This document shows positions 1 through 64,000 of a stretch of DNA of 64,000 bases, piece after piece. Position 1 is the stretch's first letter; each line of letters begins with the position of its first letter. A program made the position numbers and the translations under genes. The DNA is taken from NCBI RefSeq assembly GCF_964188315.1, contig NC_135655.1, forward strand, positions 57,412,001 through 57,476,000, read 5' to 3'. The notes under the pieces were generated by a model, which saw only the letters and a list, made by a program, of their open reading frames with translations, made no database searches and was not told the DNA's origin. This stretch comes from Podarcis muralis. Taxonomy: Eukaryota.

Positions 1-700
1 TTCAATAATAATAGTAGTAGTAGCAGTAGTGGGGTAATAATAGCAGCAACTTCGACTATAATGGGGATGGTGCTGTTGGTGGAGATGCTGGCAGCTGCCT
101 CTGCGGAGCAGGAGCCCCTCTCTCGAGCGCGCCCGGAGCTGCCCAGGCAGCAAACCTAAGGCAAGCAGCAGAGGAGACTCCGGGATCCAACGCAGCAGCA
201 GTGACAGCTCGGGAGACGGCGGCGCGGAGCAATCGGCGGCAGCAGCAGCAGCTCCAGCCTCTCTCTGCCCCGGTCGCTCGCAGGAGGAGCGTCGGCGCAG
301 CCAGGATGGGAGGTTAGATCCTAAGGGTTAGCTAGGCGCGCTCGCTTGCAGGAGAGGCATCGTCGCAGGAGCAGCATCCAGCACGCACCAGCCCACCTCT
401 CTCTCTCTCTCTCTCTGGTGCTACAGGAGGAAATCCTGCGAATGTCCTTGGGGAGCGGGAGGGGGGCGGAGGTGCCACTCTGCCGCGGGTAGCGAGCAGG
501 CATTCAGGAGCAGGCAGCCTTTGTGGGGGCAGATCTCGGCGCAGACCAACCCACCGGCGAACTACAAAGGACCCCGGAGCTGCCAATGTCCTCGGCCATC
601 GAAAGGAAAAGCCTCGAGCCCTCCGAGTAAGTGACCTCCTCTCCCTGTCCCCCCCACCACCCCCCAAGTCCCCTCCAGCTTCGCATCTCCAGAGCTAGGG
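1..700 (+). promoter_or_regulatory. GC/CpG-rich LMO2 proximal promoter / 5' UTR region
   Basis: CpG-dense stretch immediately upstream of and spanning the ATG at 586; a (CT)n tract followed by CTACAG forms an acceptor-like site at 425-426. Confidence 0.6.
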
Positions 701-3700
701 CCAACTTTGCCTTGGAATGGAGACGGATTCTGGGCAATCCGTGGGGCTGGATTGTTGTGGGGGGGAGAGAGAATAATGACTATTATTATTATTATTATTA
801 TTATTATGAGCGCTGGCTTAAGAGAAAGTGCCATTTGGAGAGAGACAGAAATAAATACGATGGGGGCTGCACCTTCCTTTCTCCAGGTTACTAGGTGTGT
901 TTCAGGGACCCCGCTCTCCCCATCCCGATCCAGTCCCTGTACCGCGATCACGTTGTGAATACGGATGGACTGTGCAGCAAGGACCAGGCAAGATCTCATT
1001 AAGCTCGCATTAAGCCAACCAGCCTTGCTACTCGCAGGGATGGTAACTGAAACCCAGAGCCACAGGCAAGTTCCCCATTTTGAGTTGGAGGCCAATTACC
1101 AGAGCCACCAGATTTCCTATCCAGCTCCTGCTGAGGGCGGGAGTGGGGAGGGGAGAAAGGAGCGGGCATTTAGGGTCGCAAACGCCTTTGCATCAGGTCC
1201 TTCAGATTAGGTGATGCTGATGAAAGTGGCTTCAGAGGGATAGGGGCCGGGAGACTCCCGTTTTACAAAAGCCCAAGTTTGCCTGCAGTGCCTCTCTTTC
1301 TTCTTTTCTTCCCTGCCCGGCTACACACTGGCTGATTAGACTAGAAAGGTCAAGGTTGTTATCAGATGCGTGTGTGCTGGCGCTCAACTTCCACATTTTC
1401 ATAATGCAAGCCACCAGTTTGAAACTTGGAACAAAATGTCCAGCAAGAGAGTTTCTGTGCATGAGCCACAAGCGAGATCAGAAGAGGGGGGAGTGGTTGC
1501 TGTCACTCACAACCCCAGCCGTAGCTGTTAAAGAAGTAAAAATAAATAAATGTTTAAGTTAGTATAGAATTTGGATTTCCTGGTAGACCTCTTACCATGA
1601 TGATCTTGCTGTACTCTCAAACAAATGCAGATATACATAATTGCAGAGATGATTAATTTGCTGTATCACTAGCACTGCCATTGAACTGGGCTTTTAAAGT
1701 TTACGCACTTACCTGTCCCATTGAACTTGGTGGGACTTACTTCTGAGTAAACAGATGTAGGATTCAAGCTATATGCCTCTATTTAGGGTGGTCATATTTT
1801 ATTTGTCAAGACCACAGTAGCTTTGTGGTATTCTAGCAAGAAAATCTTATTTTAACTTTTAATGTCCCTACTTAATTAAATATATGTGTATATTTATTTC
1901 ATCTGTCAGTTGTTCTCATGAGGTATTAAGAAAAAAACCAGGATGTGATTCTGTGCTTCTGTACAGGCTTAAGGCTGCAATTCTAAGCCTTCTTATCATG
2001 TACCAAGCACCCTTGAATTCAATAGGGGTGTCTTTTGAATAGACATGGTTAGAATTGTACTGTAAGTACCACCAAAATACTGTAAAATGAATCCACATGC
2101 AGAAAACAGTGCATAGGTTTTCGATCAGAGTTGGAAAGCCTTGCAGATCAGTCTGTCTCTCCTTTCCGAAAAATAGGTTATATTAATTTCAGTTGAATTT
2201 ACTCTTATATTAAGTGTGGTAAGAACCAGTTGCTGGCCTCATCCACTTCAGATACTTTTACAGAGACTTATATATCATATGTACCGACTGAAACATTGTG
2301 CATATGTTACAGTTGCTCCATTCCCTATTTCCCCCTGCTATGTTAAAGCTTCTTATTCATATTTTAGGCTGCAGTCCTATATATCCATTTACTTAAGAGT
2401 AATCCTCTGAAAACTCAGTGGAACTTAATTTTTAGTAGACATGTATAGGATTGTGCCGTTAATCTTTCAAAACTGCCAGCAAAGGGGGGGGGGGCTTGAG
2501 ATTCAACTAACACCTATTTTCAGTGTATTGTTACGGCATACAGCATTCCAGAACATAAAGTTTATTATGAACATTTCCTCCTCCCACTATTGTAAAAGTC
2601 CCTCATTGTTTTGGGATAAAAGGACATGAAACTGGTCTTAAAGAACCATTCCAAACTGCACAACAGCTGTGCAAACCAAAACCTTCCTGTACCTGTTTAT
2701 GCAGACTTGTAGGATATCTTGGAGATAGTTTCTGGGTATTGGTTCAGGAACTCCCACACCTCTTTTCTCAATCCTATGCAATTTTAAATATATGGTTGCT
2801 TTCATGACAAGTCATGACAAGTCATGAACAACAACGAAAAAACTCTGTTCTTTCTGACAGAAATTGCTACTGTCTTCACTGACAGCATTCTCCATAAAAG
2901 ACTAGTGTGCTAAAACATCATTTAAAATAGATTTGTGTGCAGAAATAGCAGCTGTGAACAGTGAAATAATTCAGTAGCACACTCACACGGCTATATAGGT
3001 ATGGAATCAGGAGGTGTTTCTTCATAACGGCAAATCAAGAATTAGTATGAAATGCCTTGAGAACTTGATCATCTTTCAAGCTTTACATAGACAAGATTCA
3101 GCCGTATTTATTTTTCAGATAAATGCGACTTGAGGAAGTTTTACTTCTTTGAATAGCGTTTTTGAGGGAGTTGAATCATTTTTCATTATGTTAAATTCTT
3201 CTTTCTTGTGAGATTGCTTTTGAGAGCTTAGCAAGATACAGTCACACAGCTTACTTATTCCTTGAGTGTAACATTTAAGTCCTCTCGCGGCCTTAGAATT
3301 TAGCTGTTATTATTGTGAGCATTTGGGAATCTATTGTACCAGTTGGTAAACAGGGATTAAAGAAAAATCAGGAGCAGGATGGGTGAGAGACAGCCTTCTC
3401 GTCACACAGATTTGGTTGAGAAAGGAGGAAATGCCTGCCTTCAACTGAGAGAATATGGCTACCCAGACTACCTCAGAGGAGTAGAGCCTCAACTGGAAGT
3501 CAGCATCTGACTGTGATCTGGATGGGAAAGTGCCCACTTCTAATTTTTTTAAAGTTGAATATGAGGCTGCCAAATTAGATGGCTGCTGGTGGGCTAAGAT
3601 TTCGTTGAAGACTGGGGCAGTGGAGAGAAGGCTTTTACCTCAGGATTTTACCCAAACTGGATCCAGTCTGGGGTTATGGAGTTGCTGGTGGGAGGTATAT

Positions 3701-6700
3701 GGTAGCAGGAATGGGAACACCTTGGACTTGCCAAGGCCTGCACTGCAGTTATCTCTTGTTGGCAACACTGCGTCACATAACTTTTAAGTGAGAAGTTCCA
3801 CTGGGCCTTTTTACAGACTTAAAGTGGTCTGCACTTAGAAAGACCTATAAGGCCAACGTTGCATCTACTTTGACTAGAATGTACATTTGAATTTAGTTCC
3901 AAACACTTATCCTGCATTATAATCATTCATATGTAGTATAAGTGGTGTCTGTGAGAGAGAGAGACTCAAACGAACTTATTTAGCATAAAAACTGTCCTGG
4001 GCAAAAAGACAAAAGGACGCCGTGAATGTTGTTAATGGTTTGAGCAAGAGGCATAATGTAAGCCAGTAAATCACGTGATTAACTTTGAAAATGTGAGGGT
4101 TTTATTTTTCCTCCGTGGCAATGTTTATGAGCTTAAGGTTAAACATGTGCTAAAATATCTTGCTGTGAGTTGCTGACTAGGCAGGCTGCTGGCGTTTTGC
4201 TGGGAATAATTCTCAACAGCAATTGCAAAATGGGATATCCAGGGAACAAAGAAGCTTTCAGGGAGATAGTACATTCACATTAAGAAATGTCTTTCCCCCT
4301 CTCTCTTATTTTATCCAGTCATTATTTTACCTTGTCCCTGCCCCCGCCCCTAGCCCCAAATAATATTTTTCCCTGGAGTGAAAAGTGCATTACTTCTTGA
4401 GAATACCATGCTACAGTGAATAATTTGGAGCTGAATCTTCCCATATGTATATGGTGCTACTCTTGTTAGCGGTTTTTGAAAAAACAAAACAAAAGATGAC
4501 TATTATTAACAATCAGGACCTGCTGATTCCAACTATCAGTAAGCATTCTATGCCCATTGTTTGGGAAGGTGGTTCCTACAGCCCTAAGTGGTTTTTTTTC
4601 TTGAAGATGCTTTGACTTCTGCAAAGGTTTTCCTGAGGCTGCTGATACCTTCCCCTGATGCATGCATGGTGCCATTTTGATGGCATAAGGACCAAGGCTC
4701 AAAGAGTTTTCTATTTATTCTTTCCTATAAACTAAAGTTAGTACAGGACTGAATAACTCAAAAAAAAAACCCACCCCTATTTCAGTCCACAGACAAATGC
4801 ATATGGGGGAAAGCCTTGAAGATACTTCTGCCCATTGCACCTTTTTAAATATTACAGCTGGACAGTGGACTCTTTTGATGAGCTTATTGGAAGGCATTGC
4901 TATAAGGCAATCAGGTGGGCAAAGCTAATTGTGGGGGCCATTAACACAAAACCATCTCCCACGCTGCGGTCAGGTTCAGGGTGCAGGTATAACATTTGAA
5001 AAGCGCTCTCATTATGTAGGCAGGGGAAAAGATAAATGTCCTTGCTTTAAATTAGCCTTTCCAACCTGGTGCACTCCAATTTTTTTAGGCTACAGTGACT
5101 TTTAAGGAGGTCTTGGGTCTCAATAACAGAGTGGCTCTATCTTGGAATCAGGAACTATTAAGAGTTACTGATATGTATGGACTCCCTTTGGGCATTTAGA
5201 AGGAGGGCCTACAGCAAAATGTTGAAGTATGTCATTGGCCCTAATTGAGGTGTTGTGGTTCAGTGTCCCAGCCAGCTAGTGAAATTATCTTCCAGGATGC
5301 CATAAGGTGGAAAAGTAGGGCATTCCATAACTCTGTTTTCTTTTGGAATTTGCACTCATCATTCTGTGGTGACTGAGCATGCTCATTCCTTGCTGGGCAT
5401 TTTTTAAGGGAATGCCCCATAGATTTTTTTTTAAATTAAATTATGCAAACCTCTGTTTTCCTAAGCACACAAATATCTTATTTCTCTCCATTTTGGCCCC
5501 ACTCCTGTCAACACTCAATACCTATGGGTTCCTATTGGAGGAAGTAGTTAATAACATTCAGTATTCTGAAGCATGGGGCTATATTCATTTTCTAGCCTTC
5601 TCATCTTCATTCGCACATAATATCAACCTCAATGGCTGTCCTAGGGAGGAAGGGTGTAGTATAAATTCAATAAGTAAATAACGAAATAAATATCAGAGAA
5701 AACCTACTGGGGGAAACCCTGTAGTTATCAGGACATGTCCTTGAAAACTCCCCATATCATTTGATGACATGCAGTGCAATTCTGCACATGCTTACTCAGA
5801 AATTAGTCCCGGTATGTTCAGTGGGATTATTCCCAGGTAAGTGTGCAAAGGATTGCAGCCATGGTCCTGGCTCAGCAGTAGATCTGCTAAATGAACACAG
5901 GCAAGGCAACGTACCTCACACTGGTTAAGCTGTGAAATGGGTATAAAAGTTACCAGTCTCACACAGTTGTTGTAAGTTGTTTCTCTATCTCGATGGCTTC
6001 CATGATTATTCTCTTGTGGTGATGTTCCATGTTAGAGAGCAATTTGGAATCTGCAAAACAGGACACGAAAGATAGAGAAACACCCTCACAACATGAACAA
6101 GCGTGACGACACATCCTGCTTGCCAGACATCTGGAAATTAGCCCTCCCCACAAAAACTGACACCAGATCCAGAGGCACACAGAACGCCATCACCAATCAA
6201 TCAACCACACCAGACCCAAACCCAGACCCTCTCCACAGATAAATTACAGACACCATCCAGTAGCCAAACCATGGTGGCACCTCCGGATGCTGCACCCCCC
6301 TGCAATCCCTACACAGATCTGGCTGGCACAGGCCACAAAACCACAGCTCGCCCCTATACACGAAGCCAAGCCAGAGCACAACTAAATGCAGTACAGCCAT
6401 CTTCTCAGAAAAACTCTTCACAAAGTTCAAGAGGTCAAGACACAAAGGCTTTAGCAACTAATCCACACCTAATGACCCACCTAAGTGGTACTCAGGATAT
6501 CACTCAAGAAATCACTCAAGATATCCCTCAAGCAATCAAGGAACAAAAGAAGAAAAGGCACACTAGCCTGGGAACTTCCTCTCTGCCCAGAACATTGGAG
6601 GCTATACACCACACCTCCTCAACAGTATTTATAGGAACTCAAACACTGAGATCCTGCTCTGTTCCAGTAACAAGAAGCCGAAAGCACCAGCCTGAAGATG

Positions 6701-9273
6701 ACGAGTGAGACCTCGTCGAAACGTCGCCTAGACACCCCAACTTTTACACGGGAAGACACCCGAGGACACCAAAACCTGCATATATATATATATATATATA
6801 TATTCATTCCAAGATTTTTCACTGAAATAGGCTAGAATTTACATTAGTATAAATGATATAAATTGAGCTTTCCCTCCATACATTTGCTAGCTATGAGTAA
6901 AGGCAAGAGGTTATGCAGGTCACCAAGTCCATTTACCACTGGGGATCTTACATTATGCAATGCGAGGCTTCTGCAAGCATTTCCTACTTTTCCACATTTA
7001 CCTTTCATTCCTAAGGAACAGAAACTTTATTTTAAAGAGATGAAACTGAGATTCTCAAGATTTTAAACCCTGTACGCAAAACCCTAACCAAACAATAACA
7101 TATGTTAGGAGACTGTATTCTATAGGGGTTGAGTTGTAGGGTTTATTGCTGGGATGAAATTGTGTCTCTTTTACTGTACATTTCTTATTATGAATTGCAT
7201 TTATGTAATTGTTTTACTTTTTGTATTGTATGGATATTATGTCATGTTTGAATATAACATCCATATAATACTGTGTGGTCTTTTGATGAAGGGTAGTACT
7301 GGTATATAAAATTAAAATTAATTTAAATTAACAAGGGGAGAAAAATCAGACTGAAGATTTTCTATTAGACTATGAGTTTGGCTGGATTAGTGTATTCTAA
7401 AGGCTGTCTCTTTCCACCAGGGAGCCAGTGGATGAGGTGCTCCAAATCCCCCCTTCCCTGTTAACATGTGGAGGTTGCCAGCAGAACATTGGGGACCGTT
7501 ACTTCCTGAAAGCCATCGACCAGTACTGGCATGAAGACTGCCTTAGCTGTGACTTATGCGGGTGCAGACTTGGAGAAGTGGGAAGGCGGCTATATTATAA
7601 ACTGGGCAGGAAACTGTGCCGAAGAGACTATCTCAGGTATACCAGCCACCATAACATAACCCACCCTCCCTCCCTCCCTCCCTTCCTTCCTTCCTTCCTT
7701 CCTTCCTTCCTTCCTTCTTTCCTTCCTTCCTTCCTTTTAAAAATGAAGGTAGGTCTACGCTCAAAACTCTAGTGCAAGAACTGGGCTCAGTCTGCACAGA
7801 AGAGGTATAAGATACAGTCGTTGGAAACTGACTAGTCTCAAAGCCAAGTCTGGATAAGCTCCTTGTCAGTTAAAATGAGGAGGCTGGGAGAACTTCAGGC
7901 TGCACAGGGTAGGGCTCACAAGAACCTTCTCCACGAATTGCTGTCCAGTCTTATGCAAGGCTCCACTTTGTAGGATGACTACTGATATTTGAGACACAGT
8001 ATGGCATGGTAAGGGGAAGGGAGGAAGAACTATGCCTACGCCACAGGTAGGCACGTTACCATTCCAAAGGTTTGAAATCAGGCACTTAAACATGTGCTTT
8101 TCCTGAATTGGGTGTAACCTTGGGCTGTAAAGAGATGTAAAACTAGTGTTCATAACTAAGGATGGGGGAGAAAGTCAGTTGCATTCATATTTAAAGCCAA
8201 ATTTATCAAATTCCACACTTTCCGGAACAATATGAGAATTCAAGCACAGCCAATCTTTAAAATTCACACTTCTCCAAATTTTGTGATGCAGTTATTTAAC
8301 CAAAAAATGTGTGCAAAAATGCATACATTAGGGGGAAATGTGCAAAAAAAATGAATATTTAACTGAAAATATAACTGAAAAACATATGTGTGTGTATGTG
8401 TGTGCGCACTATATGAGGAGAAATTGCTTGCAAAAATGTGTGCATACAAAATATGTTTATTAGGAAGAAAATTACTCTAAAATGCCGAATAATTTACATG
8501 AAGATTTTTTTGTAATTAAAAAAAGTCACAAATTGCTGCAGAAATGTGGAAAATTGGAATTAAGATTAAGAAAAATCAGGAACTAAGAGAATTGGAATCG
8601 ATGGATCCTTCCATCACTATTCATAAGACACTATGTACACACAGTTAATTTTTCTTAGGATCCTGTCTGAATTTTCTACTTTTAAAAATAGCATCAACAA
8701 TCCCCCCCCCCCCGTTAGTTGTGAATAAAAGAATAACTATGTTCTTCTACAAATCAAGGATCTTGATTGTTTGCCATCTCTTTTGTACTTCATATGTGTG
8801 ATTCCATGAAGCCATGACGGGGGAGAGAAACACTTTACTTATAGCTGGATGTATTTAGCATCCTCAAAAATTCACAGGGCTGTGTGTGTCAGTGGGCAAT
8901 GGGGAGGAATAAAGTGCTAACCTACCCAATTATCCCACTTCAGAGCTTTTTCTAGTAGCAGTTGTGCTTGAGTAGGACTGCATTTGCGTAAAGTAATAAT
9001 ATGCAGTAAATCACCAGTGTACGTGCAACATCCTGAAAAGAATTCAGCCCTATTTCCACTAGCTGAATATTTTCTCACTGTAATGGCAGAAAATATGGGC
9101 TGTTAAATTAATGCATTTTCTGTGCCTTGTAATTGGATGTGTTCCGTCTTTTCACAGCATAATGTGTTAATTATCTGTGTCTACTAATGAAGAATTTCAT
9201 AGACACAGGCCGTTAAATTGGCTTTGGCATTTCCCACATCTGTAATTCAAATGTAAAAGCTGACATTGCCTGG

Positions 9274-9317
<44 letters not shown>

Positions 9318-10612
9318 AAAACAGTCCCTCTTCCTCTTTTTAATCCACTATCACAAGTGATTCATTCCAAGGTGGTTCTTTAGTGCCACCTTAAAAAAAA
9401 CAAAAAAAAACCACCATATGTAGCAATTGTTACAGTGACTAGGAAGCAATGAACAGTGACATCTCCTGGAAGGCCAGGGAAATGGCGACAGTTTCCTAGG
9501 GAATTGTATTCCAAAAATCAAGCAGTCTGCTTTTTGTATGATGAGCACAGCATTGGAAACTGACAAGCCCTTTCTGAAATGGGTGCGATTGCAAAAAACA
9601 TTGCAAATTTATATTGGCCTCTGATATTCAGTACAATATATCATCATCTACTGGAATATTAAACTAGATTTTTGCAAACTCAGCAGGCGGTAGCCTAAAT
9701 TAATTAATTATCTGGAAGCACATGCTATCAATATGTATCATGCACATTACACTGATAAACCTTTGAAAACATAGCACCATAATGGTAGTCTCTATGGGGG
9801 TGTCTTCGTGAGGCTGCAATATGCTAAAACAGGTTTAGTCATCATGGTGCCTTCCATAAATTGTTGGGTTACAACTGCCATTATCTCTTGACCATGGGCC
9901 ATGCTGGCCAGTTCTGATGCAATTGGTCATCCAACATTATCGGGAGGGTAACATGTTACCTATGCCTGTGCTAAAATAAAGGATCCTATAAAACTTTTGG
10001 ATTTGCACTAGAATTTCTAGCAGTTCACAGAATCTGCTGTAATTCATGTTTATTAAAATGGTTCTATGAACTTCAACATGCTTTTATTAGAACCTACAAA
10101 TGCATCTTGATTGCTTACAAATCCATATTACGACAAAGCCAATATTTCAATCAACAGACTGGGAGAAAATACTAACTGGCAATCATCATGAGAGCATTAG
10201 AATCCTCATTCACCTTTTCCATTACCCTTTCTCCCTTCACAAATTTCTGGGTGTCCTTCTACACAAATCTATTTTGCCTTCACAAAACGCAGCCAAATGA
10301 GCAAGCAACATTCCTTGTACTTTACGCAGTTAGAAATACATTTGATAATCTGACTCCTGAAGGTTCTTGAATTTCTTTCCCCCTCTCTAAAGGCTTTTCG
10401 GCCAAGATGGCCTCTGTGCCTCCTGTGACAAGCGGATCCGGGCCTATGAGATGACGATGCGAGTAAAAGACAAAGTGTACCACCTGGAATGCTTCAAGTG
10501 CGCCGCTTGCCAGAAACACTTTTGTGTCGGTGACAGATACCTTCTCATCAACTCAGACATAGTCTGTGAGCAGGACATCTATGAGTGGACTAAGATCAAT
10601 GGGATGATATAG
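586..10612 (+). CDS. LMO2: LIM domain only 2 (rhombotin-2), spliced CDS: exons 586-626, 7421-7636, 10393-10612; 158 aa
   Basis: Hand-spliced with GT-AG junctions in matching phase. Gives [62 protein letters not shown]...[72 protein letters not shown], two LIM domains, near-identical to human LMO2 as I recall it. 477 nt including stop. Confidence 0.98.
781..807. repeat. (TAT)9 microsatellite
   Basis: Direct reading. Confidence 0.95.
5771..5861. mobile_element. ~90-bp palindromic short interspersed element (MITE-like); degenerate copies at about 1718-1770, 1973-2060, 2365-2458, 12310-12380, 32070-32150, 49690-49770
   Basis: Recurring pattern GCAATCCT...CTTAC...CCCATTGAA...GGGACTTAC...AGGATTG with inverted ends; copies are highly diverged. 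Confidence 0.55.
5978..6780 (+). mobile_element. Penelope-like retroelement remnant (GIY-YIG C-terminus plus 3' tail), 5' part inverted
   Basis: Minus strand 5978-6066 encodes [27 protein letters not shown]. Plus strand from 6071 continues [25 protein letters not shown]. Together these resemble the C-terminal motif of PLE GIY-YIG endonucleases. A hammerhead core lies near the 3' end, followed by (AT)n. Confidence 0.8.
6689..6728 (+). ncRNA. Minimal type I hammerhead ribozyme motif (PLE-associated)
   Basis: CTGAAGA (6692-6698), T, stem II GACGAG/CTCGTC (6700-6705/6712-6717, 6-nt loop), GAAA (6718-6721), CGTC. Stem III is the palindrome ACGT with GUC cleavage triplet. Stem I has only 2 contiguous bp. 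Confidence 0.7.
7664..7735. repeat. (CCCT)n/(CCTT)n microsatellite in LMO2 intron 2
   Basis: Direct reading. Confidence 0.95.
9277..9314. repeat. (GT)n microsatellite (another at about 16659-16691)
   Basis: Direct reading. Confidence 0.95.
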
Positions 10613-12065
10613 CTCACTTGTGCCTCGTGGTCTCCAAATCCATCTCATGGGTGACACAAATACCTAGCTGTGGTGAGGAGATTATCACTCACAACATCTA
10701 TGTGCTTTGTCTAAGGAAAGGGGGGAATACAACAGAATATACAGGCACCTCATCATGTACAATTGCAGATTGGGGACTGGAACAGTAGCAGGCAGGTGGA
10801 TTTCTGTTAGCAGTCATGCTTTGGTGATAAAACTGACATTCTCTGAAGTGATGGTGGAAGCTGGGGAAACAATATAAAATAACAATGGGTTATCTTGACT
10901 GGAAATATAGTAGTGACATGTAAACCGATATTATGGCTTCGACACTTGCAGACTAGGTTGTGCAACAAAATGGGTTTGGGGTATTTTCTTCCTTTCTGTT
11001 TACGCTATTGAGACCATGTTCCCAACATTAATGCAAGATGGGAGAATGTCAGGAGGAGGGGAGGGGAGCGAGGAAAATGGAACTCCCATTCTTTTAAGTT
11101 CTGGAAGTGGAAAGAATGCTTCTTTTTGCATGGAAACCAGTTTTTCCCATTTGAGAATGAAAAGTACAACCTTTGGCTGCAATGCTGCATCAGATGCACC
11201 CTATTTTATACGTTTAAGTACTTGTGAGGTCAGTGGGACTTAATGGCATGTGACTAATGCCAGACTGCAGTCTTCAGTGCTAAGCAATCATTTCAAGAAT
11301 TTAGGATAGGCCTTTCGCTGCCATTGAGTGTGAGAAATATCACCACTCATTTCTATACAAATGTTAATTGAAAAAAATTGTCCAGCTATTTTATTAACTT
11401 AGGCAATATTAATAATTTGTTGTGTGTAGTAAGATCCTGCAGATTTAATTAAAAAAATGACTGGTTTGATATCTGTCCTTATTTTTTATTTCATTACACT
11501 AGTGGCTTTTCCAGCCAATCAGATTTTAGTGCAACAAACACACAACCAACCAACCAACCGTTACTAATTTCTTTTGTTGCAGGGATGCTGAACCACTGAA
11601 TTTGCAATGTTTTGCACATGTTGGTTTTATTGTTTTTATCTTCTGTAAGCCACCCTGAGAAATGCAAGTGTGCTGGAAGGGTATGACATAAATCTAACCA
11701 TCACCATAGAAAATGCTATTTCCCCCCACAGACAGTACATCTGTTGCTTTTGTGACTGCCACATATAAGCAGTGTGATGGTATGAGTGTCAATCAAGTGA
11801 TATGAATGGTAACGAGTGGGCTATTGAATATTACCTGTGATATGATTGGTAATGAGTGGCATAAATTCTCTCTCCTCCGTATTTGTGCTGCTTGAAATTG
11901 TTTGTTGGTTTGTAATAGGTTTCAAAAAGATTTCTAAAATGAGGCAGTCAGTGGAATTACTCCTGCCAATTTGAGGATGAAACCAGGGAGAGTTTGAAAG
12001 ATGATCCTCTCCGCATGCACAGTAACACACTGTTGTTTCAATAACCCTTTCAATGCAACCCGATA

Positions 12066-12307
12066 CAGTGGTACCTTGGGTTAAGTACTTAATTCGTTCC
12101 GGAGGTCCCTTCTTAACCTGAAACTGTTCTTAACCTGAAGCACCACTTTAGCTAATGGGGCCTCCTGCGGCCGCTGCACCGCCGGAGCATGATTTCTGTT
12201 CTCATCCTGAAGCAAAGTTCTTAACCTGAAGCACTATTTCTGGGTTAGCGGAGTCTGTAACCTGAAGCGTATGTAACCTGAAGCGTATGTAACCTGAGGT
12301 AACACTG
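12066..12307 (+). mobile_element. Tc1/mariner (Tigger/pogo-like) MITE, family 1, copy 1
   Basis: TIRs CAGTGGTACC.../...GGTAACACTG, TA on both sides (12064-65, 12308-09), internal (TAACCTGAAGCGTATG) repeats; same element at 33269 and 63399. Confidence 0.9.
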
Positions 12308-15300
12308 TACATGCTTACTTGGAAGTAAAACTGGCTATGTTTGGTAAGGCTTACTCCGTAAGTATGTTTAGGATTTTAGCCTAAATTTTTATTTTATATT
12401 ATTTGAGTTCTTTAAAGATTGAGTGTTATTTCCTTCAACACTGTTCACTTCTCCTCAAAGGGTTTAATAATGCTATAGCTATCCCCTCTCATTCATTGCA
12501 TGTAGAGTGTATACTGTATTTTACTGATTTCTTTATATGGGAACTTAAGGGAGTACACACAGTTCAGGCATCCATTCACTGATTATCTGGAGATGCTTTA
12601 AGGAAACTGGGTACAATCCTGCCAGCATTTATTTGCAAAGAAAGAGAACCATCTACTTGAGCTGCAAAACTCACAGATTAATCAAACACAAGGTTGGAAA
12701 GTTTATTTACAATGGGTTTTGTTCACGTGCAGCACAACCATATATATATATTATATGGAATTGTTATAATCCATATACCAGAACCTTCACATAATCCTGC
12801 CCAAGAACCAAAGCCTTCCACTGATATCCCTACCATAAAGTGACAATGCTCAAAGGGGCATTTTCTGTTTGTGGCCCCTTTACCTCTGGAATGTTCTACC
12901 TCAGTAGACCCAAATATGACCTTCACAGCTTCTATTTAAGAGAGCAGTTAAAACTTTTGGTTTTAACTAAACTTTAGAGCCCCCCCTAATTTTAGGGGGT
13001 GGCATGAGTTCTACAATTGTTAGTGGATGCTGCTCTGTGTCTTTAGTGATGAAGAGCAGGCTATAAATGATTTAAAATAAACCCAGTGTAGCAAGCAGAA
13101 GTCTGATGGGTTTTGAGAAAATGCTTGTGATAAGAAGCCGCTGAGCAGCCAAGTGAAATTTTGGCACAGCTGTTTGAGCTGTAGTAACTGCCTCCCCTCC
13201 TCAGGATTGGATAGGAGTCCCTCAGACAGGACTTCCATATTAATCTCTGTTATACTTCAACCTAATACAGATAATCTATAATTAACACATATTACGTACA
13301 TAGTGCCTACAATGGACAAAAACATTATGCACAACTGCAAAATCTGCTGTTTTCTAAAAGTAGTTCTGGCTGTCCATGAAGGCTTTGCCAAATCTAGTTG
13401 TATATCTGTCAGTACCAATTTAAAGCCTTTCATTTCTACTCTAAAAACATCTGTCAATTGGCATGGGTATTGTGCTATTGATAATTGTTCTAATATGAAG
13501 ACAGGCAGATAGCCCTGCTGAATTGTCGGCTTACCCCCAAATTTGTGCAGAAAAGACTCCTCACAAATCAGACGTTATGCCTCTCATCTCACTTCTTTTG
13601 CCTTCCCCTGCCTGGCTCATGGTTGATTTGTTGTTGTTGCTTGTTCATTTTTATTATTTATTTCCCAATTGGCCTCGCAAGCATTGTAGGCAGCATGGTC
13701 CTACATTTTTTGCAGTCCTGTTCCTATATACAGTGCTGCTCCTATATAAATGCACAATAGCTCAACTATTCATTGACCTTTTAAAATCTAAGAGTGTCTG
13801 CCAAGCAATCTTGCCCACACGTCTCTAAAGAAAGCCCAGATATCCCAACATATGTGCCCCAGAGAAAAATAAAATATAGGTTAGATAAGGAAGGATGGCA
13901 AGGGATGAGATCACACAAGGCAAATTGTACTGTCAAGTTTGGCGGTCAAAATCACCCATTGCAGAAATATGAGGCGTCATGGCTACTTTCTGAGCAAGAT
14001 GCATGAATGGGACCATTCATTAAGGTTCAAGTGCTGAAGTATGAGGTTATGGTGAGGAAATATTTTTTTCTGGAGAAAATTTGGCCTTTCTCAGACTACC
14101 TTGAGAAAGAAGTGATCACCTCCTGGGGTGTTTGGTGTGGGGCAGGAGAACAATTTAAGGACATACTAGGTTACCCTGAGGGTTTATGAGGTTGTGGGCA
14201 CACAAGAGTCAACCCCTTGAGCTACAGGCTGAGATGGGCTCTGGGGCATCCATAGGGATGGACAGGTACACTAGAGTGAACGCTTTGTTGTGGGGCCATG
14301 ATGAATATGCTCAGCCTCCACATACCTCAAGGCTCACCAGGAAAAGCTGGGGAGATACACCCAATTCTTGGCTAGAAAGCTACTGTATGCAGCAGGGGAC
14401 ATGCCCAGGGGGTGTGAGTGGGGTGTTCCCCCCTTTATACTGTTGGGAGGTTGCGGAGACAGTCTGTATTGTGCCTGAGTCCTTTCTCATTCCTACTCAG
14501 CAGCCCTCGCTTAATAATTGGCTCTTGATTTGCAGATCTCATACTACATTTCAATAAATTTAACCATTCCACCAACATGCCGTCTCTTGAGTCTTCTTCA
14601 GTGGTGTAGAGGAGAAAGAAGCAGGGAATGACGGGATTGGGATTGTTTTGAAAGCAGCACCTCACTATTTAACATATGTTTTTATTACAAAACAGAGTGT
14701 GAATTATTGGAGAAGTTGTTTTTAAATGTGAAAAAAAAAAAAAGAAATAGATAGCAGATCTCCTTTTATAAAAAGACCAGAAAAGCAATGAAGAAATTAG
14801 AGTAAAATGTCACTTCCTTCTATTCCTTTTTAAAAAGTCTTTAGAAATGTCACATCGTCAGAGATCCCATCATGATCCACAAAAATAAAACTGGAAAACT
14901 GGGACATTTGATACTGAATTATATTGTTCTTTGGATGTGTTCAGCAACAGCATTATTTGAAAAGTACATCATTATTCAATATTTTTTTCCATTATTCAAT
15001 GTCATGGTTGGAAAATGAGAGTATTACCGGCAGTGTCGCTTTTTAATTCTGTGCCCTTGGAAAAAAAGGGTAATATCATGTCAGCTTAATGGACTTTTTG
15101 GTGACATGAGTAAAACAGGAAGCTGCTGTTAATGCAATATCTTTATTGAAAGCTGGGTACAGCTGTCTCTCCTGCCTCTTTTCTCAAGGTAATACTATGC
15201 TCCCAATCCTGTCATACCCAGGAATCAAATTATTTGAATTCTGGACACATCAGCACAAAACTGAAGACACTCTGCCAGATCCATAGTATGCTTGGAAAAG

Positions 15301-15926
15301 AACATCGTACAGCATCACTCATTTATACGACTGTCAGTCTGGTGCTGTAAATTCACAAGATATGGAGGCCTCGGGTGCCACACTTTTTGTCTCTCTGCTC
15401 CTCAATCACCTTCCTTCAATATCTCTACCCTATGTAAGCCAACATTTCATCTCTGGGCCATGTAGCTTTCAAATATCTGCCAGGATACTCAGAGGTTGTC
15501 CATGCTGTAAATTTGAATGGAAAACTATGCATTAAGGTGACTACTTGATTACAGTCACCCAGAAAGATTCATGCCAGTTCTGAGATATGCCTTTGGAGAA
15601 GAATCTGCAAAAAGTTTGGTAGATCTAAACTAGAATATAGTTGGCACCTACTGACTACATCTATGGTAGGTTTACCCCCTGCTCCTCTTTTATTAGATGG
15701 TTCATTTGTAGGCAGAGGAAATTCAATAGGACAACTCATTTTCTCTTCTGCTCTTTGCCAAAAAGAAAATACAGTGCAATACTTAACAAAAATTCAAGAC
15801 ACAGATTGTTTAATTAACATTCATATTCAGTAACCACCTAGATTAAGGTGAGGCTCACATAAGATTAAGCCTTCACATAAACAACGTGTATCAACTTTTG
15901 TGACATTGGAAAAAGGAATCTATCTA

Positions 15927-16185
15927 CCGTATTTTTCGCTCTATAAGACACACCAGACCACAAGACGCACCTAGTTTTTGGAGGAGGAAAACAAGAAAAA
16001 AAATATTCTGAATCGCAGAAGCCAGAACAGCAAGAGGGATCGCTGCACAGTGAAAGGTGCAATCCCTCTTGCTGTTCTGGCTTCTGGGATAGCTGCGCAG
16101 CCTGCATTCGCTCCATAAGACGCACACACATTTCCCCTTACTTTTTAGGAGGGAAAAAGTGAGTCTTATAGAGCAAAAAATACAG
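15927..16185. mobile_element. Tigger/pogo-like MITE family 2 with long internal hairpin
   Basis: TIR CCGTATTTTTCGCTCTATAAGAC.../...GTCTTATAGAGCAAAAAATACAG, TA flanks; internal 25-bp perfect inverted repeat. Confidence 0.85.
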
Positions 16186-16221
16186 TAATAAATATCTAAA
16201 CAAATCAGCAAGTTACTTAAT

Positions 16222-16300
16222 AAGAATAGAATAGAATAGAATAGAACAGAATAGTTGGAAGATATCACGGGGGTCATCTAGTCCAACCCCCTGCAATGCA
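16222..16300 (-). mobile_element. CR1-type 3' end fragment with (ATTCT)n tail
   Basis: AGAATAGAATAG...AGTTGGAAG...GGGTCATCTAGTCCAACCCCCTGC resembles the reverse complement of the 3' UTR of the full-length CR1 (about 38620-38680). Confidence 0.7.
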
Positions 16301-16655
16301 TGACTCACAGCTAAATAAAAGAGTAATCTGTTTTAGTGGTGGATGCTGGGGGGTTGAGGGACAGAACAGCACGTCATATGGCTTTCCCTGGGTGCCCTAC
16401 ACTAGCCTGCTGTCCTCAGGTGTGATAGAAAATGATGTTCCACCATCAGTGTTGGAAGTACTTCTTAATCAGCTTTCCAGTTGGCTTCCGCACATGAAAA
16501 TTGTGGAGGCACCATCTTGCCCTTTGACTCTGGCAGCAAAATTCTTGGAATGGTTCTGAATTTTCTCACTAAACTATCAGCAAGATCATATGTGTGCAGT
16601 AAGTTGTGAGCCGGCTTTCACATCAGTGAGTTGTGTTTGGTGTTCTCAACATGCT

Positions 16656-16693
<38 letters not shown>

Positions 16694-16833
16694 AGACAAT
16701 GGTCCAGTAAGCTCTGTGCAATGGAAGTGGCAACACATTGCGACTGGAATTTATTATGGTTTAAATTTATATTGTGTCTTTTTGAAACCAGGCACCAAGG
16801 CAGTTAAAACAAAAGTAATATACAAATACAATA

Positions 16834-16881
16834 CAGTGGTACCTCAGGTTACATATGCTTCAGGTTACAGACTCCACTAAA
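16834..16881 (-). mobile_element. Truncated end of MITE family 1
   Basis: TA-CAGTGGTACCTCAGGTTACATATGCTTCAGGTTACAGACTCC is the reverse complement of the family's right end. Confidence 0.8.
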
Positions 16882-17835
16882 CGATCAACATGCCAAACGA
16901 TCAACATGCAGTTTGTTTACACCTTAGTCTTGACTTGACTATCTCTAAAAGAAAAAAGGCAACATGTGTTACATAGATACGAGCTCACAGAAAGCAGACA
17001 CGGCATCAGTGAACTTCAAAGGAGAATTTCTAGCTCACTCACTTGGGAGTTACAGTAGTTACATTGAACTCAGTGGGACTGACTTTTGAGTTAACATGCT
17101 TTTAGAATAGAAATGGGTGGAATTGTGGTTTGTTAATAAGATGTACACAGTAATTACTTTCCATAATAAAAGATACTAAGGCTAAAATATGTCTAGATAT
17201 CTCATCCTACATTCCTGGAAATCTTGCTCCAAATCCAGATGCATCTGGGAATCAGTAATGAGAAAGGTTATTTATGACAACATAGGTAAGGGCAATCTGC
17301 CCATTATTATTTCATGTATTCCACGGCTGAACCAACATTATGAAAAACATATTCTGGCACTCAGGCCTGACTGCAAGACCACTTTAAAAAATAGCATAAA
17401 CAAAAGTTATCATAACCATTCGATAGCAGCTTTTTTATTAATTCCACCCAAAGTCGATGTGTTCTATGGAAGGCAACAAATTTTGGGATTACCATTTTAT
17501 TTAACCCTTACATTAAAGCTCTTCAGCTGTAAAACATCTTCTTTTTACATAATCCAAGTTGTTACCCAAGTTTCTGAGAAGAGCAGCACACTGAATGTGC
17601 ATTTCATAGATTAGGGTTATCAGCTACTTCATTACACAGTTACAGGCTCCCTCCTAAAACAGCTGAGTTTTTCTTGAAGGAATGGAATTGGTGTCTTGGG
17701 GAAATCTGACACATGCTCAGGGCTGGATTAAGATATTTAGGGGTCATAAGCACTGAAAAGATTATGGTCCCGTCCCCCCCAATAATTCAAAATAAAATCC
17801 AGATCGGTAATTCAAAATAAAATCCATGAGCTTTA

Positions 17836-17992
17836 GGAGGAAACCGATTTTCTAGATCCAGCTCAATCTGGGTTTAGGCCCGGTTTTGGCACAGAAACTG
17901 CTTTGGTTGCCCTGTATGATGACCTCTGTTGGGAGAGACAGGGGGAATATGTCCCTGTTAATTCTCACTGATCTCTCAGGAGTTTTTGATAT
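17836..17992 (+). mobile_element. L2/CR1-group LINE reverse transcriptase fragment
   Basis: Translates to FLDPAQSGFRPGFGTETALVALYDDL then, frameshifted, SLLILTDLSGVFD: the QxGFR-TETAL and DLSxAFD RT motifs. Confidence 0.8.
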
Positions 17993-18579
17993 TACTGACC
18001 TCTGTTTCCTTCTGGAGCAGCTGTCTGAGTTAGGGGTGGGTGGCAGTGGGGGAGCTTAATGCTCTGGCAAATGGGGGGGGGCAGAGAATAGGCAGTGGCG
18101 GGGCTGGTGCACATCCCGGGGGCGTGGTGCGCTGCCCACAGGGGCGTGGCGTGCATCATGGGGGCGGGGCGCGCCATCTGCAGGGGCGTGGTGCCCAGCG
18201 TGGGGGGGCAGCCACGATGGCACCCTACTGGGATCGCGCTGCCAGGGGCGGTGCACTCCCCCCACACTCCTCTTCCTCCGCCAGTGGTGGGTGGCACCAC
18301 TTTGCGGTAGTTCAGGTCCTACTTGGATTGGTCCTACTTGTACACAGCCTGGTGGTACTTCTGCATCCTATGTTGTTGCTTGAAGCTCAGGTGGCCTAAA
18401 GTGGAGTTAGTGGAGTAGGGTGCGAGGAAGTCTAATAAAGCCCCGTCCTGCCCCCAGTGATGCCTACTATTTGATAGTTCTTTTTTAAATACTTTTAAAA
18501 TTAATTTAATGAAATAATTAAAATTAAATGATTTTTTTAAAAATAAATAAACCTCAAATTCTACCTGCTTCCTGGCGCC

Positions 18580-19500
18580 CTAACTAAGCACGTGCCGTCG
18601 CCTTGCCTACTGCGCGTGCTCGAAAGTCAAATCTTGCAGACCCAAAATTGGGAAACGGGAAAGCTACACCTGTTGCATTTCTACCTGCTGCAGTGCAGCT
18701 GTTCAAAGGAGCCCTCGCGCCCACAACCCTCCAGGCGAGAAGCGTTTTGTGAGATCGAGGCTTTGGATGCAGCAGCGCGTCCCTTGAGCCCAGTCCAGCC
18801 CTGTGTGTGTGTGTGTCTGTGTTTGATAACAAACCAGCGTGAGGGGCGGGAGATGCCTGCCAGGCGGGCAGGAACAAGCCGTAGGCCGCGCTTCGCCCTC
18901 GCCCAGCCCAGCCCGGCCCCAGCTGAGCGGGGAGGAGGAGGAGGAGGAGCCTCCCACTCCGGAGCCGAGGCCCGACCAGAGAGGCGTCAAGATGGCGGCG
19001 TCCGTTGAGCTGGACTTGCAGCCCCTGAGCCTGGAGTCGCTGCCCACGGACCCGCTGCTGCTCGTCCTCAGCTTCCTGGATTACAGGGACCTCATGAGGT
19101 GCGGGGAGCCCGGCGCCCGGCGGGGCTTAATGCGGGGCAGGGCGGCGCTCTCGGGGCTGCCTTTAGGTTCCCTTGGCGGCGCCAACCGTGGGGAAATGGG
19201 GAGGAAGAGGAGGAGGGTGGCGGCTGCTGCTGCCGCCTTCTCGGGGGAAGAGAGGGCCATGGCGATCCGTCTCCTTTCACCACAACCACCACCCAAAAAA
19301 CCCATCAATGGCGGGGCTGCGCGTGCAGGAAACATCTCCATGGAGAAGCTCCCGAATGGGAAGGAAGAGTAGGGGATGCGAGGCTTGGGTTGAGCCGAGT
19401 GGGGAAATGGGGCGAGGGATAGCCCTGGTTATGGGAGCTGGGTCGATGGCCCTGTCTGTGGGGAAGCGGCCCCCAACCCATCTCCTTCCCCCCCACCCCC
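18580..19500 (+). promoter_or_regulatory. FBXO3 CpG island promoter; YY1-type motif CAAGATGGCGGC overlapping the start codon
   Basis: CpG-dense region around ATG 18992; motif read directly at 18988-18999. Confidence 0.75.
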
Positions 19501-22500
19501 CTGCAAGAGCTCCTGGTGCTCTGGGCTGCTCTGCATTGCACATTTCTGGAGAGGCTCCTGCCGTGGGTCCCAAGTGGCTTCCAAGCTGGCCCTGCGCTGA
19601 TAGACAGGTTTTCTTTCACCACAGCGCGGCTGTGTCAACAGGTGCTGGCTCTGGGCAACGTGCTCGAAGCCAGCCCTGCCCTAGTGACACCACATGGTGG
19701 ATGCTTAAAATCCTCTCGGTGGCAGAGGAATAGATTGATAAGGTTTGTGATATGGGGTGTGTGTCTTCCTTTGTGCAAGGTAGCTGGGGGCTGGACTTGA
19801 TTGAGCGCCACAACCATCTCCTGACATTGTTTTTTAAAAATAAAAAGTAACCCTCTCCTGACAAAAAGTAGCCACAGTGTGCTGTCCTTATCAGGTAGCG
19901 AAATGCAGGAGGTGAAATTAAGCCTTTCCTTTTCTACTTCTTTAAACTCAGAATTGTCCCTTCCCAGGCTGCTTTTCCACATGCAGTAGAACATGTATTG
20001 GCTCCCATATATTTTCCCTTAAGAAGTGACCAGAGAAGAAAAGTAGCCCCTCTTCATTCCTCTGATTAAATTTGAAACCTGCTGAGGCTTCTTCTCACTT
20101 AAAGCAAAACCACAGGACTATTTTTTTCTGGAAGATGCATTTATGTCTAGTTTGGCCCTTGACTGCACATACTTTAGATGAGGCTAGCATTGACAATGCA
20201 GCTTGGAAGTGGAACCTTTTAGTTTGAGCCAAGCTTGCAAAGTGCTGAGAGCGAGTTGTTTTGTTAATGTCTGATCATGAAAGCATAGTAAAACTTTGAC
20301 ATGTTCTGCATTCCTTGCAATGGAATTATTCACTTCCAGAATGTTTCTGTGACCCTCTGTTTCAAAACCTGAGATAATCGTGGAGCCAAAATAGATGGAC
20401 CTCTCCCCTGAGGGAGTTTCCATATATTAATATAAAATTGACTTCAAAAGGAAAAGCCTTTGTTTTACTCTCCTTTGCTTTACAATTTCTTTAAAATGGC
20501 TCGTGGAGTGTCCCTAAATTTCCAGTTATTTGTATTTTTTGTGTTTAATGTTATAGATACTATAGTGTCTGCCTCAGTTTGTCTCTATACACTATGATCT
20601 AATCTGATGGTGGTGGTAAATATATTCTGCTGTATGAACTGTGCACCCAAATGACAATTCATAGTTTTTCAGTGTTAATGGAAATTCTGTAGAACCTGTA
20701 GGGAGGTGTGTACGCCATTGTATTAGGATATCTTGTTTAATGTGCTGAGTTTGACATCTGTTAAAGCTAAAGTTAAGCACAGATAATTGGTGTGCTTTAT
20801 AAGCAGCCCAACAAAGGCTTGGCAGAATTCCCAATGGTTGGAAGATGGGACTTAAGTATCCCCTTTCATTTCCTATGGCAATGATTCCACATTCCCTGCC
20901 ATTTATTTCATCTGTCCAAAATCTATATGCTGAGCTCACCTTAACACCATTTAGTCCTTTCCAAAAGGTGCAAATTAATACAACAACCAAAGCTGAGAAT
21001 TGTAAACACTTGGCAAAATAGCAAATACATACAAATGTGCAACATTACTGGGCTTATGTTACCATGATGTTGCCTCCCATATATGTCACAAGTAGTACAA
21101 TTCAAATAATTTATACCAAATAGGTTTCTGAACATACAGTTGAACAAACTCTAAATTAACTTGCTCTTCCTGAAGTAGTGATTACGACATGAATTGAATC
21201 TCCTGCCCTGAGAGGTATCTCTGATGAGAATAGATGAAAAACCAAAGCTAATTTATTTTAGCTTTTAAGATTAATTTTCTCCCTTGCCCTCTACAGAGGG
21301 GCTAGGGTGTTTTTTTTTTGTGTTTTTTTTTAGCTCTTGCTCTCTATTTTTCTCATATTCATCATAACAAGTTGGAAGCTAATGCCCTAACTTGGAGAAC
21401 TCCAGTTATTTGAAAATTTGGCCCGTATCCAGCCCATTACCAAATCCAAGCACCAGTCCAGTTCCTGAACAGTCTCACTTGATTCTGATGAAATAAACAA
21501 AGCTGAATGTCATCAACATACTGATGACTCCTCACTCTAAATCGTCTTCTGATCTCACCCAGCAGCTTCATACAGATGTTAAAGAGCATGGGGTGGGGCA
21601 CAAAATGAAAGTGTCCAGAATTCCACAACACAGCTGCCATGGAGAAAATGTACAAAAGTGTGGGTTAATTTAGAGAATTGAGTCTTAAAGTGTGAAATCA
21701 TGTGTCAAATTTAACTTTAAAAACTGGAAATTCTCCAGCATTTCTGTACAAAGTACAAGTGTAATCATTACTGAACCTAGTTTTAGTCTGACTTGTAGAG
21801 AAATTTAAACTGACTTTGTATTTGCAGCTGCTGTTGCGTAAGCCGTAGATTAAATCAGTTTTCAAGTCATGATCCACTGTGGAGGAGGCACTGTAAGAAA
21901 TATTGGCTTTTGTCTGAGTAAGTATGGCTAGTGTTTAATTTACATAAAATGAGAAAATTATTCAGTTGTGTTACCAGTTTTCTGTCTGGTAAATTTACAA
22001 GTTTTTGTAGACTACTTCTTGGATTAAAAGTTGTGTGCATTAAAAAATAAATTTTGAAATAGCTGAAAAAGTATGCAAGGATCAGCTCAATATGAAATAA
22101 TCTGTTAGTAAATAATAGCTTCCTCCTGAAAAGATGCTAGGTGGTGCTGATTCTCTAGTAGATATACTAGAATAGCTTAGCTTGTCTAAGTCGTAGGGTA
22201 GTTCTATGAAAAATGTTGCAATATTCTTATCCCATAGGTTTTAATTGGAATCTAATTGGATATCAGAAAATTGCATGTTTGTGTTTGGATTAATTGCCGC
22301 TCATTTTGACACACAGTCACTTTTACAGGTTTCCTTGGTAAAGCATGCATGAAAATTCACATGGCACTATGCCCCCCCCCCTTTTTTTTTGCTGGCCAGC
22401 CCTATGTTTCTTATGCATAAGGATTCTTTATTCACACCTGTGGCAAAGCCTTGACTGTTTTTGTGACATCCTCTAGAATGAATTCATAAATCATTAGCCA

Positions 22501-25500
22501 ATTATCAGAATGGTATTTTGCTTTCCCTTTTGTAAAATCTTATTTCTGTTGTTTCTGTACAATATTACACAATTATGAGGCTTATTCTTCCTTCCTGCTT
22601 TTTGTGTGCATATTATTCAAAATTAAATACAACTCCAGTTGAATTTTTTTAATGGGATAGTTAAACACTTATGCAAATCCTGCTCATTGAACTGTAATCC
22701 AAACTTCTGAACTGGAATTTACCTAAAAAAATTGGAAATTAGCAAATGGGGGGGGGTACTAAGAGTTTTCAAAAAATGCATATATGCAATATTCTTACTA
22801 CTTATTTCTGTTTAGATATTGTTTTTTATCTTTTTAGAGCTGAGAAATCTCGGAGTTGGAAAGCAATCTTTATAGATACGTATGCTGATCTCGGAAGGTA
22901 TATTCAAATTTATGCTACACTTAAAAAGGCCTGGGATGATTTAGAAAAATATCTGTTTCAGCGTTGTCCTCGGATGATTACTTCTTTGAAAGGTATTGTT
23001 TATCTCTAAAGTTATCGTTTTAGATCAGTGTCAAGTGCCACTTAATGAACACCCTAGATTATTTAACTATTGCCAACATGCCTGTTAAGCTGAAAACAGT
23101 TCTGTCCTCCCCCTTTTTTATTTTAGCCTTCTTTGTGTGTGCTTAGCTGTCAATCTGGCATAGTGATCTAGAACAGGAAAAGGAAAACCAAATGGACCTC
23201 GAAAGCATAATATAGTAATGAGTGTGGTATTTTTCACAAACTGTTAAATAATGTACAGTATCTGTAAACATGATGAAATTAAGGAAAGCTTAAGGACCCA
23301 ATTTGTAGTGGGTTTTCTGACTTTGATGTGAATCGGTGCTAGCCTGTCCAGTGCGGACAGGCAAAACACTATTGAATTTTGCATTTTATTTTTGTTAATT
23401 CTAATTCCCAGTTTTGTACAAAGGCAAAAGTGCAGCAGCAATAGAGTTTTGAAGAAGTAGATATGAAAAGCACACACTGTGAGATTTGAGGAATGGTTTG
23501 AACAAGATGTTCTTACCCCTGAATTCTGCATCTTTCCATTAATCATTCAGCAACTGGTTTGTCGAGGGTGGGGGTAGAGATGCTCCTTAAAACACCAAAA
23601 TGGGGTCCATGTGTGTGGATCTTTTCCCAGAGGTCTCACTGCTTTTCTGGAAATCTGAGAAGATTATGGGGGGAAAGGAGAATCCCTTTCAGCTGCGCTG
23701 AATTTCAAAGAGGTTTGCAAAGCAGCTATATGTCTCAATCTTATAGGCTTCTAGACAATGGGGGGCAACAGGAAGTCTTAACCCTAAATTCAGAATTTTT
23801 TAAAAGCTCAACAAATTATTATTATTTTTTTAAAGAAAGCATTTCATTGTACTTTTGCACACTAATGAAGTGCAGAAATGTTTTTCAAAGCCTCAGGATC
23901 AGCTCTTCCTCCCCCACTTCTCAGAGGAGCTTCTTCAAATGACACCCACCCCCCAAGTCTGGAACATGCCCTGCCCTTTTCCTGCCTTTCTTCTTGTGGG
24001 GGGGAAAACAATAATACATGCTTTTAAAAGTTTAATCAGTGTGCTAGAGCAGATGTGCATTCTTATCAAGCAAAACCAACCATATATTGCAAGTGGTCTC
24101 TTATTTTTCTTTAGCAGCCAGTTTTGGAGCAGCTGTTTCATTGTTCCTCTTTCCTTCACTATAGAGACATGCAAGGGGAATGTAACTCTCTAGTGCCATT
24201 TTAATTTCACTTGCAGCTGATAGTGTCTCAGCATTACTAAAAACCCTAGAATGGAAGCAGCCATACTAGGTGAGAATGATAGTTACTGTAGGCTTTGGAA
24301 TACATGAATCTCTTTTGGGGTTACGAAGGGTTTGACATGACTAAATGACTAAACAACAAACATTAACACATGCCATTTTCTCTCTTATATGGCCCTTGAA
24401 AATTATTTATTCTCCTCCTGAGTAATAGTTGGCAAATATTTTAGCCACAAATTGCATAGGGCAGGAGAATCGGACAAAAACTGCTTCTGAGTCTGGACTA
24501 CAGACTACTAGTTGGCCTTCCTTGTTTTACAGCATTGTGCCCCTATACAAATTATATGCTTTGGCTTGAATTAAGACAGACTTCTATCTCTGGTTTGTCT
24601 TAAAAAGAAGCCCACCACTTTGGAGTACATAGGTGTTTTCCAAAAGCAAAAGACATTATGCTTTTCGTGTAGTGTTTCTGACATAAGTATTAATGTCTGT
24701 TTCAGAAAAAGTAAACTGAAGAAGCCCTAGGAAAGTATATGATTCTAAACACAGTTGTCACACCTGCTGACTTGAATGGGGCTTGCTAAAGAGGTTTTAA
24801 CATCACATCTTAAATAAGTTACTGCAAAATGCATTGTTTATATTGTCTGAAGATAATCTGCTAAATGGTATAGTTTTTGAATGCTCACAGAGAGTGTTCG
24901 GGAGGAAGATCTGGATGCTGTGGAAGCACAAATTGGTTGCAAACTCCCCGATGACTATCGATGTTCATTTCGGATCCATAATGGACAGAAGCTAGTCGTT
25001 CCAGGGTGAGAAGCTAACGTTAACTGTCATTGCTAATTGGCAGTCGGCCGCTACGTAAGCTTGCACATACTTGAAATTTGTTTCTTCCAATGGTTAATAA
25101 TGTCTCTCCCCCTTTTCTTTCTGTCTTTCCAAAGGTTGATGGGAAGCATGGCCCTTTCCAACCACTATCGCTCTGAAGATTTGCTGGACATCGACACAGC
25201 AGCCGGTGGTTTTCAGCAGCGGCTAGGACTGAAACAGTGCCTCCCCTTAACCTTTTGCATCCACACTGGATTGAGTCAGTACATGGCTCTGGAAAGCGTG
25301 GAGGGTCGCAATAGTTACGAGATCTTCTACCAATGCCCAGTAAGAAAGACTTGTAAATAGACACTTTAGACAACACTAATGCTACTCATTATCTTCAGTA
25401 GATGAAACTGATGCAGTATATGTGTGTAGAATGTTTTAAAAAATCTAAAATCAGCTGTCTTTCATCTCTGAGCTACTTCCCACCATCCACAAAAGGCCAC

Positions 25501-28396
25501 ATAAATGTTCAAACGTTCTAACTTGTGAAGGAGAGGGGCTTTTAAATGGCAGCTATTGCTATAATTGCCAGGGAAGTGAAGGCTGATCATTAGGACCTGG
25601 AGCTGAGAGACAGGCAAAGCAGGGCTACTAGTGAAGAAGCTGGGGATGTGATGATGGGGAAGGAGGATCTTGCAAGTTGATTAGAAGTCTGCCTCCAAAA
25701 AAATTGGCTTCTTACAAGTGTGTCTAGTGCATAAAAATCAAACTTCACACTTTGAAATAATAGTAAGTTATTTATTAACAGTGCATGGGGGGGGGGGGAA
25801 TCAAAGCACCCTATTGTTGATAGCGGTACATAAAACACCAATTTGGTTTTTAACTACAGGAAGGGCCATAACTAAGTAGAAGAACTTCTGAAAGCTATCT
25901 AATATTAAAAAACACACACATTAATATAAAGACTGTTTTATTGATACTATAATTTCAAAGAAATAAATCTAACTTTTCAAGTTGAGTTTTCTACCAAATT
26001 TTCACAGACGAGATGGGAACATAAAGTGACTTGCACAGATGAAACACTTAATTTTGCTCTTTTTTTACTACTGGTTATAAACTAATATTTTCCTGCAGTA
26101 TTGTATGGTACAAATGTCACCTGTAAATCCAGTTTTTAAGAATACAAATAAACTTTTCCCTTTTTCTTTTAAAGGATCAAATGGCCCGCAATCCATCTGC
26201 AATTGATATGTTTATTACAGGTAAAAGTATTTTGGAACTTAAATGGGAAACAATTTAGAGACGTCAATATGAATTGGAATATGTCTGGAACTTTATCCAC
26301 TTATCTCAGCATACAGTATTTGCTCATTCTAGAACTTTTGCACCCTAGGGGACAAACTATATGTTAAACTGTGATCACGCGTAATATTGCAAGATGTTGG
26401 GAGAGTGCATTTATAAGCAGAGAATGAAAGTAAGCGTAACTCTTCAGGTGCTAGAATCCAAATCATATCTCTTGAAATCTACCCACACAAGTTCGGTATT
26501 TGCAAGATAAGTTTGGGCACTAGCACTGTATCTAAAAGCAGCCAGGTGGTGGAAGATAAGAGCACATCCTTTCACTTCACTTCCATTCTCTGGCTTGGAG
26601 TGCCCTGTCTCGAGAGGGAGAAGGAAAAACCAAATCTTGGTTGCATTTGTGCCTTACCACGTACTTGAGACTGCTAATGGTCAGAGCTAGGTGACCACCA
26701 CCTGGGAGGTCTGAACTGTTCTTTGTTTTGTTTTGTTTTGTTTTGTTTTTAGTCATAGCATATGTAATTGGCATACTGGCCTTTTTATGACCTTGTGAAA
26801 TGTTTCTCCCCCTTTGCCATTAGGTAGCTCCTATTTGGAATGGTTCACCTCCTATGTAAACAATGTAGTAACAGGTGGCTATCCCATCATCAGAGACCAG
26901 ATTTTCAGGTATTATGGCTTTGGTTTACAATCTGTGGTACAGATTACAAAATGTATTACAAAATGTAATAATCTTAAACTTGTAACAAAAATAAATTATC
27001 ATCTTATAATATTTGTTAGACATGTATGTGAGAATGAGGTAGTAAAGCAAAGCACACTTATTATTTACAATAATAACATTGTAATGTTAGCAATACATTT
27101 GCACTATGTTCTGCAGAAACAGATATAGTCTAAATGGCATTAAGCAGGTGCAGAGAATGCCTTCTCTTATTATGGAGAGAAATAGATGCACAAATTGTAA
27201 GGTGAAAGTTGGTTTTATACAAATGAATTTTTCAGTATTTGTTTATTCTTTAAACTATCAGACAAGATAATGCCTTTTTCTTTATTTGCTAGATACGTTC
27301 ATGACAAGAGTTGCGTAGCAACAACAGGAGATATTACTGTCTCTGTCTCCACATCTTTTCTACCTGAACTCAGTTCTGTACATCCACCTCACTATTTCTT
27401 TACTTACAGAATCAGGTAGGAGCAGTAAATGAATGCTGATTTTATCAATGTGTTACTCACACATCTTGAAGCTTTCTTTGCTCACTGGCAAAATTCTAAA
27501 CGACCTAAAATATGTCCTTCCAAAATCACAATTTATCAGTGAGAGATAAAAAGTAAGAATGGGGAAATGTTGAATGCTTTTTACAAGACTGCACTGAAGT
27601 TACTTCTTTGCTTTTGACTTCCTTTTCTGTAGTGTTCTATAGAACATATTCTTTCTTCTAACATCTGTTCAATTGTTATTTTTCCTGTGTAATAATTACA
27701 GGATCTAGATCTTCCCCCTTAGGGTAGCATTTCTTGGACAGTCAAATTACTACATTGTGTCAGAGAAAAACATGACTCTTATGCCCCTGCTAATGAGTGT
27801 TGTTTGTAATGTGGTCAGACGAGTGTCACAGCTATTTCCTTCCACCTCTCAAGGCCCTAAAACAGTTAAAATATTCTGGATAGTATTTTAAGGAAGGTAA
27901 TAGTTTTTGGCTAGTGCTTTTGCTCTCTCACTAAAATGAGTATTTTGCATAATTTTTTAGAATTGAGATGTCCAAAGATGCTCTTCCAGAGAAGGCTTGT
28001 CAGCTAGACAGTCGGTACTGGAGAATAACCAATGCCAAAGGTGATGTGGAGGAGGTGCAAGGTCCTGGAGTAGTAGGTAAGGAATATTTAAAGAATGTAA
28101 CTGTTTTAAAAACAACAACAACAAATGCAGGGTGCAGTTAGAGAAACCTTGATCCTTTTCTTCTCAGCCATGATTCCAATCTAAGCAACCATCGCTGCCC
28201 CCGCTGTGTGGCAATTAAACTTTTTAAAAAAAGGTTTCTTTGTTGCAAGTGCACCATCACTGAGGAAGGACTGAAAAAGAAGCCTGCAACAGTGGGATGA
28301 AAACGAAAGAGACATTCTCTTCTTTGCTTCCCTGCAACAGCACATGGAGAGGGAATGAAGGAGGGGAAGGCTTTCTACCCTTTTCCCTGCTGCAGC

Positions 28397-28431
<35 letters not shown>

Positions 28432-31197
28432 CTACTGCTACTGCTACTGCTACTGCTACTGCTACTGCTACTGCTACTGCTGCTTCCTTCAGCAAGGAGC
28501 GGGGAGAAGGAAGGGGAGAAACGTGTGGTGGGCAGTGGCATCAGGGCAGGATGATTTCTTGGGAGCTGCCCCAGACTGTCCTGCCTGTTGCTCTGTGGCT
28601 TATCTGAGGTGGCTGCCACACTTACTCACCTGCTTGCTTGGGCTGCCTGCTCACTCGCTCTGTCTTCCTGCCTGCCTGGGCCTCACACCAACTGCCTCTC
28701 AAATAAGCCATGCAAACTGCAGCATGGCAGCACCCTTACAATTTTATACTAAAATTAAAATCTATAATAGTATAGATTGCTCGCTCTTTGTTTCTTCGAA
28801 GTCTGTGGCACTGTTCTAAGGGCCAAACTACACATTACAATAAACATGCTGTTTAAAAAAGCGTGCTTAAACTGGCCAGTTTTATTGGGGCGAAGGGGAG
28901 TAGTTTTGAGGCCCTGCACTGAAACTTGTTCTCAGTCTAAATTGGAGCCCAGTTTTTGGTGAGAAACACTCCCCCATGACCATGGCTGATAAACTGCCCC
29001 CATATATTCTGTTTGCTGTATAAATATCACATTTGAGGGCAAATAGCAGTCAAGAGAGTGGGTTTGTTTGTTTGTTTTTGTCAAGAAAGTGGTATGGGGC
29101 CTGTATTGGAACCAGTCTTGTGGCTGTATTTCTTTTAGAAATAAAAGTGACTAGTTGTAAGCACACTTTTTTTAAAAGTTCATTGCAATGTTAAGTTTGA
29201 TCCTAATTGAAGTATGTTTGGTTCCAGAGGTTGAAGTCCTCTGTTAATTTTGTTTCTACAGGAGAATTTCCCATAATCAGCCCTGGTCGGGTTTATGAAT
29301 ATACCAGCTGTACGACATTTGCCACTACTTCAGGGTACATGGAAGGATACTATACATTCCATTGTCTCTACTATAAAGACAGATTTTTTAATGTTACCAT
29401 TCCTAGATTTCATATGGTTTGCCCAACGTTCAAAGTATCTACAGCACGCATGGTAAGTTAAAATGGATGTTTTTAGGCCTTAACTCTTCTCTTTGGTTTC
29501 CAGAAAACAATTGGATTTTGTGTTTAAATATAAATAGTGATCTCCTTTTTGCATAAAACTAGGTTAATAGTTTTTAGAAGCTATAAGGTGAGTAAAGTAA
29601 AAAAATACCTAGTTTAAAAATGTGTGTGCTCAAGTATCATACTTGTTTCTTTATCAATTATGAGCAAAAATGCAGTGAGGGGATTGATAACAACTTTCTC
29701 ATATATGGGATTATGAAATGTGTATAAAGGTCCTGGAACATTTGGGAAAAGCCTAAGTAGTAAAATGTCTTTTCTGACTGCTTGTTTTGTTGTTTTTTGC
29801 TTTGCTTTGCTTTGTTTTTTGAGTAATGCTCAGTTTGGGGAAGAACAAATATATTAGATATATTAATAATTTGATATTGCCTACATATTATATAAAAGGG
29901 ACATGGGTGGCGCTGTGGGTAAAACCTCAGTGCCTAGGACTTGCCGATTGCATGGTCGGCGGTTCGAATCCCTGCGGCGGGGTGAGCTCCCATCGTTCGG
30001 TCCCAGCTCCTGCCCACCTAGCAGTTCGAAAGCACCCCTAAGTGCAAGTAGATAAATAGGTACCGCTTTATAGCGGGAAGGTAAACAGCGTTTCCGTGCG
30101 CTGCGCTGGTGCTGGCTCGCCAGAGCAGCTTCGTCACGCTGGCCACGTGACCCGGAAGTGTCTTCGGACAGCGCTGGCTCCCGGCCTCTTAAGCGAGATG
30201 AGCACACAACCCCAGAGTCGGTCACGACTGGCCCGTACGGGCTGGGGTACCTTTACCTTTACATATTATATACCGTATTTTTCTCTCTATTACACGCAGA
30301 TTTTTTCTCCTAAAAAGGAAGGGGAAATGTCTGTGCGTGTTATTGAGCGAATGTGGGGGGGGGGGTCCCTGGAGCCGATTAGGGGAGCGCAGGAACAAAA
30401 ATCAGCAAAAATCAAATCGTGCGTTGCGTCGGAGAGGGAAACCTGAAAAGAGGAAGTTGCTGCTTTCCTGCATTCTGCCTCAGGGTCTTACTGCCCACTC
30501 GCTTGTGTTTCATTGCTGTGTTTGCTCAAACGGAACAAAGAGCAGGCAAATCCCCTCCCCTCCAGGCAAGCAGAGGGGAAAGCAGAGGTCTTTCCTTCTA
30601 ATTCCTCTCCGTGCTCCTCGCAGGCAGCCAGAAAACATGCAGGAGCCAGCTCCCCTTCCTTTTATTTCCTGCTGCTGCTCCCTGCATGCCCCCAGAATCT
30701 GTTGTGTCCACTGGCATTGTTTTGGATCTTGCCCAATGCCTACTAAAGAACCAAAGAATTGTCCTACTGTCTAGTGTCCAATATATAGCATAATGCCATC
30801 TTGAATGGCTGTGACAGGAATTTCAGCCCAGCCCCAGGCTTTCTGTTGGGTAACACTTTGGCAATCTGTTGGAAACCAGACATAGTTGTATAAATGCCAT
30901 ACAAACTACAAGAGATGTTAAAGTATTTTACTTTTTCTGTGGTACTCATTGATCCTTTGTTTAATGCAGCTCAGCTTGATAAACATGATAACATTTAGTT
31001 GGGGTAGTTTTGCAAGGAAACTTTGTCAAAGAGCTTACCTATATTACTTTTGTTCCTGCATTTAGGAAACCAATCATAACGAATGTGCGATGGATGAAGA
31101 CGAAGACTCAACAGATACTGATGAATATGAAGACAGACGCAGAATTCTGGACATCCCTGTTCCTTCTGGACGGGGACGTTGCCCGCGTCAAACTTGA
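18992..31197 (+). CDS. FBXO3: F-box only protein 3 (F-box + SMI1/KNR4 + ApaG), spliced CDS: 18992-19098, 21828-21917, 22838-22992, 24891-25005, 25135-25339, 26175-26220, 26824-26908, 27293-27415, 27961-28076, 29262-29452, 31066-31197; 454 aa
   Basis: All 11 exons have GT-AG junctions with consistent phases (1365 nt). Peptides [101 protein letters not shown] and [20 protein letters not shown] match human FBXO3 as recalled. Position next to LMO2 and CD59 is syntenic. Confidence 0.97.
21425..21600 (-). mobile_element. L2-group LINE RT fragment in FBXO3 intron 1
   Basis: Minus-strand [31 protein letters not shown], a degenerate LF.IY...YADD RT motif. Confidence 0.75.
28389..28482. repeat. Mixed (CTG)n/(CTA)n/(CTGCTA)n repeat in FBXO3 intron 9
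   Basis: Direct reading, about 31 triplets. Confidence 0.95.
29898..30259 (+). mobile_element. Sauria SINE, full length, in FBXO3 intron 10
   Basis: tRNA-derived head (GGGAC..GGTGGCGCTGTGG; B-box GGTTCGAATCC), (ACCTTT)n tail, 13-bp [16 protein letters not shown] (29882-29894 / 30260-30272). Family name from recall of the lacertid consensus. Confidence 0.9.
30273..30355. mobile_element. Partial copy of MITE family 2
   Basis: TA-CCGTATTTTTTCTCTCTATTACACGCAG...GGGGAAATGTCTGTGCGTGTTATTGAGCGAATG matches the reverse complement of the 16185 end. Confidence 0.7.
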
Positions 31198-33268
31198 GCA
31201 AACTTCCAGAAAAACAAAACAAAGACCTATTGATTCTGCAGAAAATATTTCTGTGGAAGATACCATGTAAAAATATTTCTGAATATTAAGTCATTATTTG
31301 GCAGAGGAGCAACTAGCATGAGTGCTGGTTCTGGCTTGCATCTGAGCAGATTATACAAACAGGGTTCTCTTTTGTCATGTGTTTGCTTCTCGAAAGAGAA
31401 TATGTTGGGTAGAGGTGGGAATACAGTAGTGTGGTGAGCTATATTCTTCCAAAAAGCTTTGCAGTTGAAAGTAATCATTGTAAATTTAAACTTCCTTAAA
31501 ACCAGAATGGTGCTGCCCATTTTTCTTTCCGTTCCTTTTTTTAATTAAAGCAGCAAACAAAATGGAAAATTAGGCATGTCATTTTCACAATGATTTTGTA
31601 TTACTATTTCATCTCTTGACATATGTGAATGAAATAACTGAAGTTAAATATGTATAGCCATTGGGACGAATATGTATGTTTTTAATGGAACACTCTGAAA
31701 TGCTTGAAAGGGAGCTGGTCTAATGTTTTAAATCCTGCATCATGCGCCTTTTTGAACATGGAATATGCATATTGCCTACTGCATTTCTTCATTTATTATA
31801 TAATATAAATATGTAAATAGCTTGATTTTCCTCTTCAACTGCCATTTAACTATTGTGATACGTGTTTAGAATTTTAAGTATAAACATGTTTTCCTGAACA
31901 CTAAATGGTTTTCTTTATAACTGTCTCACTAAAAATGAAGAGAACTTGAAATAAGTATTAACTCGAACATTTACATTGATGGGTATTAATATATATATAT
32001 ATAGCAAAGGACAGGTGAGATGTAGTTTCGTACAGCAGTTGCACCATTCTATAAAGTAGTGGGGGCTTTAGGCTGCAATCACATACACACATACTTGGGA
32101 GTAAATCCTATTCTACTCCCAAGTAGACATGTCTAGGACTGTACTGTTAAGCAGCGGTGGTAGAAAGGATTCACCTGTAATAAAACTGGAAAATCTGTCA
32201 TAGACTTCTATGCCAGGATAGGGACCTGTAGGGACCTCCAGATGTTGTTGGGACTACATCTCCCATCATCCCTGGAAATGCTGCAGATTGAACCTTGGGC
32301 CTTCTTCCCGCAGTGCAGATGATATACAAATAAGCTGTAGCCCTTCACTGATAGTGTGGCTCAGATGTTCCTCCGAATGATATATAATTAGGATTTACCA
32401 ACTGTACTTGGTACATAAGATTGGGGGCGGGGAGTAAAAAGAAAAGTAAAATTCATAATTAAGAAAATATCAAATTGATACTCCTAGCTGAAGTAAACTG
32501 CAACTATAATTTCCAAAAAGAGTGAACTTGTTACATTGTGGAAAGCGTTTGAATTTTCTCAAAGCCATAGTTGTATAATAATTTATTGTAGGGTTTGTAT
32601 TATACATTTACAGCATAATCTACAGCAAAGGGAATCCAGGTAAAGTCAGGATGCAGTTTTTTAAAGTATTGTGATTCTGAAAATATTTTAATTAGCTTAT
32701 GAACTTGTTTTTCCTCCTCATTTTGGCTAGAACAAAAACAGTACTTATCGCAGATGGTGATTTGGGAAAGGGGGTTGAAATAAACCAGCATCTCTGATTT
32801 GTTTCCCCCCTTGTGATTACAGGAAGGAGCAAAACAGCCATGATCAGTTTATGATGACATTTACCATGACATGCTACCAATGCCTATCAGACCCCTTTAT
32901 CCTATGAGATGATACTTTTACTGAGGCTAGATAACCTCAGTAAAAAAAAAAAAAAAATCCTCATTCCAGGAGGTTTAAGATATTTCCCTATATATGTTTG
33001 TTTACATGTCAGTTGAGTGCTAAACTTCAGGAGGAAGTAAGCTCTACAGAAACTTTTGCTGTATGTAGTAAACCTGACAATGCTGTCCATACTATTCCCA
33101 GTTCCCATAACTGCATACAGCCAACTTGAGAAGGGTTTGAAGTTTATATGCCCAGGCACCTTTTTATATACTGTAGGCTACCTCATGTCATCCTTATCTT
33201 CCTTATCCCAGTAGGTAACTGTTCTTGAAGTTCTTTGAATATCAGAAGCTAGCATCCCATCTGATATA

Positions 33269-33488
33269 CAGTGGTACCTAGGGTTAAGAACTTAATTCGT
33301 TCTGGAGGTCTGTACTTAACCTGAATCACCACTTTAGCTAATGGGGCCTCCCGCTGCTGCTGCTGCAGCACGATTTCTGTTCTCATCCTGAAGCAAAGTT
33401 CTTAACCCGAGGCAATATTTCTGGGTTAGTGGAGTCTGTAACCTAAAGCGTATGTAACCTGAAGCGTATGTAACCCGAGGTACTACTG
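33269..33488 (+). mobile_element. Tc1/mariner MITE family 1, copy 2
   Basis: Same sequence as 12066-12307, TA flanks. Confidence 0.9.
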
Positions 33489-33654
33489 TATACCATGTGC
33501 CTTACTCTCTATCCTTTCTGGAAGCGAGAATATATGTTAAAAACAAGCTTTCCAATCTGGATAAAAAGGTCTCTGATGTAGGTGTTTTATTGCTTTCAAA
33601 TACATACAGTATTCAGAACCAGTTTGTTCTCAGTGTGGAGGCAGTGTTTAGCCT

Positions 33655-33877
33655 AGGTAAAGGGTAAAGGGACCCCTGACCGACTCTGTGTTGTGGCCGA
33701 CTCTGGGGTTGCATTGTTCATCTCGCTTTATTGGCCGAGGGAGCCGGCGTACAGCTTCTGGGTCATGTGGCCAGCATGACTAAGCCGCTTCTGGCAAACC
33801 AGAGCAGCGCACGGAAACGCCATTTACCTTCCCGCCGGAGCGGTACCTATTTATCTGCTTGCACTCTGACATGCTTT
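33655..33877 (-). mobile_element. Sauria SINE 3' portion (interrupted by CR1)
   Basis: Reverse complement of the 3' part of the SINE at 29898 (AGGTAAAGGGTAAAGG tail ... CGGTACCTATTTATCTGCTTGCAC...GCTTT). Confidence 0.9.
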
Positions 33878-34474
33878 TAGGGCAGCAGCTGAAGAAGGAA
33901 CAAAAAGGGTTTTCTTGTGTGAGTTTCTTGTGGCTGTTTAGCTGCTCTCTCTGTGCAAAGGTCAGAGGGGGCAGGGCTTCTGTTGAGGTAGGTGATTAGC
34001 TGTGGGAGGAGCTTATCAGAGTTTTAGGGCAGCAGCTGAAGAAGGAACAAAAAGGGTTTTCTTGTGTGAGTTTCTTGTGGCTGTTTAGCTGCTCTCTCTG
34101 TGCAAAGGTCAGAGGGGGCAGGGCTTCTGTTGAGGTAGGTGATTAGCTGTGGGAGGAGCTTATCAGAGTTTTAGGGCAGCAGCTGAAGAAGGAACAAAAA
34201 GGGTTTTCTTGTGTGAGTTTCTTGTGGCTGTTTAGCTGCTCTCTCTGTGCAAAGGTCAGAGGGGGCAGGGCTTCTGTTGAGGTAGGTGATTAGCTGTGGG
34301 AGGAGCTTATCAGAGTTTTAGGGCAGCAGCTGAAGAAGGAACAAAAAGGGTTTTCTTGTGTGAGTTTCTTGTGGCTGTTTAGCTGCTCTCTCTGTGCAAA
34401 GGTCAGAGGGGGCAGGGCTTCTGTTGAGGTAGGTGATTAGCTGTGGGAGGAGCTTATCAGAGTTTTAGGGCAGC
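33875..34474 (+). repeat. Four 147-bp tandem monomers plus a partial fifth in the CR1 5' UTR
   Basis: Unit starts at 33875, 34022, 34169, 34316 and 34463; no differences seen between copies by eye. Confidence 0.95.
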
Positions 34475-34601
34475 GGCGCGCGCCTAGCGGCGCGCGCAGT
34501 TTGATCCATATTTTAGATTTAGGGGAGCTAGTCTCAAACATTTGTTGGGGGAGACCTAGATTTTTTGGGGGGGATTTATTTGTCCTGTCTCCACACTTTT
34601 A

Positions 34602-35675
34602 ATGATAGAGGACCACTGTAGTCACCCCCAACGACACGTTCTCAAGATGGAGGGTGAGGGAACAGCTGCAGTCGCCTGTGGTTCCTGCGCAATGTTTGCC
34701 ATCTTGCCAAAGGTTGCAGGCAGCTTTACCTGCAGCAATTGCATGTTGATTGCCCTCTTAAAAGACAAAGTCCAGCAACTGGAGGAACATGTAGCTACGC
34801 TCCAAAGAATTAGAGACCTGGAACTCTTCTTGGAAGCAACAGAGCACACCGTCTCCACCAAGGAAGAGACAGGGGACTCCCCTGAGAAGGTGGCTAGTTC
34901 ACCAACACAGGAGCCAGATATATGGAGAAACGTGACTCAAAGAAGTAGGAGGCCCAGGGTTCGCTCTGATTGTTTAGAAATACGCAATCGCTTTGAGGTC
35001 CTTTCCCCTACCATGGAAGACGAAGAGCAGACTCCATTTGAGGATCTCTCCCTCATTACAGTCGATCAGGTATATGAAGACGAGCAGCAAAGGCAGTCCT
35101 CAGGGAATGTCCAGGCGACCTTGGAACGGACAGCTCACAGAAGAACCCCGACCAGACCTAAGAGGAGGCGTGTGGTGGTGATAGGGGATTCCCTACTGAG
35201 GGGAACAGAAGCAGTGATCTGTGGGCCTGACAAGATGTCTCGGGAAGTGTGCTGTCTCCCCGGGGCTAAGATCCAAGATGTAACTGAACGACTGCAAGGA
35301 ATCATAAAACCCACTGACAAATACCCCTTCCTCTTGGTTCATGTGGGAACCAATGACACTGCAAGCAATAGCCTCCAGAAGATCAAAAGAGATTATGAGG
35401 CTCTGGGCAGGAAATTGAAGCAATTAAATGCACAAATTGTCATCTCATCTGTCCTCCCAGTTGAACGACGTGGCCCAGGGAGAGAGGGAAAAATAGTGGA
35501 AGTGAACAACTGGCTTCGCAAATGGTGTAAACAGGAACGGTTTGGATTCTTAGATCACGGACTGCAGTTTCTTGAAGATGGACTTCTGGCAAGCGATGGG
35601 CTGCACCTCACAACGGTTGGGAGGAATGTTTTTGCAAAAAATCTCAGAAACCTCATCAGGAGGGCTTTAAACTGA
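34602..35675 (+). CDS. CR1 ORF1p (zinc finger/leucine zipper + SGNH esterase); 357 aa, or 342 aa from ATG 34647
   Basis: CGSC-x14-CSNC followed by a heptad leucine repeat; SGNH blocks GDS, PGA, GTND and DGLH. Confidence 0.93.
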
Positions 35676-35680
35676 CTAAT

Positions 35681-38602
35681 GTGGGGGAGGGAGACAGTGC
35701 TCCTGAAGGTAGGAGTCTATCAATTGATGAAGATGATCATCCAAATGTCATAGACCGAATGGAGCAAAGAGCATGCAGACCTAGTGGTGGGAGGAGAAAA
35801 TCCTTAAATAAGAGACACGGGGGAATGATTAATGGACTTCAATGTCTGTACACTAATGCGCAAAGCATGGGAAATAAACAAGATGAGCTTGAGCTCCTGG
35901 TACAGCAAACTAAATATGACATAATAGGAATCACTGAAACCTGGTGGGATAAATCCCACGATTGGAATGTAATAATGGAGGGATACAATCTATTTCAAAG
36001 AAACAGACCAGACAAGAAAGGAGGAGGAGTGGCGTTATATGTCAGGGATGTGTATACCTGTGAAGAGATCCAAGATTTAGAACCTCAAAGCCAAAGTGAG
36101 AGCATTTGGGTGAAAATTAAGGGAGAGAAGAATAACAGTGACCTCATTGTGGGAGTTTACTATAGATCCCCAAGCCAAACGGAGGACATAGATGATGCCT
36201 TCCTGGAACAGATGGCCAAGCATGCAAAAGGAAGGGAGATAGTAGTAATGGGGGACTTCAATTACCCTGATATTTGTTGGATGTCAAACTCAGCCAAGAG
36301 CATAAGGTCAAACAGATTCCTCACTGCCCTTGCAGACAACTTCATTGTCCAGAAAGTGGGAGAAGCAACAAGAGGAACAGCCATTTTAGATCTGGTCCTA
36401 ACCAATGTTGATGACCTGGTTAGTGGGGTAGAAGTGGAAGGATCATTAGGCGCGAGTGATCATGCTCTTCTGAAGTTTACTATACAGCGGAAAGGAGCAG
36501 CCAAGCATACTAGGACTCAATTTCTCGACTTTAAGAAAGCCGACTTCATAAAGCTTAGGGAAGTGCTGGGTGAGATCCCATGGACAGTAATACTAAAAGG
36601 AAAGGGAGTTCAAGATGGCTGGGAGTTTGTTAAGAGGGAGATAGTAAAAGCACAACTTCAGGCAATACCAATGAGACGGAAACATGGAAGGTGCCTAAAG
36701 AAGCCAGGGTGGCTATCTAAAGAACTTTTAACTGAGTTAAGATTAAAAAAGGATGTGTACAAAAAATGGAAAAGGGGGGAAACCACCAAAGAGGAATTCA
36801 AACAAATAGCCAGCACGTGTAGACACAAAGTCAGAAAAGCTAAAGCACAAAATGAACTCAGGATTGCTAGAGAGGTTAAAAGCAACAAAAAAGGCTTTTA
36901 TGGGTATGTTCGTAGCAAAAGGAAGAACAAAGAAACCGTGGGGTCACTCAGAGGAGAAGATGGTGAAATGCAAACAGGGGACACAGAAAGGGCTGAACTC
37001 CTCAATGCTTTCTTTGCCTCAGTCTTCTCCGATAAAGAAAACAATGCCCGACCTGAAGAATTTGGAGCAAATGATTCAGCAGAGGAAACACAACCCAGAA
37101 TAACTAAGGAGATAGTACAAGAATACTTGGCTAGTCTAGATGTATTCAAGTCTCCAGGGCCAGATGAACTGCATCCAAGAGTATTAAAAGAACTGGCAGA
37201 TGTGATTTCAGAACCACTGGCAGTCATCTTTGAGAATTCCTGGAGAACAGGCGAAGTCCCCGCAGACTGGAGGAGGGCAAATGTTGTCCCTATTTTCAAA
37301 AAGGGGAAAAGAGAGGACCCAAATAATTACCGCCCAGTCAGTCTGACATCAATACCAGGGAAGATTCTGGAGCAGATCATTAAGCAAACAGTCTGTGAGC
37401 ACCTAGAAAGGAATGCTGTGATCACCAATAGTCAGCATGGATTTCTGAAAAATAAGTCATGTCAGACTAACCTGATCTCGTTTTTTGACAGAATTACAAG
37501 CCTGGTAGATGAAGGGAACGCAGTGGATGTAGTCTACCTTGATTTCAGCAAGGCATTTGACAAGGTGCCCCATGATATTCTTGTAAAGAAGCTGGTAAAA
37601 TGCGGTCTTGACTATGCTACCACTCAGTGGATTTGTAACTGGCTGACTGACCGAACCCAAAGGGTGCTCATCAATGGTTCCTCTTCATCCTGGAGAAGAG
37701 TGACTAGTGGGGTGCCACAGGGTTCTGTCTTGGGCCCGGTCTTATTCAACATCTTTATCAACGACTTGGATGATGGACTCAAGGGCATCCTGATCAAATT
37801 TGCAGATGACACCAAACTGGGAGGGGTGACTAACACCCCAGAGGACAGGATCACACTTCAAAACGACCTTGACAGATTAGAGAACTGGGCCAAAACAAAC
37901 AAGATGAATTTTAACAGGGAGAAATGTAAAGTATTGCACTTGCGCAAAAAAAATGAGAGGCACAAATACAAGATGGGGGACACCTGGCTTGAGAGCAGTA
38001 CATGTGAAAAGGATCTAGGAGTCTTGGTTGACCACAAACTTGACATGAGCCAACAATGTGACGCGGCAGCTAAAAAAGCCAATGCAATTCTGGGCCTCAT
38101 CAATAGGAGTATAGCATCTAGATCAAGGGAAGTAATAGTGCCACTGTATTCTGCTCTGGTCAGACCTCACCTGGAGTACTGTGTCCAGTTCTGGGCACCA
38201 CAGTTCAAGAAGGACACTGACAAACTCGAACGTATCCAGAGGAGGGCAACCAAAATGGTCAAAGGCCTGGAAACGATGCCTTATGAGGAACGGCTAAGGG
38301 AGCTGGGCATGTTTAGCCTGGAGAAGAGGAGGTTACGGGGTGATATGATAGCCATGTACAAATATATAAAAGGATGTCACATAGAGGAGGGAGAAAGGCT
38401 GTTTTCTGCTGCTCCAGAGAAGCGGACACGGAGCAATGGATCCAAACTACAAGAAAGAAGATTCCACCTAAACATTAGGAAGAACTTCCTGACAGTAAGA
38501 GCTGTTCGACAGTGGAATTTGCTGCCAAGGAGTGTGGTGGAGTCTCCTTCTTTGGAGGTCTTTAAGCAGAGGCTTGACAACCATATGTCAGGAGTGCTCT
38601 GA
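35681..38602 (+). CDS. CR1 ORF2p (apurinic-type endonuclease + reverse transcriptase), 973 aa from GTG; frame open from 35576
   Basis: EN motifs YTNAQS, GITETWW, MGDFN, LDL, SDH; RT motifs [35 protein letters not shown]; no stops or frameshifts. Confidence 0.97.
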
Positions 38603-38678
38603 TGGTGTTTCCTGCTTGGCAGGGGGTTGGACTCGATGGCCCTTGTGGTCTCTTCCAACTCTATGATTCTATGATTCT

Positions 38679-38795
38679 ATGCTTTCGAACTGCTAGGTGG
38701 GCAGGAGCAGGGACCGAGGAACGGGAGCTCACCCCGCGGGGATTCGAACCGCCGACCTTCTGATCAAGTCCTAGGCTCTGTGGTTTAACCCACAG
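38679..38795 (-). mobile_element. Sauria SINE 5' portion (interrupted by CR1)
   Basis: Resumes exactly where the left part stops: GCTTTCGAACTGCTAGG...GGATTCGAACC...TTTAACCCACAG. Confidence 0.9.
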
Positions 38796-38949
38796 TCTAA
38801 TTACTCTTAATTCTCAAAGGCCTTTAAGTTGGAAAAAGTCCTTTCCTCTGCCTGTCCTGAATCGTCTTAACATTCAGCTGGCCATGAGTTCTAGCCTTAG
38901 GAGGGAGAAAACCTTTTTTCTGTATCGACTTCCTTCGCACTTTTAAGCA

Positions 38950-39950
38950 AATTAAAACCCCACCGTGCTGCCTCTCCCTCGCCTTTTCCCTGAACTAAAA
39001 AGTCCCCAATGCTGCAGCCTTCCTCAAAGGGGAGCCGCTCCATCCCCTTGTTGGCTCGGGTGGCCTTTCTCCGCTCCCCAACTCGACAATATCCTTTTTG
39101 AGGGGAGGCAACAATGCCTGCGGTTTTATTCCCAAGCTCAATTTGCCACCCAGACGACGACGACGACGACCCCCTCAAGGCCTCGCTCCAGGCCGAGCCC
39201 GCTCCGCCCCGCCCTCTTGTCGCTTTCCCCTCTCGCTCGCTCCCATCATTGAAACACTTATATTTCGCTGCTTCGGCCGCTCTCCGCATTGCCGCAGACC
39301 AGCCTCGCCGCGCGGGAGGCGGAGCGTCCTGGTGCCCGAGAAGAAGCGGCGCGAGGGAAACCGGCGGGCCAGGATTTTGCTGCAGAGGGATTGCGGCGGA
39401 GCGTCGAGCTGCGGGCAGGAGGGTGAGCGGCGGGCCGGGCACTTGGCGCGCGAAGGGCTGGTTTCGAGGGCTTGCCCTCCGTTTCCCCCCTCAGGATTCG
39501 TCATTTAATCGCTTTAATCCCGCTTGGAAGGTGGGGAAGGGATACCCCCAGAGCAGGCGGGGCAACTCGCTGGGTCTCCGGAGAGGATAGGGATAGGGGC
39601 GAAATGAGCCTAGACTAAGCAGGTTGCATTTAGGGGTTAATTTTGCGGGGAAGGGTAGGAGACCAGGGAGCAGAAAGCATCCTCTCCAACTAGGGTTGGG
39701 AGAGACCTCCCTTCCCCAAAGGCTGGGGAACTGCTGCCGGCCAGAGTAGGCAATACTGATCTAGATGGGCGGGGTAAGGCAGCTTCGATTGCTCTGCCGG
39801 GCGGAGTGCCTGGTAAATCGCGGTGGTAGGTGGAGGGTCGGAATTCGCAACGGGATATATGGTGCGTGTGGCGGGCGGGCGGGGGGCGTTGGGTGTGCAT
39901 CGACTACATTGGGCTCCCGTACTTTCTGCTGTGTCCGTTCAGAAAAGGGG
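38950..39950 (+). promoter_or_regulatory. CpG island; probable promoter and non-coding exon 1 of the first CD59-like gene
   Basis: CpG-dense, GC boxes (CCGCCCCGCCC at about 39205), donor-like GG|GTGAGC at 39422/39423. Link to the coding exon at 42888 is inferred. Confidence 0.6.
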
Positions 39951-40786
39951 ATTCCATTCAGTGGGTGCAGCTTTCCTAACCTTTGCCTCCCCATTGGCAT
40001 GAGAAGGCGACCCTACCAAACAGCCCCGCCCCAAAGCGCCCTTCCTGTCGTCCGAGACCGTCCTAACTAGGGTCTGTCCTCTTGCTGCTTTCTGCGGGTC
40101 TCAAAGAGAATTATCTCGGGATCGTGGAAGGAGCACGTATCTAAGACTGCAGAGGCAGTGCTGAGAGATAAAAGATGCTCTGCCTCCATCAAACCCCTGG
40201 TTCTGGTCCCCTTTCCCATGATCTAAGGTCACCTGATACATTGCTGCTCCCCAATAATTCTAGCTTTGGTAACGTGCCAAATTAGGATCTTGTATGTCTT
40301 TAAATACCCCCTCTTCTCTGTTTAGTATGGTGGTGCTGTATAGTGATAGGAACTGCAGGGAGCTGGCCAAAGTTAATCAAGGCACTTCATGTTTTCTTCC
40401 TGTTAACTCATTGCTTTTCCTAGTGTGAAAGAGTGGGTCGTTTTCTCTGAGAACATAAAATATCACTGAAACATAAAGTAATGGAATCTCCTAGAGCCAT
40501 TGCTCTTCGTGAGCCAAACTGTGTGTATGTTTTTAGCATGTTAGAAGGCAGAATTCCCAGCCCAAAATTTTGGTGTTCCAAGTGGGAGTTGGCAGTAGTC
40601 TGTAAAATTAGTTTAAAATAACAACAACAAGCCTGCAGCTGTATCCACCCACATGGCATGTTTAAGCTGAGGACTTTGGCTGAGAGGGTATGTGTGATAT
40701 GTTACAGCCCTGCTATATAGTCCACTTTATTTTAGAAAATATAGTACAAATTTTATACTATTCAAAATTCAATACTGTATTCACAG

Positions 40787-40860
40787 AAACATAGTAATCT
40801 AGAGTTGGAAGGGAACCCAAGAGTCATCTAGTCAACCCCCCCCCCTAGTGCCGGAATCCT
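40787..40860 (-). mobile_element. CR1-type 3' end fragment
   Basis: AGAGTTGGAAGGGAACCCAAGAGTCATCTAGTC matches the reverse complement of a CR1 3' UTR. Confidence 0.65.
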
Positions 40861-41559
40861 ATCTAAATCAGTCATATGTTGAAGGCAGATTAATACTGGC
40901 ATCTGAAAAGATCTGTATAAGGTGCCAAATGAATATCTACCCTCAGGTTTGCAGCAGCAGCAGCAGCTAGTAACATCTGGATCTCCAAAGCATCCAGCGT
41001 CTTCAGTACTGATAGAAGTTCATTCAGAATATTTTCGTAGCTGTCCTTTCTTTCCATCAGGTTGTTAAAAAATTTTTTGGACCGCCTCACCTTTCAAAAC
41101 GAGAGCATTAGCAAACCAAAATACAGAAGGCATTTTTAAAAATGAAGTCTAGGACTACTTTATTGCATATGCTTCTAAAAAGGGAATATAATTGTCAGCC
41201 ACCATCAACACATGGAATGTTGTGGAAGGATACATTGCGAGGAACTCAAGGTGAAGCAGAAGGGCTGGACACTTGACTTGACACCATGTTCACATCACTG
41301 CTTGGATTACAGGGCAGTTGATAACACTGCATATTGTACTTACACTCTTATTTGTTTTGGTTCGCTTACTTGTTCAGTTAAATAATTAACAATAAAAATG
41401 GAACAGCAACAAACAACAACAACAAATCACAAGTCTGTACACTTGGCCATCTTCACAGTGGAAACGGACCAAAAACCTTTTAGAGAGCATACTCAAAGTG
41501 CCTGCCATTTCAGTACCACCAATCCCTCAATGTATTATTCTGAAACTGCAAGGGTACAA

Positions 41560-41800
41560 GTGCTCTGGAGGTCAGAACCCAAACCAATGGATCCAAATGA
41601 CATCAGGAAGAACTTTCTGACATTAAAAGCTGTCAACAGTGCAACAGACTCCTTCAGAAGGCGGTAGATTCTCCTTTGCTGGAGGTTTTTAAGGCAGGAT
41701 TCGATGGCTATCTTTCAGTGATTCCTGCATTGCAAGAGATTGGACTAGATGACCCTCAGGGTCCCTTCCAACTCTACACTTCCACAATTCTATGATTCTA
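41560..41800 (+). mobile_element. Older 5'-truncated CR1 (ORF2 end + 3' UTR + ATTCTATG tail)
   Basis: AATGGATCCAAA...AGGAAGAACTTTCTGACA...GGAGGTTTTTAAG...TTCCAACTCTAC...ATTCTATGATTCTA aligns by eye with about 38435-38680. Confidence 0.85.
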
Positions 41801-42887
41801 AGTACTGTATTGTAAAATACAAACCTGGAAAAGGGATCTTGATTGCAGACCTCCATTATCCAACTTAATCAAAAGACGGGATGCTTAAGAGGAGACGTAC
41901 CAAGAGAACAAGTGCACATCTGTGACAACAACCCACATTTTGAAGAGTTAAATGCTTGTAAACTAGATCTGAAACAGATGGCTGGGTGGCTATTTGATGG
42001 AGAAGCTGTAAACCTCTCAGGAAGACATGATGGATACAATATTTTCTCTTTGAAACCCTCCCTACTCTCTCCTATACCCACTGCAGGGCCATCTACTGCA
42101 TGTAATGGTAGTGTGAAATGTATAATCTTCAAAATACACTTTAAAAGCAATGCATATAGTGTCTGTGTTATACGTTTTCAGCAGAAATGTGGATTGTATG
42201 AACAAACAGAAGATGTTTGGGAGCTGAAGTTTGGAACAGTCCATCTTGCTGGTTTCTCTGGCTGTTGTCTTAAAATTATTGCCACTATTACCATTGACCT
42301 TGAATTATTAAACTGCCAGCCAACCATTTTTCTCCTCTCTGTCTCTTTCTGCAGTTCTCCTTTCCTATTTCTCTTTTCAAGCTGACTCAATATTTTTGGT
42401 TGCTGAGCATACTCAGTTCTTCTTGGGCTGGGCTGGGCTTGGGTTGTTTCCCCCCTATTAGGTTTCCTTTTAAAAATATTTTTTGAAAATGTTTCTCCAA
42501 ACCTCCTACAGGGACCCCAGAGCATGCTGCTACCTGCTTCTTTTCCAGTGCAGCCTAAAAGCAAATAAATAAATAGTAAAATCTTACTAAAATGTGTAAC
42601 ATAATTTTATTTGAAAACAGCACCATTATCAAACTAGAGTTCCTGGAAAGCTATGGAAGCTATGACTGTTAAAGCTGATGTAACAGTTGGAAGGGAGGGG
42701 TGTATTAGTGTAAAAAAAAATGTAAGAAGGTAACTTTGTTCATTTGCGTCCTTGTCAAGACTAAGTTGATTTTCTCTCTCCTAGAGGCTAATAACAGCTT
42801 TGGATGGGAGGCTTTGACTAGAGCAAACAAATTATGGGCATGGTCCCAGTCTCATGTGTGTTTCTCTTTTTAGACTTCAGGGGAGCC

Positions 42888-45514
42888 ATGGACAAAATGA
42901 ACAACATTCTGCTTACAATATTCATTATTGTAACTGTGTCCTGCAGTTCTGGTAGGTATCCGCCTTGAAGCTCCTTGAAGGGAGTGGCTCAGTGATGGAA
43001 ATTTGATGGAAACCTATAGAAAGTTTTCAGCTTCTATTGTATCTGTTCAAGTGCTGTACAGAGTACTGCAACTGATGTGAACATAGCAGTTGTCATACAG
43101 TTAACCAGAAGGGATTTTAAAGCCTGAGAAGAGAAGATGGGGAATGGTCCTGAACAACACACAACCTAGCAAGCATTCCGTGCAGTCCTTTGGTGGAGGT
43201 GTCCACCAAATGCTGTAATTGTTTTGTTGGTAAACTTTGAATTATTATTTTGTATTTAATGCACAGCCTAGAAAACACAGCAGGTTAGTCAGCACAAACA
43301 TAATAAATAGTGATGTGGTAGTGACCTATCAGGTGCTTAACACATATGCTTGGGTTTACAGGCACCAAAAATGGGAAATTTGCTTAGTTCCATCATACAT
43401 GGCAGGTGAGTTTCTTTGATGTAGTCAGTCAGGAATCAGCATGGCAGGGACAGGGAACCCATAGCTCTCCAGCTGCTTTTGGACTCCAACTCCCATCTTC
43501 GCTGACCATTGGGCTATGCTGCCTAGGGCTGATAGGAGCTGGAGTTGAACAGCATCTGGAGGCTATAGGTTCTCTGTCCCTGGAAGAGGGTTTCCACAGC
43601 AATTAGTGGAAACAGGTAGAGTTGGATGGCAGTTGAGGCCAAATGTTCCACCATATCTGCCTGGATATTCTACATAATGAATAATTTGTTTTTAGATGTC
43701 AAACTACTATTGTCTAATTCATAATGCAGATGCACTTAAGCCTATTGATTTCTTTAGACTGAACTCTCACCAGGAGCCAAAAGCTGCCCAGTTCAATCCT
43801 TTGTCCAGTAGGGGGCTCTTCCTCTCTATTTGTCCTCATTACCTACTACTGTGTCAAAGTGATCAAACTTGGACAGGAGAGAAGATTTCCTTGAGTTCTT
43901 TGGTTATTAGTTGAATCCTAGATCAATTAAAAAAAAAAAAACCCTGCCTTTAAAAATGTCCTATGTAAGGTCCATGAAAACAAAAAGTATTTTACACTTT
44001 ATTATTAGAGACGGTAAAGCAACAACAAAAGCAAAAATGAAACTTTTGGCGTAGTGATCAAAGCAGTGATGTATCATGAGTTTTCCTTTTACCAAAAATT
44101 GAATTGGGTTCTGAAGCGACCGCTACTCAGGTGAGCTGGAGGTCCCCAAATCTTACTCTAGCCACAAACAATTTGGGAAAGATGCCATACTCTCTCCTTT
44201 CCTCCTCCAATATTCATTATGATGTGAGTAATCATATTGGCCTAATGTTTGTTTACTGTGGCAGTGTACATAAAATACTTTAGATATAGATCGTGCTATA
44301 TAGATATTTCGTTAGTTTAACAAAATCTCCCTTTGTATCTCAGGCTATGCACTCCGATGTTACACTTGCGAACAAAGCCCCTTCCTGTGTAGGACAAACC
44401 TCACCTGTAGCTATGAAGAAGATGCTTGCTTGCAAATTAGGTTTGGTATGTATAATATGCAGCAGTATATCAGTCTCACTCTTGGTTTGAGTGTCTCTTG
44501 CAGCACAATCCTATACTACTAACAAGCCCTTTCTGAACATTTTCCAACTCTATCTGCTTTTTGAGATGAGGCAATCTGTACTGTACTGAAGTATGCAAAG
44601 TGCAGCCGCACCATAGATTTGCATAGTGGCATTATATGAGAAGTCCTTTTCTCAGAAAGCCCATTTCATACAATCATCCTTTGGGGCCCAGTTTGCTGCA
44701 TCCCTTAGCTTGAGGCAGGTTTTCTCAACCTCGGCCCTCCAGATGTTTTGAGACTACAATTCCCAGCATCTCGGGCCACTGGTCCTGCTAGCTAGGGATC
44801 ATGGGAGTTGTAGGCCAAAAACATCTGGAGGGCCGAGGTTGAGGAAGCCTGGCTTAAGGTTATATTATATTTTTACATATCTGCTTCTTTCTTTTGTATA
44901 ATTTAATTCCAATGTTTAGGGTTTCTTTCTTTTTTTAAAGAAGTGGTTTGTTTTTGAGACTGAGTAGAAGCTAGGAGTGGCATGAGAATTTGATGTAGAT
45001 GATTTATCTGCTTTACATGGGATGAGGGCAAAAGCTATGTAGTGCACTAAAGCAGCCCCTTCTGTGAACAGGAGTCCTTCTGTTCACAAAAGAGCAAAGT
45101 ACTGAGACATTTGGTTATTTGGTTATTTTTTTAAAAGCTTCCATATTTACCATATAAACCATATTATAAGTTATGGGATCCTTATAAAGTTATCAAATCA
45201 GCAGCTTTTGTTAAGCATTGGTTTAAAAAAAAAATTCAACAGAAAGCAAACGTATTTTAAGCTGTCAAGTTTTCAATTGCTTATTTTGGGGTGTCATTTT
45301 TCTTTTTTCTTTTTTTACAGTGCATTTGAGAACCTATAGCTGCTGGAAAATGTCACAGTGTACCACAGAACAAGTTGCCAATTACTTTAACGCTGACAGT
45401 TTTAGATTCCTTTGTTGCCAAAGAGACCTCTGCAACAAAAGTTTAAACACCATGGTCAGTACAGTTCCTCTAGCCATTTCTGCAATGACTGTGATTTGGA
45501 TGATGTTCCTGTGA
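42888..45514 (+). CDS. CD59: CD59-like glycoprotein, copy A (Ly6/uPAR fold, GPI-anchored): exons 42888-42951, 44344-44445, 45321-45514; 119 aa
   Basis: MDKMNNILLTIFIIVTVSCSSGYA-LRCYTCEQSPFLCRTNLTCSYEEDACLQIRFVHLRTYSCWKMSQCTTEQVANYFNADSFRFLCCQRDLCN-KSLNTMVSTVPLAISAMTVIWMMFL. Signal peptide, 10 Cys at the human CD59 positions (3,6,13,19,26,39,45,63,64,69), D24 and W40 retained, hydrophobic tail, phase-1 introns, syntenic after FBXO3. AATAAA at 45735. Confidence 0.92.
44716..44851. mobile_element. hAT-type palindromic MITE in CD59-A intron; degenerate relatives at about 9860-9965, 32213-32280, 43445-43585, 47443-47575, 48065-48180, 48355-48490, 55962-56078
   Basis: About 33-bp TIRs (CAGGT/CTT..CTCAACCTCGGCCCTCCAGATGTTTT) and 8-bp TSD GCTTGAGG/GCTTAAGG. 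Confidence 0.85.
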
Positions 45515-48500
45515 TATGGAGGTTTTAAAAAATGTGTTGTCTATACACATCACACTTTCCCATCCTTTTTTTAGTTGATATGTCTGCAGCATTTGGAGAA
45601 GGGGTGCATTGTCTTAAACCAGAAAAGTATTCAGATACACAAAAGAGAAGGAGCTGCCAGGACAGGTTAAAATCCCCTTTTCAGATAACTTGGAAAACAG
45701 GAAAACACTCCTGAATGAGAGAAAACCATTCTGTAATAAAATGTTCTCAGCCAGTGCATTCTGATGTCCTTTAGCAACTGAGCCACCTCCATGATTCTTA
45801 GGGCTGGTCAACAGCCGGCGGGCTTAGGCTGCTTTAACCTCTTCCAGATGACAGTTCTTATGTAGAAACAAACACATTCTTTCTTAGCTATCTGGAATCT
45901 TTCATATCCAACACTTGCAGAGATGAAAAGAGAACTGTATGCAAAGAGCCATCTACTTAATGGACCTAATATGTAAATCATCCCTATTTGTACGGCACAT
46001 TACATTTCTAGGTGCTTGGTGGCAGAGCAGAGGAATTCCCAATAAAATCAAAATTAAGTCGGCAAGAAAAAAATTGACACCAAGACATGACGCTTACTGG
46101 GCTTAGACTAGCATCCAAACCCCCTTGGCATCAGGCTGGGGAAGGTTCAAACTGGGCAGCAGTGTCTCTCTGCCTAGCCCTGCCAGTGATTCCAGAGTCC
46201 CTCTGCTGGTGCAGAGCTTTCCATTCTGCCTGCTGAATGGGTGGGCAGAAGTATTATTGGTGGGATCCTCACCAGTGGTAAGCCACAGTAAGTCCCAAAA
46301 TTGGGCATTCTGGGAGGAGTGAAGCCAACTGGGATCCCATGCAAGTCCTGCTGCTGTCATTTGACGGCATCGGGCCCAATCTGGGTCTGCTTGCTGCTTC
46401 CGTCTGGCACGCAGCAATTTGCCTCCCCCCCCCCTCCACCTTGACAGGGCAATGGATGCCATGGTGGCTCTGCCAGTCCTTCTCAGTCCATTGCTGCCCT
46501 CTCAGCCTCTTTATCTTGCCCTCAGGACTCTCCCTGTCCTTACTCCATGCCTTCCTCAAAGCTGGAATGGGTCCTTAACCTATGATAATGCCTCCTGCTT
46601 CCTTCGATGGAAATGATGCACATAGAAGCCTGCCCTATAAAGAAAAGGGTTGTGTCTACTGATCACTTTGGTCTCTAGCCCTGCTCACCATTGACATGCT
46701 GTCCCTGGAAGGAGAAAATTCAGCCCTTGGTCCATGGGCATAGCCGGATTTTTGTTAGGAGGGGCAGGCCTTTTGTTGGAGGAGGCAGAACCTCAGTTAG
46801 CTATGTATTTTTATAGATTATGGGGGGCAGCTGCCCCTCTTGGCTGAAAAGAACATGCCATGACCCTTTCTTAGACTGTAAGTCAACGAGATTCACAGGC
46901 AGCTAGTGTTGGTGACAATGTTGTTGGTACTGTAGTTTGATTTGGTCAAAGTCTTATATAAACATCTGGAGTGGTGGTGAGTAATCTGCCTCTGCTCAGC
47001 TTTAAAATGCTAAAACGCTGCAGCAAAATGCTTGTATCATTGTTTCATTTGCAGAAGTCTTGCTGATAAACGTGTAGTAGCCTATATCTGCTGTTTGAGC
47101 GCTTACTTCCTGATCCTTATAGCACACTTACATGCAATTCCCTCATAAAGCAATGAAGCTTACCTTCAGGAAGTGCATTTAGAACTGCAGTCTAATGACA
47201 TTTCAACTTTGAGTTTAGTGTGAAGACTTTGTCCAATGAGGGGAGGCTCTTTATACTGTAATCAGATGTGAAACGCATTAGCCTACTATTAGCTGGTATA
47301 TATGACAGCCTATAGTTATTACTCTTTCTATAGTCATTCAAAAAACAATGCACTTCTTGCCATGTTTTTTAAACTGCCAATATACTACTAGCATTGCAAT
47401 AAATTCATTTACTGTGAATAATGCTTATATACTATGTATATAGCAAGGGTGGTGAATCTGTGGCCCTCTGATGTTGTTGAATTCTGATTCCCATTAGTCC
47501 TGACCACTGGCCATGCTTGTTGGGACTTATGGTGTAACAACTTCAGGGCAGCCACAGGTTCTTGATCCCTGCTATAAAGAGCACACTGGCTTTGTTTACA
47601 ATTACACCCATTGAATAGACAGTAGCTAATTTTTAGAATTCCTCTTTCTTCTGCAATAGTCTTCCATGCATTGGTCTTCCATGTTATTCTTGTGTGTGTG
47701 TGTGTATCCTTTCAGGTGGTAATGGGCTAGTTGTGGGGACAAAAAGCTCTCTCTCCCCACCCAAAAACTTTAGTTGCTGTTAACTTTCACTCCAGGATAG
47801 CACACATCTAATTTTCAGCCATTGTACGCAGATAGTGCCACATTTTCCATATATACACGATACATGTTTCATCAACATGGATTTGTTAAACAAAGTGTTC
47901 AATCACTTGGAACATGACTGGTGATGGTTATTTTTTAAAACAACAATTATAAAACAGTAAATAAAACACACTTCTGTGTAATGTGTGGTTGTTTGGAAAT
48001 TAGGAACATAAGAAGCTGCCTTCTATGCAGCCTTGGCAATGGTCTATATAGCTTGGTACCAACTTCCCCCAACCTGAGGCCATCCAAATGTTTTAGATTA
48101 CAACTCTTGTCAGTCCCATACAGCCCAGGCAAAATTCAGAAATGATGGGTGATCCAAAACATCTGGATGGACCAGGTTGGGAAAGGCTGGTTTATACTAA
48201 CTGGCAAGGGAATTTCAGACAGGGCCTCTTTCCAGCCCTTCCTGGAGATTCCAGGGGTGACACCTTCTGTGTGCAAAACAGATGTTATACCAATGCTATG
48301 TTCATACCAAAGCTGTGTCCCCTTTCCAAGTTGTGTTGCATTGAAGCAATAGCCAAGATCAGGGGTAGACAATGTGATGTCCTTTGCTTGATAAGGACCC
48401 CAAGCTCCCATCATCCCTGACCAATGGACATGCTGGCTGGGAATTGCCGTCCAAAACATCTGGCTGGCACCACATTGGCTACCCTTCTCCAAGACTCTTG

Positions 48501-51426
48501 GACAGTGAAAACACTTTTTAAGAAGCATAATGTATATGAATGGAAAGGTCATATTTCTGCAATCCTACATTTGGATAACCTACATTTGGGAATAATTGTT
48601 CATATTCCCAATGCTTTTCAAATATTTCCTGTAGAGTGTAGGCCACATAGAGCCTATAGCAACTATGAATCAAAACATTATCCTGTACTGATTACATGTC
48701 TATGTTCTGTCATAATCTTTTTTTAACAAATGTCCAGTGAAAAAAATAATACACAGCTGGCAGCATTGTCAAATAGCAGCAAAGCATTTATGCAGCATTG
48801 ACACACTGTTTGAAAGCAGCAAGGTTTCTGAAAATTTTCCAGAAGAGTCCAACAAGTGCCTAAGGGCACAGTGAAACCCATTAGCTCACTACAACCAGTG
48901 CTTTTTTCTCTCTAGAAAAATAGCTGCTGGTACCATGAAGCTGTTACAGCAAGTGGCACACTTCTTAACAACAACAAAAAGGTGTCAGTACTGCATACCT
49001 TTGAGTAGCACCTGAAAAAAGAGCACTGACTACAATAATATGTAACTATAATATTTTTTCCAATAAAGATTCCAATGAAAGTAGAAATGTTGCCAGATTT
49101 ACCAAAATTTCTACCAGAGCCAGTACTGCATACAGCTTGACACAAACATGACTACATGCATAATATATACATTTTGTGAATAATTTTGCATCTAATTAGT
49201 CTGACTTTTTAAAAGAAAAAATCCAAACATCTGGTGGTCATCAAGTTGGCAAAGGCTGTTTTAGTATATAAAGAATGCTCAGGCAGACATTTTTAAAGGG
49301 GCAGGGAGGCACAAAACAGTTGATCTGTTGCCTGTTGCCAGGCAATATGGAAGTTTTGTGTGTGTGTGTTTGCTGGGTCAACCCCAGGCTGAAGGAGCTG
49401 AGGGGTCAGGGGAAAATCCACAGGATGAAGAAAATAAAAATCCCTTTAGGATGCCTAGGTGCAAAAGATGACAGGGGCTCCTAAACTTTTAACAGTATCA
49501 GAGGGAATTCCAGCAGGTGTAGTTTGCCTGATAAGCTACACCTGCTGAAATTCCTGCTCCTGCACAGGTATTAAAGGTACAGGAATGTGTGACTTGCACG
49601 TAGGCACCCAACTTGAGACTGAGGGCTCACTACAGCCCTATTTTAAGCCCCACTTTGAACCTGACTCAGTTGCTGCTAGCAGAGCATTCCTATATACATC
49701 TGCTCACTGTTAAGTCCCATTAAATTCAGCGGAGCTTACTCCCAGGAAAGTGTGCCTATGATTGTAGCCTAAGCACCACAGCATCTGAGTTATATAAATC
49801 GGCATAGTTGCAATGAGTTCCCTAGCCATCAGTTTTCTTTCTCCATGTTCTTCAACTTGTTCCTAACAAGCTCTGAAATGACCCTATCTGTATCCCCAAG
49901 GATTGCCCTTTTGTGAATTAATGTGAATGAAATAATCTAGTATAGATAAACAAACAGGCATGCTTCTTGTAAGTAAAAGGGGTTGAATATTTTTTTATAA
50001 AGCCATTTTCCCAGTAAAAGAGAGAGAGAGAGAGAGAAAGAGCATCACACCAGCCAGAATAAGGAAGGACACAGATATTGTGTGCTTTGAAAAAGATACA
50101 GATATGGAATGTGGTGAAAATTGGCTGCAAGCCTGGGAATCAGTTATTGCTAACTGGTTTGAAGAAAAAAAGAAATAGAAGATTAGTAGAGCCCCAAGTC
50201 AGAAGAAGAACAGACACAACAGGATTCTGTCATGGCTGCACAAGATATCACCAAAGAGGCAAGGGTAACTAGCTACCTGTGCAAGTATGAAGTGTAAATG
50301 GCAGTGTAAAAACCTGCTATTCTGCTGGTTAAAGATAATAAAAAGGTAAAAGAAAATCAAACTGTCTAGATTCCTGCTCTTGCATAGTGGTTTTGATCAC
50401 CCACTGGGCCTAGTGGCACTTTTAAGAAAATAAAATTAGCAACACCCCCTAAGCCTCTCATGGAGAACATAGGACAATGATATAGTGCCAAAAGAAATTA
50501 GAAGTGCTGCAGGCCAAAGGGGGTAAGGAAGTAAGCCAGGGAATGACGATAGGCACCCACCCAGGTTTGATGTTTAGCAGAGCAAACCTATACTGTACAT
50601 GTCTTCTCAGAACCAAATTTCACCAAGTGCAACAGGATTTACGCCCAGGTAAGTGAAATAACTCCCTCTCACAGTACCCTCAGGTGACGAGGACCAACTG
50701 AAATGGACCCAAAACTGAGCCAGGAGCAATGGTATCTAATGAATACCTACTAAATGGCAATGTCATATTAGACACAATATTATCCCAGCAATAAACTCCA
50801 CAACTCAGCCCCTGTAAAATGCACACATTATTAATATAAACCATTCATTTCACAATCTCCTATAACAGCACATTTATTGTGCAGATCAAGCCCAGCCCAC
50901 TGAACCTTCACAAGAATTTGCCAGACTATTTATTCCAGTCCGCAAAATGTTGGAAGGTGTGTCTTCCTTGATGGCCACGTGGCCAGCCTTGAACTTCTCA
51001 CACCCCCCATCTAAAAGGGGCCGCCGCTACAATTCAGGGCTGCTCAGAACTGACTTTGTGGAGTAGCAGTGCGCACATTTTAGTTTTTCCGACGTGGCAC
51101 CTGTTTAAATAACGACCGAGAAACCTCTGGCTGGTGACTTTTTCCTCTGACAGCCTTTTTCTCCTTTGGATATCTGGCAACAGTTTTCAGTAGGCGGGTT
51201 CCCAGCTGTGCTTCAACATCAAATACAGACGCAGAGCGTCCTTCAGCAGACCACATAGCAGATTCAGATACGGATCTTAAAACTGAAACCCTGCTCGGGG
51301 GAGGGAGGAAGCGGCGGGGAATCTGCTGGATTGCATAGAGAACATCCCGTTTTCTATTTCCAGGCGCTGCAGCTGAGCAATAATTAGCAGGTGCTATTTG
51401 ATCGAGGATCTATCAGAGTTCGGTCC

Positions 51427-51674
51427 TGGGCGTAGCCAGGAATTATGTTTGCGGGGAGCGGGCGGGCAGGACACCCACCTGGCACCATCCTCTGGCAGAT
51501 TCGGAATGAAAAGTCTCAAGAACAGTTGTTTTGAATTACTTTGTTTTGACCCCAAGTGCTCAAAAAAAAAATCTCTCAAATTCTTTCTACAGTTTCTGCA
51601 TTTAGTTAAATATTTTTATTGATTGACTTGATTTAGGAGGGGGGCAGTTGCTCCCCCCCCCCCCGCTATGCCCA
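51427..51674. mobile_element. hAT-like MITE with TGGGCGTAGC/GCTATGCCCA ends (related partial copy at about 46733-46840)
   Basis: Short imperfect TIRs and shared GGGGGGCAG.TGC.CCCC subterminal motif; no TSD recognised. Confidence 0.55.
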
Positions 51675-51899
51675 TAAGTAGCGTTTATTTACCTTTCTTT
51701 CACCAGCGACAGAGAGGAGCTGTGTACCATGCATTTAAAGCATATAAAGTCCCCCAGGTATCCTGGGAACCATAATTTACCTCTCGCCGAGCTACAATTT
51801 CCAGCACCTGTAACAAACTACAGGCCCTCCCCCTTTTTTTAAATGGGAGTCCTGAGCTACAAATTCCTATCAAAGACAGTTTTGGATTTACTGGCAACC

Positions 51900-52460
51900 G
51901 AGCCGTTCCCTCTAGTTAACCCATGACGTCACCCTCTCCGCTAGCCCTTAAGCCAATCAGGAATGCCGCCCTCGGCCAATGAGGCTAAACCGAGGCTGGC
52001 TTTTGCTATATAAAAAACAATTTCCCAAGGCAGAGCAGAGCAGCCGAGAGGCGTGTGCAAGTGGAAGCGCGGAGCAGCCGAGGAGGGGTGAGTGCAAGGG
52101 GCCTTTTCTTCCGCCAGGGTTTTCTTGATCATCAGCGACACACCCGCGGCTTCTTCTCCAGTCTTTCCAGCGCCTTCACTCTGTCCCTTTGCAAGATGCG
52201 AGCGGCGCGAATGGGGTCGGATCCCTGGGCTGATCTGGGACGTGGGCGGGTCGTCATGGGGAAAGCGCGTGGAAGGCATTCGGGAGCGGCAGCGTGACCG
52301 AAATAGTTGCCCACTTAGTAGGCCGGTCTCGCGGAGAAGCCGAGGCAGGCGCAGCAATGCCCGGTTTCAGCGCGGGGCTTGGAGGACGCGGCGCCGATTC
52401 CCCCCCCTCCCGCGGTACGAAGCGAAGGGAAATGCGCACCTATCGATGCTGGGGGAGAGG
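51900..52460 (+). promoter_or_regulatory. CpG island promoter of the second CD59-like gene: CCAAT boxes 51953 and 51976, TATA 52007-52016, probable non-coding exon 1 ending at 52087
   Basis: Two CCAAT motifs then TATATAAAAA at canonical spacing; strong donor GG|GTGAGT at 52087/52088. Link to the coding exon at 55278 is inferred. Confidence 0.75.
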
Positions 52461-55277
52461 TTTCCGTCATGCTGGAGAGCATTATCGTTATTTATATAAT
52501 AAATGCACAGGCTTGTCGTATATAAGGCCCTTCCCATCTAGTTGCTCATTCCGGCGCATGGGCAGGGCCATAGGCGTAGCCTTAAATATAAATAAATAAT
52601 CAATAAATCAATAAAAGTGCTTAACTGAGGCTCTGTCTTCCCCCAACAAAAGCTTGCTGCCCCCTCAAAAAAAAAATAAAAAAAAAAATCCTGGCCACGC
52701 CCATGGTGGGGAACTGGATTCACTACATTTCTGTATGATCCGGATCGGTTGCACTGGGAGTTGGGGGAAATAATGGAAGTCTGTCTCGGTCCCTAGAGGG
52801 CGGTGGCTTGTCTACTTAGCGATGGTCTCAGAGGTACCTACCTGACTATTCCTCGCAGTAGGAACCTGCAATGTCCGCACCTCCTGCCATTTATTCTCCT
52901 CAGGTGGGGAAATGTTATTGTAAAGGTATTAGCAAATGAAACTTAACAAGAGGAAAGAGGGGAGGTGTAAAATAGCATCCTACATTTCACAAGGCAAAAT
53001 GTTACACGAAGGTGCTGCAGATCCAACCTGGTGTGACCCAACCCTACTTGCTTGTGGAAAGTTTGCTGCCTACTGAGGAATATGTATTGGTGTGGCCCAT
53101 GGCTGATTTTTCATCTGGGCCTCTAGAGCAGAGCTTTCCAGACTTTCCATGTTGGTGACATGCATCATTTCGCAAAACAGTAATTAAGTTTTACTAGCAA
53201 ACCAGAGGTTAAACCGTTTCCAGCCCCGGCAGGAGCGCCCTGAGCATTCGCGCAACACACCTACACACTGCAGCCGAGGCACTAACATGTCGGAGCACCT
53301 CTTCCGTTGGAGAGGAATTCATCCTGTTTTGTTATTACTTCAAAGTGAACTGTTGTGTGGGGAAATGGCAACCAAAAAAAGCAATGAGCTGCATTGCTGA
53401 GTTCAATTCTGGTCCAGTCTGCAGGCACTATGAAAGCAAAACTGGAGGAAGGAAACTTTGGCCAAGAAGCTTTGACTGATGACTGAGGTGTCAAGCAGGC
53501 AGAAATGTTTTGTTAGAAGCAGAAATACTGACAAGACCACAGTCCAGATAAGAGGGTTCACCAGTTTAAAGAAGAAAAGAGCTTTGTTACTCTATGCAGC
53601 TAGTAGTGCTGGGTGATAAGGTTTGATACCACATCAAGCCCATAAATAACGGAAACCGTTTTTGCAGTTTTCTCGTCTTGTCACTGCTACAGAATGAATT
53701 TTAGTTGAGGGTAAAAGAGAGAATTAAAGCAACAAGTCATCAAACCGGAAACGGTTTTTGGGATGTTTGGGAACAGAGTAGTCTTATTTTTATCCTCTGG
53801 ATTCAATCTTAGTGTCATTGTTTCCACACTAAGTTTTTCCTGATGTCTTTTGTGCTGTGGTATATTTTGTCTGCAGAAGAAAAACATCGCTTTCAGATTC
53901 CATTCTTGTTGCTAGTAAAGAAACATTTTTCTTTGATTTTTACCTGGGCTAATCCTCAGTTTTGAATTTCCTGGATGCTATATATTGGCTGTGAATCCAA
54001 GAACTAAGGAGCTTGTTTCCATTCCTGGGATTCCATTGGTAGATAAGTTTTTCTCAAGCTAGAAGGCCAAGTAGTTAGGACAACTAGGCTTATACAATCT
54101 GCTTTTAATAGTGGTGTTTAGGTGGGGTGTTTAACTGGTGGAGTTTAGGTGGTCCAATATAGTATTCAGCAATGGTTAAATAAGTTGTACTTGATTACAG
54201 TACATAAGATTATAATTTTGTACATAACAGCCACTTTGTATTTTCCTTACCCGAAGATTCATCCATATATGATGCGCTATTAGATTTCTCTTTGGTCAGA
54301 GGAGGTTGGTCTATGAGGGCAAATGGGGCACTACCCCAACTTCAGTCGACGCTCACCTGCCTCCTTACTTAGAACCAGCCCAGAGGGTGGCACTGGCTAT
54401 CCATTTCCACCTCCTCAATGTTGGCGTTGTAGCCTGATGAGGGTGGGGGACAAGCCTAGACTTAGTTGTCTCCACCTGTCTCTGGCTCGAACTACAATTG
54501 GTCTCCTTACATTCTGCCCCTGTGTTAACATAGGATAGTGCATATAGAAAATGGGTGACATGCCAGTCCTTGTAAGTTTTTCTGCACCACACATTTGCAG
54601 TGTTACCAGTTTTGCGCAAGACTGCTGTTTTGGCCTTCTCATTAGATTTGCTACTTTTTTCTTGCTCCAGAACAGCTTGATTAAACTACGATTTGCCAAA
54701 AGAAATAGAATTGTGGCTGCAAATAAAGTTATTGGCACCAAAGAGGGATTGGAGTGGTTGTGCATCACTGGGTAAAGGGGTGGCAATGAGAGTTTGGTGT
54801 AGAAATTGGGTGGATTTGCCCACAATTTAAGAGATGCAAGCAAATTTCACTCTTGTGTAAGACCTCTGTTAAGCAAACAGAAATGGGTGTTGCGCCCCAC
54901 AAAAAAGCACATGCCTCCATTTTGCTCATTGTGAGGCATGTTAACAAAGGATGGTAACATTTGCTTTTGTGGAATTGTGCAGGTTGGTTGGTTGCTGTAG
55001 TGGAAGTCTGCACAAGGTTTTCCACTAACACAGCTGGGCTTGCCTCTCTTCCTCCAACAAAATGCTCTGAAATTGGCTCTGGTGCGGGTTCGGAGGATTC
55101 CAGAACAGCTCAAGGATGGGAGGAGATAGGGGATTGTTCCATCTGGCAAGTTGAAAAGATTCTGCTGACAGAACAGTTGCCGTAGTGCTACATTGAATTG
55201 TTGCTTCAGAACATCCAGTACCAACCAAACTGTGTTTTTGCTTTATAGGCTAAGGCTGGAAAAATAATAACTGGAAG

Positions 55278-57745
55278 ATGAAGACTCTTGTTACCACCGT
55301 TTTGATCGCCACATTTGTTCTGACTTTGTTCAGCCACTTTGGTAAGTATGCAAGTGCGCTATTAAAAATACTGCGAACTTAGAGCAAGGCACTGAGCAGA
55401 GGAGGTGGGCTTCACAAAAAGGGGTTCAGGGGCTGGGAGAGAAACGTGGACTTGAACAGTTGTTGCTGGTATTTCCCCTAAAGAGTAATAGATATGGGGG
55501 GCGGTTTCTGGTGGGCTATGATTCTAGTAGGCCAAGAAGGACTGCTTAATTTTGACTCCTGGAGGCAAACCTACTGGGATGTGGTAGGTTCTTCCTTTGT
55601 AGGTAGTTCTTCAGAGATGCCAGCCACTGCTTATGGCTCATAGCTTAAGCTATACTTGTGGTATTATACTTGCGGTATTGCTGTTGAAACTGGTTTGTGC
55701 TGACTCCAGCTGTATTGTAGTCAGATCTTCTAGAACTGAATCGGGAACTCTAGAACAGACTTCTTCATATGGCTCTTTTGCATACATACTAGATTATACT
55801 TGGTTCCCTCGATGAGAAAAGCCTTGCATTAATGCCACAAACTATTTTTATTTATTTGGTTCAAATTTATAATTCCTTTTTTCCTTTCCATGGGAAACCC
55901 GTGATGACACACAATAAAATTACATAAAGTGGTTCAAAACCACTTTAGAATACAATGATACAGGCAGGGATTTTTTCCTCCAGAGGCAGTTGGACTCCAC
56001 ATCTCATATATTTTGCCTATGCTGACAGGACTGGTGGGTTTTGAAGTCCAGTAATCTCTGGAGGATTGTAGCTTCCCATGTTGGAAGGACAACAGAGATC
56101 ATTCTGAGTGCAACTTAAGGATGAATTCTATTGTTACTGTTAAAGTGAACTAGGTGGTGGTGGGGAGTTTTACATAGCAACCAGGTAAGGTGGCATGATC
56201 TTTACTAAAGCACTATGTGCTCTGATGAGCTGTGACATCTGATATGTCTTTGTGGTACGCTTAAACACTTTTAACTTCTGTTTTAATTATTTCTACATCA
56301 ATATTATAGTTCAAGCTTGTTACTAGGAATCTAGTTTAATGATGGAAGCCTGCAATAAGACCATTTCTATTCTCCTCCCCTCTTTCATTTAGGAGCTGCC
56401 TTAAAATGTTATCAGTGTCTGGATGGTATAGGTCCATGTAAAACGAACGTCACATGCTCAGGTGATACTGATTCTTGCATATTGGTAAACTTGGGTAAGT
56501 ATGCTGCCTTATCTGAATCATGTGTAACTTGTGATTAAGTACAATTTTAAAAACTATTTTCTTTACTTCATTATGGTCAGCACTTGTATTTTCTGCATTT
56601 TTTTCTCCCAACTCACTGAAGTGAGGCCTTTTCTTCAAATTATTGTAGGGATAGGTTGTTGAGGAGATTGCATTGGTTTAAATATGGCATTAGGCAAATT
56701 TAATTGTCCTGCTTCTGACTCTTCTCTCCCCATCCTCATTAATATTCTTCATTAACTGCTGGTTGTACACCTAGCATTGTACTTTTTGGGGTACATTTTA
56801 TGATGTGGAAGTCTCTGGGCTGATTTAATTAGATGAAACATTAAGGGAAGGTGGAAGGGGGTCCCTGAGCATTTTAAAGTTGGGCAATCCATGAGAATGG
56901 ATGTAACCTAATACTTGTAAGAAAATTAGTTTATCTTTCTTGCATTGTACCACAAAAAGTAGAGCTCTCTCCCTGAGACACTGTTCTTGATACGGTGATA
57001 CATTTTTTTGGAACGTGAATCTAAAATGTTTTCATAATAAATGCATATTAAAAACAAATGTTGAGTGATAAATCATACAAACTACAGCTTTTGTACTTAA
57101 AGAAGTAAAGTAGGCCTTGGATTCAATGTGAAATTATTGTACACATTTTCATTTCCCCTTAATTTTCTCCTTTGCCCCTGTGCAGAGAAGCAAATGGGTG
57201 TTGGATGGTTATTTTGGCTTGATACTATTCCCTTTGTTACTGGAATAGGAAGCTGGCTGCTTCTTCAAATAGCTCTTGTAAAGTAAACTATCTCAAATAA
57301 GATTTGGGGGCCAATACATGGTTTATTTTTTTCTTTTTAGATGCTGTCTCTATATTTTTATCACAGTATTTTAAAAGCCACCTTGCGTGTTTTGAACAGA
57401 TAGGCAATATTTTTTAAAATAACTGTAAGGAAGGTATGGAAGGCTTAAATAGACATTCTTAAACTCTCCTCCCCCTCCCCCAATTTTCTTGCTCAGCAGG
57501 AAAGTAAACTACTTTCCATAAAATCTTGTCTGTGTTTTTTTTAAGGTACTGGAAGAAATATCTCTACGTGCTGGAAATACTCCAACTGTGAAATTGACTT
57601 TATTGAGAAAGAATTCAAGACTGGAAACTTCAAATTTCATTGTTGCCAAAAAGATTTGTGTAATGGCAGCCCAGTTACAGCAGGTAGTAAGATGGTCCTT
57701 GGCTTAACTTCTGTGCTGATCGCAATCCAGATGCTCGGCTTCTGA
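55278..57745 (+). CDS. CD59: CD59-like glycoprotein, copy B: exons 55278-55341, 56393-56494, 57546-57745; 121 aa
   Basis: MKTLVTTVLIATFVLTLFSHFGAA-LKCYQCLDGIGPCKTNVTCSGDTDSCILVNLGTGRNISTCWKYSNCEIDFIEKEFKTGNFKFHCCQKDLCN-GSPVTAGSKMVLGLTSVLIAIQMLGF. First two exon sizes (64, 102 nt) and phases same as copy A; 10 Cys; CWK; GPI signal. AATAAA at 58055. Confidence 0.92.
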
Positions 57746-58855
57746 TCTGGAGTAGGAAATACTTTGAACAAAAAGAAGTCATTTCATACCTATTGACAAA
57801 TAGCCTTGTAAGAGAGAGCACCACACATTGAGAACAGAGACCGAATAAATCAGGGAAAATGGAAAGTAGAATAGCAAAACTTGTTTACTACATTGTAGTC
57901 ACTGCATTGTGGGTTTTTCTTTGTGGTGCTTCATTCTACTTGTAAACTTGTATCACTTTTGTGCACTTCAACTTTTCATAGCAGAGTTTTTGAATCTAAT
58001 GAAACTGCCAACTTATTTTTCATCTTTTCCTATCTGTAAGACTTTTATCTCAATAATAAAAGTGTCTACTTGACATTTGAACTGCATACCCTTTCATCAT
58101 GGGCCTCTGTTTCCACACCACAACTTGCAACCAGTTGCACCCGTAGAAAGCATATTTTGCTGGCTACTGTCAAATACACTTTCGGTTCCTATTCTTTCTT
58201 TCCAACATGGCTATAAGGAAGTATTTCTAGTGAGGCATATTTCACATGGTGGGTAAGAGTTCAGAAGGCATTATTTGGACAGTCCTAATCTCCACTTCAT
58301 AAGTTTCCTCATGCCAATGCTGCAGTAACCTTGTAGTCCAGTGACCCTGAGCAGCGTCTTGTGACATCCCATCACGGGTCCGAATGTATTATTGTGCTCT
58401 AGGATTAAATGGGGCAGCATTTCAGACAATGTTTTATCTAGATCTGCAGCTCACAGATAATATAATAGACACTCACTGTCTAGTGCCAATTTTTCTGTGT
58501 GTTCTGTTTAACTTGCCTGCCAACAATCCCTGGAATCTCAGTTCTGCAGCACATGTTTAACTTACCCAACAACCATGATGGGATATTTTATAATTCGCTA
58601 TACAAACAGCAGCTTGGTTGGTGATGTTTTGTTGCTTTTATACTTGTTTATGCACAACCTTTCACATGTTTAAAATATTTCTAAAACCACAATGGCACTC
58701 TCACTCAATAAGTTGTGTCCCTTGATAAGGGTTGCTAAATTAGTTGAAATGCTCTCCAACTATGAGTTCAGAGCAATGATGGGGATGTCACTGGCCATTT
58801 ATTAGTGTCACTGGATAACATGAAGGTTACTTGAACACTGCCCAATAGTCCCCTG

Positions 58856-59102
58856 CTGCGAGAAGCCAAGTTACAGGGAACCAGGCAGAGGGCCTTCTCG
58901 GTAGTGGCACCCACCCTGTGGAACACCCTCCCACCAGATGCTTTCTAAAAGTTTGGTAGCTATTTTTCTCTTTGACATCTAAAGGCAGCCCTGTTTAGGG
59001 AAGCTTTTAATGTTTAATAGATTATTGTATTTTAGTGTTTTGTTGGAAGCCGCTCAAAGTGGCTGGGGAAACCCAGCCAAATGGGTGAGGTATAAATAAA
59101 TA

Positions 59103-59159
<57 letters not shown>

Positions 59160-59160
59160 C
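58856..59160 (+). mobile_element. L2-type LINE 3' end with (ATT)n tail
   Basis: CAGAGGGCCTTCTCGGTAGTGGCACCCACCCTGTGGAAC...GGAAGCCGC...GGTATAAATAAA followed by (ATT)~19; family from recall of squamate L2 ends. Confidence 0.75.
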
Positions 59161-62100
59161 CATGCCAAAGCTGCTATAGGAAACTGGTTCACCAAAGCTG
59201 TCATGTTTAAAAGTAGGGACCCATCACAAATTTTGCACAAGTGGGTAGATGGAAATGAAGGTCATTTTCAAGGCGATGTGGATAACATGTTGCTACCTGA
59301 GACGAAATAGGCTACCTTTAGGAAACTGCTGAAGCTTGTTTATTAACCTTTTTGGATAGGCTTTAAATCAAAACGAAGGCAAGGAGATGTGCTATAAAAC
59401 ATAACAGAAATGGAACTCCCATGTTGAAGGCTAAGGTGTTGTAAAAGAATGCAAATAATTACGGCAGAAACATGACTCTGGACTTCAGTATACTTAACAA
59501 GGTACCTAATAATTTCAATATAAAATACTATGGTTTAAATTGAAGCCCCCAATTATACATGCAAAGTTATTCAACTCCTCCATGGTGGTTGGATCTATTG
59601 TAGCTGGCAATTCCTTTCTCCTGGAAAAACAACAACATAAGATTGTGGAACCCATCACAATGATGTAGCACAGGAGTTGCAGCCACCTGTCTCTGGAATA
59701 TGAGTAGCCCTTTCCTTACAGATAAGTATACTTGCTTGCACAAATAGTTTTAGATCCATGCCCCCCTTTAAAATATACCTAAAGCAACTCCTTATGGTTA
59801 ATAGTACAATAATGCTCATGTATAAACAAACTATTATTAACAGCTTGGCTGGTAGCCAGATTCTACACCCAGATTTGTAGGCACAAATCATCCTCTAGAA
59901 TAAAATAGTTTACTAGGGGAAAGCTGATGTTGCCCTTGGGGCGCCTCAGGGTCAATTTTTATGGTAGCCCAAATCTCAGGTGTACGCGTATATGTACAGG
60001 TATATATCTCAATTTTAATTCAGGAGCTACTGCTGCAAACTGCTCTAATTGTATATTTTATCTTTATGAATGCTGTCATTGTGTTATACAAGCTGGTCTG
60101 ACTGTAATAAATTATCTATTATTAAATTTCTATTCAAGCTTTCATCTGAAGATCACATGGAGATTTGCAATAGATTTGGAGTTGGATTTCGCTTAGAAGA
60201 GCATTGTTTTAGGCAACTGCTCTCAAAAAATACATCTATTATGCAGTTCAGTTATTCAGACATCAATGATTCAGTCAATCTCAACCATTTTTCCATGGAA
60301 TGTTTAACCAAGAGTGTCTGTTAATGTTTCACTGAGAATGGCTCACTTCTGTTGGGCTGGTGGAATTCTACTGGAAATGTTCACATATTTTACTACAAAA
60401 CACTTGGAATAATATAAATTCATTAATATTTGCTGAAGTCCTGAAAAAAAATCAGAGCTATTATCAAATTTCACAAATGCATTCCCTGTGTTGCTGCTTA
60501 TTGTTCATCTGCTCATCTAGTGAAAGAAAATGGTATTACATTTGTGTTAAAAAAGCAGGGTTTTATTTATCTCCTCAAGCAAATGAACCGGCATGCATAT
60601 AAAACAGGTAAAAGCAATCAATAAATCTTTGCATGTAACCTGATCCTGAAATTAGTTATAATTGCAAGAGAAAACATCATTAAACATTATAGGCAGGTCT
60701 AAAAAATAATTTACCTGAACAAAAAAACCCTGGGACAACAACAACCCTTTCGACCTTAAAATTCGGTGGGATGGGCTTATTTGTCTTTGCCAGTGAATTG
60801 CAAAGTAAGGGAGCTGTTATTGAAAAAGCCCTGTAGTGGGAATCTGCCTTTCTTATCCTCCAAGGTAAAGCCTGAGCAGAACCTTATCAGCTGCTCTTGA
60901 AAAGGATTAAGTGTGGGATAACCAGCCTCATACAATCAACATACTTAAGTCTGATTAATGCATGAAGGGGTAAGACCATAGAGAAAACTGTCTTGCCAGG
61001 CTTACCTCACTTTGGGAGCAACTAGGTAATCAAGCCTATTGTTTTCTCCCAGTAGCTGAGAAGCTCAATATGTGAGGAGGTCTCAGCTGGTTGCTCCAAG
61101 GCCAGACCGCATGGTTCCAACAAGCCTCTCTTGAGTTCCTATACCAATAAGTTAGGAATATTCACTACTTTGGAACTAAGCCAAGTTTTATTGCCTGTGC
61201 AACATTTTTCTGAATTCTGTTTGGAAAAGTACATGAATCTGGCCTCTGAAGAGTTTGTAAGCAAACCATTTTTAATGTATTAATATTTTATTGAAAATAT
61301 TTAAATTAAATGAAATAAAGTGAAGAAATAAAAAAGGAATAAGTAAACCATTTTTAACTTACCAAACTTGTGGTCTTTTTGTATGCTAAGGGAAGAGGGG
61401 GACTTTGGAAGGCACTGAGCAGAGCATATTTTAAAGGTCTAACAGCCCATCTTTCCACATTTTACTTTGCTGCATATTTTGTGATTTTAAATCTCTGCTG
61501 GGGTTCTCTCACCAAAGAGTACTTGCCCCAAACCTGGGTCTAGGCATCCAGAAATTCTTGAGTTCCCAGTATTTGTTGGGGCAAGCCATGACTGTTAAAG
61601 TGTATAATATTGCTTTAAATATAAGATGTAGGTGTGGCCTTTGTAGAGTCCTCTTTAACCCCTTTCTGTTTTAACATCCTGAATGTAATTTGATATCATT
61701 AGCAAACTTGGCCACCTCACTACTTACCAAATACAGATCACGGGGTGGCCATGGACGCAGTTTTGAAAGGTAACAGTGACAAATGGCTGGAATCAAACAA
61801 CCATTTGGGGAGGGGGTGGCTATGAACACAGCTCAATATGACAAATGGTGTTGGAGGCAACACACAGGTTGCATTAAGAGGCTGAGAAACATAGGTGGGG
61901 TTTGGGGGGCGTTGACCATTGATGAAATTCTGAAAGTGATGACCAAGTTGGACTTGAAGCTGTAGCTTCTTGCAGGATGGCTGGGAAGCTGTTCTGCTCC
62001 TCAATACTCAGCCACACCTGTATCTTGAGGCAGCTGCTCCAGGAACTGAATGGGAGGCCCTGGTTTGGTCAAGGTCTTTGTAAGAATGGCAACTTCAGCT

Positions 62101-63398
62101 CAAGCAAGACAATGAACACCTCCTTGTAAGGAGCACAGGATTGAGAGGAGATGCTGTTAGGTAAGGATTTCTCACCTTCAGACTGTGGCTGATGCTCTAG
62201 GGAAGTTCATATGGTTTCCCCCCAAAGGACCCACATGGGCCCCTATATGCTTTCGCTTACACTAAAGCTTGTGCTTTGTCTAAAATGATCTTTCTCACAG
62301 AGTTCACCTTAGCTTGGTGGTGGGAGGCATGTGACCTACTCCAGTAGTTTCTCCCCATTCAGAACTGTCAGGTGAGTTCTGGCTGTTTCCTGGCTCTTGA
62401 GGAAACATCCACCAGCTATCATGGACCACCAAGATATCTTCCTAATAAATGGCATGGACAGGCCTGCCTGCTGGGTTTGGCCAGCATTCCTGACAATATA
62501 CACACACACTCAGAATCATCCCTCTCTGCAGGAACCTGACCTTAGAGTTGATATCTGAAGTTTTCATTGCATTTGTGTCGTAAATCTGCTGGAATAACTT
62601 CCCTGTGGTAGACTGAGCTGTATTGATTGATGGCAACACAGTCTCCTTTCGTTAAGCTTCCTCAGCGCTATGTATTTTTTCAGAATTAATAGAATCAATG
62701 GTAAATAATTCCTCAGTGAAGAAAACCTGGGTCCAGACTAGCTGTCTCATTTTCCATTATGTTGAATCTCTGCAGATGCCACAATGGCAAGTCATACGCA
62801 ATGTATTGTATTGACCTTTCTCAGGCTCTTGTTATCAAAGCTCACTCACAACTAATTAAACCTGGCATGTGATGATTCATCCTGCATGTTTGTTTTCTTG
62901 TGAAAACTAGGTGGTTATGAACCATTTTCATGGCAGCTAGCAATTTAAAATCCCAAAGAGACGACTTCTGTCCCTGTCATTCTGGTCCCTGCTCCTGCTT
63001 TATGATGAAAACAATGGACAGGATGCAGTCATATCCTAACCTCACTTAGGACCGCTTTCTACACAAACCTCTGAAAGATTCCTTTCTTGCTGTCCCAACA
63101 ATGTCTGAAGTATGTTTGGTGCTCAGGCTGTGGAACTTCCATTGCAGGGAACACCATTTAGCCCCCTCCTTGTTGCTCTTCTGAACTAAATTTAAGACAC
63201 CTTTTATTTAAACAGGATTTTGACCTCTCAAGCTTATATGTTCTATCTGCTGTTGTTTTTAGCAGGCTTTTTATCTTTTTGTTGTTGTTGTTCCTAGTTG
63301 TATGTTGGTTGTTGTTAGCCACATTGGCCAACGCTATGTAGCAATGATGATGATAAAAATATTCTTCCACCTCCTAAGCAGGGCAATGTATGCTTGTA

Positions 63399-63623
63399 CA
63401 GTGGTACCTCAGGTTAAGTACTTAATTCATTCCAGAGGTCTGTTCTTAACCTGAAGCACCACTTTAGCTAATGGGGCCTCCTGCTGCCGCTGCGCCACCA
63501 CTGCATGATTTTTGTTCTCATCCTGAAGCAAAGTTCTTAACCCGAGGTAATATTTCTGTGTTAGCGGAGTCTGTAACCTGAACCGTATGTGACCTAAAGC
63601 GTATGTAACCCGAGGTACCACTG
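63399..63623 (+). mobile_element. Tc1/mariner MITE family 1, copy 3
   Basis: Same family; perfect terminal CAGTGGTACCTC/GAGGTACCACTG, TA flanks. Confidence 0.9.
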
Positions 63624-64000
63624 TACCCCTATTGGCAAAATCTGTGTGTGTTATATGTGAGGATTGTTAAACCTGCTTTCCCTCATGCCATGGTCCCAAT
63701 CCATATCAGGGTTCCCAGCAGCTATATTTAACCTTTTATAAATCTGAGATCCAGTCATGAATTTCCCACAACCCCATCTTCTTGTGCTGTCAGAATCATA
63801 CACTGCTATGCCTCAAACAAACACCAAAAAGTGCCATTTCTTCTATTTTGTAAAAAAAAAGTTATTTTGGTATTCATTAGTCTTAAGCTTCTTACATGTT
63901 TTCCTCAATATACATATTTCTGCATGGACAGAGGATAGCCCAAATAATATGTGTATTGTTTTTAAATATTTGTTAATAGCCTTTTACAAGGGGACAAGGG

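Follow-up and report, generated by a model that had tools for sequence, protein, structure and literature searches.

A conserved slippery heptamer at the end of ORF1 points to probable programmed −1 frameshifting in CR1 retrotransposons of jawed vertebrates

How the second open reading frame of a LINE is translated is treated as an open question in two reviews (PMC3894237, PMC3708506), and CR1 elements dominate the retrotransposons of most non-mammalian vertebrates, according to PMC13343379. The question is raised here by a CR1 copy in a 64 000-nucleotide stretch of Podarcis muralis DNA (the window; all features given below lie on its + strand). An earlier note, made from the sequence of the window, had proposed that ORF1 and ORF2 of this copy are fused by programmed −1 ribosomal frameshifting.

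The element (33878..38682) is a full-length CR1 LINE whose family is very young, as judged from its ends, target duplication and copy number. Its 5′ end at 33875–33876 is common to 20 of 42 other copies, a target-duplication-like 7-nt repeat flanks both ends, and a 37-nt stretch of the ORF1–ORF2 junction has 778 exact copies in its own genome (Podarcis muralis). The 5′ UTR is a tandem array (33875..34474; 147 bp × 4.1, units 100% identical). ORF1 (34647..35675) runs from ATG 34647 to TGA 35673–35675 and encodes 342 aa with a CxxC–CxxC zinc finger and an SGNH/GDSL esterase (Pfam PF13472; PDB 4C1B, a LINE ORF1 esterase, E 6e-23), ending in ...RRALN; in the ORF1 alignment Cys 11, 14, 29 and 32 are conserved and L341 and N342 are invariant. 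The ORF2 core (35843..38602) consists of an APE endonuclease, from CLYTNA onwards, and a reverse transcriptase (Pfam PF03372, PF14529, PF00078); it is most similar to elements of reptiles and birds, and a comparison of the endonuclease with PDB sequences gave no real match. The 3′ UTR (38603..38682) ends in ATTCTATG repeats (38661–38682), which we take to be the motif typical of CR1. Canonical vertebrate CR1 elements carry 8-nt repeats at the 3′ end in place of poly(A), and the window element fits this type in its zinc finger/esterase ORF1, its APE–RT ORF2 and its 8-nt 3′ repeats; assignment to the CR1 clade was made from homology and architecture.

The final codons of ORF1 are GCT TTA AAC TGA, so that the heptamer T_TTA_AAC (35666..35672) is in ORF1 phase and abuts the ORF1 stop. 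The ORF2 frame is −1 relative to ORF1 and has no stops from 35576 to 38599, the stop being at 38600–38602; both this arrangement and the phase of the heptamer had been claimed before and were confirmed on the sequence. The first ATG in the ORF2 frame is at 35759, with a GTG at 35681 and a CTG at 35672 overlapping the ORF1 stop, and a conceptual fusion from ATG 34647 would comprise 342 + 976 = 1318 aa. Three heptamers are in phase within ORF1, namely the terminal one, A_AAA_AAT (35636–35642) and G_GGA_AAA (35486). Heptamers of the X_XXY_YYZ type occupy 0.63% of window positions, and three per 342 codons is chance level. A_AAA_AAT, to which the earlier note had also drawn attention, is in phase but incidental: base 35636 matches the window in 0% of 52 older copies and is polymorphic, being C in 26/42, 26/39, 16/44 and 13/33 RNA reads of four runs. 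The terminal heptamer by itself has a chance prior of about 1%, and it is conservation, as read from aligned sequences, that makes the case real.

The comparison covered 17 junctions of diverged CR1 lineages (36–86% pairwise identity), with metagenome junctions recruited by an anchor that excluded the last three ORF1 residues; the junctions share descent and the counts therefore overstate their independence. TTTAAAC was present as nucleotides in 16/17 junctions, and the remaining one reads T_TTA_ACC. The terminal codons were Ala GCT (15/15), Leu TTA (17/17) and Asn AAC (16/16), and T always precedes TTA, even where the residue is Cys or Ser; the ORF1 stop varies by lineage (TGA, TAG or TAA). 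As controls, the commonest codon at eight other conserved Leu columns accounted for only 4–11 of 14–16 sequences, and another conserved Asn column split 8/7 between codons; as a counter-control, a two-codon Phe site at 35541 was likewise invariant (14/14). A synonymous-degenerate pattern gave 98 matches in the element's own genome (control 23), and among the 64 matches confirmed as CR1 the heptamer was spelled TTTAAAC in 54 and TTTAAAT in five. The codon control and the own-genome copies both indicate that the in-phase heptamer has been kept across CR1 lineages at synonymous positions, as the frameshift proposal had implied, and protein constraint is unable to fix these synonymous bases. Bird-like CR1s read ...FKL..GEGD in the −1 frame, in line with what the earlier note had stated of bird CR1s.

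Among ORF1 homologues with the DGxH motif, 71/108 end in xLN, and the codon for x can end in T in 68 of these 71. Three homologues ending in ELN are compatible with G_UUA_AAC, and the shift site of equine arteritis virus begins with G_UU(A) (PMC5009743). A published consensus library was searched over the leading 400 letters of every row, the consensuses visibly lacking some bases; by eye, 18/23 heptamer-plus-stop matches lay at ORF1 ends, and when the GLH motif further upstream served as anchor, the heptamer was present in 7/7 CR1 rows with the ORF1 end in view. The same site occurs in published consensuses that bear the labels shark, coelacanth, crocodilian and lizard. Alternative heptamer spellings gave no ORF1-end match among the library matches listed, and G_GGA_AAC and A_AAA_AAC gave none; either of the latter may have been swapped in in distant relatives whose ORF1 ends in QGN or SKN. 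The searched part of the Suh 2014 supplement gave 3′-end matches only, own-genome protein searches with divergent queries recovered only the young family, and the viral contigs and prokaryote genomes searched contained no relatives.

The shift site is connected to the endonuclease by a variable linker (35672..35842; 57 codons in the −1 frame, with ATGs at 35759 and 35825). Linkers of seven different lengths (37, 41, 51, 57–61, 76, 88 and 93 codons) preserve this frame. The −1 frame is open through to the endonuclease in the window, as had been described, and in 12 of the 13 junctions for which both ends were available; in the other, a stop immediately precedes the endonuclease motif. Eight linkers that lack an early ATG contain no stops (shuffle P 0.01–0.52 each). 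The −1 frame is closed one to two codons before the heptamer in 7/17 junctions, which excludes upstream initiation in those. Protein-like constraint ahead of the first ATG, for which the earlier note had proposed a test, was weakly seen and only among bird-like copies: their linkers gave a pN/pS of 0.48, a value that includes pairs with ATG-bearing copies, and the window against L206 (the lineage chosen as an intact representative) gave a saturated 0.84. A weak search among longer proteins for a natural in-frame ORF1–ORF2 fusion returned none (one unrelated chimera).

Downstream of the heptamer, a spacer of fixed length (35673..35682; 10 nt, the ORF1 stop TGA plus seven variable bases) leads to a G-rich motif, GGGGGAGGG (35683..35691). 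Numbered from the first base after the heptamer, GGGGG begins at +11 in 15/15 junctions with at least 20 bases available; the codon at +12..14 is GGG in 15/15, and the codon at +9..11 ends in G in 15/15 over six amino acids. The G-run starts exactly at +11 in 6/18 rows of the consensus library, lies nearby in most others and is missing in at least two. This G-run at a fixed distance is a new observation and constitutes a candidate, putative frameshift stimulator. The weak local hairpins suggested earlier did not hold up (fold z = +0.7 against shuffles; not shared among junctions). No conserved stem–loop or pseudoknot was found 3′ of the heptamer, as judged from secondary-structure folding (z −2.1 to +1.4 over 15 junctions) and, for the pseudoknot, from a scan of the full element, in which no C-rich stretch further down could pair with the G-run; nor was there a conserved long-range pairing partner among the junctions or a match in Rfam. 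Two candidate structures were rejected: long-range pairing, for which the best partners often lay 600–700 nt upstream in Pro/Ser-rich ORF1 and at non-homologous places, and a G-quadruplex, the two-tier motif of which occurs in 8/15 junctions, the window not among them, and which ViennaRNA predicts in 4/15.

On this comparative evidence it is likely that ORF2 of this CR1 and of its jawed-vertebrate relatives is made as an ORF1–ORF2 fusion by programmed −1 frameshifting; the interpretation in the earlier note is supported, and the frameshift itself is what we infer. Most ribosomes would stop at the end of ORF1 and yield a free 342-aa zinc-finger/esterase protein. A minority would slip, the Leu and Asn tRNAs moving from UUA and AAC to UUU and AAA, and would read on through the linker into the two enzyme domains, endonuclease and reverse transcriptase, for a total of 1318 aa in this element; slippage would set a high ORF1p:ORF2p ratio in gag-pol fashion. 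U_UUA_AAC is among the shiftiest sites for mammalian ribosomes (PMC5009743). Pausing of the ribosome would be due to the G-run at +11, protein-bound more probably than folded and perhaps assisted by the stop codon; this is the weakest step. A bolder version, possible though doubtful, is that since before the shark/bony-vertebrate split a host G-run-binding protein, or ORF1p, has switched ORF2 on by sitting on GGGGG, 11 nt past U_UUA_AAC; if true, this protein-stimulated switch would be a control point on retrotransposition for the cell or the element, and the first outside RNA viruses.

The main rival explanation, which we consider rather unlikely, is termination–reinitiation: ribosomes would resume translation in the −1 frame, either from an ATG close by or with no ATG at all, ORF2 would be a separate protein, and the heptamer-like bases and the G-run would form a termination or ribosome-retention signal. 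Precedents are UAAUG coupling in SART1 (PMC3894237, PMC3708506) and the AUG-independent ORF2 start proposed for mammalian L1 (PMC5009743). A −1-frame ATG is present at +6 in 4/15 junctions and at +3 (TAATG) in 1/15, TAATG occurs in three of 18 library rows, all shark-labelled, and one ORF2 homologue begins M-G-V-G-D, which would place its ATG at about +9. The position of the ATG varies between lineages, however; 10/15 junctions have no ATG within 20 nt, the window has neither the +3 nor the +6 ATG, and the +6 codon is elsewhere TCG, TGG, GAC, GAA, CTT, CCT or AAT. That ORF2 has no ATG of its own at its start, as had been noted for the window, extends to the absence of any conserved ORF2 ATG: +3 and +6 account for 5/15 junctions, and 35759 and 35825 vary among subfamilies, the former codon being ACT in older subfamilies and the latter ATG in 13/25 copies of one older group and ACA in ten, ATG in six and ACG in two of 27 in the other. 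An upstream UGGGA motif is a feature of TURBS-type reinitiation; UGGGA was found within 100 nt in 8/17 junctions (−30 to −76), mostly as D-G codons and at no conserved place. Reinitiation also leaves unexplained the fixation of the heptamer in ORF1 phase and the −1 frame of the ATG-less lineages; in ATG-bearing ones it may provide an additional route. Initiation of ORF2 at its own ATG (35825 or 35759), whether through internal ribosome entry or on a shorter RNA made from an internal promoter with TTTAAA as a TATA-like box, is very unlikely. Many database ORF2 models do begin at linker ATGs (35759 and 35825 for the window family), the ATG at 35825 is common to one older subfamily, as given above, and PMC3894237 discusses IRES-driven translation of non-LTR elements, but L048, L056 and L206 have no ATG ahead of the first endonuclease motif, the Anolis and Pelodiscus ORF2 models begin inside the endonuclease domain, and an internal promoter should be indifferent to codon phase and to the length of the linker modulo 3.

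RNA was represented by 2,764 reads from four raw runs of the same species label, derived from many copies and both strands. Bulk read depth was even over the junction with no pile-up of starts, which argues against an internal promoter. One single-cell run has tag-like loose read ends at 35682 and 35684, which would favour one, but such ends recur at 34836, 34916, 34945 and 35812, a pattern consistent with strand invasion during template switching. Lower still in our estimate stands the possibility that the bases are fixed by another role of the RNA (packaging, ORF1p binding or stability) or by the xLN end of the protein, the −1 frame being inherited and functionless; L341 and N342 are indeed invariant and a fold-less G-run could be any protein-binding site, but synonymous bases are fixed, the alignment with the solved L2 esterase reaches no further than residue 338 and the frame is maintained over all seven linker lengths. 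It is barely credible that the frames are joined in RNA, by splicing or by polymerase slippage adding a base in the T/A run. TTTAAA does contain short homopolymers, and gene models P0040 and P0263 bridge ORF1 and ORF2 by an intron, but the reads contained no splice joint and no insertion or other indel at the heptamer at a 2% threshold, which a rare form could escape, and the stop is TAG, TAA or TGA, so that there is no fixed AG acceptor.

Programmed −1 frameshifting in CR1 would answer the question of how such elements make their copying enzyme. If the fusion is true, the protein model changes to an esterase joined with an endonuclease–RT, database ORF2 starts would be wrong or truncated, and CR1 retrotransposition assays would need the junction intact. 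The junction cassette measures about 30 nt, and the family that carries it has hundreds of near-identical copies. If the G-run does stimulate frameshifting without any RNA structure, it would represent a recoding signal of a new kind.

Literature searches returned no report of frameshifting in CR1, although Haas 1997, Kajikawa 1997, Kapitonov and Jurka 2003, Kojima 2005 and Alisch 2006 may hold one. Canonical vertebrate CR1 elements with ORF1 of type IVB share the zinc finger–esterase and APE–RT layout (PMC4120745, PMC13343379); the word 'frameshift' occurs 0 times in the main texts of these two papers and the junction is undiscussed there. SART1 and mammalian L1 likewise have a bicistronic LINE RNA and need little ORF2p (PMC3894237, PMC3708506, PMC5009743), but make a separate ORF2p by reinitiation, whereas CR1 has no conserved stop–start. 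TRE5-A and TRE3-A of Dictyostelium are APE-type LINEs of a distant clade that are said to need a −1 frameshift for ORF2; the figure legend of the review that says so (PMC5911963) gives no slippery site or stimulator. Retroviral and LTR gag-pol (Rous sarcoma/avian leukosis virus) is alike in its structural ORF with a terminal X_XXY_YYZ, its enzyme ORF in the −1 frame and its minor fusion product (PMC5009743, PMC11835228); CR1 differs in being a non-LTR LINE with no protease and no conserved downstream stem–loop or pseudoknot. In PRRSV, nsp1beta/PCBP acts through a short motif that is unstructured and lies 11 nt 3′ of the shift site (PMC5009743), as the CR1 G-run begins at +11; the motif is C-rich there and G-rich in CR1 and the shift site is different, so that the likeness is in geometry only. 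A 3′ pseudoknot, of which none was found at CR1 junctions, is used at the coronavirus IBV site (PMC5009743) and at that of equine arteritis virus; the IBV heptamer, U_UUA_AAC, is identical to that of CR1, and the G_UUA_AAC of equine arteritis virus would suit the ELN-ending CR1 proteins (PMC5009743).

The window carries an ordinary full-length CR1 LINE (window sequence, about 33878-38682, forward strand). Domain and homology comparison showed ORF1 (342 aa, ATG 34647, forward strand) to contain a CxxC-CxxC finger and an SGNH esterase; ORF2 comprises endonuclease and reverse transcriptase domains, and the nearest named proteins were from a wall lizard (94-100% identity). In the 5' UTR (33875-34474), 4.1 perfect tandem copies of a 147-bp unit form an array that resembles mouse L1 monomer promoters, and the element is followed by a GC-rich island (38897-40070), probably a host gene promoter. 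ORF1 ends GCT TTA AAC TGA. The earlier reading of this junction was reproduced from the window sequence: T_TTA_AAC (35666-35672) lies in ORF1 phase, ORF2 is in the -1 frame, open from 35576 with its first ATG at 35759, and the predicted ORF1-ORF2 fusion was computed as 1318 aa. Two further proposals of the earlier note were abandoned. The second heptamer at 35636 is in phase, yet was missing from 52 older copies and changed in 36-67% of RNA reads, and is incidental; ORF1 holds three in-phase canonical heptamers (35486, 35636 and 35666), about the chance level. The proposed hairpins folded no better than shuffles.

Programmed -1 frameshifting at U_UUA_AAC is probably the source of a minor ORF1-ORF2 fusion: most ribosomes would terminate at the ORF1 stop to give ORF1p, a minority would slip by -1 at the heptamer into ORF2, and a G-run 3' of it may take part in the shift.

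The junction is not one copy's mutation, since 30 of 30 retrieved copies were identical across 35620-35780 and the P. muralis assembly contained 778 exact matches to a 37-nt junction stretch and 790 to a 33-nt version with the heptamer blanked. Some 780-900 nearly identical copies reach across the junction, which lies 4 kb from the 3' end. They amount to a very large and recent expansion of long CR1 insertions, and several of them sit in inverted pairs close to contig starts (C1 14.6/23.2 kb, 257/266 kb and 323/332 kb).

The DGxH motif was found in 108 of 213 ORF1-like proteins, and in 71 of these the C-terminus is xLN, reached 24-29 residues past the Asp; named lizard, snake, turtle, bird and frog proteins are among the 71. 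On visual inspection the other 37 were distant relatives or gene models that are truncated or chimeric. Residue x was A, T, Y, G, H, V, S or C in 68 of the 71 and Glu in three, and only Glu is unable to supply the first T of the heptamer. These ELN ends (P0006, P0014 and P0089) make U_UUA_AAC impossible and G_UUA_AAC or A_UUA_AAC possible. Distant relatives end in QGN or SKN (P0160, P0182, P0199, P0206 and P0194), which may be encoded by G_GGA_AAC and A_AAA_AAC heptamers, and in P0196 and P0205 a longer tail precedes the terminal LN.

Host-derived contigs in metagenomes were searched with an anchor that excluded the last three ORF1 residues. The ORF1 end was visible in 14 of 59 loci, reading T_TTA_AAC in 13 and T_TTA_ACC in one; two of the 14 were decayed copies with a mutated stop, and the best matches of these ORF1s were bird or turtle CR1 proteins. 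The P. muralis assembly was searched for R-A-L-N-stop with synonymous places free and TGA excluded to avoid the young family, giving 98 matches (control, 23). Verification by tblastn assigned 64 to CR1 (54 TTTAAAC, five TTTAAAT, five others), defining two older subfamilies with stops TAG and TAA; the 34 without CR1 confirmation had scattered spellings (four TTTAAAC). A synonymous control comprised 17 junctions (the window, two older P. muralis copies and the 14 metagenome loci; 36-86% pairwise identity). The heptamer was kept across CR1 lineages, as the earlier note had suggested for birds: the codons before the stop were GCT in 15/15, TTA in 17/17 and AAC in 16/16, the expectation for GCT-TTA-AAC from the element's own codon use being ∼1.4% per independent lineage (19/70 × 15/121 × 25/58). 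At eight other conserved Leu columns the commonest codon reached only 4-11 of 14-16, and another Asn column split 8/7; one two-codon Phe column was likewise invariant. An unrelated constraint on these bases fits worse than frameshifting and is very improbable.

In the first 400 letters per row of a consensus library (PMC13343379, Supplementary Table 2), a search for heptamer plus stop, circular by design, gave 23 matches, 18 of them at ORF1 ends by eye, with row codes interpreted as alligator, crocodile, bearded dragon, bullfrog, coelacanth, bowfin, elephant shark, sharks, rays and a teleost. With an upstream GLH-codon anchor, the heptamer was present in 7/7 CR1 rows with a visible end in those letters; one further row ends early. 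In the AldAff_Crack-2 row the end of ORF1, EEYLN, is esterase-like and carries the identical heptamer, although the row is filed as Crack, for which PMC13343379 reports no ORF1 in vertebrates. The junction feature is real and deeply conserved.

Of the 13 junctions for which both ends were available, 12 have the endonuclease motif in the -1 frame, four loci being too short for this count; locus L062 is frameshifted, and L035 has a stop directly before the motif. Linkers measured 37, 41, 51, 57, 61, 76, 88 and 93 codons. Among 31 old P. muralis copies with the motif the commonest distance was 170 nt, in frame as in the window, and because of decay only 12 are still in frame. Seven of the 17 junctions have the -1 frame closed 1-2 codons 5' of the heptamer, so that the F-K-L codons there can be reached only via a shift. 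Termination at the ORF1 stop followed by reinitiation is the main rival, although an unlikely one. In its favour, and counting against frameshifting, an in-frame ATG occurs at +3 or +6 in 5/15 junctions, and reinitiation may provide an additional path to ORF2 wherever the stop is followed by an ATG. Conversely, the absence of a conserved ORF2 start was borne out: older subfamilies read ACT at ATG 35759 and a mixture of codons at ATG 35825. L048, L056 and L206 have no ATG ahead of the first endonuclease motif, and starting at the next Met would lose that motif, whose Asn belongs to the active site of APE endonucleases. In older copies the codon six before this motif, CLYTNA (35825 in the window; loci L132-L229), is ATG, ACA or ACG, as would be expected if an ACG had undergone CpG decay. 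Database ORF2 proteins P0241 (Anolis), P0256 (Pelodiscus) and P0267 begin with MGNKQ, a site within the endonuclease domain, suggesting that no in-frame ATG precedes the domain.

Reads on 34480-36650 were counted in four raw RNA runs with the same species label. The 2,764 reads gave even depth across the junction; they came from both strands and many copies and are not proof of expression from the element's promoter. No joints and no heptamer insertion or deletion were found among them at a 2% threshold, and no heptamer substitution among the 40 best-supported substitutions. These reads speak against either splicing or polymerase slippage being the principal route, and joining of the frames at the RNA level, a worse fit than frameshifting, is extremely unlikely. 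Internal initiation or an internal promoter also fits less well than frameshifting and is improbable. In run X22, tag-like loose read ends occurred at 35682-35684 at the G-run (7 and 10 reads); they are more likely template-switch artefacts than a true 5' end.

Passages of PMC3894237 and PMC3708506 treat LINE ORF2 translation as an open question, with coupling used by SART1; a figure legend states that TRE5-A and TRE3-A 'require a -1 frameshift' (PMC5911963), and a +1 shift or readthrough is proposed for Paramecium LINEs in a passage of PMC5405496. No CR1 junction mechanism was found in passages of PMC4120745, PMC11303007, PMC2734521, PMC4255032 and PMC11835228. No report of CR1 frameshifting was found in the literature searched; primary CR1/LINE papers may hold an earlier mention.

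The heptamer is followed by the stop, seven variable bases and GGGGG at +11 in 15/15 junctions with enough DNA. The G-run is a nucleotide motif, because its Gly codon is GGG in 15/15 and the preceding codon ends in G across six residues. Within the library letters covered, where consensuses have dropped bases, it lay exactly at +11 in 6/18 rows, no more than a few bases away in most others, and was absent in at least two. No common fold, G-quadruplex or long-range partner for the G-run was found among the junctions, and Rfam gave no match. The best pairing partner often lay in a C-rich ORF1 stretch 600-700 nt upstream, at non-homologous places in several lineages. As judged from the aligned junctions, a G-run at fixed distance appears to stand in place of the usual RNA structure. 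In PRRSV a protein-bound CCCANCUCC motif lies 11 nt 3' of the shift site (PMC5009743, in the first 300,000 of 449,034 characters of which CR1 has no mention); the CR1 G-run is like this motif in geometry and in nothing further.
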